Source: Escherichia coli (lineage in GTDB: Bacteria; Pseudomonadota; Gammaproteobacteria; Enterobacterales; Enterobacteriaceae). Taken from it: 64,000 nucleotides of DNA. The DNA lies in the NCBI RefSeq assembly GCF_003334255.1, contig NZ_QOWU01000023.1. The stretch is one strand, 5' to 3'. Of this stretch, positions 1 to 64,000 are shown one piece after another. The notes below the pieces were generated by a model, which did not search any database, had not been told where the DNA came from, and saw only the letters and a list, made by a program, of their open reading frames with translations. The position numbers and the translations under genes are program-made. Positions within the stretch are counted from its first letter, which is position 1. Every line of letters begins with the position of its first letter.

Positions 1-462
1 GCGGCGCTGATCGTCGCCACGGCGATTGTGCTTATCTATAGCTGGGTTCGCTTTCGTAAGGTTGAGAAGATGGCCCTGATCACTTTTGTTCTGGTGGTCG
101 TCTTCGGTGGCTTGACGCTGTTCTTCCACAATGATGAGTTTATTAAATGGAAGGTTACAGTCATTTATGCTCTATTTGCGGGAGCCCTGTTAGTCAGCCA
201 ATGGGTGATGAAAAAGCCGCTAATTCAGCGGATGCTGGGTAAAGAACTCACGCTGCCGCAACCGGTATGGTCGAAGCTGAATCTGGCCTGGGCTGTTTTC
301 TTTATCCTTTGCGGTCTGGCAAACATCTACATCGCATTCTGGCTGCCGCAAAATATTTGGGTCAACTTTAAAGTCTTTGGCCTGACCGCCCTTACCTTAA
401 TCTTCACATTGTTAAGCGGTATCTATATCTACCGCCACATGCCGCAGGAAGATAAATCCTAA
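1..462 (+). CDS. yciB: Intracellular septation protein A (YciB), N-terminus cut by window edge
   Basis: Reading frame open from position 1; hydrophobic polytopic membrane protein; synteny with yciA and tonB. Confidence 0.8.
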
Positions 463-566
463 CCAGACTGCCAGTCCTTCGGGGCTGGCGCTGTATCTCC
501 TCTGTTCTCCTCAGGAAAATCATAGTAGCATCGCGCCTGTGATTTTCCTTTTAAGTCGGTTTTACC

Positions 567-965
567 ATGTCTACAACACATAACGTCCCTCAGGGCGATC
601 TTGTTTTACGTACTTTAGCCATGCCCGCCGATACCAATGCCAATGGTGACATCTTTGGTGGTTGGTTAATGTCACAAATGGATATTGGCGGCGCTATTCT
701 GGCAAAAGAAATTGCCCACGGTCGCGTAGTGACTGTGCGGGTTGAAGGAATGACTTTCTTACGGCCGGTTGCGGTCGGCGATGTGGTGTGCTGCTATGCA
801 CGCTGTGTCCAGAAAGGGACGACATCGGTCAGCATTAATATTGAAGTGTGGGTGAAAAAAGTAGCGTCTGAACCAATTGGGCAACGCTATAAAGCGACAG
901 AAGCATTATTTAAGTATGTCGCGGTTGATCCTGAAGGAAAACCTCGCGCCTTACCTGTTGAGTAA
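567..965 (+). CDS. yciA: Acyl-CoA thioester hydrolase YciA (hotdog fold)
   Basis: 132 aa ORF, recognised sequence, position next to tonB. Confidence 0.9.
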   Translation: MSTTHNVPQGDLVLRTLAMPADTNANGDIFGGWLMSQMDIGGAILAKEIAHGRVVTVRVEGMTFLRPVAVGDVVCCYARCVQKGTTSVSINIEVWVKKVASEPIGQRYKATEALFKYVAVDPEGKPRALPVE

Positions 966-967
966 TA

Positions 968-997
968 GTCAAAAGCCTCCGGTCGGAGGCTTTTGAC
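968..997. terminator. Bidirectional rho-independent terminator between convergent yciA and tonB
   Basis: Palindrome gtcaaaagcctccggtcggaggcttttgac: GC stem flanked by A-run on one side and T-run on the other. Confidence 0.7.
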
Positions 998-1004
998 TTT
1001 CTGC

Positions 1005-1724
1005 TTACTGAATTTCGGTGGTGCCGTTAATTTTAAACAGGATATTCACCACAATCCCACTGCCTGGCTTACCCGGCTCATAACGCCATCTGCGCATCGC
1101 ATTTTTCACCTCACGCTCAAACATGTTCGCAGGCTTGGCTGAGAGGATTTGTACGTTATCCACGCGACCATCCGGCGTAACGTCAAATTTAACTTTAACC
1201 TGCCCTTCAATGCGCAATGCCTGTGCTCGTGCCGGATACTGCGGCTGATTACGGCTTAATGCGCGTGGTCCTGAAGCCACACTGGTAACCGGCTTGCTGG
1301 TTGCAGCCGTTGCTGTACTTGATGTCAGGCGTGCCGGTGCCGTATTTTCAAACGGTGATGCCGGACGCGACTCTACGGGTTTGACATCGCGTTTTGGCTG
1401 CTCCTGTACCTTTTTCACCGGCTTCGGTTTTGGCTTAGGTTTCGGCTTCGGCTTTTCAATGACCACCGGTGCTTCTTTTGGCGGTTCGGGGATCGGCTCA
1501 GGTTCCGGTTCTGGCTCTACCACCGGCTCCGGTGGCGGCTGAACGGCTTGTGGCGGTTCGAGATCAGCAGGCGTAACCATCGTGACAGAAATCGGCTGCG
1601 CAGGCGCAGGTAGTTCAATAACCTGATGTACCGAGGTATAGAGCAGACCCGCCACAACAGCACCATGAATGCAGACCGAAAGTAACGTCGGCCAGGGGAA
1701 GCGGCGAGGTAAATCAAGGGTCAT
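1005..1724 (-). CDS. tonB: TonB energy transducer (239 aa; track ORF is N-terminally extended)
   Basis: Starts MTLDLPRRFPWPTLLSV; (EP)n and (KP)n proline-rich repeats; C-terminal domain. Confidence 0.92.
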   Translation of the reverse strand: MTLDLPRRFPWPTLLSVCIHGAVVAGLLYTSVHQVIELPAPAQPISVTMVTPADLEPPQAVQPPPEPVVEPEPEPEPIPEPPKEAPVVIEKPKPKPKPKPKPVKKVQEQPKRDVKPVESRPASPFENTAPARLTSSTATAATSKPVTSVASGPRALSRNQPQYPARAQALRIEGQVKVKFDVTPDGRVDNVQILSAKPANMFEREVKNAMRRWRYEPGKPGSGIVVNILFKINGTTEIQ

Positions 1725-1767
1725 TGAAGTCATAATCATTTCAGTAGAAAAACCAGGTCTCGATTTT

Positions 1768-1792
1768 AAATGCAAATAGCAATCATATTCAA
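1768..1792 (-). promoter_or_regulatory. Probable Fur box overlapping the tonB promoter
   Basis: On the minus strand tgaatatgattgctatttgcatt resembles the GATAATGATAATCATTATC consensus, about 45-70 bp upstream of the tonB ATG. Confidence 0.45.
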
Positions 1793-1947
1793 TAAGGCAA
1801 GACGATCAGGATCAGTGAAAATGTCATTTTTGGCGTAATTACCCTTACTTTATGCATGGCCTTAACAAAGACATCATCTTTCCGTTGCAGATCTTCGCCC
1901 TTTCAAATAACGTACTTTACAACTTTCCCGAACAAGGAGTTGTGCCC

Positions 1948-2244
1948 GTGTTGTATGTTATTTACGCTCAAGACAAAGCTGATAGCCTCGAAAAACGCCT
2001 TTCCGTTCGTCCGGCACATTTAGCACGTTTACAGTTACTGCATGATGAAGGTCGTTTGTTGACAGCTGGTCCAATGCCAGCGGTAGACAGTAACGATCCA
2101 GGGGCTGCGGGATTTACTGGCTCAACCGTTATTGCTGAATTTGAATCGCTGGAAGCAGCTCAGGCCTGGGCCGATGCTGACCCGTACGTAGCGGCAGGAG
2201 TCTATGAACACGTTTCAGTGAAACCATTTAAGAAAGTGTTCTGA
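1948..2244 (+). CDS. yciI: YciI-like protein (98 aa), GTG start
   Basis: AGGAG Shine-Dalgarno at 1935-1939 before GTG at 1948; divergent from tonB. Confidence 0.8.
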
Positions 2245-2543
2245 ATAGAGATTCAATATTTAAGGGCACGGTTTTTGCAACCGTGTTCTTGTTTGGCCTT
2301 TCCTTATAGCCGGTCAGTGCATTCACCACCACAAGCAGATAATAACTTTATCTGTATTTCTTTATATGATGTGAGCATATTCAGGAAAAATGACCTTTCC
2401 TGAGGTACAGTTGCTCGCTCAAATCCTTTGATTACTGCGGATAAAGTCATCTACTATTGTTTAACACATTCACGCGCTGCATGTATGTTCAGAAAATGTG
2501 CACGCTAAGATAATTAAACAAAATTGTGGTTACAGAGGTATCA

Positions 2544-3797
2544 GTGAGTCACTGGGCTACATTCAAACAAACAGCAACAAATTTATGGGTGACCCTTCGG
2601 CACGACATTCTCGCGCTGGCCGTCTTTTTAAATGGATTGCTTATTTTTAAAACAATCTATGGTATGTCGGTCAATTTGCTTGATATTTTCCATATCAAAG
2701 CATTTTCAGAGTTGGATCTCTCCTTGCTGGCAAACGCCCCACTCTTTATGCTCGGCGTCTTTCTTGTCCTGAACTCCATTGGCTTACTGTTCCGGGCAAA
2801 GCTCGCATGGGCAATCAGTATCATTTTGTTGTTGATAGCGCTAATTTACACCCTGCATTTTTATCCCTGGCTGAAATTTAGTATTGGATTTTGCATTTTT
2901 ACGCTGGTGTTTTTGCTGATACTGCGCAAAGACTTCTCCCACAGTAGCGCCGCAGCCGGGACAATTTTTGCATTTATTAGTTTCACGACATTACTGTTTT
3001 ACTCAACCTACGGTGCGCTTTATTTAAGCGAAGGTTTTAATCCGCGAATAGAAAGTTTGATGACCGCGTTCTATTTTTCGATAGAAACCATGTCAACCGT
3101 CGGCTATGGCGATATTGTCCCTGTTTCTGAATCAGCACGATTGTTCACTATTTCGGTCATTATTTCCGGCATTACCGTTTTTGCCACATCTATGACCTCA
3201 ATTTTTGGTCCGCTTATCCGCGGAGGATTCAACAAACTTGTAAAAGGAAACAATCATACAATGCATCGTAAAGATCATTTTATTGTTTGCGGACATTCGA
3301 TTCTCGCCATCAATACGATCCTGCAACTGAATCAACGCGGACAAAACGTAACGGTTATCAGCAACTTGCCTGAAGATGATATCAAGCAACTTGAGCAACG
3401 CTTAGGCGATAATGCTGATGTTATCCCCGGTGACAGTAATGACAGTTCTGTATTAAAGAAAGCGGGAATCGATCGTTGCCGGGCCATTCTGGCGCTGAGT
3501 GATAACGATGCAGATAACGCGTTTGTTGTACTCTCGGCAAAAGATATGAGCAGTGATGTCAAAACAGTTCTCGCCGTCAGTGATAGCAAAAACCTGAATA
3601 AGATTAAGATGGTACATCCGGATATCATTCTCTCACCGCAACTGTTTGGCAGCGAAATTCTGGCGCGAGTTTTAAATGGTGAAGAGATTAATAATGATAT
3701 GCTCGTTTCAATGTTGTTGAACTCAGGTCATGGTATTTTCAGCGATAACGATGAACTAGAAACGAAAGCTGACAGTAAAGAATCGGCGCAAAAATAG
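2544..3797 (+). CDS. kch: Voltage-gated K+ channel Kch (417 aa), GTG start
   Basis: K+ selectivity filter TVGYGD; C-terminal RCK/Rossmann domain (HFIVCGHSILA). Confidence 0.88.
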   Translation: MSHWATFKQTATNLWVTLRHDILALAVFLNGLLIFKTIYGMSVNLLDIFHIKAFSELDLSLLANAPLFMLGVFLVLNSIGLLFRAKLAWAISIILLLIALIYTLHFYPWLKFSIGFCIFTLVFLLILRKDFSHSSAAAGTIFAFISFTTLLFYSTYGALYLSEGFNPRIESLMTAFYFSIETMSTVGYGDIVPVSESARLFTISVIISGITVFATSMTSIFGPLIRGGFNKLVKGNNHTMHRKDHFIVCGHSILAINTILQLNQRGQNVTVISNLPEDDIKQLEQRLGDNADVIPGDSNDSSVLKKAGIDRCRAILALSDNDADNAFVVLSAKDMSSDVKTVLAVSDSKNLNKIKMVHPDIILSPQLFGSEILARVLNGEEINNDMLVSMLLNSGHGIFSDNDELETKADSKESAQK

Positions 3798-4167
3798 AGT
3801 TTAAAGACGGAAGAGTAAACTTATTGGGCACCGCAATGGTGCCCAGTACATTTAGATATTGTAGATCGCAAACAATAACGAGTTACGCTGTTTGTTTAGA
3901 ATGCACTTCCTGATGCTGTGGATACGCATATTTCGGCGCGATTGCCCCTCAAGCCAACGCGATTTACGTCGGCTAGCCTGACGCTGCATGCGCCAGCGCC
4001 CCACTTCCGTTCTACTCCGCTTCATGTTAACTACTCTATGCAATAACAGAATGGTCATTATACCCCCACCCCCGACGCTGACCAGTGCTTTTCCCGCGTT
4101 TTTATTTGCCAGATGAATCCATATGCGTAAACTCATAACAATGCGCTTTCAAAAGGATTTCTAATCT

Positions 4168-5992
<1,825 letters not shown>

Positions 5993-6044
5993 ATAATCGC
6001 TTTTAGCGTGAAAAAGGGCTGACAACTGTCAGCCCTTATTGTTT

Positions 6045-7049
6045 TTAAAGCGGATCGACTTTCAGGCAAGAAACGGCGTGTCTGAAACTCCCCTCCAGAA
6101 CAGGACGTGTTTTGGCGCACTCTGGACCGGCAATCGGGCAACGGGTACGGAAAACACAACCGGAAGGCGGGTTGATCGGCGACGGTAATTCCCCTTCCAG
6201 TAACTGGATGGTTTTGTTCTTCTCCAGATCCGGATCAGGTATGGGGACTGCCGACATCAATGCCCTGGTGTAAGGATGTAGTGGATTGTGGTAGACCTCA
6301 TCATAGGTCCCCAGTTCTACCGCATGGCCGAGATACATCACCAACACACGATCGGAAATGTGTTTTACCACGGCCAGGTCATGAGCGATAAAAATTAATG
6401 ACAATCCCATCTCACGTTGCAATTGCTGGAGCAGGTTGACCACCTGTGCCTGAATTGACACGTCCAGCGCCGACACCGGCTCATCACAGATAATCAGCTT
6501 CGGTTCAAGAATAAGAGCACGCGCAATCCCGATACGCTGGCACTGCCCACCAGAGAACTCATGCGGATAGCGGTTAATCAGGTTAGGCAATAACCCGACT
6601 TTCAGCATCATCGCCTTCACGCGCTCGCGAACTTCCTGGCGTGACATTTTCGGATGATAAGTACGCAGTGGTTCAGCGATGATCTCGCCGATGGTCATAC
6701 GCGGGTTTAGCGATGCCAACGGATCCTGGAAAATCATCTGAATATCACTGCGAACGGCACGCCATTCATCGGGTTTCATGCCCAGCAACTCTTTACCTAA
6801 CCAGGCAACATGACCGTCGGTCGCCTTGACCAAACCGATGATGGCGCGAGCAAAGGTGGACTTACCGCATCCCGATTCCCCTACCACACCTAATGTTTCC
6901 CCTTCATACAGGCGAAGAGTGACACCATCGACGGCTTTGAGCGTTTTCGGCGGTTGCCAGAACCACTGTTTGCCATCTTTGATTTCAAAGTGCACTTTAA
7001 GATCGGCGATTTCAAGGAGGACTTTTCTTCCTTCAGTTACAGCATTCAT
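6045..7049 (-). CDS. oppF: Oligopeptide ABC transporter ATPase OppF
   Basis: Walker A GESGCGKS, ABC signature FSGGQCQR; last gene of opp operon. Confidence 0.92.
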   Translation of the reverse strand: MNAVTEGRKVLLEIADLKVHFEIKDGKQWFWQPPKTLKAVDGVTLRLYEGETLGVVGESGCGKSTFARAIIGLVKATDGHVAWLGKELLGMKPDEWRAVRSDIQMIFQDPLASLNPRMTIGEIIAEPLRTYHPKMSRQEVRERVKAMMLKVGLLPNLINRYPHEFSGGQCQRIGIARALILEPKLIICDEPVSALDVSIQAQVVNLLQQLQREMGLSLIFIAHDLAVVKHISDRVLVMYLGHAVELGTYDEVYHNPLHPYTRALMSAVPIPDPDLEKNKTIQLLEGELPSPINPPSGCVFRTRCPIAGPECAKTRPVLEGSFRHAVSCLKVDPL

Positions 7050-8059
7050 AACAGTTCCTCCACCGGTTTAAAGCAAGCACGCAGACGGCCAGGCGTAAAC
7101 TCTTCCAGCGGCGGTGCGCTACTACAAATTTCCATCGCATGCGGACAACGTGGCTGGAACGGGCAACCTTTCGGTAATCGCAGCAGGTTTGGCGGATTAC
7201 CCGGGATGGTCAACATTGTTTCACCTTCCGCATCGAGACGCGGCACCGCGTTGAGCAAACCGATAGAATAAGGATGAACGGGTTGATAAAAGACATCGCG
7301 CGCGTTGCCATATTCCATCGTGCGCCCGGCGTACATTACCAGCACTTTGTCGCAGATCCCCGCCACCACGCCAAGATCGTGGGTGATCATAATGATGGCG
7401 GTATTAAATTCCCGCTTCAGTTCATTTAATAGCGTCATGATCTGCGCCTGTACGGTGACGTCCAGCGCAGTTGTTGGTTCATCCGCAATCAGCAGCTTAG
7501 GTCGACATAACAAGGCCATCGCAATCATGACTCGCTGACGCATGCCGCCAGAAAATTCGTGCGGGTACATTTTCATGCGTTTACGCGCTTCCGGCATTTT
7601 TACCGCATCGAGCATCCGCACCGACTCTTCAAACGCCTCAGCTTTGCTCATGTTCTTATGCAGCATCAGCACTTCCATCAACTGCTCACCGACGCGCATA
7701 TAGGGATTCAACGAAGTCATTGGGTCCTGAAAAATCATTGAGATTTGTTCAGCGCGCAGTTTATTGAGTTCATGCTCTGGCAAATTGAGGATTTCACGCC
7801 CATTGAAGGTTGCCGATCCGCCAATACGTCCGTTGGCAGCCAACAGGCCCATCAACGCAAATGCAGTTTGCGATTTACCCGAACCAGACTCACCTACAAT
7901 ACCCAGCGTTTCTCCGGCACGTAGGGAAAAATTCAAATCATTGACCGCCGTGACGTCGCCGTCCGGGGTACTAAAGGTGACACGCAAATCTTTCACGTTC
8001 AGCAGTGCGTCAGCCTGTTGTTGTGCGAGCGGCACAGTTGCAGTTTCAATTACGCTCAT
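7046..8059 (-). CDS. oppD: Oligopeptide ABC transporter ATPase OppD
   Basis: Walker A GESGSGKS, signature FSGGMRQR; 4-nt overlap with oppF. Confidence 0.92.
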   Translation of the reverse strand: MSVIETATVPLAQQQADALLNVKDLRVTFSTPDGDVTAVNDLNFSLRAGETLGIVGESGSGKSQTAFALMGLLAANGRIGGSATFNGREILNLPEHELNKLRAEQISMIFQDPMTSLNPYMRVGEQLMEVLMLHKNMSKAEAFEESVRMLDAVKMPEARKRMKMYPHEFSGGMRQRVMIAMALLCRPKLLIADEPTTALDVTVQAQIMTLLNELKREFNTAIIMITHDLGVVAGICDKVLVMYAGRTMEYGNARDVFYQPVHPYSIGLLNAVPRLDAEGETMLTIPGNPPNLLRLPKGCPFQPRCPHAMEICSSAPPLEEFTPGRLRACFKPVEELL

Positions 8060-8070
8060 GGCTGCACTCC

Positions 8071-8979
8071 TTAACGATCTTTCGGGTCGAGGGCATCACG
8101 CAAGCCATCGCCGATAAAGTTGAAACAAAACAGCGTCACCACGAGGAATCCCGCTGGGAACAACAATAACCATGGAGAGACTTCCATCGAGTTCGCGCCA
8201 TCACTCAGCAATGCACCCCAGCTGCTTAACGGCTCTTGCGTACCCAACCCCAGGAAGCTAAGGAAAGATTCAAAGAGGATCATGCTGGGCACCAGAAGTG
8301 ATGCGTAGACCACCACCACACCGAGTACATTCGGCACAATGTGGCGAATAACAATGCCCGATGTCGATACACCGCCAACTTGTGCCGCCTCAATAAACTC
8401 TTTGCGCTTCAGACTCAGGGTTTGCCCACGCACAATACGAGCCATATCCAGCCAGGAAACCATGCCTATCGCCACGAAAATCAGCAGGATGTTTTGACCG
8501 AAAAAGGTCACCAGCAAAATGACGAAGAACATGAATGGGAAGGAGTTGAGGATTTCCAGCAGACGCATCATTACCGAATCCACTTTACCGCCCAGATAAC
8601 CGGAAAGCGAACCATAAAGTGTCCCGACGACCACAGCCACCAGTGCCGCAGCAACACCGACCATGAGTGAGATACGCCCGCCAATCGCAACGCGCACAAG
8701 CAGGTCGCGACCGGATGAGTCAGTACCAAAGTAGTGACCGGACTCCATATCCGGGGCGCTGGACATCATCGCCCAGTCAGTATCGTCATAGGCAAACTGG
8801 GAAAGCATCGGTGCCAGGATTACAAATAACGCGATCAGCACCAGCACTATCAGACTGGCAACCGCCGCACGGTTATGCATAAAACGTCGACGTGCGTCCT
8901 GCCACAAGCTGCGCCCTTCGACCTCCAGCTTTTCACTGAAATTTTCCAGCGTCTCGCTGTTTTTCTTACTTAACATCAT
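8071..8979 (-). CDS. oppC: Oligopeptide ABC transporter permease OppC
   Basis: 302 aa polytopic permease in opp operon. Confidence 0.92.
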   Translation of the reverse strand: MMLSKKNSETLENFSEKLEVEGRSLWQDARRRFMHNRAAVASLIVLVLIALFVILAPMLSQFAYDDTDWAMMSSAPDMESGHYFGTDSSGRDLLVRVAIGGRISLMVGVAAALVAVVVGTLYGSLSGYLGGKVDSVMMRLLEILNSFPFMFFVILLVTFFGQNILLIFVAIGMVSWLDMARIVRGQTLSLKRKEFIEAAQVGGVSTSGIVIRHIVPNVLGVVVVYASLLVPSMILFESFLSFLGLGTQEPLSSWGALLSDGANSMEVSPWLLLFPAGFLVVTLFCFNFIGDGLRDALDPKDR

Positions 8980-8993
8980 CGCGAGCTCCAGTA

Positions 8994-9914
8994 TCAGTAA
9001 CGGATTTTCGGGTCGATAACCGCATATAGCACATCGACAATGGCATTAAACAAAATGGTTAAAGCACCAACCAGGATGGTCAGGCTTAACACTAAGGAAT
9101 AGTCACGGTTCAATGCGCCATTAACGAACAGTTGTCCAATCCCCGGCAAACCATAAATGGTTTCGATAACCATAGAACCGGTAATAATGCCGACAAATGC
9201 GGGGCCCATATAAGAGAGCACGGGTAACAGAGCAGGTTTTAATGCGTGACGTAAAATGATCCGCCGCATAGGTAACCCTTTCGCCCGGGCAGTACGAATA
9301 AAATTGGAGTGTAATACTTCAATCATAGAGCCACGGGTAATACGCGCAATACTGGCGATATAAGCGAGTGACAACGCCACCATCGGCAATATCATGAATT
9401 TAAGCGCCCCACCATTCCAGCCACCGCCCGGCAGCCAATGCAAAATGATCGCAAATATCATGACTAATAATGGTGCAACCACAAAACTGGGGATAACAAC
9501 CCCGGTCATTGCCAGCCCCATCACGGTATAGTCCCATTTGGTGTTTTGTTTTAATGCGGCAATAACGCCAGCACTAACACCCAGTATTACCGCAAGGAAA
9601 AATGCTGCGGCTCCCAGTTTGGCAGAAACGGGAAAACTGGATGCAACCAAGTCATTGACCGAATAATCTTTATATTTAAACGATGGACCGAAATCACCGT
9701 GCGCCAGTTGTTTCAGGTAGCTGAAATACTGTGTCATGATCGGATCATTAAGATGATATTTCGCTTCGATATTGGCCATCACTTCTGGCGGTAAAGTACG
9801 TTCGCCGGTAAAAGGGCTTCCCGGCGCGAGGCGCATCATAAAGAACGAAATAGTAATAAGAATAAATAGCGTCGGAATCGCTTCCAGACAGCGACGTAGA
9901 ATAAATTTTAACAT
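8994..9914 (-). CDS. oppB: Oligopeptide ABC transporter permease OppB
   Basis: 306 aa polytopic permease in opp operon. Confidence 0.92.
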   Translation of the reverse strand: MLKFILRRCLEAIPTLFILITISFFMMRLAPGSPFTGERTLPPEVMANIEAKYHLNDPIMTQYFSYLKQLAHGDFGPSFKYKDYSVNDLVASSFPVSAKLGAAAFFLAVILGVSAGVIAALKQNTKWDYTVMGLAMTGVVIPSFVVAPLLVMIFAIILHWLPGGGWNGGALKFMILPMVALSLAYIASIARITRGSMIEVLHSNFIRTARAKGLPMRRIILRHALKPALLPVLSYMGPAFVGIITGSMVIETIYGLPGIGQLFVNGALNRDYSLVLSLTILVGALTILFNAIVDVLYAVIDPKIRY

Positions 9915-9964
9915 TGCCCTACCTTCTGGCCTGTGCCTTCTGTAATGCGATAAAAATCAGACAC

Positions 9965-9991
9965 CGTGGAGCAGGACACTCCTGCCCCACG
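9965..9991 (-). promoter_or_regulatory. Stable stem-loop in the oppA-oppB intergenic region (likely mRNA stabiliser or partial terminator)
   Basis: Near-perfect GC-rich inverted repeat cgtggagcagg-acact-cctgccccacg just after the oppA stop. Confidence 0.55.
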
Positions 9992-9999
9992 TATTGCCA

Positions 10000-11631
10000 T
10001 TAGTGCTTCACAATGTACATATTCCGGGTATAGGTATTATCCAGCGGATCTTTGCCGGTATAGCCACCAACCCACGGTTTCACCAGACGCGCATTCACGT
10101 AGTAATAAACAGGAACAATGGCCGAATCCTTATCCAGCTGTTGTTCTGCTTTAGTGTACAGAGCTGTGCGCTGCGCCTCGTCAGTCACTTTCAGCGTTTC
10201 CGCCATAATGCTGTCAAAGGCCGGGCTCTTATAATGCGCGGTATTCATCGAGCTGTTCGAAAGCATGGTGTTCAGGAAGGAAGTTGGTTCGTTGTAGTCA
10301 GCACACCAGCCTGCACGGGCCACATCAAAAGTACCCTGGTGACGGGTGTCGAGGAACGTTTTCCACTCCTGGTTAACCAGTTTGACGTTTACACCAATGT
10401 TTTTCTTCCACAATGAAGAGGCAGCAATCGCCAGCTTTTTATGCAGATCGGAGGTGTTATACAACAGGTTGATGGTCAACGGTTTGTCTGCGGTATAACC
10501 CGCTTCAGCCAGCAGTTTTTTCGCTTCTTCGTTACGTTTTTCCTGGCTCCAGCCAAACCATTCTGGCTGAGTCAATTTTGCGCCATCAGTATACGGTGGA
10601 GTGTAACCATAGGCGGGCATGTCGCCCTGCGCTTTCACTTTATTAACAATGATATCGCGGTCCATACCTAGTTTCAGTGCGGTACGCACACGCACATCGT
10701 TGAATGGCGGTTTCTGGTTGTTAATTTCGTAATAGTAAGTGCACAGGTATGGATCAACGTGAACTTCGTCCGGGATCTCTTTTTTCAGCTTCTGGAACAA
10801 TTCGATCGGCATGTTGTTATACGTCATGTCGATTTCACCACTACGGTAGCGGTTGACATCGGTAACTTCAGAAGCAATAGGCAAATAGGTTACCTGGTTA
10901 ATAACGGTTTTCGCGTTGTTCCAGTAGGTCGGGCTGCGTTCAAGAACGATTCGTTCGTTTACGACCCAATCTTTTAAGGTATAGGCACCGTTGGTGACGA
11001 TATTACCAGGCTGGGTCCATTTTTCGCCGAATTTCTCGATAGCGGCTTTTGGCACCGGTGAAGTTGATGGGTGAACAAGTAATTTATAGAAGTACGGAAC
11101 GGGTTCACTTAAGGTGACTTCTAATGTGTGATCATCAATAGCTTTCACGCCGAGATCGGTAATCGGTTTTTTCCCTTCAAGAATTTCATCAATACCGGCG
11201 ATATGCCCATATTGCAGATAACTGGCATACGGAGAAGCAGTGTTCGGATCAACAGAACGTTGCCAGCTATACACAAAGTCTTGTGCTGTGACTGGCGTGC
11301 CATCAGACCATTTCGCATCTTTACGCAAATGGAAGGTCCAGACTTTCGCGTCTTTATTATCCCAGGATTCAGCGACGCCAGGTGCTGGATGACCGTCAAG
11401 ATCGCTGACCAGTAAGCCTTCAAACAGGTCTCGGCTGATATTAGACTCCGGAACACCTTCAATTTTGTGCGGATCTAATGACTGAACTTCTGAACCATTG
11501 TTACGTACCAGTGTTTGTTTTTCCGCCAGTGTGACGCCTGCGGGTACATCAGCTGCCAGCGCGACATTCCCTGCCATTAGCGCAGCCAGAACGCCAGCTG
11601 CTACTAAACTTCTCTTGGTGATGTTGGTCAT
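10000..11631 (-). CDS. oppA: Periplasmic oligopeptide-binding protein OppA (543 aa)
   Basis: Starts MTNITKRSLVAAGVLAALMAGNVALA (signal peptide); the track ORF is extended 24 codons upstream. Confidence 0.92.
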   Translation of the reverse strand: MTNITKRSLVAAGVLAALMAGNVALAADVPAGVTLAEKQTLVRNNGSEVQSLDPHKIEGVPESNISRDLFEGLLVSDLDGHPAPGVAESWDNKDAKVWTFHLRKDAKWSDGTPVTAQDFVYSWQRSVDPNTASPYASYLQYGHIAGIDEILEGKKPITDLGVKAIDDHTLEVTLSEPVPYFYKLLVHPSTSPVPKAAIEKFGEKWTQPGNIVTNGAYTLKDWVVNERIVLERSPTYWNNAKTVINQVTYLPIASEVTDVNRYRSGEIDMTYNNMPIELFQKLKKEIPDEVHVDPYLCTYYYEINNQKPPFNDVRVRTALKLGMDRDIIVNKVKAQGDMPAYGYTPPYTDGAKLTQPEWFGWSQEKRNEEAKKLLAEAGYTADKPLTINLLYNTSDLHKKLAIAASSLWKKNIGVNVKLVNQEWKTFLDTRHQGTFDVARAGWCADYNEPTSFLNTMLSNSSMNTAHYKSPAFDSIMAETLKVTDEAQRTALYTKAEQQLDKDSAIVPVYYYVNARLVKPWVGGYTGKDPLDNTYTRNMYIVKH

Positions 11632-12368
11632 TGTTTTTTGGACTCCCTCATTATAATTACTGGTATTAACCAGCATGTGTAATCCCGGATTGGGACCCTG
11701 CACAGGCTCGGAGACTTTCTGCTGTCAGGTTACTTTATCGTTACGTATTACTATCACCGACTTTATTTATTCTGGTGATTCAGACGATCACCTTATGTCG
11801 ATTCGTACTGTGTCTCCCCTGTCGAGACACATTATTCTTTCGCGACGCTCTTTAATTGTTAATTATTCTCATTACCAATAAAGAATCGTCTGGCGGTTGC
11901 CCGGAAAGTACCAAATGCGGTTCTTACTCGCCAATACATTTTGCAAAATTGTTAAGCAATTCTCTTTTATTGACCGTATCAGAATCTATAGCTTGCATCC
12001 ATGCCTTAACAAACATCTTTCAATTCAATCAAATAGAGATTGGCTAAGCATGTCTATCTTTTCTGATTACAGTTCCAGTAGTGAAATGCACAATAATTTA
12101 ACAATTGATTATTATTTAGCACTTTCCTCTACCAAAGGCAGTGGAATTACTAATATCATTTCAATTATTCTTCAGCAAGCCCAGGATTATGATGTGGCGA
12201 AAATAACATGATGGTGAGGAGAAGCAGTTAAGGAAATCCTTATAACTAACTGTAATTTGAGAAGAATATTTTTACCTATTCCTTTTGCTTTTGATAACTG
12301 CGCGGGAACAAAGTAAAAATAATGACGAAGTAAACGGAGCATGGCAGCTCCGTTTCATTTGAAAGGAA

Positions 12369-24664: not shown

Positions 24665-25200
24665 TCACTTTCAAAAGTCCCTGAACTTCCCAACGAATCC
24701 GCAATTAAATATTCTGCCCATGCGGGGAAGGATGAGAAGCTTCGACCAAGGTTCGACTCGAGCGCCAGCGAGAGAGCGTTGCCGCAGGCAACGACCCGAA
24801 GGGCGAAGCGCGCAGCGCTGAGTAATCCTTCCCCCACCACCATCACTTTCAAAAGCCCCGGAATTCTCAAACGAATCCGCAATCAAATATTCTGCCCAAG
24901 CGGGGAAGGATGAGAAGCTTCGACCAAGGTTCGACTTGAGCGCCAGCGAGAGAGCGTTGCCGCAGGCAACGACCCGAAGGGCGAAGCGCGCAGCGCTGAG
25001 TAATCCTTCCCCCACCACCATCACTTTCAAAAGCCCCGGAATTCTCAAACGAATCCGCAATCAAATATTCTGCCCAAGCGGGGAAGGATGAGAAGCTTCG
25101 ACCAAGGTTCGACTTGAGCGCCAGCGAGAGAGCGTTGCCGCAGGCAACGACCCGAAGGGCGAAGCGCGCAGCGCTGAGTAATCCTTCCCCCACCACCATC
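24665..25200 (+). repeat. rttR: Three tandem 178-bp repeats distal to the tRNA-Tyr genes (rtT RNA / tpr region)
   Basis: Units begin tcactttcaaaag at 24665, 24843 and 25021; each ends with the tRNA-Tyr 3' end ccttcccccaccacca. Confidence 0.8.
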
Positions 25201-25239
25201 GCTTCCTTAAATAATCAAAACCTGTTACTCCGAGCTAAT

Positions 25240-25316
25240 TTTGCCCGATGGCACCACGTTTACCGGGCCTACAATATCCTCCCCTGTAGGTCGGATAAGC
25301 GAAGCGCATCCGACAA
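25240..25316. repeat. REP / BIME-like palindromic elements
   Basis: taggtcggataagcgaagcgcatccgaca and tttaccgggcctac resemble the REP consensus. Confidence 0.55.
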
Positions 25317-25336
25317 CTCACCCCGCACCGTGCCCA

Positions 25337-25362
25337 TAAAAAAACCCCGCCGAAGCAGGGTC
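25337..25362 (-). terminator. narI rho-independent terminator
   Basis: On the minus strand cccugc-UUCG-gcgggg hairpin followed by a U7 run, just after the narI stop. Confidence 0.7.
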
Positions 25363-25381
25363 TATGTGAACTAAAATTCGC

Positions 25382-26059
25382 TTAGTGACGAGCGCGCACC
25401 AGCTGGTACTTACGTGTCAGATACTCCACCGGTACGCTCCAGATGTGTACCAGACGCGAGAACGGGAACAGCAGGAATAACGTCATCCCCAGCACCAGGT
25501 GCAGACGGAAGATAAACGCCACACCATCGAGGTGTTGAGAAGCGCCACCGTGGAAGGTCACCACCGACTGCGCCCAGCCAACCAGTTTCATCATCTCGCT
25601 ACCGTCCATATGCTGAGCGGAGAACGGAATGGTCAACAGGCCCAGCGCGCACTGGATAACGAGCAGCGACAGGATCAGGATATCCGCTCCGGTAGTGGTT
25701 GCACGCACGCGTGGGCTGAACAGACGACGTTTCAGCAACAGCACGCCGCCAATCAGACACAGCACGCCGCTGGCACCACCAGCAAACATTGCCATTTTCT
25801 GTTTCACTTCAATCGGCAGCCAGGCTTCATACATCCAGTGCGGCGTCAGCATACCGAAGAAGTGACCGACAAAAATCCCCAGAATCCCGATATGGAACAG
25901 GTTCGACGCCAGGTTCATCCCTTTGCGATCCAGCATCTGGCTGGACGCCGCGCGCCAGGTGTACTGCCCGTAGTCATAACGCAGCCAGCTACCAATCAGG
26001 AAGACCGCCCCGGCTATGTACGGGTAGATATCAAAGAAGAACATATTCAGGAATTGCAT
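25382..26059 (-). CDS. narI: Nitrate reductase A gamma subunit
   Basis: 225 aa membrane cytochrome b; last gene of narGHJI. Confidence 0.93.
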
Positions 26060-26769
26060 TAGTGCTGTCCTCCGGTGGTGATATTCAGATATTGCGGCGC
26101 GACGGCACCGGCAAAGCGACGCTGATGCGCAGTGATTGCTGAATCACCGCAGCCTTTGTCAGCAAAGAATTTAACCTGCTCTTCTTCCCAGACAGCATCC
26201 AGCGCCTGCGGCGTATCATCGCGCGCTTCGTCGGCAATTTTTTCCGCCACTTTGTCGCTGTCGATAGCGGTATTCGCCAGTTTCAGCAGCAGATCAAACA
26301 GCACGGCATAACGGCTTTCACGCTGTTGCAGACGCGCGCTCAGCAATGCCAGAATCGGCGCGATATCTTTCAAACCTTCCACGGCTTCGCTTTGCGGCAG
26401 CTGCGCCAGGTACTCCAGATACAGCGGCAGATGGTCCGGCAATTCGCGGCTGTTTAACTGCAAGCCGTGCTGCTCGTACTGCGCCAGCAGGTCCACCATC
26501 GCCTGGCCGCGGTCGCGGGATTCGCCGTGCACATGTTCAAACAGCAACAGTGACGTGGCGCGGCCACGGTCGAACAGTTCGCTGTACTGCGCCTGGGCAT
26601 CGAGCGGATCCATCGTCGTTAAATCGCGCAGGAAAATGCCCAGCGCATGGGCATCCTCTTTTGGCAGATTTTTCGACGCGGCAATCGCCTCAAACATCTC
26701 TTGTTGATGCTGCCATAAGGCAGCATCCGGATATTCAAGGAGACGCGATACAATCACGAGTTCGATCAT
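26059..26769 (-). CDS. narJ: Nitrate reductase assembly chaperone
   Basis: 236 aa; 1-nt overlap with narI. Confidence 0.93.
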
Positions 26770-28304
26770 GGATGCGGCTCCGTTTTGCTGGTCACATCGA
26801 TGGCATCGATACGACGGCTGTTGAACAGATTGAATTTGGTATCTGAACCGTGGCAGCCATCACCAAAGGTAAAGCCGCAGCCATTTTTCTCCGGGAAGGC
26901 TTCCCGTGCCAGTTCACGATGACTACTCGGCACCACAAAGCGATCTTCGTAGTTAGCAATCGCCAGATAACGGTACATCTCCTGTGCCTGGGCTTCGGTC
27001 AGACCGACCTCTTCCAGCGCACGGGTATCAACTTTACCGTCAACGGTTTCAGCACGTTTGTAATGACGCATCGCCAGCATACGTTTCAGTGCGCGCAGTA
27101 CCGGTTTGGTATCACCGGCGGTCAGCAGATTCGCCAGATACTGTACCGGAATACGCAGGCTTTCGACGTCTGGCAGAATGCCGTTGCTACCCAGCTCACC
27201 CACGTCTGCTGCAGACTGAATCGGAGACAGAGGCGGCACGTACCAGACCATCGGCAGTGTGCGATATTCCGGATGCAGCGGCAGCGCCAGTTTCCATTCC
27301 ATTGCCATTTTATAAACCGGCGACTGCTGTGCGGCTTCAATAACGCTCAGCGGAATACCGTCTTTAATCGCCTGCTCGATGACTTTCGGATCGTTCGGAT
27401 CGAGGAACACGTCCAGCTGACGCTGGTAAAGATCTTTCTCGTTCTCGGTGCTGGCTGCACGTTCAATAGCGTCGGCATCGTACAACAGCACGCCAAGATA
27501 ACGGATACGACCGACACAGGTTTCTGAGCACACGGTCGGCTGACCCGCTTCAATACGCGGATAGCAGAAGATGCACTTCTCAGACTTACCGCTCTTCCAG
27601 TTGAAGTAGATTTTTTTGTACGGGCATCCAGTGATGCACATACGCCAGCCACGGCATTTATCCTGGTCGATCAGGACGATGCCATCTTCTTCACGCTTGT
27701 AAATCGCACCGCTCGGGCAGGTCGCCACACATGCCGGGTTCAGGCAGTGTTCGCACAGGCGCGGCAAATACATCATGAAGGTGTTTTCGAACTGGCTATA
27801 CATCGCCTTCTGGATGTTGTCGAAGTTCTTGTCTTTCGCCAGTTTGTCAAACTCACCGCCCAGGTCATCTTCCCAGTTCGGCCCTTTTTCGATTTTCGCC
27901 ATCCGTTCCCCGGTAATCAGCGAACGCGGACGGGCAATCGGCTGCGATTTGCTGCCTTCCGGCGCGGTATGCAGGTTCTGATAGTCAAAATCGAACGGCT
28001 CGTAATAATCGTCGATCCCCGGCAGATGCGGGTTAGCGAAGATTTTACCCAGCAGCATGGCACGGTTACCCATGCGCGGCTGCAGTTTGCCGTTGATTTT
28101 ACGGATCCAGCCGCCTTTGTATTTTTCCTGGTTTTCCCAGTCAGTCGGGAAGCCCTGGCCCGGCTTGGTTTCCACGTTGTTGAACCACGCATATTCCACG
28201 CCTTCACGGCTGGTCCAGACGTTTTTACAGGTAACTGAACAGGTGTGGCAGCCGATGCACTTATCGAGATTCAGCACCATGCCGACTTGTGAACGAATTT
28301 TCAT
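26766..28304 (-). CDS. narH: Nitrate reductase A beta subunit
   Basis: 512 aa; Fe-S cysteine clusters (CIGCHTC, CEHCLNPAC). Confidence 0.94.
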   Translation of the reverse strand: MKIRSQVGMVLNLDKCIGCHTCSVTCKNVWTSREGVEYAWFNNVETKPGQGFPTDWENQEKYKGGWIRKINGKLQPRMGNRAMLLGKIFANPHLPGIDDYYEPFDFDYQNLHTAPEGSKSQPIARPRSLITGERMAKIEKGPNWEDDLGGEFDKLAKDKNFDNIQKAMYSQFENTFMMYLPRLCEHCLNPACVATCPSGAIYKREEDGIVLIDQDKCRGWRMCITGCPYKKIYFNWKSGKSEKCIFCYPRIEAGQPTVCSETCVGRIRYLGVLLYDADAIERAASTENEKDLYQRQLDVFLDPNDPKVIEQAIKDGIPLSVIEAAQQSPVYKMAMEWKLALPLHPEYRTLPMVWYVPPLSPIQSAADVGELGSNGILPDVESLRIPVQYLANLLTAGDTKPVLRALKRMLAMRHYKRAETVDGKVDTRALEEVGLTEAQAQEMYRYLAIANYEDRFVVPSSHRELAREAFPEKNGCGFTFGDGCHGSDTKFNLFNSRRIDAIDVTSKTEPHP

Positions 28305-31300
28305 TTTACGCTCTCCTGTACCTGGTCATTGCCTTCGCCATCTAACCAGTCAATGTTCTTCATCTTACGCACTACAACAAACTCATCGCGGTTAGAACCT
28401 ACGGTGCCATAGTAGTTAAAGCCGTATGCCAGATGGGCATAGCCGCCGATCATATGCGTCGGTTTCGGCGTGATACGGGTGACCGAGTTATGGATACCAC
28501 CACGCTGTTGGGTAATTTCCGAACCAGGCAGGTTAACGATACGTTCCTGCGCGTGGTACATCATGGTCATCCCTGCCGGAACACGCTGGCTGACAACCGC
28601 ACGGGCAGTCAGAGCACCGTTGCTGTTGAAGACTTCAATCCAGTCGTTATCGGCGATACCCAGATCTTTGGCATCGGCTTCACTCAACCAGACCACCGGA
28701 CCACCGCGACCTAAAGTCAGCATCAGCAGGTTGTCGCTGTAGGTGGAGTGGATACCCCACTTCTGGTGCGGCGTCAGGAAGTTGAGCGCTTTTTCCTGGT
28801 TGCCGTTGGATTTCTGGCCTATCACTTCTTTCACCGAACGGGTGTCGATCGGCGGACGATAAACCAGCAGGCTTTCACCGAAATCACGCATCCACTGGTG
28901 ATCCTGATACAGTTGCTGACGACCAGAGAGCGTACGCCATGGGATCAGCTCGTGAACGTTGGTGTAACCGGCGTTGTAAGAAACGTGTTCATCTTCCAGA
29001 CCAGACCAGGTCGGGCTGGAGATAATTTTGCGCGGCTGTGCCTGAATATCGCGGAAGCGGATCTTCTCGTCTTCTTTATTCAGCGCCAGATGCGTATGGT
29101 CACGACCGGTAAATTCGCTCAGGGCAGCCCAGGCTTTCACGGCTACCTGACCGTTGGTTTCCGGTGCCAGTGTCAGGATCATCTCTGCCGCATCAATTGC
29201 GGTGTTCAGCATCGGCTGGCCTTTCGCCGGACCTTCCGCTTTGGTGTAGTTGAGCTTACGCAGCAGATCCATCTCGCTCTGGGTGTTCCAGGCAATCCCT
29301 TTACCGCCATTACCGATTTTCTCCATCAGCGGGCCGATAGAGGTAAAGCGTTCGTAAGTCGCCGGATAATCGCGCTCTACGACCATAATGTGTGGCGCGG
29401 TTTTACCTGGGATCAGGTCGCACTCGCCTTTTTTCCAGTCTTTCACATCCAGCGGCTGCGCCAGTTCAGCGGCAGAGTCATGCTGGATAGGCAGCGTGAC
29501 GATGTCGGTTTCTTTACCCAGATGGCCGACGCACACTTCGGAGAATTTCTTCGCGATGGCTTTGTAGATTTCCCAGTCGCTTTTCGCTTCCCAGGCCGGA
29601 TCGACCGCCGCAGACAGCGGGTGAATAAACGGATGCATATCCGAAGTATTCATGTCGTCTTTTTCGTACCAGGTCGCCGTCGGCAAAATGATGTCGGAAT
29701 AGAGACAGGTGCTCGACAGACGGAAGTCCAGCGTAACCACCAGATCCAGCTTGCCTTCCAGACCATTGTCCTGCCAGTCCACTTCTTCCGGCTTCACGCC
29801 GCCCTGTTGCCCCAGATCTTTACCCTGGATACCGTGCTCCGTCCCCAGCAGGTACTTGAGCATAAACTCATGACCTTTACCGGAAGAACCGAGCAGGTTA
29901 GAACGCCAGATGAACAGGTTGCGCGGGTGGTTTTTACCGTTTTCTGGTTGTTCTGCCGCAAAACGGATGGAACCCTCTTTCAGGGATTTCACCGTATAGT
30001 CCACCGGATTCATCCCGGCTTTTTCCGCTTCGCCAGCGATAGTCAGCGGGTTAGTGCCTAACTGCGGTGCAGACGGCAGCCAGCCCATGCGTTCCGCACG
30101 GACGTTAAAGTCGATCAAGTGTCCGGTATAGCGGGATTTGTCCGCCATCGGTGACAGCAACTCTTCCGCCGTGACGGTTTCATAACGCCACTGGCTGGAG
30201 TGGTTATAGAAATAAGAAGTGCTGTTCATGTGACGCGCCGGACGCTGCCAGTCAAGGGCAAACGCCAGCGGCTGCCAGCCGGTTTGCGGACGCAGTTTTT
30301 CCTGACCTACATAGTGCGCCCAGCCGCCCCCGCTCTGACCGACACAGCCGCAGAAAATCAGCATGTTGATCAGACCACGATAGTTCATATCGAGGTGATA
30401 CCAGTGGTTCAGCCCCGCACCGACGATAATCATCGAACGACCGTGCGTTTTATCAGCGTTATCGGCAAATTCACGGGCGATGCGAATAATCTGGCTGCGA
30501 GAAACGCCGGTAATCTGCTCGGCCCAGGCCGGGGTATAAGCTTTAACATCGTCATAGCTGGTTGCACAGTTAACGTCGTTCAGGCCACGTTCCAGACCGT
30601 AGTTTGCCAGCGTCAGATCATAAACGGTGGTCACCAGGGCGGTGCTGCCATCAGCCAGTTGCAGGCGTTTCACCGGCAGTTTGTGCAGCAGCACGTTTTC
30701 CAGTTCCACTTTGTTGAAGTGTTCCGTGCCGTCGCCACCAAAGTACGGGAAGCCTACCTCAGCGATCTCATCCTGGCTACCCAGCAGGCTCAGTTGCAGC
30801 TCGGTTTCTTCGCCAGTTTTGCCGTCGCGCTGCTCAAGATTCCATTTGCCCTTCTCGCCCCAGCGGAAGCCAATAGAACCGTTCGGCGCAACCATTTCGC
30901 CATTGGTATTAAAGGCGACAGTTTTCCATTCCGGATTGTTTTCCTGGCCCAGCGCATCAACCAGATCAGCAGCGCGCAGCATACGACCTGCAGCGTAGTA
31001 ACCGTCGCGTTCTTCCAGCATCACCAGCATCGGCATGTCGGTGTAGCGACGCACATAGTCGGTGAAATACTGGCTTGGGTTGTCGAGGTGGAATTCACGC
31101 AGCATTACGTGGCCCATCGCCAGCGCCATTGCCGCATCGGTGCCCTGTTTCGGTGCCAGCCACAGATCGCACAGTTTGGCGATTTCAGCGTAGTCTGGTG
31201 TGACGGCAACAGTTTTGGTCCCTTTGTAACGCACTTCAGTAAAGAAGTGAGCATCCGGGGTACGCGTCTGCGGCACGTTTGACCCCCAGGCGATGATGTA

Positions 31301-32044
31301 GCTGGAGTTGTACCAGTCAGCAGATTCCGGTACGTCAGTTTGCTCGCCCCAGGTTTGCGGAGACGCAGGAGGCAAGTCGCAGTACCAGTCGTAGAAGCTT
31401 AAGCAAGTACCGCCAATCAGCGAGAGATAGCGTGCACCCGATGCGTAAGAAACCATCGACATTGCCGGAATTGGCGAGAAACCAGCAACACGGTCCGGGC
31501 CGTAGTTTTTGATGGTGTAAACGTTAGATGCGGCGATCAGTTCGTTCACCTCCTGCCAGGAAGAACGAACAAATCCACCGCGTCCACGCGCCTGCTTAAA
31601 GCTTTTCGCTTTATCGGCGTCTTCAATGATAGAAGCCCATGCCTCAACCGGATCGCTATGCAGCGCCTTCGCTTCACGCCACATTTTCATCAGGCGTTTG
31701 CGCATCATCGGGTATTTCAGGCGGTTGGCACTGTAAAGATACCAGGAGTAGCTGGCACCGCGCGGGCAGCCGCGAGGTTCATGGTTTGGCAGATCCGGAC
31801 GGGTACGCGGATAGTCAGTCTGCTGGGTTTCCCAGGTGACCAGACCGTTTTTGACGTAGATTTTCCAGCTGCAGGAGCCGGTGCAGTTTACCCCGTGGGT
31901 AGAGCGGACGATTTTGTCATGCTGCCAACGCTGGCGATATCCATCCTCCCAGTCACGGTTGGTATTGAGAAGCTGGCCATGCCCATCGGCAAAGGTTTCA
32001 CCCTTCTGTTTGAAGTAGCGAAACCGGTCCAGGAATTTACTCAT
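28301..32044 (-). CDS. narG: Nitrate reductase A alpha subunit
   Basis: 1247 aa molybdoenzyme; starts MSKFLDRFRYFKQKGETF. Confidence 0.95.
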   Translation of the reverse strand: MSKFLDRFRYFKQKGETFADGHGQLLNTNRDWEDGYRQRWQHDKIVRSTHGVNCTGSCSWKIYVKNGLVTWETQQTDYPRTRPDLPNHEPRGCPRGASYSWYLYSANRLKYPMMRKRLMKMWREAKALHSDPVEAWASIIEDADKAKSFKQARGRGGFVRSSWQEVNELIAASNVYTIKNYGPDRVAGFSPIPAMSMVSYASGARYLSLIGGTCLSFYDWYCDLPPASPQTWGEQTDVPESADWYNSSYIIAWGSNVPQTRTPDAHFFTEVRYKGTKTVAVTPDYAEIAKLCDLWLAPKQGTDAAMALAMGHVMLREFHLDNPSQYFTDYVRRYTDMPMLVMLEERDGYYAAGRMLRAADLVDALGQENNPEWKTVAFNTNGEMVAPNGSIGFRWGEKGKWNLEQRDGKTGEETELQLSLLGSQDEIAEVGFPYFGGDGTEHFNKVELENVLLHKLPVKRLQLADGSTALVTTVYDLTLANYGLERGLNDVNCATSYDDVKAYTPAWAEQITGVSRSQIIRIAREFADNADKTHGRSMIIVGAGLNHWYHLDMNYRGLINMLIFCGCVGQSGGGWAHYVGQEKLRPQTGWQPLAFALDWQRPARHMNSTSYFYNHSSQWRYETVTAEELLSPMADKSRYTGHLIDFNVRAERMGWLPSAPQLGTNPLTIAGEAEKAGMNPVDYTVKSLKEGSIRFAAEQPENGKNHPRNLFIWRSNLLGSSGKGHEFMLKYLLGTEHGIQGKDLGQQGGVKPEEVDWQDNGLEGKLDLVVTLDFRLSSTCLYSDIILPTATWYEKDDMNTSDMHPFIHPLSAAVDPAWEAKSDWEIYKAIAKKFSEVCVGHLGKETDIVTLPIQHDSAAELAQPLDVKDWKKGECDLIPGKTAPHIMVVERDYPATYERFTSIGPLMEKIGNGGKGIAWNTQSEMDLLRKLNYTKAEGPAKGQPMLNTAIDAAEMILTLAPETNGQVAVKAWAALSEFTGRDHTHLALNKEDEKIRFRDIQAQPRKIISSPTWSGLEDEHVSYNAGYTNVHELIPWRTLSGRQQLYQDHQWMRDFGESLLVYRPPIDTRSVKEVIGQKSNGNQEKALNFLTPHQKWGIHSTYSDNLLMLTLGRGGPVVWLSEADAKDLGIADNDWIEVFNSNGALTARAVVSQRVPAGMTMMYHAQERIVNLPGSEITQQRGGIHNSVTRITPKPTHMIGGYAHLAYGFNYYGTVGSNRDEFVVVRKMKNIDWLDGEGNDQVQESVK

Positions 32045-32135
32045 CGGTTTTCTCCTGTGGGAGCCTGTCGGCCCTCTGATAAATCGACATTGCTAATGTT
32101 TAAGGGCAAGGTAACGCTCTGAAACAGCGTGGGAA

Positions 32136-32149
32136 TTGATAACGATCAA
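32136..32149 (-). promoter_or_regulatory. FNR binding site in the narG promoter
   Basis: Perfect consensus TTGAT-aacg-ATCAA about 95 bp upstream of the narG ATG; a TACCCCT NarL-type heptamer lies at 32187. Confidence 0.65.
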
Positions 32150-32559
32150 GAGTGATGGGGATGAAAAATAAAGTAAATTCCTAAGATACCCCTTTAGGAT
32201 AATTAACAGCCACCACATAACAGACTGTAAATTAAGACGTTTTATACCTGTAGTTATTTAAACTATTAAGATTTTTATGCAGATGGGTATTAAGGAGTAT
32301 TCCCCATGGGTAACATATTAATGGCTCTTAATGAAATCCGGCGAAATAAACCATATAACATTAGTATGTTGTAACTAAATGACGCATAAAAAAAGCGCGA
32401 CATCATGCCGCGCAAAGGATAATCAAATATTTTACTCTATATAATTCGGTTTACAGGAAGGCGGCAAGTGAATGAATCCCAGGAGCTTACTAAAGTAAGT
32501 GACTGGGGTGAATGAACGCAGCCGCAGCACATGTAACCCGAAGTATGACGAGTAACGGT

Positions 32560-33951
32560 TTATTTTTTAGAATGCCGACCATATACCGCCCAGGTAATCA
32601 CTACGCAGGCGATATAGAAAATCAAAAATACCTTCATTGCGCCGACTGGCGAACCCGTTAATGCCAGCGAGCTACCAAACGCTTTCGGGATAAAGAAGCC
32701 ACCAATCGCGCCAATCGCAGAGATGAAACCCAGCGCCGCCGCCGTGTCGGTTGCCGCTTCACGCATCGCACGTTCGTCAGAACCCCCTTCTGCTTTCACG
32801 CGATCCATTGTCAGTTTACGGAAGATCACTGAAATCATCTGGAAAGTGGAACCACTACCCAGCCCAGCTGTCAGGAACAGCGCCAGGAAGACCGCGAAGA
32901 ACGCCATGAAGCTTCCGCCCTGCCCGTCAGTCGGTAAGGTCAGGAACAGCAGGCCGCTGAAAATCGCCATCAGAATAAAGTTCACCAGCGTGACACGAGT
33001 TCCGCCCAGACGGTCAGATAATGCACCACCTGCAGAACGCGCCAGCGCACCAATAAACGGCCCGAAGAAAGCGTATTGCAGAATCTGAACATCCGGGAAC
33101 TGCGTTTTTGACAGCATTGCAAAGCCCGCGGAGAAGCCGATGAAGGAGCCGAAGGTTGCCAGATACAGCAGGCTCATAATCCACAGATGACCCCGTTTGA
33201 GTACCGGCAACTGCTCCTTGATGGAGGCTTTCGAGGTAGCAAGATCGTTCATGCCAAACCACGCCGCAATGGTGAAGATGGCAAGGAACGGCACCCATAT
33301 CCAGGACGCATTCGCCAGATACAGCTCAGTCCCATCCGGCTGTTTGACGCCCTGGCTACCAAATACTGCGAAAATCGACAGTGATACCACCAGCGGAGCA
33401 ACCAACTGCATGACGCTGACGCCCATGTTTCCCAGACCACCATTCAGACCCAGCGCGCCACCCTGCTTCTGTTTCGGAAAGAAGAAGCTGATGTTTGCCA
33501 TACTGGATGCGAAGTTCGCGCCAGCAAAGCCGCATAGCAGAGAGATGATGATGAAGACGCTATAAGGCGTGGAGGTATCCTGCACGGCAAAACCCAGCCA
33601 GACGCAAGGAATAATCAGAATACCGGTGCTGAACGCCGTCCAGCGACGACCACCGAAGATAGGAACCATAAAGGAGTATGGAACACGTAATAACGCGCCA
33701 GAAACCGAAGGCAGCGCAGTCAACATAAATAGCTGATCGGTCGTAAAATTAAAGCCGACTTTCGGTAGGTTCACCGCAACAGCGCTGAACAACATCCATA
33801 CGCAAAACGCCAGCAGCAGACAGGGAACGGAAATCCACAGGTTGCGGCTGGCAATACGTTGACCGCGTTGTTGCCAGAACGCAGGATCTTCCGGTCGCCA
33901 ATCTGTAATGACAGCTCCAGTAGCCCTTTCGGGGGCGGATGAGTGACTCAT
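32560..33951 (-). CDS. narK: Nitrate/nitrite transporter NarK (MFS)
   Basis: 463 aa, 12-TM MFS protein. Confidence 0.92.
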   Translation of the reverse strand: MSHSSAPERATGAVITDWRPEDPAFWQQRGQRIASRNLWISVPCLLLAFCVWMLFSAVAVNLPKVGFNFTTDQLFMLTALPSVSGALLRVPYSFMVPIFGGRRWTAFSTGILIIPCVWLGFAVQDTSTPYSVFIIISLLCGFAGANFASSMANISFFFPKQKQGGALGLNGGLGNMGVSVMQLVAPLVVSLSIFAVFGSQGVKQPDGTELYLANASWIWVPFLAIFTIAAWFGMNDLATSKASIKEQLPVLKRGHLWIMSLLYLATFGSFIGFSAGFAMLSKTQFPDVQILQYAFFGPFIGALARSAGGALSDRLGGTRVTLVNFILMAIFSGLLFLTLPTDGQGGSFMAFFAVFLALFLTAGLGSGSTFQMISVIFRKLTMDRVKAEGGSDERAMREAATDTAAALGFISAIGAIGGFFIPKAFGSSLALTGSPVGAMKVFLIFYIACVVITWAVYGRHSKK

Positions 33952-34010
33952 AGACACCTCTGATACTCGTTTCGATGTCTGCCACCTTAGTGTCTGTAGC
34001 TAAAGGCAAT

Positions 34011-34062
34011 TTGATGTAAATCAAACGATAAGATAACTTTATCTATCATTGATATTTATCAT
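34011..34062 (-). promoter_or_regulatory. Two FNR sites in the narK promoter
   Basis: TTGAT-gtaa-ATCAA at 34011-34024 and TTGAT-attt-ATCAT at 34049-34062; centres 38 bp apart. Confidence 0.65.
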
Positions 34063-34289
34063 TACCCATAGTGAGTACAGTGACTTCATAAAAATTATGA
34101 GATTTTTCACGGTGCTGTAAAATCCCTACCCTTACCGATGTAAAGCGACTAACCACACGGCAAATAAGGAGTAACTCTTTCCGGGTATGGGTATACTTCA
34201 GCCAATAGCCGAGAATACTGCCATTCCAGAATGTATCGTCACATTCATTAAGGTTATTGCTCATTTAAAGCCTGAAGGAAGAGGTTTAC

Positions 34290-36086
34290 ATGCTTAAACG
34301 TTGTCTCTCTCCGCTCACCCTGGTTAATCAGGTTGCGCTTATTGTGTTGCTTTCTACTGCTATTGGACTGGCAGGGATGGCGGTTTCTGGCTGGCTGGTG
34401 CAAGGCGTTCAGGGCAGCGCCCATGCGATCAACAAAGCGGGATCGCTGCGCATGCAAAGTTACCGTCTGTTGGCGGCAGTGCCATTAAGCGAGAAAGACA
34501 AGCCCTTAATTAAAGAGATGGAACAAACGGCATTTAGCGCCGAGTTGACTCGAGCAGCAGAACGAGACGGACAACTGGCGCAATTACAGGGTTTACAAGA
34601 TTACTGGCGTAATGAACTGATCCCTGCGCTGATGCGTGCACAAAACCGAGAAACGGTGTCAGCGGATGTCAGCCAGTTTGTTGCCGGGCTTGATCAACTG
34701 GTATCTGGTTTTGACCGCACCACGGAAATGCGCATCGAGACAGTGGTACTGGTCCATCGGGTAATGGCGGTATTTATGGCACTTTTACTGGTGTTCACTA
34801 TTATCTGGTTGCGGGCGCGACTGCTACAACCGTGGCGGCAACTGCTGGCAATGGCGAGTGCCGTCAGTCATCGCGATTTTACCCAACGCGCAAACATCAG
34901 CGGGCGCAACGAAATGGCGATGCTTGGAACTGCGTTGAACAATATGTCTGCAGAACTGGCCGAAAGTTATGCCGTACTTGAGCAGCGGGTTCAGGAGAAA
35001 ACCGCCGGGCTGGAGCATAAAAATCAGATCCTCTCTTTTTTATGGCAGGCTAACCGCCGTTTGCATTCCCGCGCCCCGCTGTGTGAACGCCTGTCACCTG
35101 TACTCAACGGCTTACAGAATTTAACCCTGCTACGTGATATCGAATTGCGGGTGTATGACACTGATGATGAAGAGAATCATCAGGAGTTTACCTGCCAGCC
35201 AGATATGACTTGTGATGATAAAGGCTGCCAGCTCTGCCCGCGCGGCGTATTACCCGTTGGTGATCGCGGCACGACCCTGAAGTGGCGGCTGGCTGACTCT
35301 CATACGCAGTACGGTATTTTGCTGGCGACCCTGCCGCAGGGGCGTCATCTTAGCCATGATCAACAACAACTGGTGGATACCCTGGTTGAACAACTCACCG
35401 CCACGCTGGCGCTGGATCGCCATCAGGAACGTCAGCAACAGTTGATCGTGATGGAAGAGCGTGCCACCATTGCGCGCGAACTGCATGATTCTATTGCCCA
35501 ATCTCTCTCTTGCATGAAGATGCAGGTGAGTTGTTTACAGATGCAGGGCGATGCGCTGCCAGAAAGCAGCCGCGAACTGTTAAGTCAGATCCGTAACGAA
35601 CTGAATGCATCCTGGGCGCAGTTGCGTGAATTGCTCACCACATTCCGCTTGCAGCTCACCGAGCCTGGATTACGTCCGGCGCTGGAGGCGAGTTGCGAAG
35701 AGTACAGCGCCAAATTTGGCTTCCCGGTGAAGCTGGATTATCAATTGCCGCCTCGCCTGGTGCCTTCGCATCAGGCAATCCACTTGTTGCAAATTGCCCG
35801 TGAGGCATTAAGTAACGCCCTCAAACATTCGCAAGCGAGTGAAGTCGTGGTGACGGTGGCGCAAAACGATAATCAGGTCAAACTGACCGTCCAGGATAAC
35901 GGCTGCGGCGTGCCTGAAAATGCCATCCGCAGCAATCACTACGGCATGATAATAATGCGCGATCGTGCGCAAAGTTTACGAGGCGATTGCCGCGTCCGCC
36001 GTCGTGAATCAGGTGGCACCGAAGTGGTGGTCACCTTTATTCCCGAAAAAACTTTCACAGACGTCCAAGGAGATACCCATGAGTAA
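34290..36086 (+). CDS. narX: Nitrate/nitrite sensor histidine kinase NarX
   Basis: 598 aa; two TM segments, H-box ELHDSIAQ, HATPase domain. Confidence 0.93.
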
Positions 36087-36729
36087 TCAGGAACCGGCTA
36101 CTATCCTGCTGATTGACGATCACCCGATGCTGCGAACTGGCGTAAAACAGCTTATCAGTATGGCACCAGATATCACCGTGGTTGGCGAAGCGAGTAATGG
36201 CGAACAGGGTATTGAACTGGCGGAGTCTCTTGATCCCGATCTGATCCTGTTAGATCTCAATATGCCCGGCATGAACGGTCTGGAAACGCTGGATAAACTG
36301 CGCGAAAAGTCCCTCTCAGGGCGCATTGTGGTATTCAGCGTCTCTAACCATGAAGAAGATGTGGTCACCGCACTGAAACGCGGCGCGGATGGCTATCTGT
36401 TAAAAGATATGGAACCGGAAGATCTGCTGAAAGCATTGCATCAGGCAGCTGCTGGCGAAATGGTATTAAGCGAAGCATTAACGCCTGTTCTGGCCGCCAG
36501 CTTGCGCGCTAACCGTGCCACTACTGAGCGCGATGTTAACCAGTTAACCCCACGCGAGCGCGATATTCTCAAGCTGATTGCCCAGGGTTTGCCGAACAAG
36601 ATGATTGCCCGCCGCCTGGATATCACCGAAAGCACAGTAAAAGTGCACGTCAAGCACATGCTGAAGAAAATGAAGCTCAAGTCTCGCGTGGAAGCAGCGG
36701 TATGGGTGCATCAGGAGCGCATTTTCTGA
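36079..36729 (+). CDS. narL: Nitrate/nitrite response regulator NarL (216 aa)
   Basis: Starts [16 protein letters not shown]; ATG overlaps the narX stop by 8 nt; receiver plus LuxR-type HTH. Confidence 0.93.
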
Positions 36730-38124
36730 TTACGGTTCCCAGCGCAGTTCGTCGTTTGACAATGCATCGAACGGTTCGACAAGCGTTAGCGTGATCTCAT
36801 TGGAGGAGACACGCTGCCCCTGGTTATCTTCCACCACCACAGACAATCGCCAGTGATTGCTTGCCCCTTCCCCGTTCTGCCAGTCAGGCATGATCAGCGT
36901 CCAGCCCTCCGCGCTGTTGGCTTGTGCGCCCGGCGTCAAACTTAATATCTGCGTATCGCCCTGCCAAATCAGTTGCCGAATACCGTAACGACTGCGGATT
37001 TGTAATTTCAGCGGCACTGTTTCGCCAGGTTTTAGATCCCACGGCGGTGTCGCCAGAAACACCGTTAACGTTTTTCGCTGTCGGTACTCAAGAGTCGGTA
37101 GATTATTTCGCTGCGGATTGTCATAGCGACTACCACGTAACGACTGACTTTCGGCAACCTCGCCCGCAGAAAGTTGTTTTTTGAGCGGTACACCAAAGCG
37201 GTAATTAAGATTCAGCCCGAGGTTATTTTGATTTTCGCCACTTTCACCCTGTTTATGCTGGGCCGTCACAGTGACTAATGGCACAGGGGTGTAATTTAAT
37301 CCCAGACTCAACGCGACGGGATTGTGATAACCCGTACCAGAGTTAAACAAATCAACACGATCACCAAAATACTGTTCTAGGCTGACACTGGTATTGAGGT
37401 GTTGATAGAACGGCATGCGCATCCGAGCTGTCAGGTCGTACCCGCGCGCCATCCGTTGTTCCTGCGTGGCTGTCTGTTCATGCCATGCAGCAAACGGCTG
37501 ATAAAAGTTTGCCGATAATCGCAAATATTCGCCCCACGCTTCGGCACCAAAGCCCGCTCGCTGAAGATTTTCGTCCAGCAAGTTGTCATAAAAAGTGTTA
37601 TAACCCACCAGCCAGTTGCCGCGCGCCCAGCGTTGCCCAACGCCCACATTGCTCACCAACCCATTATCCTGCTGAGTAAGACCAAGCTGGCTCCAGGTGA
37701 GATAACGATCATTATCTTGTAACGGCACAAACCAGCTTCCACGACTGCCGGTGAAATGTCCTTCGTTATCCACTTTGACGTCAACACTGGCATTTCCCCA
37801 CGGTGATAGCCAGGACTCTACGTGCTGATTAACCTGTTGACTAAGCGCGTCGCGGACTTTTCCCAATGCGAAAGCTTTTGCCTGCTCGCCAGTATCCAGC
37901 CCGTTATCATTCATACTGGTTTCGCCGAAATCTTTCACAATTTCAGCAAAGTGTTTTTCCCCATCATGATTTTCGGGAGCCATGCCTAAATCCGGCAGAC
38001 CATCATTGTTATTATCAAAGGGATTTGCCGCTTTTTGCTCGAAGGTAGATTGTGCGTTAGCTGTACCGCCTGCTACAAGCAAGAGTAAATAAAACGGGAT
38101 AATGCGAGGAACGAAACGGCTCAA
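36730..38124 (-). CDS. ychO: Invasin/intimin-like outer membrane protein YchO
   Basis: 464 aa with signal peptide; convergent with narL and abutting its stop. Confidence 0.8.
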   Translation of the reverse strand: MSRFVPRIIPFYLLLLVAGGTANAQSTFEQKAANPFDNNNDGLPDLGMAPENHDGEKHFAEIVKDFGETSMNDNGLDTGEQAKAFALGKVRDALSQQVNQHVESWLSPWGNASVDVKVDNEGHFTGSRGSWFVPLQDNDRYLTWSQLGLTQQDNGLVSNVGVGQRWARGNWLVGYNTFYDNLLDENLQRAGFGAEAWGEYLRLSANFYQPFAAWHEQTATQEQRMARGYDLTARMRMPFYQHLNTSVSLEQYFGDRVDLFNSGTGYHNPVALSLGLNYTPVPLVTVTAQHKQGESGENQNNLGLNLNYRFGVPLKKQLSAGEVAESQSLRGSRYDNPQRNNLPTLEYRQRKTLTVFLATPPWDLKPGETVPLKLQIRSRYGIRQLIWQGDTQILSLTPGAQANSAEGWTLIMPDWQNGEGASNHWRLSVVVEDNQGQRVSSNEITLTLVEPFDALSNDELRWEP

Positions 38125-38146
38125 AACGTCGGTAACTTCCGGTAAT

Positions 38147-38186
<40 letters not shown>

Positions 38187-38187
38187 A

Positions 38188-38291
<104 letters not shown>

Positions 38292-38308
38292 GAATACAGG
38301 AGTAAATA

Positions 38309-38662
38309 ATGCAAAAAATCGTGATCGTTGCCAATGGCGCACCTTACGGGAGCGAATCCTTGTTTAACAGCTTGCGGCTGGCCATTGCGTTACGAGAGCA
38401 GGAGAGCAATCTGGATCTGCGTCTGTTCCTCATGTCTGATGCGGTCACAGCCGGGTTGCGCGGGCAAAAACCAGGGGAAGGCTACAACATTCAGCAAATG
38501 CTGGAGATCCTTACCGCTCAGAATGTACCGGTGAAATTGTGCAAAACCTGTACCGACGGGCGCGGGATTAGTACACTTCCTCTGATTGATGGGGTGGAAA
38601 TCGGTACTCTTGTGGAACTGGCGCAATGGACGCTGTCAGCCGATAAAGTGCTCACATTTTAA
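38309..38662 (+). CDS. ychN: DsrE/DsrF-like protein YchN
   Basis: 117 aa; conserved position beside chaC. Confidence 0.8.
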   Translation: MQKIVIVANGAPYGSESLFNSLRLAIALREQESNLDLRLFLMSDAVTAGLRGQKPGEGYNIQQMLEILTAQNVPVKLCKTCTDGRGISTLPLIDGVEIGTLVELAQWTLSADKVLTF

Positions 38663-38669
38663 TGTTTGA

Positions 38670-38688
38670 GGGGGCGTCTGACGCCCCA
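38670..38688. terminator. GC hairpin between convergent ychN and chaC
   Basis: gggggcgt-ctg-acgcccc inverted repeat; no clear T-run. Confidence 0.4.
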
Positions 38689-38705
38689 CTATGCGGGAAG
38701 TTTAC

Positions 38706-39401
38706 TCAGGCGAATCCCGGACGTAACACACCATCCGGAAAATTCTCCGCCAGCAGTTTTTTTACCGATACCAGCAAATCATTCAGCCCATCGTCCTGCA
38801 TTCCCAGTTTGATAAGCTCCTGTTCCAGTGAAAACAGGTATTGTGCGTTGGTTCCCAGCGGACCGCTCGCCGCCGCAATCAACGGCGCGATGACCTGAGC
38901 GCGAGTATCAGATTCATATTCTGGATGTCGCGGGTCCATAATAAACACAATGGCGTTTACTGTGCGTCCATCATCAAGATCAAGCTGACACCAGGTTGGC
39001 AGATAACAGCCGGTAATCATCTCTCGCTTCCACAACAGGGTTAGTTCCTGCTCCAGCGTCTCTTCTGGCAGTCGATAGGCGACGCCTGTGGTGCGTCCGC
39101 CCTCTTTCAGTGCAAGCATCCGTCCCGGCTGGTGCGCAGTCCCGCGCCCGGCGGTCAGGCGCAGGCAAAATGCGCGATGCCATCCAACCAGTGTACCGGT
39201 GCACGATTCGGTAAACTCCAGTGCCGGATTCCACATCAACGATCCATAGCCGAAGATCCACACCGGTCCCTCATCAGGTCGACAAGCCAGCGTCGCCGCC
39301 AGCGAAGCCGCCCGTTGTTCTGCTGACCATAAGAGTGATTCTTCAATGGCACCAAATGCCGTTTTACAATCGGCATTCATCAAGAAATCACGCGTTATCA
39401 C
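38706..39401 (-). CDS. chaC: Glutathione-specific gamma-glutamylcyclotransferase ChaC (231 aa), GTG start
   Basis: Starts (V)ITRDFLMNADCKTAFG; conserved YGSL motif. Confidence 0.85.
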   Translation of the reverse strand: MITRDFLMNADCKTAFGAIEESLLWSAEQRAASLAATLACRPDEGPVWIFGYGSLMWNPALEFTESCTGTLVGWHRAFCLRLTAGRGTAHQPGRMLALKEGGRTTGVAYRLPEETLEQELTLLWKREMITGCYLPTWCQLDLDDGRTVNAIVFIMDPRHPEYESDTRAQVIAPLIAAASGPLGTNAQYLFSLEQELIKLGMQDDGLNDLLVSVKKLLAENFPDGVLRPGFA

Positions 39402-39558
39402 CTTACACCTCCGCCACTGCATACTTCCCTGCGACAACTTTTTGGTGTCTTCCGGACATTTTTACTGCTCATTTTGAAACCACTAACGGGACAATATGCA
39501 ATCCACGGACCACTTGCAAGGCAACACCGCACGAATAGCTTTAACTAAGCGACCGGTT

Positions 39559-39789
39559 TTACGATTTTTTATGCCATTTATCATCATCCCCTTTGGCATA
39601 TTCATGCTTCACAGCAGCCCAGGCCACTTTATGCGCGGTTTCTTCGCGACTGGCGTCATCACGCCGATCTTCTTTATCTTTATATTGATCCCATGCGCTG
39701 TTGAACGCTTCTTTATAGATATCCTGGGCATGAGACGGTAGAACGTGCTTTACGCTTTCCGGCAGATCGCTTTTCGTTTTATACGGCAT
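39559..39789 (-). CDS. chaB: Cation transport regulator ChaB
   Basis: 76 aa; MPYKTKSDLPESVKH. Confidence 0.88.
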   Translation of the reverse strand: MPYKTKSDLPESVKHVLPSHAQDIYKEAFNSAWDQYKDKEDRRDDASREETAHKVAWAAVKHEYAKGDDDKWHKKS

Positions 39790-40058
39790 CGTTGACTCCT
39801 TTTACAAAGTTGAACATTAAGTGTGGTCAACAATATCTACTCTTGCCAAAACATAAGAATTTTCAGGTCAGACTCTTCTTAAGAAACGCTAAAACAAACA
39901 TTGTCTAAACGTAATACTTATTTTTATGCCCCAATGAGTAAAAAATCGACAGCGGGGTAAAAATTCGTAAAATGTTACCGATATCCAGACACTTTCTGTT
40001 ATTTTTCCTACCTATTTTTTACATTTTCGATAAATTCATCTGCAAAGGGATAACCATA

Positions 40059-41159
40059 ATGTCAAATGCTCAAGAGGCGGTAAAAACCCGCCACAAGGAG
40101 ACTTCGCTTATTTTCCCGGTTCTGGCGCTGGTAGTGCTGTTCCTGTGGGGAAGCAGCCAGACACTACCAGTGGTCATTGCCATCAATCTTCTTGCGCTTA
40201 TTGGTATTTTAAGTAGCGCCTTTAGTGTTGTCCGTCATGCGGACGTATTAGCCCATCGCCTGGGAGAACCTTACGGTTCGCTTATTCTTAGCCTTTCAGT
40301 GGTTATTCTTGAAGTCAGTTTGATTTCAGCTTTAATGGCAACCGGCGACGCCGCGCCAACGCTAATGCGTGATACGCTCTATTCAATCATTATGATTGTT
40401 ACCGGTGGGCTGGTTGGCTTTTCATTATTGTTGGGCGGTCGTAAGTTTGCCACCCAATATATGAATCTGTTTGGTATCAAGCAGTATTTAATTGCGCTGT
40501 TCCCCCTGGCGATAATCGTACTGGTATTTCCAATGGCTCTGCCTGCGGCGAATTTTTCAACCGGTCAGGCGTTACTGGTAGCATTAATTTCTGCGGCAAT
40601 GTATGGCGTATTTTTGCTGATCCAGACCAAAACGCATCAAAGTTTGTTTGTCTACGAGCACGAAGATGACAGTGATGATGACGACCCGCATCACGGTAAA
40701 CCGTCTGCCCATAGCAGCCTGTGGCATGCTATCTGGTTGATTATCCATCTGATTGCCGTTATTGCGGTGACCAAAATGAACGCCAGCTCGCTGGAGACAT
40801 TGCTCGACAGCATGAATGCCCCTGTCGCCTTTACTGGCTTCCTGGTGGCACTGTTGATTCTGTCGCCGGAAGGTTTAGGTGCATTAAAAGCAGTGTTGAA
40901 CAACCAGGTTCAGCGCGCGATGAATCTGTTCTTTGGTTCAGTGTTAGCAACCATTTCGCTTACCGTACCTGTCGTCACGCTAATTGCCTTTATGACGGGT
41001 AACGAATTGCAGTTTGCACTTGGTGCGCCAGAAATGGTGGTGATGGTGGCCTCTTTAGTGCTGTGCCATATCTCCTTCTCCACCGGACGTACTAACGTGC
41101 TCAATGGCGCAGCGCATCTGGCACTGTTTGCCGCCTATTTGATGACGATATTTGCCTGA
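40059..41159 (+). CDS. chaA: Ca2+(Na+)/H+ antiporter ChaA (366 aa)
   Basis: Starts MSNAQEAVKTRH; polytopic membrane protein with acidic loop EDDSDDDD. Confidence 0.9.
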   Translation: MSNAQEAVKTRHKETSLIFPVLALVVLFLWGSSQTLPVVIAINLLALIGILSSAFSVVRHADVLAHRLGEPYGSLILSLSVVILEVSLISALMATGDAAPTLMRDTLYSIIMIVTGGLVGFSLLLGGRKFATQYMNLFGIKQYLIALFPLAIIVLVFPMALPAANFSTGQALLVALISAAMYGVFLLIQTKTHQSLFVYEHEDDSDDDDPHHGKPSAHSSLWHAIWLIIHLIAVIAVTKMNASSLETLLDSMNAPVAFTGFLVALLILSPEGLGALKAVLNNQVQRAMNLFFGSVLATISLTVPVVTLIAFMTGNELQFALGAPEMVVMVASLVLCHISFSTGRTNVLNGAAHLALFAAYLMTIFA

Positions 41160-41446
41160 CAGTTATATCTCCTCCGATGACGGTAATCGGGGGAGATAAT
41201 ATAAATTCCTGCTTATTGTATTTCTTCATACTACCTGGACAGGTCGTTAATCAGAATTGCGAGCCTGTACCACACCCTGCACGAAACCACTGCAACAGCT
41301 GTTGAAAAGCCGGAATGTACTCTTCATTGCAAACATTTCAGGGATGAAGTGAAGATGAATTGCGACGTAGTATCCACACCAAGCCGGCGTTATCCGGTGA
41401 GGCGCAATGTTGCGGGGCTTTATCCCTGGTGGCATTGGTTGCTGGA

Positions 41447-41513
41447 AAGAGAAAACCCCCGCACGTTGAGAGGTAAAACCTGACAACAAAACGGGGGCTA
41501 ATCTTGAAACCAG
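41447..41513 (-). ncRNA. rdl: Rdl antisense RNA of the ldr type I toxin-antitoxin unit
   Basis: Minus-strand sequence gtctggtttcaagattagcccccg...cgtgcgggggttttctc ends in a GC hairpin plus U-run; complementary to the ldr 5' leader. Confidence 0.55.
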
Positions 41514-41562
41514 ACACTTCAAGAATAGCCGCAAAATGTTGTCATTACAACAAGGCGGCTAT

Positions 41563-41670
41563 ATGACGCTCGCGCAGTTTGCCATGATTTTCTGGCACGA
41601 CCTGGCAGCACCGATCCTGGCGGGAATTATTACCGCAGCGATTGTCAGCTGGTGGCGTAACCGGAAGTAA
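41563..41670 (+). CDS. ldr: Ldr toxin peptide (35 aa), type I toxin
   Basis: Translates to MTLAQFAMIFWHDLAAPILAGIITAAIVSWWRNRK; absent from the ORF track because it is short. Confidence 0.8.
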   Translation: MTLAQFAMIFWHDLAAPILAGIITAAIVSWWRNRK

Positions 41671-41718
41671 GGTGAAAACGGGCGTCAGGCTGCCGTGATG
41701 GCAATATGCGCCCGAAAC

Positions 41719-41752
41719 CGGCCGCAGGGGTAACAGCCTGCGGCCTTTTTTG
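41719..41752 (+). terminator. Rho-independent terminator after ldr
   Basis: ggccgcagg-ggtaaca-cctgcggcc hairpin followed by TTTTTT. Confidence 0.7.
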
Positions 41753-41818
41753 TATCCGGCACCCATGAAAAAAGTCTTAACGCAGAACGCTAATACTTTA
41801 TTTTTCAAGCAAAAAAGA

Positions 41819-42682
<864 letters not shown>

Positions 42683-42708
42683 TTAATCTTGAGTAAAATG
42701 TCGATTAA

Positions 42709-43518
42709 TTAATGCAGCACAATATGTTTATGCGCGATGTTATTTATTTGCGCACGGATCATTTCGCTGATCGGGTCTTCCGGACACTGTTCAACGAAAT
42801 AACTTAAATCGTTCAACGCAACGTGTTCGCAATCCAGTTGCGCATAAATCAACCCGCGATCGCGAATTTCATAGGGATCTTCAGGGTTGAATTGTAATAA
42901 AGCTTCGCTGGTGCGTAACGCCAGCTCCATCTGATTTTCTTCCATCAACGAGGCTTTGAGTGTATCCAGCAATTTGCGGATTACCTCAATGTTATCAGCT
43001 TCATCAAGGTCTTCATAAAACAGTTCCGCCGACGGGCTGATATTTCCCTTTAACCATACGTCCAGCATATGTTCGCTTAACGATTCACCGTTAAAAGGAT
43101 TAATCAGCCAAATTTCGCCATCCGGACATTCAATGCGCAATATCAGCTGCGTAGGGAAAATCACCGGCAGCAGCGGCAAATCGAGACGATTCGCGACCCA
43201 TAATAAAACCGCACCTAATGATACCGCACTGCCCTGTCGATTCTTTAACACCTGGTCCAGCCATAATGCATCGGAAAGACGATAAACACCGCGTGAGGCT
43301 TTAAATCCCCAGTCGCCGTAAAACAGCGCGATCAGTTTTTCCAACTGCTCTTCTAAAGGCAGAAGCTGGCTGATTTCTTCCTTCGCCAGACTAACGAGAC
43401 GCTCCAGTTCGTCGTAAACATCTTGCGAGGGAAAATCGCGGCGGATTGCTTCGCAAGCCAGGATCATGCCTTCGCACAATGGCGCTTTATTAAATTCGAA
43501 ATCAGCTAACGATCTCAT
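42709..43518 (-). CDS. sirB1: SirB1 family protein (YchA)
   Basis: 269 aa; position between kdsA and sirB2. Confidence 0.85.
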   Translation of the reverse strand: MRSLADFEFNKAPLCEGMILACEAIRRDFPSQDVYDELERLVSLAKEEISQLLPLEEQLEKLIALFYGDWGFKASRGVYRLSDALWLDQVLKNRQGSAVSLGAVLLWVANRLDLPLLPVIFPTQLILRIECPDGEIWLINPFNGESLSEHMLDVWLKGNISPSAELFYEDLDEADNIEVIRKLLDTLKASLMEENQMELALRTSEALLQFNPEDPYEIRDRGLIYAQLDCEHVALNDLSYFVEQCPEDPISEMIRAQINNIAHKHIVLH

Positions 43519-43521
43519 GAC

Positions 43522-43914
43522 TTACCCCAGTAACGGTACTTTTGTGGTGGCGAGTTTAATGATGATGTACAGCACCACCAACGCCAGCGGGAAGGCAATA
43601 ATGCGCGCCTGCTGACTGTGCATACGACGATAATCGAGTGCAATAAAACCCAAAACGATATAAATGATAACTCCAAACAGCTTTTCAGTCAGCCACTGTG
43701 CCTGCCCGGAAAATGGCAGGATGTGCGCTTTAGCCATCAACGCAATGCCGCTTAACAGTAACAGCGTATCGACAACCGGCGGCACAATGCGCGTCCAGCG
43801 AGCAAATGCCTGTGGATGCTTCTGATAACGTAGCCAGAAACGTAAGGTTAATAGCCCAACAGAAAGCGCGATACTAATAAGATGAACACTAAGCAGTGTA
43901 GAAAAACTTGTCAT
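43522..43914 (-). CDS. sirB2: SirB2 family membrane protein (YchQ)
   Basis: 130 aa hydrophobic protein. Confidence 0.85.
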   Translation of the reverse strand: MTSFSTLLSVHLISIALSVGLLTLRFWLRYQKHPQAFARWTRIVPPVVDTLLLLSGIALMAKAHILPFSGQAQWLTEKLFGVIIYIVLGFIALDYRRMHSQQARIIAFPLALVVLYIIIKLATTKVPLLG

Positions 43915-44744
43915 TGATAATAGCGGCCGAGCGTTACGCGCTCGTTATCACCATAGTCACGGCAGGTTTCGACGTCATGATACCCCGCGAGGATAAATGC
44001 TTGTCGCACCGCTTCGCCCTGCTGCCAGCCATGTTCCAGAAGCAGAAAGCCGCCGGATACCAGCGCGTTACGCGACTGTTCGATGATATGCACGATGTCT
44101 GCCATTCCACTGTCTGCCGCAACCAGCGCAGTGAGCGGCTCAAAGCGGACATCGCCTTGTTGAAGATGAGGGTCCTGCTCGTCAATATACGGCGGATTGC
44201 TGACAATCATCGCAAACTGCTGCCCGGCTAGCGCGCTAAACCAGTCGCTTTGCAGAATGTGGATATTTTTGATCGCCAGATGCTGGGCATTACGTTGTGC
44301 CAGGGAGACAGCATCAGGCATACGATCTACAGCGATAATTTCGCAGTCCGGGCGCTCGCTAGCCAGCGCAAGCGCAATCGCCCCGGTACCCGTCCCGAGA
44401 TCGAGAATACGGCAAGGTTGTTCAGGCAACCGCGCCAGTGCCTGCTCCACCAGACACTCCGTATCCGGGCGCGGAATTAAGGTCGCTGGCGAAACAAATA
44501 ACGGCAACGACCAGAATTCTCGCACCCCGGTTAAATGAGCAATGGGTTCACCATCGCGACGACGTGTCAGTAGCGCATCAAGTTGCTGACATTGTTCGTC
44601 AGTCAGCTGCGTTTCACCAAAGGCGAGAATAAAAGTACGCCCTCTGCCGGTAACATGCTCCAGCAGGATTTCAGCATCACGCCGCGGGCTTTCGCTCGCC
44701 TGAAGTTGGCTTATTGCTTCACGTAACCAGTGTTGATATTCCAT
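43911..44744 (-). CDS. prmC: Release factor glutamine methyltransferase PrmC (HemK)
   Basis: 277 aa; NPPY motif (SNPPYIDEQD), SAM-binding LDLGTGTGAIA. Confidence 0.92.
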   Translation of the reverse strand: MEYQHWLREAISQLQASESPRRDAEILLEHVTGRGRTFILAFGETQLTDEQCQQLDALLTRRRDGEPIAHLTGVREFWSLPLFVSPATLIPRPDTECLVEQALARLPEQPCRILDLGTGTGAIALALASERPDCEIIAVDRMPDAVSLAQRNAQHLAIKNIHILQSDWFSALAGQQFAMIVSNPPYIDEQDPHLQQGDVRFEPLTALVAADSGMADIVHIIEQSRNALVSGGFLLLEHGWQQGEAVRQAFILAGYHDVETCRDYGDNERVTLGRYYQ

Positions 44745-45826
44745 TATTCCTGCTCGGACAACGCCGCCAGTTGGTCGGCCTGATGTTCCTGGATAATCGG
44801 TTCAATCAGCATATCCAGCTTACCTTCCATCACTTCATCCAGGCGGTAGAGCGTCAGGTTGATGCGGTGATCGGTAACGCGCCCCTGCGGGAAGTTGTAA
44901 GTACGGTTACGGTCGCTGCGATCGCCACTCCCCAGCAGGTTACGACGGGTAGACGCTTCGGCCTGTTGGCGTTTTGCCATTTCAGCAGCGTGGATGCGAG
45001 CACCGAGAACAGAAAGTGCTTTAGCTTTGTTTTTATGTTGTGAACGTTCGTCCTGACATTCAACAACAATCCCGGTCGGCAAGTGAGTAATACGAATTGC
45101 CGAATCGGTGGTGTTAACGTGCTGACCACCCGCCCCTGACGAGCGGAAAGTATCAATGCGTAAATCTGCTGGGTTGATGTCCGGCAGTTCTGCGTCAGGC
45201 AGTTCTGGCATTACCGCAACGGTACAAGCAGAAGTATGAATACGACCCTGCGATTCCGTAGCAGGAACACGTTGCACGCGATGACCGCCGGATTCAAATT
45301 TCAGACGACCATACACACCATCACCGCTAATTTTGGCGATGATCTCTTTATAACCACCATGTTCACCCTCGCTGGCGCTCATGATTTCTACCCGCCAGCG
45401 GCGGGCTTCGGCATAACGGCTGTACATACGGAACAGATCGCCCGCGAACAGCGCCGCTTCGTCGCCGCCGGTTCCGGCTCGGACTTCGAGGAAGGCGTTA
45501 CGTTCGTCATCAGGATCTTTTGGCAGTAACAGAACCTGTAATTGCTGTTCCAGTTGCTCGCTTTTTTCTTTAGCTTCGCGCAGTTCATCCTGCGCCATCT
45601 CACGCATTTCAGGATCATCGAGCATCATCTGTGCGGTTTCGATATCTTCCTGAACCTGTTGCCAGTCGGTAAAACAGCGCGAAACATCACTTAACTGCGC
45701 ATATTCGCGTGATAATGCGCGAAAACGTTCCTGGTCGGCGATAGTTTGCGCGTCACCCAGCAACGCCTGAACTTCTTCATGGCGTTCATGCAGGGCTTCC
45801 AGTTTGGCAACGATAGAAGGCTTCAT
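44744..45826 (-). CDS. prfA: Peptide chain release factor 1
   Basis: 360 aa; GGQ motif ([11 protein letters not shown]). Confidence 0.95.
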
Positions 45827-45867
45827 AGGCGTAAATGCACCCTGTAAAAAAAGAAAATGATGTACTG

Positions 45868-47124
45868 CTACTCCAGCCCGAGGCTGTCGCGCAGAATATT
45901 CAGGCGTTCGTTATCCCCGTCACGGGCGGCCTGTTGAAGTGATTTCGTTGGCGCATGGATCAAGCGGTTAGTCAGTTTCCATGCCAGATCCTGCATAATG
46001 GCTTGCGCGTCGCCGCCCTGCTCAAGGGCCGCTAACGCTTTGGCGGTTAACTCATCGCGAACTTGCTCTGCCTGGCTGCGATACTCGCGAATGGTTTCGC
46101 TGGCGCTTTGTGCTCGCAGCCACGCCATAAATTCGCTGGTTTCCTGAGCGACAATAGTTTCCGCCTCAACCGCTGCGGCTTTACGCTGCGCCAGGTTGTG
46201 CGAAATGATGCTTTGCAGATCATCAACGCTATAAAGATAAGCATTCGCCAGTTTGCCAACTTCCGGCTCAACATCGCGCGGAACGGCAATATCCACCAAC
46301 AGCATTGGTTGGTTGCGACGGCTTTTTAATGCGCGCTCCACCATGCCTTTCCCGATAATCGGTAACGGGCTGGCGGTGGAACTGATGATGATATCGGCTT
46401 CGCGCAGACGTTCGTCGATATCACTCAGGGCAATCACTTCCGCGCCGACTTCATCTGCCAGAATTTGGGCACGTTCGCGAGTGCGGTTGGCGATAATCAT
46501 CTTCTGTACTTTGTGTTCGCGCAGATGACGCGCCACCAGCTCGATAGTTTCGCCCGCGCCTACCAGCAACACTGTGACCGTAGAGAGCGATTCAAAGATC
46601 TGCCGCGCCAGCGTACAAGCCGCAAAAGCGACAGACACAGCGCTGGCACCGATATCTGTTTCAGTGCGAACGCGTTTCGCGACAGAGAAAGATTTCTGGA
46701 ACATGCGTTCCAGTTCGCTGGCCTTCATATGACCTTTTTGCGAATCGGCAAACGCTTTTTTAACCTGACCGAGGATCTGCGGCTCCCCCAGAACCAGTGA
46801 ATCCAGGCCGCTGGCAACACGCATTAAATGGCTAACCGCGTCGTTATCCTGATGCCAGTAGAGGCTTTTACGCAGATCTTCTTCATTAAGATTGTGATAA
46901 TCGCAAAGCCAGCGGATTAACGCCTCTTGCAGGTTGTCCTGCTCTTCAACGCTAAGATAAAGTTCCGTGCGGTTGCACGTCGACAGCACCACGCCGCCCT
47001 GCACCATCGGCTGCGCAAGCAGGCTGTCAAGCGCCTGATCGAGCTTATCCGGCGAAAACGATACACGTTCTCGCAGCGATACAGGTGCCGTTTTATGGTT
47101 GATACCGAGTGCTAAAAGGGTCAT
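45868..47124 (-). CDS. hemA: Glutamyl-tRNA reductase (418 aa)
   Basis: Starts [19 protein letters not shown]; the track ORF is extended 66 codons upstream. Confidence 0.93.
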
Positions 47125-47268
47125 GTCTGCGGGAAATAATACCAACGTTGATAGGGTTAGTCTGCTTGCATCATACAGGATGCGTAAGATCAATAAAAGA
47201 GAGCGCCCCCTTTTGGAGTAATTGCCGAAAGCCGTTAGATTCTGGCAATTAAGACAACTTGAACATAG

Positions 47269-47960
<692 letters not shown>

Positions 47961-47961
<1 letters not shown>

Positions 47962-48812
47962 TGCGGACACAGTGGCCCTCTCCGGCAAAACTTAATCTGT
48001 TTTTATACATTACCGGTCAGCGTGCGGATGGTTACCACACGCTGCAAACGCTGTTTCAGTTTCTTGATTACGGCGACACCATCAGCATTGAGCTTCGTGA
48101 CGATGGGGATATTCGTCTGTTAACGCCCGTTGAAGGCGTGGAACATGAAGATAACCTGATCGTTCGCGCAGCGCGATTGTTGATGAAAACTGCGGCAGAC
48201 AGCGGGCGTCTTCCGACGGGAAGCGGTGCGAATATCAGCATTGACAAGCGTTTGCCGATGGGCGGCGGTCTCGGCGGTGGTTCATCCAATGCCGCGACGG
48301 TCCTGGTGGCATTAAATCATCTCTGGCAATGCGGGCTAAGCATGGATGAGCTGGCGGAAATGGGGCTGACGCTGGGCGCAGATGTTCCTGTCTTTGTTCG
48401 GGGGCATGCCGCGTTTGCCGAAGGCGTTGGTGAAATACTAACGCCGGTGGATCCGCCAGAGAAGTGGTATCTGGTGGCGCACCCTGGTGTAAGTATTCCG
48501 ACTCCGGTGATTTTTAAAGATCCTGAACTCCCGCGCAATACGCCAAAAAGGTCAATAGAAACGTTGCTAAAATGTGAATTCAGCAATGATTGCGAGGTTA
48601 TCGCAAGAAAACGTTTTCGCGAGGTTGATGCGGTGCTTTCCTGGCTGTTAGAATACGCCCCGTCGCGCCTGACTGGGACAGGGGCCTGTGTCTTTGCTGA
48701 ATTTGATACAGAGTCTGAAGCCCGCCAGGTGCTAGAGCAAGCCCCGGAATGGCTCAATGGCTTTGTGGCGAAAGGCGCTAATCTTTCCCCATTGCACAGA
48801 GCCATGCTTTAA
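47961..48812 (+). CDS. ispE: 4-diphosphocytidyl-2-C-methyl-D-erythritol kinase
   Basis: 283 aa GHMP kinase ([14 protein letters not shown]); start overlaps the lolB stop. Confidence 0.93.
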
Positions 48813-48836
48813 GCCGGGCAAGCTGAGTTTCGGTGA

Positions 48837-49910
<1,074 letters not shown>

Positions 49911-49925
49911 TCGAACCCGGCTCAA

Positions 49926-49950
49926 AGACCCGCTGCGGCGGGTTTTTTTG
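49926..49950 (+). terminator. prs rho-independent terminator
   Basis: acccgc-tgcg-gcgggt hairpin followed by TTTTTTT. Confidence 0.8.
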
Positions 49951-50034
49951 TCTGTAATATCCATTTGTATGACCTATGCCTCCTTCACCTGCCATTTAGT
50001 TGACAGATGATGCGCTCACGGATGAAACATTATT

Positions 50035-51714
50035 GTGAACAAAATATTTTCCTCACATGTGATGCCTTTCCGCGCTCTGATCGACGCTTGCTGGAAAGAA
50101 AAATATACTGCCGCACGGTTTACCCGTGACCTGATTGCCGGGATAACCGTCGGGATTATTGCTATCCCGCTGGCGATGGCGTTGGCTATTGGTAGTGGTG
50201 TGGCACCCCAGTACGGTTTATATACCGCAGCTGTTGCGGGGATTGTCATTGCTCTGACGGGTGGGTCACGCTTTAGCGTTTCCGGTCCGACTGCGGCATT
50301 TGTGGTAATTCTCTATCCCGTGTCGCAACAGTTTGGACTGGCAGGACTGCTGGTTGCGACCTTGCTGTCGGGGATCTTTTTGATTCTGATGGGTCTGGCA
50401 CGCTTTGGTCGCCTGATTGAGTATATTCCGGTTTCCGTCACCTTAGGTTTCACCTCGGGTATCGGGATCACCATCGGTACCATGCAGATTAAAGATTTTC
50501 TCGGTCTGCAAATGGCCCATGTCCCGGAACATTATCTACAAAAAGTCGGCGCATTATTTATGGCGCTGCCGACCATTAATGTGGGTGATGCTGCCATTGG
50601 CATTGTGACGCTAGGTATTCTTGTTTTTTGGCCGCGTCTGGGCATTCGTTTACCCGGTCACCTTCCGGCCTTGCTGGCTGGTTGCGCGGTGATGGGGATT
50701 GTTAACCTGCTCGGCGGACATGTTGCTACCATCGGTTCGCAATTCCACTACGTCCTGGCCGATGGTTCTCAGGGTAACGGTATTCCGCAACTGCTGCCGC
50801 AACTGGTGCTGCCGTGGGATCTGCCTAATTCAGAATTCACGCTAACCTGGGATTCTATTCGCACACTGCTGCCTGCGGCATTCTCAATGGCAATGCTCGG
50901 CGCAATCGAATCTCTGCTCTGCGCCGTGGTGCTGGATGGTATGACCGGGACGAAACACAAGGCGAACAGCGAACTGGTTGGACAGGGACTGGGGAATATT
51001 ATCGCTCCGTTCTTTGGTGGTATTACCGCTACAGCTGCCATCGCGCGTTCTGCCGCTAACGTCCGTGCCGGGGCAACGTCCCCTATCTCGGCGGTGATCC
51101 ACTCTATTCTGGTTATTCTTGCCCTGCTGGTACTGGCACCGCTGCTCTCCTGGCTGCCGCTTTCCGCCATGGCAGCCCTGCTGTTGATGGTGGCGTGGAA
51201 CATGAGTGAAGCGCACAAAGTGGTCGACTTGCTGCGTCATGCGCCGAAAGATGACATCATCGTCATGCTGCTGTGCATGTCGCTGACCGTGTTGTTTGAT
51301 ATGGTTATTGCCATCAGCGTGGGGATCGTGCTGGCATCGCTGCTGTTTATGCGTCGTATCGCACGTATGACTCGCCTGGCACCGGTAGTCGTAGATGTTC
51401 CAGACGATGTCCTGGTTCTGCGCGTTATTGGCCCGCTGTTTTTTGCTGCTGCTGAAGGCTTATTCACGGACCTGGAGTCACGTCTTGAAGGCAAACGGAT
51501 TGTGATTCTGAAGTGGGATGCCGTTCCGGTACTTGATGCTGGTGGTCTTGATGCGTTCCAGCGTTTTGTGAAGCGTCTGCCCGAGGGATGTGAACTGCGC
51601 GTGTGCAACGTGGAATTCCAGCCACTGCGCACTATGGCTCGCGCTGGCATTCAACCGATCCCGGGACGCCTGGCGTTCTTCCCGAATCGTCGCGCGGCGA
51701 TGGCGGATTTATAA
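50035..51714 (+). CDS. dauA: SulP-family C4-dicarboxylate transporter DauA (YchM), GTG start
   Basis: 559 aa; SulP membrane domain plus C-terminal STAS domain. Confidence 0.9.
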
Positions 51715-51724
51715 GTACGAGATT

Positions 51725-51750
51725 GACCAGTCAGCGCAAACTGACTGGTC
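51725..51750. terminator. Hairpin between convergent dauA and ychH
   Basis: Perfect inverted repeat gaccagtcag-cgcaaa-ctgactggtc. Confidence 0.5.
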
Positions 51751-51768
51751 AGCAAACTGCATTATTTG

Positions 51769-52047
51769 TTAGCTATGACGGCGATTATCGCTACGGCGGC
51801 AACGTTTGTCATAGTGGCGAACCCACCAGTAACGGTCGCACACCTGTTCATGCCCGCCAACACGGGCACCCGCCAGCCAGAGAATGGCACCGACGAAAAT
51901 ACTTAGCACTGCACCATGTGCGAAATACTGGGGCATATTAAACTGTGGTAACTGGTTGAGGATTGAATACCCCACGCCGACCACCATTACCACCAGACCC
52001 AACCCCATGAGCACGTTACCGAGTAACGAAGCGTTTTTGCGTTTCAT
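51769..52047 (-). CDS. ychH: Small inner membrane protein YchH
   Basis: 92 aa with two hydrophobic helices. Confidence 0.8.
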   Translation of the reverse strand: MKRKNASLLGNVLMGLGLVVMVVGVGYSILNQLPQFNMPQYFAHGAVLSIFVGAILWLAGARVGGHEQVCDRYWWVRHYDKRCRRSDNRRHS

Positions 52048-52324
52048 ATGTCACCTCCGGAACTTTCTGGGTTGTAACAGGGAATACCCCTCTTCCTTAT
52101 GTGTAAAGTATAGACAACACCCAGTGGGTTATGTGCGGGCGTGATCACAATTACAACCCTTATTTCAACAAAACTTTACAAATAAACGCCTGAACACCTT
52201 GACTTTCTAATAGTCCACTCAGGCAATTATTACGTTATCTGCATTTGATACGCAGTTTTTTGTCAAGCGGGGCCGCAACCAGTAAACTACGCGCCAGTTA
52301 TGTACACACTCAGGACAAAAAAAC

Positions 52325-52909
52325 GTGACGATTAAATTGATTGTCGGCCTGGCGAACCCCGGTGCTGAATACGCCGCAACGCGACATAATGCTGGTGCCT
52401 GGTTCGTTGACTTACTGGCAGAGCGTTTGCGCGCTCCGCTGCGCGAAGAGGCTAAATTCTTTGGTTATACTTCGCGAGTCACTCTTGGAGGCGAAGATGT
52501 CCGCCTGTTAGTCCCGACTACATTTATGAATCTCAGCGGCAAAGCCGTTGCGGCGATGGCCAGTTTTTTCCGCATTAATCCGGACGAAATTCTGGTGGCC
52601 CACGACGAACTGGATCTGCCTCCTGGCGTCGCCAAATTTAAATTGGGCGGTGGCCATGGTGGTCACAATGGACTGAAAGACATCATCAGTAAATTGGGTA
52701 ATAACCCTAACTTTCACCGTTTACGCATCGGAATCGGTCATCCGGGCGATAAAAATAAAGTTGTCGGTTTTGTGTTAGGCAAACCGCCTGTTAGTGAACA
52801 GAAGTTAATTGATGAAGCCATTGACGAAGCGGCGCGTTGTACTGAAATGTGGTTTACAGATGGCTTGACCAAAGCAACGAACCGATTGCACGCCTTTAAA
52901 GCGCAATAA
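52325..52909 (+). CDS. pth: Peptidyl-tRNA hydrolase, GTG start
   Basis: 194 aa; [27 protein letters not shown]. Confidence 0.93.
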
Positions 52910-53025
52910 GTCGTTGTCTGCGGCATTTTTGCCGAGTGCCGTGTATAATAGGCAAAGTTATTTCCATTTCTGCAATCTGTTAGCAATAACAGGTTGATTA
53001 TTAAGATATTAAGGTGATTTAAATC

Positions 53026-54117
53026 ATGGGATTCAAATGCGGTATCGTCGGTTTGCCCAACGTCGGGAAATCTACCCTGTTCAACGCGCTGACCAAAGCC
53101 GGTATTGAAGCGGCCAACTTTCCATTCTGCACCATTGAGCCGAACACAGGCGTCGTACCAATGCCTGATCCTCGCCTGGATCAACTGGCTGAAATCGTAA
53201 AACCGCAGCGTACGCTTCCCACGACCATGGAATTTGTCGATATCGCCGGTCTGGTAAAAGGCGCATCGAAAGGCGAAGGTCTGGGTAACCAGTTCCTGAC
53301 CAACATCCGTGAAACCGAAGCGATCGGTCACGTTGTTCGCTGCTTTGAAAATGACAACATCATTCACGTTTCCGGCAAAGTTAACCCGGCTGACGATATT
53401 GAAGTTATCAACACCGAACTGGCGCTGGCAGACCTCGACACCTGCGAACGTGCGATTCATCGCGTACAGAAGAAAGCCAAAGGTGGCGATAAAGACGCGA
53501 AAGCTGAGCTGGCGGTCCTGGAAAAATGCCTGCCCCAGTTGGAAAATGCAGGTATGCTGCGCGCGCTGGATTTAAGCGCTGAAGAGAAAGCGGCTATTCG
53601 TTACCTGAGCTTCCTGACGCTGAAACCAACAATGTACATCGCCAACGTCAACGAAGACGGTTTTGAAAACAACCCATATCTTGACCAGGTGCGTGAAATC
53701 GCGGCGAAAGAAGGTTCTGTTGTGGTTCCGGTTTGTGCTGCTGTTGAAGCAGACATTGCCGAACTGGACGACGAAGAACGTGACGAGTTTATGCAGGAGC
53801 TTGGGCTGGAAGAGCCGGGCCTGAACCGTGTGATCCGTGCCGGTTATAAACTGCTGAACCTGCAAACTTACTTCACCGCTGGGGTGAAAGAAGTGCGTGC
53901 ATGGACCATTCCGGTTGGAGCAACCGCGCCGCAGGCAGCGGGCAAAATCCATACTGATTTTGAAAAAGGCTTTATCCGTGCACAAACCATCTCGTTTGAA
54001 GATTTCATCACTTACAAAGGTGAACAAGGCGCGAAAGAAGCAGGCAAAATGCGTGCAGAAGGTAAAGATTACATCGTGAAAGATGGCGATGTGATGAACT
54101 TCCTTTTCAACGTCTAA
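53026..54117 (+). CDS. ychF: Obg-like ribosome-binding ATPase YchF
   Basis: 363 aa; P-loop GLPNVGKST. Confidence 0.93.
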
Positions 54118-54173
54118 TTAATTTATTGTCTCATGAGGTTTCGCTAAATCTCATGAAGAGCGCAAAAGTATAT

Positions 54174-54201
54174 AAAATCCACGCAATTGCGTGGATTTTT
54201 C
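54174..54201 (+). terminator. ychF rho-independent terminator
   Basis: aaatccacgc-aatt-gcgtggattt hairpin followed by a T-run. Confidence 0.75.
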
Positions 54202-54885
54202 ATTTCACCGAGTCCTAATCATTCTTGTAACATCCTACACTTTTGTGCTTATTGCCTATAGTGAACCACGAGAATAATTAAAGACATAAGTGTTCAGATG
54301 ACGGATATCTCATTAGCAGTGATATAACGTAAGTTTTTGTATCACTACACATCAGCCCCCTTCACAGCTGATCAAAATTGATCACGCTCCAATATGCTGG
54401 CAAGATGAAAATGATAACCAGTAGCACAATAACAACGATAGGCCAGAAAACCCATTGACCAAAAATGAATATCGATGTTTTTTGCTTTTTCTTATTAGTA
54501 ATGCAAAAATGGCGCATATTGTTTTTGTTATGCAGATACATCAAGCGAAATTCCCATAACTAATTAGGATTATTACAAAAAATCTTCACCAAATTTTTTA
54601 ACCGCTGTTTGTTGTAATATTTTTGCCATATTTATAGTAACGAATTGGAATAAGTAACGACAACTTAGGGAATAACTCGATATAAACTCACCTTTGTAAG
54701 GGGGATGTTAAATATATATTAATTCCTGTGTTCCTGATTTTGCCCGGTAATAGAGAATTATTCTCTGAGAAGCTCATCATGATTGCACCATACAAATATC
54801 ATGATGATAAGAGGATATTATTCATTGATTTAAACAAAATGACAAAATCCATAGACCCATAGTCTGGGTACTATATAGGAGTGGT

Positions 54886-57753
54886 ATGGGCATCAAACAA
54901 CACAATGGGAATACCAAAGCAGATCGTCTCGCTGAATTAAAAATCCGTTCGCCCTCAATTCAACTGATAAAATTTGGCGCTATTGGTTTGAATGCAATTA
55001 TCTTTTCCCCCCTGCTGATAGCTGCTGATACAGGAAGTCAATATGGCACCAATATTACTATTAATGATGGTGACAGAATTACAGGAGATACCGCCGATCC
55101 ATCAGGAAACCTCTATGGTGTAATGACCCCAGCAGGAAACACGCCTGGCAATATCAACCTGGGTAATGATGTCACCGTCAATGTCAACGACGCCTCTGGA
55201 TATGCAAAAGGAATCATTATTCAGGGCAAAAACAGCTCCCTGACAGCTAACCGACTCACAGTAGATGTTGTTGGTCAAACCTCTGCCATCGGCATTAACT
55301 TAATTGGTGACTATACCCATGCTGACTTAGGCACAGGCAGCACCATTAAGAGTAACGATGACGGCATCATTATTGGGCATAGCTCAACACTAACAGCCAC
55401 TCAATTCACCATTGAAAACTCGAACGGTATAGGCCTAACCATCAATGACTATGGCACCAGTGTCGATCTTGGAAGCGGAAGTAAAATCACGACCGATGGA
55501 AGTACAGGTGTTTATATCGGTGGTCTCAACGGCAATAACGCCAATGGTGCTGCGCGTTTTACGGCTACAGACCTGACAATCGATGTTCAGGGCTACAGCG
55601 CCATGGGGATAAACGTACAGAAAAACTCTGTTGTCGATCTCGGAACAAACAGTACCATTAAAACCAATGGCGATAATGCTCACGGCCTCTGGAGCTTTGG
55701 CCAGGTTAGCGCGAATGCACTCACTGTTGATGTAACTGGAGCCGCGGCCAATGGCGTCGAAGTTCGTGGTGGTACAACCACTATCGGTGCAGATAGCCAT
55801 ATTTCTTCCGCGCAGGGCGGTGGCCTCGTCACCAGTGGTTCAGACGCGATAATCAATTTTACTGGCACGGCAGCGCAACGAAACAGCATCTTTTCCGGCG
55901 GTTCTTATGGTGCCTCGGCCCAGACGGCAACGGCTGTTGTCAACATGCAAAATACCGATATTACAGTTGATCGTAATGGCAGTCTGGCGCTGGGTTTGTG
56001 GGCTCTCAGCGGCGGTAGAATAACCGGAGACAGTTTGGCTATCACCGGCGCGGCAGGAGCCAGGGGAATTTATGCCATGACCAACAGCCAGATCGACCTC
56101 ACGAGCGATCTGGTCATTGATATGAGTACACCCGACCAGATGGCCATCGCAACGCAACATGACGATGGTTATGCCGCCAGCCGCATCAACGCCTCGGGTC
56201 GTATGCTTATCAACGGTAGCGTTCTTTCCAAAGGTGGGCTAATCAATCTGGATATGCACCCTGGGTCGGTTTGGACAGGTTCCTCCCTCAGCGATAATGT
56301 CAATGGCGGAAAACTGGACGTTGCAATGAATAACAGCGTCTGGAACGTAACAAGTAATTCTAATCTCGACACGCTGGCGCTGAGCCATTCAACTGTCGAT
56401 TTTGCCAGCCACGGGTCAACTGCCGGCACATTTGCCACATTAAACGTAGAGAACCTGAGCGGTAACAGTACCTTTATTATGCGTGCTGATGTTGTTGGCG
56501 AGGGTAATGGCGTTAATAATAAAGGGGATTTATTGAATATCAGCGGGAGTAGTGCTGGTAATCACGTATTGGCTATCCGCAACCAGGGCAGCGAGGCCAC
56601 AACGGGAAATGAAGTTCTGACAGTGGTAAAAACCACTGACGGCGCGGCCTCGTTCAGCGCGTCTTCTCAGGTTGAGTTGGGGGGATATCTGTACGATGTG
56701 CGTAAAAATGGCACTAACTGGGAGCTTTACGCTTCCGGGACAGTTCCGGAACCGACTCCTAATCCTGAACCCACACCAGCTCCCGCTCAGCCTCCCATAG
56801 TCAACCCCGATCCTACGCCTGAACCCGCTCCCACGCCTAAACCCACCACGACCGCAGATGCTGGCGGCAATTATCTCAATGTCGGTTACTTATTGAACTA
56901 TGTTGAAAACCGTACGCTGATGCAACGGATGGGTGACCTGCGAAATCAGAGTAAAGACGGTAATATCTGGTTGCGCAGTTATGGGGGAAGCCTGGACTCC
57001 TTTGCCAGTGGCAAACTGAGCGGCTTTGACATGGGTTACAGCGGTATCCAGTTTGGTGGGGATAAACGTCTCTCTGATGTAATGCCGTTGTATGTCGGTC
57101 TGTATATTGGCTCAACACATGCATCGCCGGACTATAGCGGAGGCGACGGTACCGCACGTTCAGACTACATGGGAATGTACGCCAGTTACATGGCACAAAA
57201 CGGTTTTTACAGCGATCTCGTTATAAAAGCATCGCGCCAGAAAAATAGTTTCCACGTACTGGACAGTCAGAACAACGGCGTTAACGCCAACGGCACTGCG
57301 AATGGAATGAGCATCTCCCTGGAAGCCGGGCAGAGGTTCAACCTGTCCCCTACTGGTTATGGGTTCTATATAGAGCCGCAAACCCAGCTTACATACAGCC
57401 ACCAGAATGAGATGACTATGAAGGCGAGTAATGGCCTCAATATACATCTGAATCACTACGAATCGCTGCTGGGGCGTGCCAGCATGATACTGGGGTATGA
57501 CATCACCGCAGGCAACAGCCAGCTGAATGTCTATGTGAAGACTGGCGCTATCCGCGAGTTTTCAGGGGATACCGAATATCTGTTGAACAACTCCCGGGAG
57601 AAGTACAGTTTCAAAGGTAATGGCTGGAATAACGGCGTGGGAGTCAGTGCACAGTATAACAAACAGCACACATTCTATCTCGAAGCGGATTACACGCAGG
57701 GTAACCTCTTTGATCAGAAGCAAGTCAACGGAGGATATCGCTTCAGCTTTTAA
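54886..57753 (+). CDS. ycgV: Autotransporter adhesin-like protein YcgV
   Basis: 955 aa; Gly/Thr-rich beta-helix passenger, Pro-rich linker PEPTPNPEPTPAPAQPP, C-terminal beta-barrel ending in F; AGGAG Shine-Dalgarno before ATG. Confidence 0.85.
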   Translation: MGIKQHNGNTKADRLAELKIRSPSIQLIKFGAIGLNAIIFSPLLIAADTGSQYGTNITINDGDRITGDTADPSGNLYGVMTPAGNTPGNINLGNDVTVNVNDASGYAKGIIIQGKNSSLTANRLTVDVVGQTSAIGINLIGDYTHADLGTGSTIKSNDDGIIIGHSSTLTATQFTIENSNGIGLTINDYGTSVDLGSGSKITTDGSTGVYIGGLNGNNANGAARFTATDLTIDVQGYSAMGINVQKNSVVDLGTNSTIKTNGDNAHGLWSFGQVSANALTVDVTGAAANGVEVRGGTTTIGADSHISSAQGGGLVTSGSDAIINFTGTAAQRNSIFSGGSYGASAQTATAVVNMQNTDITVDRNGSLALGLWALSGGRITGDSLAITGAAGARGIYAMTNSQIDLTSDLVIDMSTPDQMAIATQHDDGYAASRINASGRMLINGSVLSKGGLINLDMHPGSVWTGSSLSDNVNGGKLDVAMNNSVWNVTSNSNLDTLALSHSTVDFASHGSTAGTFATLNVENLSGNSTFIMRADVVGEGNGVNNKGDLLNISGSSAGNHVLAIRNQGSEATTGNEVLTVVKTTDGAASFSASSQVELGGYLYDVRKNGTNWELYASGTVPEPTPNPEPTPAPAQPPIVNPDPTPEPAPTPKPTTTADAGGNYLNVGYLLNYVENRTLMQRMGDLRNQSKDGNIWLRSYGGSLDSFASGKLSGFDMGYSGIQFGGDKRLSDVMPLYVGLYIGSTHASPDYSGGDGTARSDYMGMYASYMAQNGFYSDLVIKASRQKNSFHVLDSQNNGVNANGTANGMSISLEAGQRFNLSPTGYGFYIEPQTQLTYSHQNEMTMKASNGLNIHLNHYESLLGRASMILGYDITAGNSQLNVYVKTGAIREFSGDTEYLLNNSREKYSFKGNGWNNGVGVSAQYNKQHTFYLEADYTQGNLFDQKQVNGGYRFSF

Positions 57754-57852
57754 GTGCGGGATAGACAAGCCCTTAAACGATGCTGAAAATTGTTAGCGTG
57801 CGCCGGAATGAAATACAGATCACTCTGATGTATCAGAAATCGTTTCTGTCTT

Positions 57853-59772
57853 TCATACCCGGCGCTTAAACTGCCCTGCATCAATGCCATGTTGCTTCAT
57901 TTTCCGCCACAGCGTAGTGCGGCCGATCCCAAGTAAAGCCGACATTTCCTGAATGCGACCGCCTGTGACCTGGGCTGCGTTAATAATTGCCTCTTTTTCA
58001 ACTTCCGCAAATGACAGACTGGTGGAAAGGCGGGTGGCGCTGACATCATCTGTCGCCTGCTCGGTAAACAGATGTTCCGGCAAATCACTGACGCGAATGC
58101 GCCCGTTATCACTACTCAGAGCAAGATTCTCGATGACGCTGTAAAGTTCAAAATCGTTGCCTGGCCATGCACAAGAAACCAGGCGAGCGAGGGCATCGTC
58201 ATCAATTTTCAGCCGCGTAGAGAAGCGTTTTTCAAGACTGCGTAATTTGTTATTCACCAGCGCCGGAATGCTGCCACGCCGCATACGCAGAGGCGGGATG
58301 GTAATTTCAAATGCATGCAGCGCGTAATACAGCTGGCGACTAAAACGATTTTGTTCCACCAGCATTGCGAGGTCCGCGGTCGTTGTTGCAATCACTTTGA
58401 CATCAATTGGTATTAAACGCCGCGCATCCAGTCGCGTGATAACCCCCTGCTTGATAACCTGAAGCAAAGCAGACTGTAACTCCACCGCCAGATATTCAAT
58501 CTTTTCAAGAAACAGCGTGCCGCCGTGTGCCAGTTCCAGCCGACTCAGACGGCCATTTTCATTGTCCGTGCGATCGCCACCAATAAATTCTTCCGCCAGC
58601 GCAGCATCACCATATAACTCACAATTGACGGCGATATAAGGACCTGCAGCACGCTCGCTTTCATTATGAATTGCCTGACTTAGCAGTGCCTTGCCCACGC
58701 CCTCTTCTCCACAAAGCAGGACAGGAAAGCTACTGCGCGCCGCCTGGCGACCAAAATGAATCAAGCGGCGGGTTTGCGGATCGTCCTGTGGCATATGAGC
58801 GAAGGTATGGCTGACTTTTCCTAATTGACTGGTCATCAACTGCCGCATCTGTTCCACAGGATGGAGCAACAAAATAAAGCTGGTTCCCTGCGTTTCTATT
58901 ATCGGTTTAAGGGTTATCACCGCATCAATAAACTGATGCTGGCTTTCAAAGGTTGCTTCTACGTGTTTGAGCGGATGTGCCTGTTTTATTGCTTGTTGCA
59001 ATACGGCGGGTAACGTTAAGAGTTCAGTGATTGCCCGTCCCTGACTTGCCGTCGCGTCAAGGCGCAAGACCCGCGCCGCCTGGGCATTAATAAATTGCAA
59101 ATTACCCTGCTCGTCCCAGCTAATCACGCCATCATCCATACTTTCTAACAGGGCATTAAGTTGATTTAAATGACGGTTAGTTTCAGCGAGCAAACTGTCC
59201 GTCAGCAGTAAATTTCCGACCTCGCGGGCGATTGCCAACGTCAACGGCAAATCAGCTGCGGTAGTTTGCTCAACCGGACACGCCAGCGCTATTGTTCCCG
59301 TCAATCGGCCCTTGCTGTCAAACAACGGCGTTGCACAAAAGGCCCAGTTCCAGAGTACCTGTTTGAAATGTTGATCGGCCATCGTTTTCACGGCCTGACC
59401 AGAGATAGCCGCTAACGATAGCGCACAAGTACCAATAATTCCCTCGGCGCAATACGTGCCGTCATTGAATCCCAGTGCACTTAGCTGCTGCAAGGTTTGC
59501 GGATCGCCATTACGGCTGAGAATGCAGGCGGTTTCATCGAGGATAAACAGCGCACACTCTCGCGGTGCCATATATTCCCAGGCATCTTCCAGCGCAGCCT
59601 GCCCGAGCGTCAGCATCGCTTTCTTACGCCGATAAATAGAAGCAAATGTCACGCCCTGGGCCTGATGTGGTACGTTCCATGTCTCCCGTTTCATCAGCTT
59701 ATTGCATCGCTCCCAGGAGGTTGCAATTAAGGGAGATATGCCCCGACCATCGTTGTTAAAAGCGCCACTCAT
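57853..59772 (-). CDS. dhaR: Dihydroxyacetone operon transcriptional activator DhaR (639 aa)
   Basis: AAA+ enhancer-binding-protein-like central domain (GEEGVGKALL), C-terminal HTH; divergent from dhaK. Confidence 0.88.
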   Translation of the reverse strand: MSGAFNNDGRGISPLIATSWERCNKLMKRETWNVPHQAQGVTFASIYRRKKAMLTLGQAALEDAWEYMAPRECALFILDETACILSRNGDPQTLQQLSALGFNDGTYCAEGIIGTCALSLAAISGQAVKTMADQHFKQVLWNWAFCATPLFDSKGRLTGTIALACPVEQTTAADLPLTLAIAREVGNLLLTDSLLAETNRHLNQLNALLESMDDGVISWDEQGNLQFINAQAARVLRLDATASQGRAITELLTLPAVLQQAIKQAHPLKHVEATFESQHQFIDAVITLKPIIETQGTSFILLLHPVEQMRQLMTSQLGKVSHTFAHMPQDDPQTRRLIHFGRQAARSSFPVLLCGEEGVGKALLSQAIHNESERAAGPYIAVNCELYGDAALAEEFIGGDRTDNENGRLSRLELAHGGTLFLEKIEYLAVELQSALLQVIKQGVITRLDARRLIPIDVKVIATTTADLAMLVEQNRFSRQLYYALHAFEITIPPLRMRRGSIPALVNNKLRSLEKRFSTRLKIDDDALARLVSCAWPGNDFELYSVIENLALSSDNGRIRVSDLPEHLFTEQATDDVSATRLSTSLSFAEVEKEAIINAAQVTGGRIQEMSALLGIGRTTLWRKMKQHGIDAGQFKRRV

Positions 59773-59999
59773 ATCCCGCATCCCTTATGACAAAAGGTGT
59801 TCCGGCTCGCAATTTTAAGTATTAATACACGTAAAAGTTTCAATATGGAACATTCATTAAAGCATATGTTTCACTATGAAACATAATTTGGGCTAATTTT
59901 CTTTTCCCTTGCCTGATGCACAATGGATTCATCGGCAGTCAGTGGTCGCCGTGTCGTTGAACATCATCCATGCCCTACCGTAATTGCTGGAGCAAAATA

Positions 60000-61070
60000 A
60001 TGAAAAAATTGATCAATGATGTGCAAGACGTACTGGACGAACAACTGGCAGGACTGGCGAAAGCGCATCCATCGCTGACACTGCATCAGGATCCGGTGTA
60101 TGTCACCCGAGCTGATGCCCCTGTTGCAGGAAAAGTCGCCCTGCTGTCGGGTGGCGGCAGCGGACACGAGCCGATGCACTGTGGTTATATCGGTCAGGGG
60201 ATGCTTTCGGGGGCCTGTCCGGGCGAAATTTTCACCTCACCGACGCCCGATAAAATCTTTGAATGCGCCATGCAAGTTGATGGCGGCGAAGGTGTACTGT
60301 TGATTATCAAAAATTACACCGGCGATATTCTTAACTTTGAAACAGCGACCGAGTTACTGCACGATAGCGGCGTAAAAGTGACCACTGTGGTCATTGATGA
60401 CGACGTTGCGGTAAAAGACAGTCTTTATACTGCCGGGCGACGCGGCGTTGCCAACACCGTATTAATTGAAAAACTCGTAGGCGCAGCGGCGGAGCGTGGC
60501 GACTCACTGGACGCCTGTGCGGAACTGGGGCGTAAGCTGAATAATCAAGGCCACTCAATAGGTATCGCTCTCGGTGCCTGTACCGTTCCTGCCGCGGGCA
60601 AACCTTCTTTTACCCTGGCGGATAATGAGATGGAGTTTGGCGTCGGCATTCATGGTGAGCCGGGTATTGACCGCCGCCCCTTCTCTTCCCTTGATCAAAC
60701 CGTCGATGAAATGTTCGACACCCTGCTGGTAAATGGCTCATACCATCGCACTTTGCGTTTCTGGGATTATCAACAAGGCAGTTGGCAGGAAGAACAACAA
60801 ACCAAACAACCGCTCCAGTCTGGCGATCGGGTGATTGCGCTGGTTAACAATCTTGGCGCAACTCCGCTTTCTGAGCTGTACGGCGTCTATAACCGCCTGA
60901 CCACACGTTGCCAGCAAGCGGGATTGACTATCGAACGTAATTTAATTGGCGCGTACTGCACCTCACTGGATATGACCGGTTTCTCAATCACCTTACTGAA
61001 AGTTGATGACGAAACGCTGGCACTCTGGGACGCCCCGGTCCACACCCCGGCCCTTAACTGGGGTAAATAA
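60000..61070 (+). CDS. dhaK: Dihydroxyacetone kinase, DHA-binding subunit DhaK (356 aa)
   Basis: Starts MKKLINDVQDVLDEQL. Confidence 0.92.
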   Translation: MKKLINDVQDVLDEQLAGLAKAHPSLTLHQDPVYVTRADAPVAGKVALLSGGGSGHEPMHCGYIGQGMLSGACPGEIFTSPTPDKIFECAMQVDGGEGVLLIIKNYTGDILNFETATELLHDSGVKVTTVVIDDDVAVKDSLYTAGRRGVANTVLIEKLVGAAAERGDSLDACAELGRKLNNQGHSIGIALGACTVPAAGKPSFTLADNEMEFGVGIHGEPGIDRRPFSSLDQTVDEMFDTLLVNGSYHRTLRFWDYQQGSWQEEQQTKQPLQSGDRVIALVNNLGATPLSELYGVYNRLTTRCQQAGLTIERNLIGAYCTSLDMTGFSITLLKVDDETLALWDAPVHTPALNWGK

Positions 61071-61080
61071 GGAGAAAGCA

Positions 61081-61713
61081 ATGTCACTGAGCAGAACTCA
61101 AATTGTTAACTGGCTCACTCGTTGTGGCGATATTTTCAGCACCGAGAGCGAGTATCTTACCGGACTGGATCGCGAAATTGGCGATGCTGACCACGGGCTA
61201 AATATGAACCGAGGCTTTAGCAAAGTGGTGGAAAAACTCCCTGCTATCGCAGATAAAGATATCGGTTTCATTCTCAAGAATACCGGTATGACGCTGCTTT
61301 CCAGCGTCGGTGGTGCCAGTGGTCCGCTGTTCGGTACCTTCTTTATCCGCGCCGCACAGGCGACCCAGGCACGGCAAAGCCTGACACTGGAAGAGCTTTA
61401 TCAGATGTTCCGCGATGGCGCGGACGGCGTAATCAGTCGCGGGAAAGCCGAACCTGGCGATAAAACCATGTGTGATGTGTGGGTGCCGGTGGTGGAATCG
61501 TTACGTCAGTCCAGCGAGCAAAATCTCTCTGTTCCGGTGGCGCTCGAAGCTGCCAGTAGCATCGCCGAATCCGCTGCACAAAGTACGATTACGATGCAAG
61601 CCCGCAAAGGCCGCGCCAGTTATCTCGGTGAACGCAGTATTGGTCACCAGGATCCCGGCGCGACCTCGGTGATGTTTATGATGCAAATGTTGGCGTTAGC
61701 CGCAAAAGAGTAA
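61081..61713 (+). CDS. dhaL: Dihydroxyacetone kinase, ADP-binding subunit DhaL (210 aa)
   Basis: Starts MSLSRTQIVNWL; Shine-Dalgarno aggag overlaps the dhaK stop. Confidence 0.92.
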   Translation: MSLSRTQIVNWLTRCGDIFSTESEYLTGLDREIGDADHGLNMNRGFSKVVEKLPAIADKDIGFILKNTGMTLLSSVGGASGPLFGTFFIRAAQATQARQSLTLEELYQMFRDGADGVISRGKAEPGDKTMCDVWVPVVESLRQSSEQNLSVPVALEAASSIAESAAQSTITMQARKGRASYLGERSIGHQDPGATSVMFMMQMLALAAKE

Positions 61714-61723
61714 GGAATTGGTG

Positions 61724-63142
61724 ATGGTAAACCTGGTCATAGTTTCACATAGCAGCCGACTGGGAGAAGGTGTCGGTGAATTAGCCCGTCAGATGTTAAT
61801 GAGTGATAGTTGTAAAATCGCCATTGCCGCGGGAATTGACGATCCACAAAATCCCATTGGTACCGATGCCGTCAAAGTGATGGAGGCCATCGAATCTGTT
61901 GCTGATGCCGACCATGTGCTGGTCATGATGGATATGGGTAGCGCATTATTGAGTGCTGAAACTGCGCTGGAATTGCTGGCTCCCGAGATCGCCGCAAAAG
62001 TACGTTTGTGTGCTGCGCCGTTGGTCGAAGGTACACTGGCAGCAACGGTCAGCGCGGCCTCGGGGGCGGATATCGACAAAGTTATCTTTGACGCCATGCA
62101 TGCGCTGGAAGCCAAACGTGAACAACTGGGTTTACCGTCCTCCGACACTGAAATCTCTGACACATGTCCTGCGTACGATGAAGAAGCCCGTTCTCTGGCG
62201 GTGGTCATAAAAAACCGTAACGGCCTGCATGTACGTCCGGCCTCCCGGCTGGTTTATACCTTATCGACATTTAATGCCGATATGTTGCTGGAAAAAAACG
62301 GCAAATGCGTCACACCAGAGAGTATTAACCAGATTGCGTTACTACAAGTTCGCTATAACGATACGCTGCGCCTGATTGCGAAAGGGCCAGAAGCTGAAGA
62401 GGCACTGATCGCTTTCCGTCAGCTGGCTGAAGATAACTTTGGTGAAACGGAGGAAGTCGCTCCACCTACTCTGCGTCCCGTTCCGCCTGTTTCGGGTAAA
62501 GCCTTTTATTATCAACCAGTTTTATGTACGGTACAGGCAAAATCAACCCTGACCGTGGAAGAAGAACAAGATCGATTACGCCAGGCTATTGACTTCACGT
62601 TATTAGATCTGATGACGTTAACAGCGAAAGCAGAAGCCAGCGGGCTTGACGATATTGCCGCAATCTTTTCTGGTCACCATACACTGTTAGATGATCCGGA
62701 ACTGCTGGCGGCGGCAAGCGAACTCCTTCAGCATGAACATTGCACGGCAGAATATGCCTGGCAGCAAGTTCTTAAAGAACTTAGCCAGCAATACCAGCAA
62801 CTGGATGATGAATATCTACAAGCTCGCTATATTGATGTGGACGATCTTCTGCATCGCACCCTGGTCCACCTGACCCAAACGAAAGAAGAACTCCCGCAGT
62901 TTAACTCGCCAACTATTCTACTGGCGGAGAACATTTATCCTTCCACAGTACTGCAACTGGATCCGGCGGTTGTAAAAGGTATCTGCCTTAGCGCCGGAAG
63001 TCCGGTATCCCACAGCGCCCTAATCGCCCGTGAACTGGGGATTGGCTGGATTTGCCAGCAGGGTGAGAAACTGTATGCGATACAACCAGAAGAAACGCTA
63101 ACGCTGGACGTTAAAACGCAACGTTTCAACCGTCAGGGTTAA
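61724..63142 (+). CDS. dhaM: PTS-dependent dihydroxyacetone kinase phosphotransferase subunit DhaM (472 aa)
   Basis: Starts MVNLVIVSHS; multidomain protein of EIIA-, HPr- and EI-like parts. Confidence 0.9.
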   Translation: MVNLVIVSHSSRLGEGVGELARQMLMSDSCKIAIAAGIDDPQNPIGTDAVKVMEAIESVADADHVLVMMDMGSALLSAETALELLAPEIAAKVRLCAAPLVEGTLAATVSAASGADIDKVIFDAMHALEAKREQLGLPSSDTEISDTCPAYDEEARSLAVVIKNRNGLHVRPASRLVYTLSTFNADMLLEKNGKCVTPESINQIALLQVRYNDTLRLIAKGPEAEEALIAFRQLAEDNFGETEEVAPPTLRPVPPVSGKAFYYQPVLCTVQAKSTLTVEEEQDRLRQAIDFTLLDLMTLTAKAEASGLDDIAAIFSGHHTLLDDPELLAAASELLQHEHCTAEYAWQQVLKELSQQYQQLDDEYLQARYIDVDDLLHRTLVHLTQTKEELPQFNSPTILLAENIYPSTVLQLDPAVVKGICLSAGSPVSHSALIARELGIGWICQQGEKLYAIQPEETLTLDVKTQRFNRQG

Positions 63143-63461
63143 GCCACTGTTCGGATGGCATCGTTCTGATGTCATCCGGCAATTTACTCAGCACTAATGG
63201 TTTTTAACTACCTGTTATATTTTTCACCAATTTATGATGATTTTTCTTCGCTAATCACGAACCCAACGCCGCTGGCTGGCTAATAAACAGACGTTATTTG
63301 ATCACTCTATTTCGCCGTTATTTATCCCTTTAATTCCCTTTTCTAAAATGCCTGACAGTTCGCAGAATGAGATTTCGATCATGCAGCTAGTGCGATCCTG
63401 AACTAAGGTTTTCTGATACTTGAATACCGTTTTATTCGGTTTCGCCAAAGGAGAATGATTG

Positions 63462-63924
63462 ATGAAATCCCCCGCACCTTCTCGCCCGCAAAAAATGGCG
63501 TTAATTCCAGCCTGTATCTTTTTGTGTTTCGCTGCGCTATCGGTGCAGGCAGAAGAAACACCGGTAACACCACAGCCGCCTGATATTTTATTAGGGCCGC
63601 TGTTTAATGATGTGCAAAACGCCAAACTTTTTCCGGACCAAAAAACCTTTGCCGATGCCGTGCCGAACAGCGATCCGCTGATGATCCTTGCTGATTATCG
63701 GATGCAGCAAAACCAGAGCGGATTTGATCTGCGCCATTTCGTTAACGTCAATTTCACCCTGCCGAAAGAAGGCGAGAAATATGTTCCGCCAGAGGGGCAG
63801 TCACTGCGCGAACATATTGACGGACTTTGGCCGGTATTAACGCGTTCTACCGAAAACACCGAAAAATGGGATTCTCTGTTACCGCTGCCGGAACCTTATG
63901 TCGTGCCGGGCGGACGCTTTCGCG
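63462..63924 (+). pseudogene. treA: Periplasmic trehalase TreA, interrupted after about codon 154 by IS1
   Basis: [30 protein letters not shown] signal peptide; the reading frame runs into the IS1 end at 63925 and stops immediately. Confidence 0.8.
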
Positions 63925-64000
63925 GGTAATGACTCCAACTTATTGATAGTGTTTTATGTTCAGATAATGCCCGATGACTTTGTCATGCAGCTCCACCGAT
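63925..64000 (-). mobile_element. IS1 end (terminal inverted repeat plus first ~50 bp), element continues beyond the window
   Basis: GGTAATGACTCCAACTTATTGATAGTGTTTTATGTTCAGATAATGCCCGATGAC matches the IS1 terminus as I recall it. Confidence 0.85.

Follow-up and report, generated by a model that had tools for sequence, protein, structure and literature searches.

The stretch of Escherichia coli DNA analysed here (64,000 nt, referred to below as the window) carries the oppABCDF operon on its minus strand, a strand that had been left unspecified in the first-pass annotation of the region. The genes oppA, oppB, oppC, oppD and oppF all scored as NCBIfam equivalogs. For oppA, the open reading frame program had placed the start at a GTG at 11703, giving a protein of 567 aa, and the start used by RefSeq and NCBIfam is the ATG listed in Table 1. 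Read in the direction of transcription, the spacer that separates oppA from oppB consists of UGGCAAUA-CGUGGGGCAGGA-GUG-UCCUGCUCCACG-GUGUCUGAUUUUUAUCGCAUUACAGAAGGCACAGGCCAGAAGGUAGGGCA and is followed by the AUG of oppB. A 601-nt query covering the junction gave matches of 95-100% identity, annotated as oppA followed by oppB, in 5420 of 5426 complete E. coli genomes, with one copy of the junction per genome. In the coordinates of strain MG1655, to which the published Term-seq and Rho data discussed below refer, oppA ends at 1302813, the stem of the spacer hairpin occupies 1302822-1302848 and the run of five U residues that follows it 1302857-1302861. The window itself is not from MG1655, as positions 11704-12368 lack the IS5 copy that is present between ychE and oppA in that strain. 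The Salmonella opp operon was reportedly sequenced by Hiles et al. in 1987.

Table 1. Features at the oppA-oppB junction, in positions of the window.
Feature	Position	Strand	Remarks
oppA	10000..11631	-	543 aa; start ATG 11631, stop codon 10002-10000
UGGC, 5' strand of candidate helix P0	9996..9999	-	directly after oppA stop, overlapping the invariant UAAUG; invariant in 78 loci
P1 hairpin	9965..9991	-	CGUGGGGCAGGA-GUG-UCCUGCUCCACG, 12 bp, GC-rich; arms 9991-9980 and 9976-9965, 3-nt loop GUG; from folding, covariation and strand asymmetry
Tail GUGUCUGA	9957..9964	-	site of mapped oppA 3' ends (+2, +4, +8); contains GUGUCU
GUGUCU, 5' strand of candidate helix P2	within tail 9957..9964	-	near-invariant across genera
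U5 run	9952..9956	-	8 nt after stem; junction GA↓UUU coincides with +8 3' end
AGGCAC, 3' strand of candidate helix P2	9931..9936	-	pairs with GUGUCU in RNAalifold consensus
GCCA, 3' strand of candidate helix P0	9925..9928	-	directly upstream of oppB Shine-Dalgarno; from RNAalifold
oppB ribosome-binding region GAAGGUAGGGCA	9915..9924	-	before AUG; almost invariant across genera
oppA-oppB spacer	9915..9999	-	exactly 85 nt
oppB	8994..9914	-	
C>G stretch	9719..9875	-	first ~200 nt of oppB; C/G ratio 1.07-1.44

The inverted repeat with an '11-bp stem' that the first-pass annotation had described between the two genes was essentially right. The hairpin, termed P1 here, has a stem of 12 bp, made up of 11 Watson-Crick pairs and one G.U pair; 8 nt separate it from the oppA stop codon and 50 nt from the oppB AUG. 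Its stability is far above chance: folded alone it reached -21.0 kcal/mol, compared with -7.6 ± 2.2 for shuffled sequences (z = -6.1), and none of 200 shuffles was as good, while the fold of the whole 85-nt spacer gave z = -3.8. A REP element was ruled out, as no match to the REP consensus was present in 9915-9999 when up to 2 mismatches were allowed, and the arm of the hairpin had no extra copies beyond chance in the 64-kb window. Covariance models from Rfam gave no hit to the spacer at E-values up to 10, and a promoter-like match on the plus strand at 9994-10023 was at chance level.

Conservation of the hairpin was assessed in 80 loci that encode OppB; they came from different species, most of them Enterobacteriaceae, and the oppA-oppB spacer was extracted from each. 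In 78 of the 80 the hairpin occupied the same position, beginning at a fixed distance from an invariant UGGCAA and ending one base short of a near-invariant GUGUCU, and the sequence of its stem differed by lineage (E. coli, GUGGGGCAGGA; Salmonella, CAUGGGAUAAC; Siccibacter, CGCGGGGUAA; Shimwellia, GCGGGACGGC; Pluralibacter, GAGGGGCGGC). Pairing was counted in two ways. In the first, which avoids circularity, the arms were set solely by fixed offsets from the two invariant flanking motifs; 92.7% of the cells were then paired, compared with 47-57% when the arms were slid, a value reached by none of 2000 permutations, and each of pairs 1-10 had changes on both sides. In the second, RNAalifold was run on 34 short spacers aligned with MAFFT and recovered the same P1 helix, for which a pair counter scored 97.6% of cells as paired and 8 of 10 pairs as compensatory, with none of 500 shuffles as high. 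Over both counts, therefore, 93-98% of cells are paired against 37-57% with the arms slid, with compensatory changes in 8-10 pairs. In Cedecea, Atlantibacter and others the apical loop of P1 is extended. The spacers of two loci, from an Erwinia MAG (L056) and from Winslowiella (L060), are without the enterobacterial motifs, yet both carry GC-rich hairpins right after the oppA stop, which suggests that the function has been kept despite the loss of sequence homology.

Across the loci G.U pairs occurred in P1 36 times and A.C only once, an asymmetry that places the constraint on the sense-strand RNA (the opp transcript) and excludes DNA or an antisense RNA as its target. This comparison of species shows P1 to be selected as a structure of the sense-strand RNA. 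A near-perfect inverted repeat in DNA might also be a palindromic protein site acting at the DNA level, a REP-type repeat or a chance palindrome, but we consider any of these barely conceivable at oppA. The G.U excess is expected solely for sense-strand RNA, and rules out both a DNA-level palindrome and an antisense RNA; the stem sequence, unlike that of an operator, changes freely while pairing is kept; the spacer has no REP consensus and the arm is single-copy in the window; and chance is excluded by the folding z-score together with the covariation.

The hairpin is GC-rich, as is expected of an intrinsic terminator, but in E. coli the sequence that follows it does not resemble a U-tract. 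The first 8 nt after the stem (GUGUCUGA) include 3 U, and the 8-nt windows that start 0-2 nt after the stem contain at most 4 T, below the threshold of at least 5 U in 8. The U5 run begins 8 nt from the stem, too far away to act as a canonical U-tract, and a terminator scan of the window did not list the spacer hairpin. At the end of the operon, by comparison, the hairpin after oppF (6014-6037) is a canonical terminator in which a U-run directly abuts the stem on the opp strand. The scan listed this oppF hairpin on the opposite strand too, so that it looks bidirectional, and the E. coli oppF 3' UTR consists of 9 nt plus the terminator. Among the 78 loci with the conserved hairpin, the tails of 49 were U-rich by a lenient rule (≥5 T in 8) and those of 29 failed it, as in Lelliottia (GGUGUCUAACCAACG) and Raoultella (CGUGUCUGAAUUC); all 78 keep the hairpin and GUGUCU, whether or not the tail is U-rich. 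The feature that is conserved is thus not U-richness, common though this is.

The 3' ends of oppA transcripts have been mapped by Term-seq in E. coli MG1655 (Adams et al., 2021; PMC7815308), where dominant ends, labelled 'primary', were reported in three conditions. In LB at OD 0.4 the end lies at 1302856, 8 nt after the stem; the other two are at 1302850 and 1302852, 2 and 4 nt after the stem, the respective conditions being, by the order of the tabs, LB at OD 2.0 and M63. All three therefore fall upstream of the U5 run, and the printed flanking sequences confirm this mapping. The first-pass annotation had named uniform coverage across the junction with no 3' ends at the hairpin as the outcome that would speak against its proposal; the published Term-seq data are the opposite, with ends in vivo at +8, +2 and +4. 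Ends that lie before the U-run and move with the growth condition are as predicted for exonucleolytic trimming to a barrier, and P1 in E. coli has several features of a protective stem-loop, namely a stable hairpin just 3' of oppA, published 3' ends at its base and no adjoining U-tract, the last of these holding for E. coli but not for all species, given the 49 of 78 with U-rich tails.

Alternatively, P1 together with its partly U-rich tail might be a leaky intrinsic terminator, release of a fraction of the polymerases 7-9 nt after the stem directly generating oppA-only transcripts. This is a real rival, above all where the tail is U-rich: P1 is a strong, GC-rich hairpin, the +8 end is within the distance from the stem at which intrinsic terminators release, the tail GUGUCUKAUUU is U-rich in many species (the 49 of 78 noted above), and gltI-SroC of the gltIJKL operon (PMC4474525) provides a precedent for a leaky terminator that follows the gene of a binding protein. 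On balance, however, we think it unlikely, though far from remote. With 3 U in the E. coli GUGUCUGA the RNA-DNA hybrid would not be weak, and the site fails the scan; in two of the conditions the dominant end, at +2 or +4, is too near the stem for release; the 29 species without a U-rich tail keep both the hairpin and GUGUCU; and the drop in coverage downstream, described below, is largely bicyclomycin-sensitive.

That drop is found in the Rho-termination table of the same study (PMC7815308), which has an entry at 1303199, 300 nt into oppB; this corresponds to window position ~9614, near oppB codon 100. In untreated cells the 800-nt windows on either side of this point held 532 reads upstream and 303 downstream, a ratio of 0.57, windows that do not separate events at the hairpin from those inside oppB. 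After bicyclomycin treatment the counts were 691 and 644 (ratio 0.93). The Rho score was 1.64 (p = 4e-8), which is modest, and with windows of 800 nt the position is coarse (PMC7815308). Upstream of this point, the C>G stretch at the start of oppB (Table 1) is, from its composition, a plausible Rho-loading region. When oppB is left untranslated in Vibrio cholerae, a Rho-dependent terminator near codon 115 of the gene is exposed (PMC7398697), a position that closely parallels codon ~100 in E. coli.

The idea, put forward when the hairpin was first noticed, that oppA and the downstream genes are differentially expressed through partial termination or 3' end protection is thus supported by the Term-seq ends at the hairpin and by the coverage ratio of 0.57. 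Between its two alternatives, the positions of the ends, the failed U-tract test and the Rho-dependent drop make 3' protection of prematurely ended or processed transcripts better supported than classical hairpin-driven intrinsic termination.

The junction GA↓UUU, where the +8 end lies, also fits the RNase E motif RN↓WUU (as quoted in PMC5927463). In Salmonella, TIER-seq placed 15 RNase E sites in the annotated oppB 5' UTR (PMC5222698, Table S4), a count that spans the spacer plus 225 nt of oppA. This 5' UTR is annotated as 346 nt long (SL1344 1796340-1796685, the orthologue of window ~9915-10225; PMC5222698), which would put its transcription start within the 3' part of oppA; if there is an internal promoter at this position, it would be a further contributor to oppB expression.

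In a genome-wide study of decay after rifampicin (PMC5927463), oppABCDF was in the set of operons analysed and was absent from the 47 operons found to decay differentially, although the criteria of that study may have removed the oppA-oppB pair. Selective stabilisation of oppA by 2-fold or more is therefore unsupported, and the hairpin does not have to extend the life of oppA mRNA beyond that of the remaining transcript. The lack of a called difference in half-life fits a model in which the excess of oppA mRNA comes from polarity and the hairpin just gives the short RNA a durable end. A literature search found no published experiments in which the oppA hairpin was deleted or weakened.

We therefore favour, with moderate confidence, a role for the hairpin as a barrier to 3' exonucleases that defines the stable end of oppA-only transcripts. 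In such a scheme RNA polymerase would read through P1 into oppB and some transcripts would end early, mainly by Rho-dependent termination ~300 nt into oppB, where ribosome coverage would be lower than on oppA, while others would probably be cut by RNase E in the unpaired, AU-rich segment just 3' of the hairpin (GA↓UUUUU). PNPase, RNase II and similar enzymes would then digest the unprotected 3' part and come to a halt 2-8 nt short of the stem base. As a result, capped and translatable oppA mRNA would exceed oppBCDF mRNA, so that more binding protein would be made than membrane and ATPase subunits. We infer accordingly that the oppA ends are made by trimming or cleavage and not by termination at P1, and that oppA mRNA would need the hairpin in order to accumulate. 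Weak intrinsic termination may contribute alongside the cap, as the two mechanisms can coexist. Such an element would explain how OppA is made in excess over OppBCDF from one promoter, a stoichiometry that ABC importers need.

The spacer outside the hairpin is, as judged from its conservation, under strong purifying selection. Conservation was 0.9-1.0 for UGGCAA, for GUGUCU and for the ~27 nt at the 3' end of the spacer (0.96-1.0 for the GUGUCU tail), compared with a mean of 0.68-0.69 at the third codon positions of the flanking 100 codons, of which 2-8% are invariant. The RNAalifold consensus contained three helices: P1 and the candidates P0 and P2, the latter two being formed by the pairs of short motifs given in Table 1. 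The UGGC and GCCA of P0 were present in all 73 scorable loci, so that this candidate helix is without any variation. For P2 the comparison provides limited support for pairing. At the pair flanking the 6-bp P2 of E. coli, 48 loci have U-A, 6 have A-U and 5 have G.U, and the E. coli clade has a G/A mismatch; an internal U.G pair is replaced by U-A in Siccibacter and by C-G in Franconibacter, and E. cloacae breaks one P2 pair. The loop of candidate P2 ranges from 14 to 166 nt across species, and insertions of 20-150 nt, which are evidently tolerated, are always in the apical loops of P1 or P2. When E. coli was folded alone, the minimum-energy structure of the spacer paired the bases of P0 and P2 differently.

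These features raise the alternative that the P0-P1-P2 RNA mainly sets the initiation of oppB translation, and hence Rho polarity, with 3' protection being secondary. It could do so by bringing the oppA stop beside the oppB ribosome-binding site for coupling, by leaving the Shine-Dalgarno sequence unpaired, or through the binding of a trans-acting factor. We regard this as improbable. The three helices of the consensus, spacer blocks that are 0.9-1.0 conserved against 0.68 at synonymous sites, the covariation of the P2-flanking pair, the change of the internal U.G to U-A or C-G and the confinement of insertions to the P1 and P2 loops are all in keeping with it, and in Vibrio a block to oppB translation in this very spacer triggers Rho termination (PMC7398697). 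However, P0 and most of P2 are invariant, so that their conservation may reflect sequence and not structure; the E. coli clade has a mismatch at the P2-flanking pair, and in one species another pair is broken; the minimum-energy fold of the E. coli spacer differs; and there is no known trans-acting factor, Rfam family or OppZ-like partner.

A more general possibility, that the spacer is a conserved three-helix module with an additional function dependent on sequence, is suggested by the conservation and the predicted helices, but we regard it as improbable. In its most far-reaching form, likewise improbable, the near-invariant UAAUGGCAA, GUGUCU and AAGGCACAnGCCAGAAGGUACGGGCA may be read by a ribosome-linked or trans-acting factor that sets oppB translation and hence Rho-dependent polarity. 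If this were true, the OppA:OppBCDF ratio would be adjustable and not fixed, and the spacer would be an enterobacterial counterpart of the Vibrio OppZ circuit.

The oppA stop codon overlaps an AUG (UAAUGG), an arrangement invariant in 78 loci. In E. coli this AUG opens a 30-codon ORF (9908-10000, minus strand) whose final UAA overlaps oppB codons 1-2. This ORF, which bridges the spacer, is probably not a gene, since neither its frame nor its length is conserved even within Escherichia; reinitiation at UAAUGG would still unwind the hairpin.

The protective barrier that we favour at oppA resembles several known systems, and differs from each. Among them are the intercistronic stabiliser between malE and malF in malEFG and the class of protective 3' hairpins defined by Dar and Sorek (2018; PMC5927463). 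As in opp, the hairpin of this class follows a first gene that encodes the binding protein, 3' ends lie just downstream and there is no adjoining U-tract; the outcome, an excess of mRNA for the binding protein, would also be the same; the latter study described protective hairpins without U-tracts and reported that in ABC transporter operons the stabilised gene is always that of the substrate-binding subunit (PMC5927463). However, the malE element is a REP repeat and the opp hairpin is single-copy and not REP; the half-lives in the mal case differ by ~3.5-fold, whereas opp was not called differentially decaying; and at opp it is Rho-dependent polarity inside oppB that appears to supply the truncated transcripts. 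The opp hairpin also resembles the Rho-dependent ends trimmed back to a stem-loop (Dar and Sorek, 2018 NAR), which, as that work is summarised in PMC7815308, show a bicyclomycin-sensitive drop downstream and stable ends at an upstream hairpin without a U-tract, both as at opp. The ends of this class, in the same summary, are mostly at the ends of transcription units, whereas the opp example would be inside an operon, between cistrons, with the trimming itself deduced.

The leaky terminator between gltI and gltJ (PMC4474525) is in the same place, after the gene for a binding protein, and gives a monocistronic mRNA together with read-through; the authors explicitly state a general principle for ABC importers. 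It has, however, a genuine U-tract and yields the Hfq-binding sRNA SroC, while the E. coli oppA hairpin is without a U-tract and its ends are without a U-tail. In the Vibrio cholerae OppZ system (PMC7398697) the operon and the spacer are the same, reduced translation of oppB exposes a Rho terminator ~100-115 codons into the gene, and the outcome is discoordinate expression of oppA and oppBCDF. Control in Vibrio needs the sRNA OppZ, which comes from the oppF 3' end, and the hairpin is not part of the OppZ mechanism. An sRNA circuit of this type was ruled out for E. coli, as the oppF 3' end is no more complementary than background to the ribosome-binding region of oppB: the best duplex was no better than those of shuffled sequences (103 of 300 as good) or of other opp segments.

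Mechanisms of this class have been textbook material since malEFG. The oppA hairpin is thus already known in kind, its 3' ends are in published E. coli Term-seq tables, and the present finding is mainly confirmatory. What is added is clear covariation of the oppA hairpin across genera, the argument that the data are better explained by Rho polarity in oppB combined with a 3' cap than by termination at the hairpin or by differential decay, and the strong purifying selection on the remainder of the spacer. The sole mildly new point looks to be the spacer as a whole, as a conserved three-helix module with near-invariant motifs.

Among the insertions in the P2 loop, Salmonella (L021 and L036) and many other species carry an extra hairpin. 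Three Citrobacter loci (L042, L053 and L054) have an insertion of ~110 nt in this loop (spacer upstream of locus position 1201), which we take to resemble an ERIC/IRU repeat.

Upstream of the operon, OppX, a sponge for MicF, has been reported from the oppA leader in Salmonella, and its existence in E. coli is disputed; as it derives from the oppA 5' UTR and not from the oppA-oppB spacer, it was rejected as an identity for the hairpin. On the minus strand at ~11895 of the window (MG1655 1300918/1300921), ~260 nt 5' of the oppA start codon, there are strong Term-seq 3' ends classed as 'orphan', which may belong to an oppA leader fragment.

Follow-up and report, generated by a model that had tools for sequence, protein, structure and literature searches.

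The repeated tail of the tyrT operon in Escherichia coli: tandem RtT units whose 3' ends copy the tRNA gene upstream

Introduction

In Escherichia coli, the tyrT operon reportedly carries, beyond its tRNA genes, a 178-bp unit that is present in 3.14 copies and takes in the tRNA's final 19 nt, a description said to go back to Egan and Landy in 1978 and to Rossi et al. in 1981 (Cell 26:305). Transcription of the operon was reportedly found by Kupper et al. in 1978 to be terminated by Rho in unit 2, some 225 nt beyond the last CCA, and Rossi et al. are said to have provided biochemical evidence in 1981 for Rho-dependent tyrT termination in the repeats. A protamine-like protein encoded there, Tpr, was reportedly proposed by Altman et al. 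in 1981 (Cell 26:299, cited in PMC11623569).

The transcript of the repeats has a literature of its own. According to the passages of PMC3318445 and PMC4986893 that cite the work, the rtT RNA was identified by Bosl and Kersten in 1991 as a processed RNA of 171 nt. A polycistronic tyrT-tyrV-tpr transcript accumulates in a mutant upon inactivation of RNase E (PMC3082872), and it has been suggested that overexpression of rtT modifies amino-acid starvation or the stringent response (PMC4986893; bioRxiv 10.1101/2024.07.17.603846). Outside E. coli, Rfam matches to RtT lie beside tRNA-Asn and tRNA-Lys genes of Actinobacillus pleuropneumoniae, where they gave northern signals (PMC4986893), and an 'RtT sRNA' has been annotated in Thioalkalivibrio (PMC8092127).

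Here we describe the tyrT locus of an E. coli genome, contained in a window of 64 kb, which is the whole stretch of DNA that was analysed. The locus resembles that of strain MG1655 in its position between purU and narI, its period of 178 bp, its 3.14 copies and the 19-nt tRNA-Tyr end of each unit; distal units 1 and 3 each match their MG1655 counterpart exactly, the tpr reading frame encodes PRTL_ECOLI, and the Rfam matches are full-length. It differs in that three tRNA-Tyr genes and two spacer units take the place of the two genes and one spacer unit of MG1655, and in that distal unit 2 repeats the sequence of unit 3; in MG1655, by contrast, all three distal units differ from each other at 8-9 positions.

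Results

Identity and layout of the operon

A preliminary description of this DNA, made from the letters of the sequence, had recognised in it the rtT/tpr architecture of the tyrT operon. This reading is right, as follows from matches to the Rfam family RF00391 (RtT RNA), the RefSeq label of the repeats and an exact match of the small reading frame to PRTL_ECOLI. All five units of the locus matched RF00391 over the full-length model, at 132.9-137.5 bits where the gathering score is 45, and RefSeq labels the identical intervals of Origami2-DE3 and XL1-Blue as 'RtT sRNA, processed from tyrT transcript'. Over 1.5 kb the locus is 100% identical to these two E. coli strains and 99.9% identical to TOP10, and in the 24-kb stretch around it the identity to these K-12-type genomes is about 100%. 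The array is the known repeated tail of the E. coli tyrT operon, already represented by a curated Rfam family and annotated in RefSeq. The 171-nt rtT RNA presumably corresponds to positions 24672-24842 in distal unit 1, since rttR begins 7 nt past tyrV (EcoCyc) and 7 plus 171 nt make up the 178 nt of one unit.

Three tRNA-Tyr(GTA) genes, all identical in sequence, were identified on the + strand with ARAGORN (Table 1). According to the RefSeq annotation of locus-identical genomes, the locus is flanked by purU and, on the narI side, by the convergent narGHJI operon. The promoter listed in Table 1, which we take to be the classical tyrT promoter, is the sole strong sigma-70 match on the + strand upstream of the array; a search for sigma-70 matches found no internal promoter within the tyrT array, and no intrinsic terminator was found on the + strand between purU and narI. 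One good + strand promoter and a + strand free of intrinsic terminators from purU to narI are consistent with a single transcription unit. Its far boundary is marked by the intrinsic terminator of the convergent operon, and no comparable terminator was found on the + strand.

Table 1. Features of the tyrT locus, in coordinates of the window
Feature	Position	Strand	Evidence or remark
tyrT promoter: -35 TTTACA, 16-bp spacer, -10 TATGAT, TG upstream, then GC-rich discriminator	23914..23941	+	10/12 sigma-70 positions
tRNA-Tyr(GTA) gene 1	23992..24076	+	ARAGORN; Rfam tRNA 53.4 bits
Spacer unit 1, diverged 175-nt RtT unit, core 24120-24251, 19-mer 24233-24251	24077..24251	+	RF00391 132.9 bits; alignment
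34-nt leader-like stretch before tRNA gene 2	24252..24285	+	Sequence
tRNA-Tyr(GTA) gene 2	24286..24370	+	ARAGORN; Rfam
Spacer unit 2, exact copy of spacer unit 1, core 24414-24545	24371..24545	+	Rfam 132.9 bits
tRNA-Tyr(GTA) gene 3	24580..24664	+	ARAGORN; Rfam
C-rich, G-poor junction (30 C, 6 G), candidate Rho-loading (rut) and RNase E entry region	24642..24719	+	Composition
Equivalent C-rich, G-poor junctions	24824-24901, 25002-25079, 25180-25257	+	Composition
Distal unit 1, 178 bp, RtT core 24711-24842	24665..24842	+	RF00391 137.5 bits; identical to MG1655 unit 1
tpr ORF, 29 aa, 'protamine-like protein'	24732..24821	+	Exact PRTL_ECOLI match; in distal unit 1
Distal unit 2, 178 bp, RtT core 24889-25020	24843..25020	+	Rfam 134.2 bits; 9 differences from MG1655 unit 2
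Distal unit 3, 178 bp, RtT core 25067-25198	25021..25198	+	Rfam 134.2 bits; identical to MG1655 unit 3
Partial fourth unit, start (the 0.14 of 3.14 copies)	25199..25204	+	Tandem Repeats Finder array end 25204
Intrinsic terminator of convergent narGHJI operon, hairpin then T-run	25342..25363	-	Marks far boundary of the tyrT transcription unit

Anatomy of the repeat units

Tandem Repeats Finder placed an array at 24646-25204, with a period of 178, 3.1 copies, 97% matches, no indels and a score of 1053; its 559 bp equal 3.14 times 178. The three near-identical 178-bp units that had been described behind the last tRNA are thereby confirmed. With unit boundaries set directly after each CCA, distal unit 3 has exactly the sequence of unit 2, and there are 9 positions at which unit 1 departs from these two. 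The same program reported a second array at 23982-24844, whose period of 294 comprises a tRNA gene together with the spacer that follows it.

Between the tRNA genes lie two spacers of 209 bp (24077-24285 and 24371-24579), identical to one another, that had been interpreted as diverged copies of the distal unit. Both indeed contain such a unit of 175 nt, which ends in the same 19-mer as the distal units and is followed by a leader-like stretch of 34 nt; in E. coli strains that lack a spacer unit, these 34 nt are the entire spacer. The 3' 132 nt of the spacer units aligned to the distal units without gaps, with a mean column identity of 92% over the five units, while the 5' part is poorly conserved between spacer and distal units. 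Each unit can be divided into a C-rich, G-poor linker of about 46 nt and an RtT element of 132 nt.

The 3' end of every unit is AATCCTTCCCCCACCACCA, a sequence exactly equal to the final 19 nt of tRNA-Tyr. The preliminary description was correct in assigning to each unit a mimic of the tRNA 3' end that includes CCA; the length of about 16 nt that it gave falls short of the exact copy, which is 19 nt. Eight copies of this 19-mer lie within 1.15 kb, in the three tRNA genes, the two spacers and the three distal units, and no further copies were found on either strand of the 64-kb window, so its recurrence is not due to chance.

Some attenuator candidates that resemble the rtT transcript are BIMEs (PMC2965389). 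A link of this kind was rejected for the present locus: the REP-like sequence of the window (about 25243-25320) lies downstream of the array, outside the units.

A conserved RNA fold

In the covariation-supported consensus fold, the 5' strand GGGGAAGGAU pairs with the unit's own 3' end. This 3' end copies, in its 19 nt, the 3' strand of the tRNA T stem, the 3' strand of the acceptor stem and ACCA, and the 5' strand resembles an antisense of the tRNA T arm. A preprint speaks of an 'sRNA antisense to tRNA-Tyr' (PMC11623569), an RNA that might conceivably reflect this antisense-like 5' strand of RtT.

A scan with the RtT core over one genome per species yielded 99 stretches, nearly all from Enterobacterales, and 202 units were found with a covariance model that had been built from the five units of the window, using the Rfam structure and one extra helix. 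Base pairs were counted in 141 distinct units, drawn from 99 loci in other species, in an alignment fitted to the model structure. Standard pairs occupied 96.2% of the cells, compared with 37-52% in controls with slid partners; the fitting of the alignment biases this percentage, though not the presence of double changes. Eleven pairs showed changes on both sides, compared with 4.0 in shuffles, and none of 500 shuffles reached the observed number. These compensatory changes cluster in a hairpin at unit positions 67-83 and in a helix at positions 97-109, where the spacer-type units of the window have tandem G-A pairs. Covariation support for RtT and a helix with tandem G-A pairs have been described in matching terms (PMC8250186).

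The RtT fold is conserved, with compensatory changes across units of other Enterobacterales. Its closing stem, in which the mimic takes part, is nearly invariant among the 141 units and is for that reason silent on covariation in either direction. When the 171-nt RNA was folded alone, it did no better than shuffled sequences (z = -1.06), so that the case for the structure is made by covariation and not by the folding of a single sequence.

The 3' end of the unit follows the upstream tRNA

Units lay directly downstream of a tRNA-Tyr gene on the same strand in 47 of the 50 loci that were checked. In two of the three exceptions the sequence starts just some 100 bp upstream of the match, and a tRNA gene, if there is one, would therefore fall outside it; the third follows a tRNA-Gln gene. 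Where the acceptor stem of tRNA-Tyr is GGCGGGG/CCCCGCC, the following units end in CCCCCGCCACCA, in all 20 of 20 exact cases. In operons of mixed composition each unit matches the tRNA that precedes it, for example in locus L085, which has the order tRNA(A)-unit(A)-tRNA(G)-unit(G).

The same correspondence extends beyond tRNA-Tyr. In an assembly assigned to the Cellvibrionaceae, a unit scoring 57.4 bits, against the gathering score of 45, follows tRNA-Gln and has the tail AATCCTTCCACCCCAGCCA, which is the last 19 nt of that tRNA-Gln. Weaker RtT-like units were found on metagenome contigs after tRNA-Gln (L136 and L143) and tRNA-Arg (L198); at 28-34 bits they are below the Rfam gathering threshold, and each ends in the last 19 nt of its own tRNA. 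These units came from a metagenome scan for tails other than that of tRNA-Tyr, in which most of the matches listed are due to chance. A covariance-model search of 100 sources, namely 99 of the loci from the metagenome scan and one viral locus (L102), gave only 17 matches, spread over 13 sources, and several of these matches are tRNA-Tyr units of the ordinary kind.

The mimic thus always copies the tRNA immediately upstream, whether this is one of the acceptor variants of tRNA-Tyr, tRNA-Gln or tRNA-Arg. An association of RtT with other tRNAs was already known in part from the report on Actinobacillus (PMC4986893). The RtT-like elements found at other tRNAs in Gammaproteobacteria differ from the units of the window, which are of the classical tRNA-Tyr type, in having other tails and, for most of those found here, in scoring below threshold.

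Exact tails were more frequent among internal units (59 of 63) than among terminal units (42 of 77). This is what homogenisation by unequal exchange predicts, and it would also fit relaxed selection on units that lie beyond the terminator. The tracking of the upstream tRNA by the tail can be explained by recombination alone, without selection for tRNA mimicry.

Unit junctions, processing and termination

The junctions, each formed by a 19-mer and the next 59 nt or so, have a C/G ratio of 3.3-4.4, which places them at the 99.9th percentile or above among the 78-nt windows of the 64 kb, and a GC skew of -0.5 to -0.7. Rho-loading sites are expected to have such a composition, and both it and the absence of an intrinsic terminator on the + strand fit Rho-dependent termination.

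The sequence that follows CCA was compared in 212 distinct trailers from other species, with tRNA-Tyr genes and mimics pooled. The first position is T in 97% of them, and the first six positions are almost free of G. Since each unit offers a tRNA-like 3' end and a G-free trailer with U at +1, tRNA-processing nucleases should separate the units from one another.

Reading frames within the array

Distal unit 1 alone preserves the whole tpr frame, which in units 2 and 3 is cut short by a TGA at codon 10. Among homologous units of other species, the frame is stopped after 5 codons in 104 of 137, and frameshifts occur in others, so the frame is not conserved in the way expected of a coding gene. 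A G-rich stretch, GGGGAAGG, ends 1 nt ahead of the tpr ATG, which is too close for normal Shine-Dalgarno spacing. Because the frame is broken and the substitutions keep base pairs and not codons, we consider tpr to be fortuitous: the ORF most likely arises as a by-product of a structured RNA and is not a conserved gene.

Two long ORFs, one of 299 aa on the minus strand (23983..24882) and one of 165 aa on the plus strand (24416..24913), had been named in the preliminary description as spurious. Both exist as mechanical reading frames, and the view that they are spurious holds: they overlap tRNA genes, and a search against NCBIfam gave no match for either of them, for a third overlapping ORF or for Tpr. 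A collection of about 15 billion proteins lacks one of the two long ORFs; its entries for the other are gene calls that are all either nameless or labelled 'hypothetical protein', vary in length and come mostly from short contigs. The long ORFs are artefacts of the repeats.

Copy number among E. coli strains

The window equals MG1655 plus one exact tRNA-plus-spacer block of 294 bp, and removal of one copy restores colinearity. The block that is extra relative to MG1655, at 24281-24574, is 100% identical to 23987-24280, which indicates that the expansion is recent. After its removal 11 substitutions remain: two are in narI and narH, and the other nine cluster in distal unit 2 (24856-24943). In the unit naming of MG1655, the distal order in the window is unit 1, unit 3, unit 3.

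A comparison of repeat number with other strains, as the preliminary description had proposed, yields variation from one to three distal units, in steps of whole units. E. coli strains have two or three tRNA genes, a spacer of 34 or 209 nt and one to three distal units, and the differences between them always comprise whole units bounded by the 19-mer. Some strains have two tRNA genes 34 nt apart and one or two distal units; MG1655 has two tRNA genes, a spacer unit and three distal units; and O157:H7 F1273 has three tRNA genes, two spacer units and two distal units. The three-gene form colinear with the window was found in 5 of the 60 best-ranked records of a search over 5,426 genomes, namely Origami2-DE3, XL1-Blue, TOP10, ETEC H10407 and its twin record SEC470.

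The short spacer of 34 nt is what would remain if the 175-nt spacer unit were lost by exchange between two 19-mers, and a classical supF strain has lost one tRNA gene together with the intervening RtT (PMC12584984). The variation by whole units, the 34-nt remainder and the loss in the supF strain point to unequal homologous exchange and gene conversion among the repeats.

Discussion

We consider it highly probable that the array as a whole is the set of distal repeats of the tyrT (tRNA-Tyr1) operon, co-transcribed with the tRNA genes, processed, terminated by Rho and subject to recombination, with tpr as a by-product. Transcription from the tyrT promoter would give one transcript that runs through the three tRNA-Tyr genes and the two spacer units into the three 178-bp units. 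From the literature and from the trailer sequences, we infer that RNase E would cleave directly 3' of each CCA and that exonucleases would trim back to it. Cleavage of this kind would free structured RNAs that match the published 171-nt rtT RNA of distal unit 1, and the CCA-ending tail beside a stable stem may shield the product from more trimming. Termination would be Rho-dependent and take place within the array, with the C-rich unit junctions as putative loading sites. Unequal recombination or gene conversion between the repeats shifts the numbers of tRNA genes and units and also keeps each tail identical to the tRNA upstream.

Three other explanations of the array were weighed against this one. 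The units could be scars of site-specific integration at a tRNA 3' end, that is, integrase-free mini-elements that formed the array by repeated insertion. Integrative elements at tRNA genes are flanked by direct repeats of the last 15-25 nt of the gene, and here exact direct repeats of 19 nt from the tRNA 3' end enclose each unit, with the length and position typical of an att core; moreover, the tail equals the 3' end of the upstream tRNA for variants of tRNA-Tyr, for tRNA-Gln and for tRNA-Arg. Unlike such elements, however, an RtT unit has no recombinase, is only 178 bp long and has a conserved structured RNA body. Integrase and mobile-element genes are absent at the locus, whose neighbours are purU and narI, and 2.9 million viral contigs gave a single match, a 335-bp stretch with two units, and no evidence of a phage link was found. 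Across Enterobacterales the unit body keeps the same chromosomal position and has been conserved with compensatory base changes, which argues for vertical descent and selection at the RNA level, and homologous unequal exchange fully explains the differences in copy number among strains. An origin by integration is in our judgement extremely unlikely. The idea that the array is chiefly protein-coding, with the arginine-rich Tpr of 29 aa as its product and the repeats as duplicated or decayed copies of its gene, strikes us as equally unlikely. The ORF at 24732-24821 is intact, matches PRTL_ECOLI exactly and is named in many E. coli records, but the TGA at codon 10 of distal units 2 and 3, the early stops and frameshifts in homologous units, the gap of 1 nt between the G-rich stretch and the ATG, the absence of an NCBIfam model and nucleotide changes that keep base pairs and not codons speak against it.

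The units might also be neutral by-products of slippage and unequal crossing-over next to a highly transcribed tRNA gene, with neither the RNA nor the mimic under selection. Copy number does vary freely, from one to three distal units with or without a spacer unit, terminal units are more decayed than internal ones, and the folding energy of a single sequence is unremarkable. Neutrality is nevertheless very unlikely in view of the retention of units after tRNA-Tyr in about 100 species of Enterobacterales, with 96% of the pairs kept and 11 pairs doubly changed, of a homologue above threshold after tRNA-Gln in the Cellvibrionaceae assembly, and of northern signals for RtT homologues in Actinobacillus (PMC4986893).

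Beyond the classical locus, RtT may be a general trailer module independent of the identity of the tRNA, with a conserved body and a 3' end that is rewritten to match, whose released acceptor-like RNA serves as a decoy or sensor. We put this forward tentatively and think it rather unlikely; alternatively, the units would be no more than a terminator or a spacer for processing, homogenised by recombination. If the module does exist, its RNA, with an end like that of an uncharged tRNA, would be a decoy or sensor for 3' exonucleases, for the CCA-adding enzyme or for the stringent-response machinery.

For annotation, the consequence is that the locus should be labelled with three tRNA-Tyr genes, five RtT RNAs and tpr as a doubtful small ORF, and that the long ORFs should be dropped. 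The small additions made here are the three-gene variant with its converted unit 2 and the rule, seen across species, that the mimic follows the upstream tRNA. The tyrT locus is a clean case of repeat-mediated copy-number change in a tRNA operon, which includes the gain of an extra tRNA-Tyr gene, and the rule, if confirmed by a systematic census, would give a handle on selected mimicry as opposed to homogenisation by recombination.

RtT-like elements in other genomes

Among the loci from other genomes and metagenome contigs that were matched by scans for RtT-type units, L042, L136, L143, and L198 carry RtT-like units that follow tRNA-Gln(TTG) or tRNA-Arg(ACG), and each of these units ends in the 3'-terminal 19 nt of the tRNA that precedes it. 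The sources are one Cellvibrionaceae assembly and metagenome contigs, and in the L198 repeat the trailer and an intrinsic terminator are duplicated as well. Within this set, only the L042 unit, with 57.4 bits, exceeded the Rfam gathering score for RtT.

A search with a covariance model built from the five window units identified partial RtT cores in Trabulsiella, Kosakonia, and Citrobacter as strong separate matches (66-76 bits), which span model positions 30-114 and have neither the closing stem nor the tRNA-like tail. At both Trabulsiella loci, the partial core is located in the leader or promoter region, with about 40 nt separating it from the first tRNA-Tyr gene downstream. With the same model, units were also detected in two records labelled as non-enterobacterial genomes: in that of Chryseobacterium sp. 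18061 (L061), two tRNA-Tyr genes are followed by two RtT units (126-133 bits), and in that of Martelella alba (L080), a weaker unit (39.9 bits) lies behind a single tRNA-Tyr gene. It is possible that these assemblies are contaminated or mislabelled, L061 being the likelier case.

Coordinates of the features described
Feature	Location	Remarks
RtT-like units after non-Tyr tRNA	L042 2804-3054; L136 7482-7824; L143 7239-7446; L198 37-300 (minus strand)	
Partial RtT cores	L047 1959-2046; L079 1092-1179; L098 1664-1752; L007 397-484; L006 1041-1128	
RtT unit 5' strand, GGGGAAGGRTGAGAANCTTCGA	window 24133-24154, 24427-24448, 24724-24745, 24902-24923, 25080-25101	all five window units
REP-like palindromes, GCCCGATGGCACCACGTTTACCGGGCCTACA and TGTAGGTCGGATAAGCGAAGCGCATCCGACA	window 25243-25320	by eye
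rdlD	window 41450-41515	one Rfam match
Ldr-type peptide ORF, 35 aa	within window 41536-41670	one ORF
narI/narH difference	window 25450	window C; MG1655 and Origami2-DE3 T
narI/narH difference	window 27202	window A; MG1655 and Origami2-DE3 G

Sequence features in and around the tyrT operon

The 5' strand of the RtT units looks like an antisense T arm, showing 86% complementarity across 22 nt to the segment of tRNA-Tyr that comprises the T arm and the 3' part of the acceptor (TCGAAGGTTCGAATCCTTCCCC), and it could in principle pair with the upstream tRNA inside the precursor. An 'antisense tRNA-Tyr' sRNA has been reported (PMC11623569), and this strand could be a source of misassigned reads in such studies when they are strand-blind.

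Between the array end and the narI terminator, two REP-like palindromic sequences were recognized, which together look like a BIME. The 'rtT transcript' has been linked with BIMEs (PMC2965389), and this downstream pair may be the reason for that link.

In narI and narH, the window differs by two single bases from MG1655 as well as from Origami2-DE3, and it therefore represents a further K-12-type strain, identical to none of its best database matches. Between chaA and kdsA, the window contains a single ldr/rdl toxin-antitoxin unit (41450-41670), and no tandem repeat was found over this interval. MG1655 presumably carries three tandem LDR copies at the same position; if so, this would be a second repeat locus at which the copy number in this strain differs from that in MG1655.

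Follow-up and report, generated by a model that had tools for sequence, protein, structure and literature searches.

Relationship to described systems

The closest described relatives of the YcgV protein are the Group 4 "biofilm-forming" autotransporters and SAATs (Ag43, AIDA-I, TibA and YpjA), together with pertactin, BrkA, Vag8 and the EspP barrel, of which the last four are the relatives with solved structures. YcgV shares with them a putative signal peptide, a beta-helix-type passenger, a pertactin-like autochaperone, a linker and a PF03797 barrel; it differs in the unusual length of its Pro-rich linker, and its phylogenetic placement is near the SAATs (Group 4, PMC9289746). A role in adhesion and biofilm formation and the Group 4 classification have both been reported (PMC3796261, PMC9289746). 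The DNA upstream of the gene has been described as well: Panyukov, Ozoline and co-workers list the ycgV/ychF spacer itself as one of 78 "promoter islands", H-NS-bound stretches in horizontally acquired DNA, and H-NS binds it "according to all studies" (PMC3661553). Like those islands it is AT-rich and adjoins a gene that has been called foreign.

The spacer also holds a small minus-strand ORF. Small membrane proteins that have been validated in E. coli, and its type I toxins, such as the Ldr, TisB, ShoB and YohP classes, are conserved throughout the species and usually in more than one genus, are under purifying selection and are annotated in MG1655. The small ORF is like them in size (under 60–85 aa), in its one hydrophobic helix and in its basic flank, but it is locus-restricted, neutral, length-polymorphic and unannotated.

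The ychF-dhaR interval

The window is a 64,000-nucleotide stretch of E. coli DNA, and all positions given here refer to it. The interval studied is an accessory module already known in E. coli, the AT-rich spacer together with ycgV, which sits between two core genes, ychF and dhaR. Its left part is organized as follows.

53026–54117, plus strand: ychF, redox-regulated ATPase, a conserved core gene and the spacer's left boundary (ORF list; annotation of MG1655 and other strains)
54118–54885, no strand: ychF-ycgV spacer, 768 bp, 33.7% G+C, accessory DNA travelling with ycgV (composition; PMC3661553 Table 1)
54174–54199, no strand: palindromic hairpin, perfect 13+13, with A/T runs on both sides (terminator scan, inverted-repeat search)

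This hairpin, which can function in either direction, is the ychF terminator; two Rfam Leu_leader hits on it (31–33 bits versus a gathering score of 50) were set aside as sub-threshold hairpin artefacts. In genomes that lack ycgV (ST131 type) homology stops at ~54206, just past this hairpin, and they align to query positions 1–107 only; in ST131 a 29-kb integrase/retron island occupies the ychF-dhaR interval in place of the ycgV module. The module is found in ~4,100 of 5,426 complete E. coli genomes and is missing or replaced in about one quarter of them. The Citrobacter ycgV orthologue (80% identity) adjoins a porin gene and so has a different context. The window carries the K-12 arrangement, with the same neighbours pth-ychF and dhaR-dhaKLM on the two sides, and only two bases, at 54301 and 58936, differ from MG1655 in the 10-kb neighbourhood.

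The ycgV gene and its product

The features of the gene and its protein are these.

54886–57753, plus strand: ycgV (b1202), type Va autotransporter adhesin, 955 aa (ORF list, profile matches, MG1655 comparison)
About aa 1–47, plus strand: putative long signal peptide, a charged n-region and then FGAIGLNAIIFSPLLIAAD (judged by eye)
aa 494–615 (56365–56730), plus strand: pertactin-like autochaperone (Pfam PF03212 Pertactin, 1.4e-37)
aa 619–655 (56740–56850), plus strand: Pro-rich linker (sequence composition)
aa 694–935 (56965–57690), plus strand: beta-barrel (Pfam PF03797 Autotransporter beta-domain, 1.6e-37)

Over all 2,868 bp ycgV shows no nucleotide difference from E. coli K-12 MG1655 b1202, the putative autotransporter adhesin gene. 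The passenger, Pro-rich linker and beta-barrel organization proposed in the original prediction is borne out by the Pfam matches, by a TIGR01414 profile match (2.1e-107, 360 bits against a cutoff of 16) and by PDB matches to the BrkA and EspP barrels and to pertactin (1DAB, aligned to aa 478–616). YcgV has the hallmarks of type Va proteins, a C-terminal 12-strand barrel and a passenger that ends in a pertactin-like autochaperone followed by a linker; no Pfam family covers the passenger's first ~490 residues. By analogy with the family, the N-terminus, which fits a Sec signal peptide by eye, would direct passage through Sec, the 12-strand barrel would insert into the outer membrane, and the passenger would be threaded out, folding from the autochaperone segment, and be retained at the surface as an adhesin and biofilm factor.

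The AT-rich spacer and its reported regulators

Two published regulatory features can be placed on the spacer.

54428–54728, no strand: "promoter island" 1255333_301 (PMC3661553 Table 1), covering the 5' two-thirds of the small ORF and the DNA upstream of it
54760–54885, plus strand: ycgV promoter-proximal fragment, 126 bp, which binds the LysR-type regulator YbdO by EMSA in an APEC strain (PMC11681634 primers located in the window)

The island placement is our own conversion: it takes the published coordinates to be those of U00096.2 and shifts them by +777 to reach NC_000913.3. At 33.7% against ~50% in the flanking genes, the spacer's G+C content agrees with the long AT-rich upstream region that had been noted from the sequence, and its proposed silencing by H-NS agrees with the published ChIP compilations, in which H-NS occupancy is reported in all three data sets compiled; almost no full-length transcripts are reported from promoter-island DNA here (PMC3661553). 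The spacer/ycgV module resembles a xenogeneic locus in that the spacer has a higher AT content than the genome and the distribution is accessory. The spacer shows no enrichment of the high-affinity H-NS motif TCGATAAATT, and a sigma-70 consensus scan found one minus-strand site, fewer than in shuffled sequence and therefore uninformative. YbdO action on ycgV was reported from EMSA and RT-qPCR (PMC11681634). From this literature, H-NS coating of the spacer as a promoter island would keep ycgV silent under laboratory conditions, and YbdO at the proximal promoter would add to the repression. The gene itself has a Shine-Dalgarno sequence, AGGAG, at 54877–54881 (anti-SD pairing -6.9 kcal/mol), and the ycgV-proximal ~270 bp is the only part of the spacer with similarity patches upstream of the Citrobacter orthologue. 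The gene and the H-NS-bound DNA ahead of it are both known already at the level of textbook annotation, and the present analysis adds nothing to this.

A small minus-strand ORF in the spacer

The small ORF and two features inside it lie in the left half of the spacer.

54362–54544, minus strand: small ORF, K-12 form, 59 aa from the ATG at 54541 (MG1655 plus strand, 1256297–1256476) or 60 from the TTG at 54544, with a Lys-rich N-terminus and one hydrophobic helix
54396–54397, no strand: point at which 75 bp (25 codons, in frame) that other E. coli carry are deleted (alignments, genome census)
54369–54384, no strand: 16-bp site TGATCAAAATTGATCA with the spacer's only two GATC sites, 10 bp apart (MG1655 1256455–1256468), at the small ORF's 3' end

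The ORF, its Lys-rich N-terminus and its transmembrane segment (WVFWPIVVIVLLVIIFILPAYW) are present as originally predicted. The accompanying statement that it has no convincing Shine-Dalgarno sequence was roughly right, with the reservation that a GGGA lies 10 nt upstream of the ATG, where the anti-SD pairing of -4.2 kcal/mol is like that of pth and ychF but at long spacing. This weak GGGA and an extended -10-like sequence (TGTAATAAT) upstream, and the hairpin terminator downstream, make expression of the ORF physically possible. It is unannotated in all RefSeq records sampled, including MG1655 (NC_000913.3), and by PGAP, and it matches no Pfam, NCBIfam or PHROG family.

Size, single helix and basic N-terminus recall the Ldr-, TisB- or ShoB-type toxins, and a type I toxin, that is a small hydrophobic membrane-damaging peptide restrained by an antisense RNA, was considered. 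This is most improbable, in view of the lack of a toxin-family match in Pfam, NCBIfam and PHROGs, of an Rfam antitoxin RNA (only the sub-threshold hairpin artefacts were seen) and of a conserved antisense element, the flanks being the most variable part of the spacer; the neutral evolution and frequent truncation described below also argue against it.

The length of the ORF is no more than chance would give, since ORFs of at least 59 codons occur in 50% of dinucleotide shuffles of the spacer and of at least 84 codons in 10%. The hydrophobicity of its helix argues against pure chance: an ORF of at least 59 aa with a 19-residue Kyte-Doolittle window of at least 2.8 occurs in only 0.17–0.25% of shuffles, even with local composition preserved, and no other ORF of 40–100 aa in any of the six frames of the 64-kb window reaches such a value. 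In 71% of the helix codons the second position is T. Hydrophobicity and periodicity so far beyond the shuffles are among the points that favour a genuine lineage-specific small inner-membrane protein, with a cytoplasmic N-terminus and one helix in K-12 (two in the longest form, see below), made when H-NS silencing is lifted. The basic N-terminus obeys the positive-inside rule, and the weak Shine-Dalgarno sequence and downstream terminator fit such a protein as well; its absence from the curated MG1655 annotation and the near lack of full-length transcripts reported from the surrounding DNA (PMC3661553) do not.

Distribution and length forms of the small ORF

Outside the E. coli/Shigella locus no relative of the small ORF was found in 5.8 billion clusters or in a full scan of 1.84 billion representative proteins, which counts against a membrane-protein gene. 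One weak phmmer match (P0096) is a repeat protein that shares a chance "LPGSHV.T..GG" string and was rejected. There is no trace of the ORF upstream of the Citrobacter ycgV orthologue, and no counterpart upstream of the Leminorella ycgV homologues.

The E. coli alleles have only codons 1–48 in common, and downstream of these there are three major length forms: 84 aa in ~278 genomes (strain 042 has this form), where a codon is CAA (Gln); 67 aa in ~1,848, where it is TAA, a premature stop; and 59 aa in ~1,977, where the segment is deleted. The last is the type of K-12 and of the window. The 75-bp segment that it lacks is flanked by CTGGCrAGA direct repeats and carries a second hydrophobic stretch and, in most strains, the TAA stop. 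Judged from the alignments, the K-12 ORF is a derived, presumably slipped, deletion allele of a longer ORF, in which the frame was retained by happenstance; the fact that the deletion is in frame was also counted in favour of a membrane protein. A single scan of genome contigs with YcgV as the query gave no Escherichia species other than contaminant contigs, and so no outgroup for the CAA/TAA polymorphism. Frameshifted variants also occur within E. coli, and one strain, EC261, carries an IS3 in the ORF. Three length forms, each in hundreds to thousands of genomes, and an insertion of this kind count against a working membrane-protein gene.

Substitution patterns in the small ORF

The ten distinct E. 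coli alleles contain 8 synonymous and 21 non-synonymous codon variants, when neutrality predicts 20–27% synonymous, and the small ORF has a pN/pS of 1.05 versus 0.00 for the adjacent ychF, whose last 315 nt have no non-synonymous differences among the 8 strains compared. Variants fall on the three codon positions as ~13:7:8, with no third-position excess, and the single nonsense variant among 29 equals the neutral 4%. Nucleotide diversity in the ORF (0.036) lies between the values for the flanking non-coding DNA (0.055 and 0.025). Two alternative frames have a pN/pS of 0.39; this arises because the variants cluster at codon position 1 of the small-ORF frame, and neither alternative frame holds an ORF.

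Two further observations were weighed in favour of a membrane protein. Codons 1–48 are open in 10 of 10 alleles, for which the neutral probability of finding no stop is ~0.3, and the substitutions within the helix are conservative, remaining hydrophobic (V/I/L/A), as the genetic code makes likely anyway at NTN codons. Selection for shortness and hydrophobicity only would explain the drift of amino-acid identity. With a pN/pS near 1, no third-position excess and no homologue elsewhere, we nevertheless consider a genuine inner-membrane protein unlikely. A related reading is that this is a very young E. coli-specific membrane-protein gene, born or captured in the H-NS-coated promoter island, whose 84-, 67- and 59-aa forms are segregating and whose expression, on relief of silencing, runs divergently to that of ycgV. 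This is quite unlikely; if true, it would offer a natural allelic series for the rise and decay of hydrophobic micro-proteins.

Restriction to E. coli and Shigella, the three length forms and the non-coding-like evolution indicate that the small ORF is probably not a working gene. Its candidacy as one, implied by the original prediction, thus did not hold up, and conservation of its frame in related genomes was largely absent, as it is missing upstream of Citrobacter ycgV and only 48 codons are common within E. coli; purifying selection, the other mark of small-protein genes, is likewise lacking. Restriction to the locus, the neutral rate of amino-acid change and the allelic series show that the ORF is not kept by selection. 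It may have arisen by accident in AT-rich DNA, or it may be what is left of a short membrane-protein gene that came in with the island and is decaying, and we regard these as equally likely. Overall, we put at roughly three in four the probability that the interval is the known spacer and ycgV module, silenced by H-NS, with a small ORF that has no selective maintenance and is either accidental or a relic. The useful outcome is therefore a negative one: an attractive "small membrane protein" of K-12 is the deletion allele of a species-restricted, neutrally drifting ORF, and its sequence appearance alone does not warrant an entry in small-protein catalogues.

The palindrome at the 3' end and allelic variation

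The DNA of the small ORF might act only in cis, with the peptide irrelevant, if transcription or translation through it, H-NS nucleation or the GATC pair modulated ycgV. It overlaps the published promoter island, and in all other alleles sampled, and in most strains, site 54369–54384 is a perfect 16-bp palindrome (TGATCAATATTGATCA) with its two GATC sites 10 bp apart; in addition, ycgV appears in a list of genes whose GATC sites differ in methylation (bioRxiv 10.1101/2022.12.14.520158). In K-12, however, the palindrome is broken, and O157:H7 lacks one GATC. The 75-bp deletion here affects about half of the strains, and upstream of the Citrobacter orthologue the small-ORF segment is not conserved, the similarity patches there being confined to the ycgV-proximal part. 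A role in cis is accordingly very unlikely, and the preferred reading remains that of an unselected ORF in a known accessory module. The ychF-dhaR interval, as a swap site for the ycgV module and the 29-kb defence island, and the allelic series of 84, 67 and 59 aa are of minor population-genomic interest.

Organization of the ychF-ycgV region

Between approximately 52 and 60 kb the window carries, in reverse complement, the pth-ychF-ycgV-dhaR region of E. coli K-12. The 10 kb compared with MG1655 (NC_000913.3; MG1655 coordinate = 1310838 - window coordinate) contain only two base differences, at 54301 and 58936; the window is of the K-12 lineage yet not exactly NC_000913.3, and its ycgV is nucleotide-identical to b1202. 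The spacer, ycgV, and the small ORF with its Lys-rich start and helix, all described in the original prediction, are present as it stated them:

to 54117: end of ychF
54118-54885: spacer, 768 bp, 33.7% G+C
54174-54199: ychF terminator hairpin, bidirectional
54369-54384: GATC pair TGATCAAAATTGATCA, the spacer's only two GATC sites, 10 bp apart
54544 to 54362, minus strand: small ORF, 60 codons from TTG, 59 from the ATG at 54541
within the small ORF, minus strand: helix WVFWPIVVIVLLVIIFILPAYW, following the Lys-rich start
54886-57753: ycgV, encoding 955 amino acids

Two sub-threshold matches to Rfam Leu_leader, on both strands of 54132-54290 (31-33 bits against a gathering score of 50), are positioned over the ychF terminator hairpins and were read as hairpin and U-run artefacts.

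An exchangeable interval between ychF and dhaR

At least 80% of the spacer is present in 4,096 of 5,426 complete E. coli genomes, and about 600 match only its first 107 bases, a limit that lies just beyond the ychF terminator hairpin. The interval between ychF and dhaR (54207-57850) is a swap site that holds the spacer and ycgV in K-12-type strains and an island in ST131; the latter (compared sequence L015, 1-31169) is 29 kb long and carries two integrases (tyrosine recombinases), IS elements, a retron Ec67-type reverse transcriptase and an ABC-three-component system. When one genome per species was scanned, YcgV orthologues were found only in a Citrobacter MAG (80% identity), where a gene for an OmpC/PhoE-like porin, and not ychF, lies immediately upstream (L010, 1261-2472 and 2947-5862), and in Leminorella grimontii, whose two paralogues (60% and 52%) are separated by about 10 kb (L011, L012). 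The scan additionally gave two contigs from Actinomycetota assemblies, JAEWQO010000123.1 of an "Actinomycetes bacterium" MAG (L013) and NODE_453 of Nocardioides malaquae (L014); both are 99.8-100% identical to the E. coli K-12-type locus and are almost certainly E. coli contamination.

The small ORF

As an open reading frame the small ORF is genuine; judged by its distribution, polymorphism and substitution pattern, all of which speak against its proposed status as a gene candidate, it is not a maintained gene. It is annotated neither in MG1655 nor by PGAP in any record sampled, and has no family match in Pfam, NCBIfam or PHROG. Among 5.8 billion clusters, a word-indexed search gave 94 matches, of which all those with a source name are from E. 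coli or Shigella, and phmmer, run in full against 1.84 billion representatives, gave only variants of the same locus and one chance repeat match. Upstream of the Citrobacter ycgV orthologue, the DNA is similar only in patches that lie no more than about 270 bp from the start codon, and tblastn found no small ORF there; conservation of the frame in related genomes, which had been proposed as a check, thus does not extend beyond E. coli and Shigella.

Many strains have 75 extra bases inside the ORF, which then encodes MYLHNKNNMSHFCITNKKKQKTSIFIFDQWIFWHIVIIVILVIIFILPGSHVITLFGGFICWILPFRQVLFSPAYWSVINIDQL, 84 amino acids long and with two hydrophobic stretches; a TAA in place of CAA at codon 68 ends the product after ...ILPFR, at 67 amino acids. 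Exactly those 25 codons are missing from the form found in K-12 and in the window, which rejoins the same C-terminus; the missing segment is flanked by CTGGCGAGA / CTGGCAAGA. Because every deletion-type spacer has an identity of at least 99% and those with the insert lie between 94.8 and 98.5%, we infer that the 75-bp deletion is derived and arose on the TAA background; what K-12 carries is a secondary deletion allele. In our census the TAA-type segment occurs in 1,848 genomes and the CAA type in 278, strain 042 among them, and the deletion type in approximately 1,977, the last counted indirectly from the band of at least 99% identity. Some complete genomes have frameshifted variants, strain EC261 (L019, 1-497) carries an IS3 inside the ORF at the 75-bp segment, and strain YZMc17-1 (H1) an IS1 in the spacer between ychF and ycgV.

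Among eight alleles spread across the identity range, pN/pS of the small ORF frame is 1.05, and that of the adjacent 315 nt of ychF is 0.00 (197 synonymous and no non-synonymous pairwise differences). Nucleotide diversity in the ORF (0.036) falls between those of its non-coding flanks (0.055 and 0.025). Ten distinct alleles contain 29 codon variants, 8 synonymous and 21 non-synonymous (neutral expectation 20-27% synonymous), distributed about 13:7:8 over codon positions 1:2:3, and the single nonsense variant among the 29 equals the expected 4%. By these measures the substitution pattern is that of unconstrained DNA.

Several features point the other way. The length of the ORF is unremarkable, as 50% of shuffles contain one of at least 59 codons; one that also has a 19-residue Kyte-Doolittle window of at least 2.8 arises in only 0.25% of dinucleotide shuffles and 0.17% of those in which local composition is preserved, and it is the only such hydrophobic ORF in the six frames of the whole window. 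Within the helix, 71% of codons have T at position 2, compared with 24% at position 1 and 38% at position 3, a periodicity resembling that of a sequence that codes, or once coded, for a membrane segment. A weak GGGA (-4.2 kcal/mol) 10 nt upstream, an extended -10-like TGTAATAAT found by eye about 30 nt upstream and a bidirectional hairpin downstream make occasional expression conceivable. A decaying relic and an accident of AT-rich DNA are about equally good accounts of the ORF's origin.

The YcgV protein

Pfam places a Pertactin domain at amino acids 494-615 of YcgV (1.4e-37) and an Autotransporter beta-domain at 694-935 (1.6e-37); between them, weak proline-repeat matches fall on TVPEPTPNPEPTPAPAQPPIVNPDPTPEPAPTPKPTT (619-655). 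TIGR01414 matches with 360 bits, and among solved structures the nearest chains are those of Vag8, the BrkA and EspP barrels, and pertactin. At the N-terminus a hydrophobic core comes after a long charged stretch, and AGGAG lies 4 nt upstream of the ATG. From what is established for type Va proteins, YcgV would be exported through Sec, its barrel would insert and the passenger then thread through, folding from the autochaperone. Reviews put YcgV in Group 4, the biofilm-forming autotransporters, and cite a role in adhesion and biofilm formation when it is expressed (PMC9289746, PMC3796261). The first 312 nt of the gene (54886-55197; putative signal peptide and passenger start) are far more relaxed among eight strains than adjacent ychF (pN/pS 0.80 versus 0.00). 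In O157:H7 PNUSAE145590 (L005, 1162-1476) ycgV is annotated as an incomplete, truncated pseudogene ([quoted passage not shown]).

Regulatory features of the spacer

Neither ycgV nor the putatively silenced spacer in front of it is new. The suggestion that the upstream region is H-NS-silenced is supported by published binding data: "ycgV/ychF 1255333_301" is one of 78 promoter islands, is marked "A" (bound by H-NS in the data sets of Grainger, Kahramanoglou and Oshima), and adjoins a gene called foreign (PMC3661553). If its coordinates are those of U00096.2, with our offset of +777, this island corresponds to 54428-54728, a stretch that takes in the 5' two-thirds of the small ORF. We found no enrichment of the H-NS high-affinity motif in the spacer. 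YbdO binds a 126-bp fragment, whose primers we located at 54760-54885, and represses ycgV in an APEC strain (PMC11681634), and a genomic-SELEX paper reports a minor-sigma peak within the spacer.

The GATC pair at 54369-54384 is a possible protein or SeqA/Dam site, and ycgV is among the genes with differentially methylated GATC sites in a preprint (bioRxiv 10.1101/2022.12.14.520158). In every allele sampled other than that of the window the site is a perfect 16-bp palindrome, TGATCAATATTGATCA; the O157:H7 allele loses one GATC.

Follow-up and report, generated by a model that had tools for sequence, protein, structure and literature searches.

An IS1 junction at codon 155 of treA in Escherichia coli and the predicted loss of periplasmic trehalase

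The last 76 nt of the stretch of Escherichia coli DNA analysed here (64,000 nt, referred to as the window) belong to an IS1 element, which very probably transposed into codon 155 of treA, cutting the gene and leaving an allele that is null for periplasmic trehalase. IS1 would have entered treA between nt 463 and 464 and landed with its right end toward the 5' portion of treA, to which its transposase genes run antisense. The first bases of the element would finish a glycine codon and then provide TAA, and the cell would be limited to a 155-aa TreA fragment, with a null phenotype for the periplasmic enzyme. The features on which this reading is based are collected in Table 1.

Table 1. Features at the treA–IS1 junction, with positions in the window
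Feature	Position	Strand	Basis or remark
dhaM–treA intergenic region, with treA 5' control region	63143..63461	+	Same as in K-12
Native treA, nt 1–463	63462..63924	+	100 % identity with treA of MG1655 (E. coli K-12)
Truncated treA reading frame	63462..63929	+	154 native codons followed by one hybrid Gly codon and TAA; from the ORF list and translation
Putative signal peptide, residues 1–30	63462..63551	+	Mature chain 2jf4_A starts at query residue 31
Nine bases adjoining the IS1 end, GCTTTCGCG	63916..63924		Target-site duplication if the insertion is simple; read directly from the sequence
IS1 right (IRR) end, 76 nt up to the window end	63925..64000	-	All 76 nt identical to IS1A in H7 and 2452
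IS1 terminal inverted repeat, GGTAATGACTCCAACTTATTGAT	63925..63947		Same end in the complete IS1 (768/769 bp) of 2452 and H7
3' end of insB (IS1 transposase gene), last 19 codons and stop	63940..64000	-	Translation SVELHDKVIGHYLNIKHYQ, then stop

The junction in treA and the truncated product

Between window positions 58936 and 63924, a segment that includes the dhaM–treA intergenic region, there were zero differences from MG1655, and a simple consensus scan of the intergenic region (63143–63461) detected no promoter-like site. An earlier note on this DNA had described a treA frame intact for about 154 codons, and this is correct, with 63462–63924 corresponding to nt 1–463 of K-12 treA at 100 % identity. 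After nt 463 the K-12 gene reads on as AGGTATATT, whereas the window has GGTAATGACTCCAACTTATTGAT instead. The breakpoint is unambiguous because base 63925 is a G in the window and an A in treA. The switch to the IS1 terminal inverted repeat had been placed at this same coordinate, and 76 of 76 nt from there onwards match IS1 copies. Codon 155 is a hybrid, with G from treA and GG from the element, and encodes Gly in place of the native GAG (Glu). It is directly followed by TAA at 63927–63929, which is the immediate in-frame stop that had been proposed.

A 54-nt pattern for the IS1 end gave one match in the window, compared with 0 expected by chance. The characteristic terminal inverted repeat of IS1 (GGTRATG...CCAACTTAYTGAT) is present at 63925–63947, and a single end of the element lies in the window, as had been stated, with 76 nt of the right end before position 64000. 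IS1 is oriented antisense to treA and its right end faces the 5' part of the gene. InsA/InsB coding sequence in the window consists of the last 19 insB codons; in a public contig that shares this junction, a 43-aa extension of the insB ORF matches Pfam PF03400 (DDE_Tnp_IS1). The naming of the gene as treA and of the foreign DNA as IS1 was borne out, with NCBIfam TreA as the best family for the fragment and an IS1 end equal to that of complete IS1 copies.

The product comprises 155 of 565 aa, about a quarter of TreA. Its best family was NCBIfam NF009774 TreA (E=1.7e-91, profile positions 1–158 of 569), with a score of 307.8, which is below the cut-off of 560 for the full-length protein. The best PDB match was periplasmic trehalase 2jf4, with the fragment aligning to residues 1–124 only of the solved mature enzyme. 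The trehalase domain of full-length TreA occupies residues 55–532 and the barrel-type sub-domain residues 159–512. The fragment, which stops at residue 155, retains the signal peptide and approximately 100 of the 478 trehalase-domain residues, contains none of the catalytic barrel region and does not have the complete trehalase domain that is needed for activity. The catalytic residues, which we take to be Asp312 and Glu496, fall in the missing part. Since the fragment is without the catalytic barrel region, the earlier expectation that the strain would lack periplasmic trehalase is a sound one.

With this loss of enzyme activity, we infer that the strain would not use trehalose at high osmolarity; published K-12 treA mutants reportedly fail to use external trehalose under this condition. 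The lineage is predicted to be unable to split external trehalose in the periplasm and so to show no growth on trehalose at high osmolarity. E. coli normally carries one treA copy. The null-allele reading covers one 64-kb window, and a second, intact treA copy may be present elsewhere in the genome. The next gene after treA, ycgY, is on the opposite strand and treA stands alone; a polar effect on neighbouring genes is therefore not expected.

Strain background and IS1 copies in related genomes

Relative to MG1655, the window contains approximately 15 scattered SNPs and differs in tandem-repeat copy numbers, with 99.98 % identity outside repeats. Eight complete genomes scored as identical to the window over positions 42000–63924. 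In the two of these eight that were inspected, CFSAN061761 and KL53, treA is intact and encodes the K-12 protein, ycgY is also intact and no IS1 was found downstream of treA for at least 9 kb. The disruption is thus derived and lineage-specific, because relatives identical over 42000–63924 have an intact treA. An origin as a K-12 laboratory strain was rejected on the basis of the scattered SNPs and of the full identity with wild isolates over this same segment. A Shigella origin is unneeded, given the high identity to K-12-like E. coli and the presence of no other insertion sequence in the 64 kb.

Tandem-repeat differences were observed elsewhere in the window. The tyrT/tyrV locus (23992–25198) contains three tRNA-Tyr genes and five RtT repeats, compared with two tRNAs and four RtT repeats in the MG1655 record and two of each in strain 2452; either the tandem copy number truly differs or the discrepancy comes from short-read assembly. 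At 41280–41753 there is a single ldr/rdl toxin–antitoxin unit, with one Ldr ORF (41563–41670) and one rdlD match. MG1655, 2452 and KL53 have three 535-bp units at this locus, and the offset differs by 1070 nt, the length of two units. The single unit may result from collapse of the repeat in a draft assembly.

IS1 copies were found near treA in other genomes. The ycgY gene carries IS1 in 26 complete genomes at a minimum of eight positions, with the right end toward treA, a count from a search that joins same-strand pieces only and so leaves out copies in the opposite orientation. The ycgY copy of strain 2452 (positions 3467–4234 of L024) is flanked by an 8-bp duplication. A 2452-like ancestor carrying the ycgY IS1 was rejected as the source of the present allele, as 2452 is not specially close overall and the closest relatives are without that IS1. 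In H7, an IS1 between ychF and ycgV (positions 11735–12503 of L013, corresponding approximately to window 54300–54800) has a clean 9-bp duplication, ACGACAACT. This copy is absent from the window; N18-04097 probably has the same ychF–ycgV insertion, judging by the search pattern. The H7 copy gave rise to misleading rows of 100 % coverage. Such full-coverage matches in complete genomes were rejected because the search had merged the main match with an unrelated IS1 lying close by.

The far side of the element and the recurrence of the junction

In a public assembly index, 20 blocks contain the exact 155-aa product, and NCBI lists it as three protein entries (CAM2940969.1, CUK02606.1 and OWD33391.1); the longest contig bearing it is 68,144 nt, and one carrier of the junction is ERR1948968. 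None of the public contigs with the junction crosses the whole IS1 element, the deepest extending 148 nt into it. Two forms were considered for the far side, a simple insertion of the kind described for H7 and 2452 and a deletion bounded by IS1. Both begin with IS1 transposing into the site at treA nt 463 and both leave treA null. They are about equally likely, each falling slightly short of an even chance. An inversion between IS1 copies leaves both local junctions unchanged and hence is not a separate case.

In a simple insertion, a complete 768-bp IS1 and a short target duplication would be present and treA nt ~455–1698 would follow directly beyond the left end of the element (…GGCAGCATCACC); treA would be interrupted with none of its sequence lost. 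This form has almost even odds. Simple insertion is established as the commonest outcome of IS1 transposition, the nearby IS1 copies are themselves simple insertions (9-bp duplication ACGACAACT in H7, 8-bp in 2452) and in the closest complete relatives the 9 kb downstream contain no IS1 that could have seeded a deletion. The expected distal product depends on the duplication. With a 9-bp duplication, GCTTTCGCG, the treA frame is open for 88 nt into the left end of IS1, and short-read contigs that start within IS1 should therefore give edge-cut products. With an 8- or 10-bp duplication the frame closes inside IS1 and a 401-aa ORF is expected from the ATG at treA nt 493; any duplication length other than 9 bp predicts the 401-aa product, as do contigs that extend deeper into IS1. 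This 401-aa C-terminal TreA product was present in 53 index blocks, many of them with short contigs only.

However, the four likeliest distal products for a 9-bp duplication (for Logan contigs at k=31, offsets −28 and −25; for SPAdes contigs at k=55, offsets −52 and −55) were not on record in the contig index that holds the 155-aa product, while a control, the edge-cut product of one carrier contig (L006), was found there in 29 blocks. An exact-sequence protein look-up of 19 predicted distal products was void, as the same control was absent from it. Negatives from this look-up are untrustworthy for edge-cut proteins from Logan contigs, which the contig index does record. All displayable occurrences of the 401-aa product were alleles with a frameshift or a nonsense mutation and no IS1 junction (+1 at nt 384, W159stop, or −1 at nt 471 or 479), with blocks consisting of short contigs only being out of view. 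Moreover, the 401-, 386- and 352-aa products have no CAM, CUK or OWD accessions, unlike the 155-aa product. Searches of JGI metagenomes for the distal and proximal junctions gave 0 for both, and a search of GTDB representative genomes for both junctions at once also gave 0; these results are uninformative.

In a deletion bounded by IS1, treA would have lost its 3' three quarters, perhaps along with further DNA, and there would be no target duplication. Far-side DNA could have been lost after the entry of IS1, or a resident downstream IS1 could have transposed intramolecularly into treA; taken together, these routes have a likelihood just below one half. The absence of the distal products for a 9-bp duplication from an index with the proximal product in 20 blocks and a positive control is consistent with such a deletion, as is the absence of an annotated C-terminal TreA fragment in the accession series of the 155-aa records. 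In addition, ycgY, just downstream, is a hotspot for IS1 in the same orientation as here, and from the mechanism of transposition an adjacent deletion from a ycgY IS1 would be expected to leave the observed right end against treA. Chromosomal deletions associated with IS1 have been reported in clinical E. coli (PMC10569738). Nevertheless, deletion is a rarer event than simple insertion and the nearest complete relatives have no downstream IS1. The sole comparison to a depth of 130 nt differed by one base from the ycgY copy of 2452. The support for a deletion is wholly negative, consisting of look-ups that returned nothing, with no sequence of the far side of the element among it. A series of deletions from one IS1 end was also considered and rejected, the other truncated TreA products being point mutations or contig ends.

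Eight of eight inspected contigs, assembled with MEGAHIT, SPAdes or Logan from different samples, share the junction string and end 27–148 nt inside IS1, with a depth that scales with the k-mer size of the assembler. Five of the eight are the same as the window over the whole overlap, and the others show two to five SNPs, a stretch of N or a single-base indel. The junction was found in 0 of 5,426 complete RefSeq E. coli genomes. Contig ends inside IS1 are the pattern given by a real junction with a multi-copy repeat in short-read assemblies, and the window is probably the tail of a short-read contig that stops 76 nt into IS1, in which case it could not simply be lengthened past position 64000. 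The junction is genuine and not an assembly artefact, because contigs from three assemblers and different samples all carry it. It is extremely improbable that the treA contig was misjoined to, or ran into, an IS1 k-mer and that treA is in fact intact: an end 76 nt into a repeat would be typical of short-read contigs and other parts of the window have tandem-repeat copy numbers unlike those of MG1655, but the junction string is identical across samples and assemblers, real reads must cover the boundary between unique and repeat sequence even where a repeat ends the contig, and the wild-type continuation AGGTATATT is absent after nt 463.

One metagenome contig (L002) with the identical treA–IS1 junction contains five SNPs that cluster in the 3' end of dhaM and the intergenic region, corresponding to window 62293–63148. 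These could reflect recombination after the insertion event or a mixed-strain consensus.

Other treA disruptions and comparison with known systems

Other disruptions of treA were detected in public assemblies, including a +1 frameshift at nt 384, G477A (W159stop), a one-base deletion at nt 471 or 479, and stops after codon 165 and after codon 229. In GCA_012598025.1, a different insertion sequence with a DDE_Tnp_1 transposase adjoins treA nt 477. As in the present allele, treA is disrupted in these natural null alleles, but by other mutations and in other lineages, and none has IS1 at nt 463. It is conceivable, though unlikely, that treA is repeatedly inactivated in natural E. coli and Shigella and that in some niches this reflects selection for trehalase loss rather than neutral decay; several independent knock-outs might merit a population-level look at selection. 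The treA–IS1 junction provides an exact, heritable lineage marker for isolates and metagenomes. Public records name the 155-aa stump ‘Periplasmic trehalase’, which could mislead comparisons of gene content.

No description of the treA–IS1 allele was found in the open-access literature searched. The allele is a textbook IS1 disruption of a well-studied gene, is already in public sequence records and is of no new kind. As in other gene inactivations by IS1 of the IS1A/IS1R type, the terminal repeat and the end of insB are those of complete IS1A copies and the host frame ends at the junction; here the element is known from 76 nt of one end. Adjacent deletions are a classical property of IS1. A recent example is that of the nfsB deletions reported in clinical E. 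coli (PMC10569738). The present case resembles IS1-promoted adjacent deletions in that an IS1 end adjoins a truncated gene and the remaining treA was not found where expected, and differs in that the deletion would be deduced from absent look-ups, with no sequence showing the missing DNA.

Periplasmic trehalase is a member of glycoside hydrolase family 37, with 2jf4, 2jg0, 2jjb and 2wyn as its solved structures. The gene affected is the same as in laboratory K-12 treA null mutants, and here residues 155–565, and with them the whole barrel region, are absent. In contrast to the laboratory nulls, the present allele is a natural one and lies in a wild background that resembles phylogroup A, with 99.98 % identity to K-12 outside repeats.
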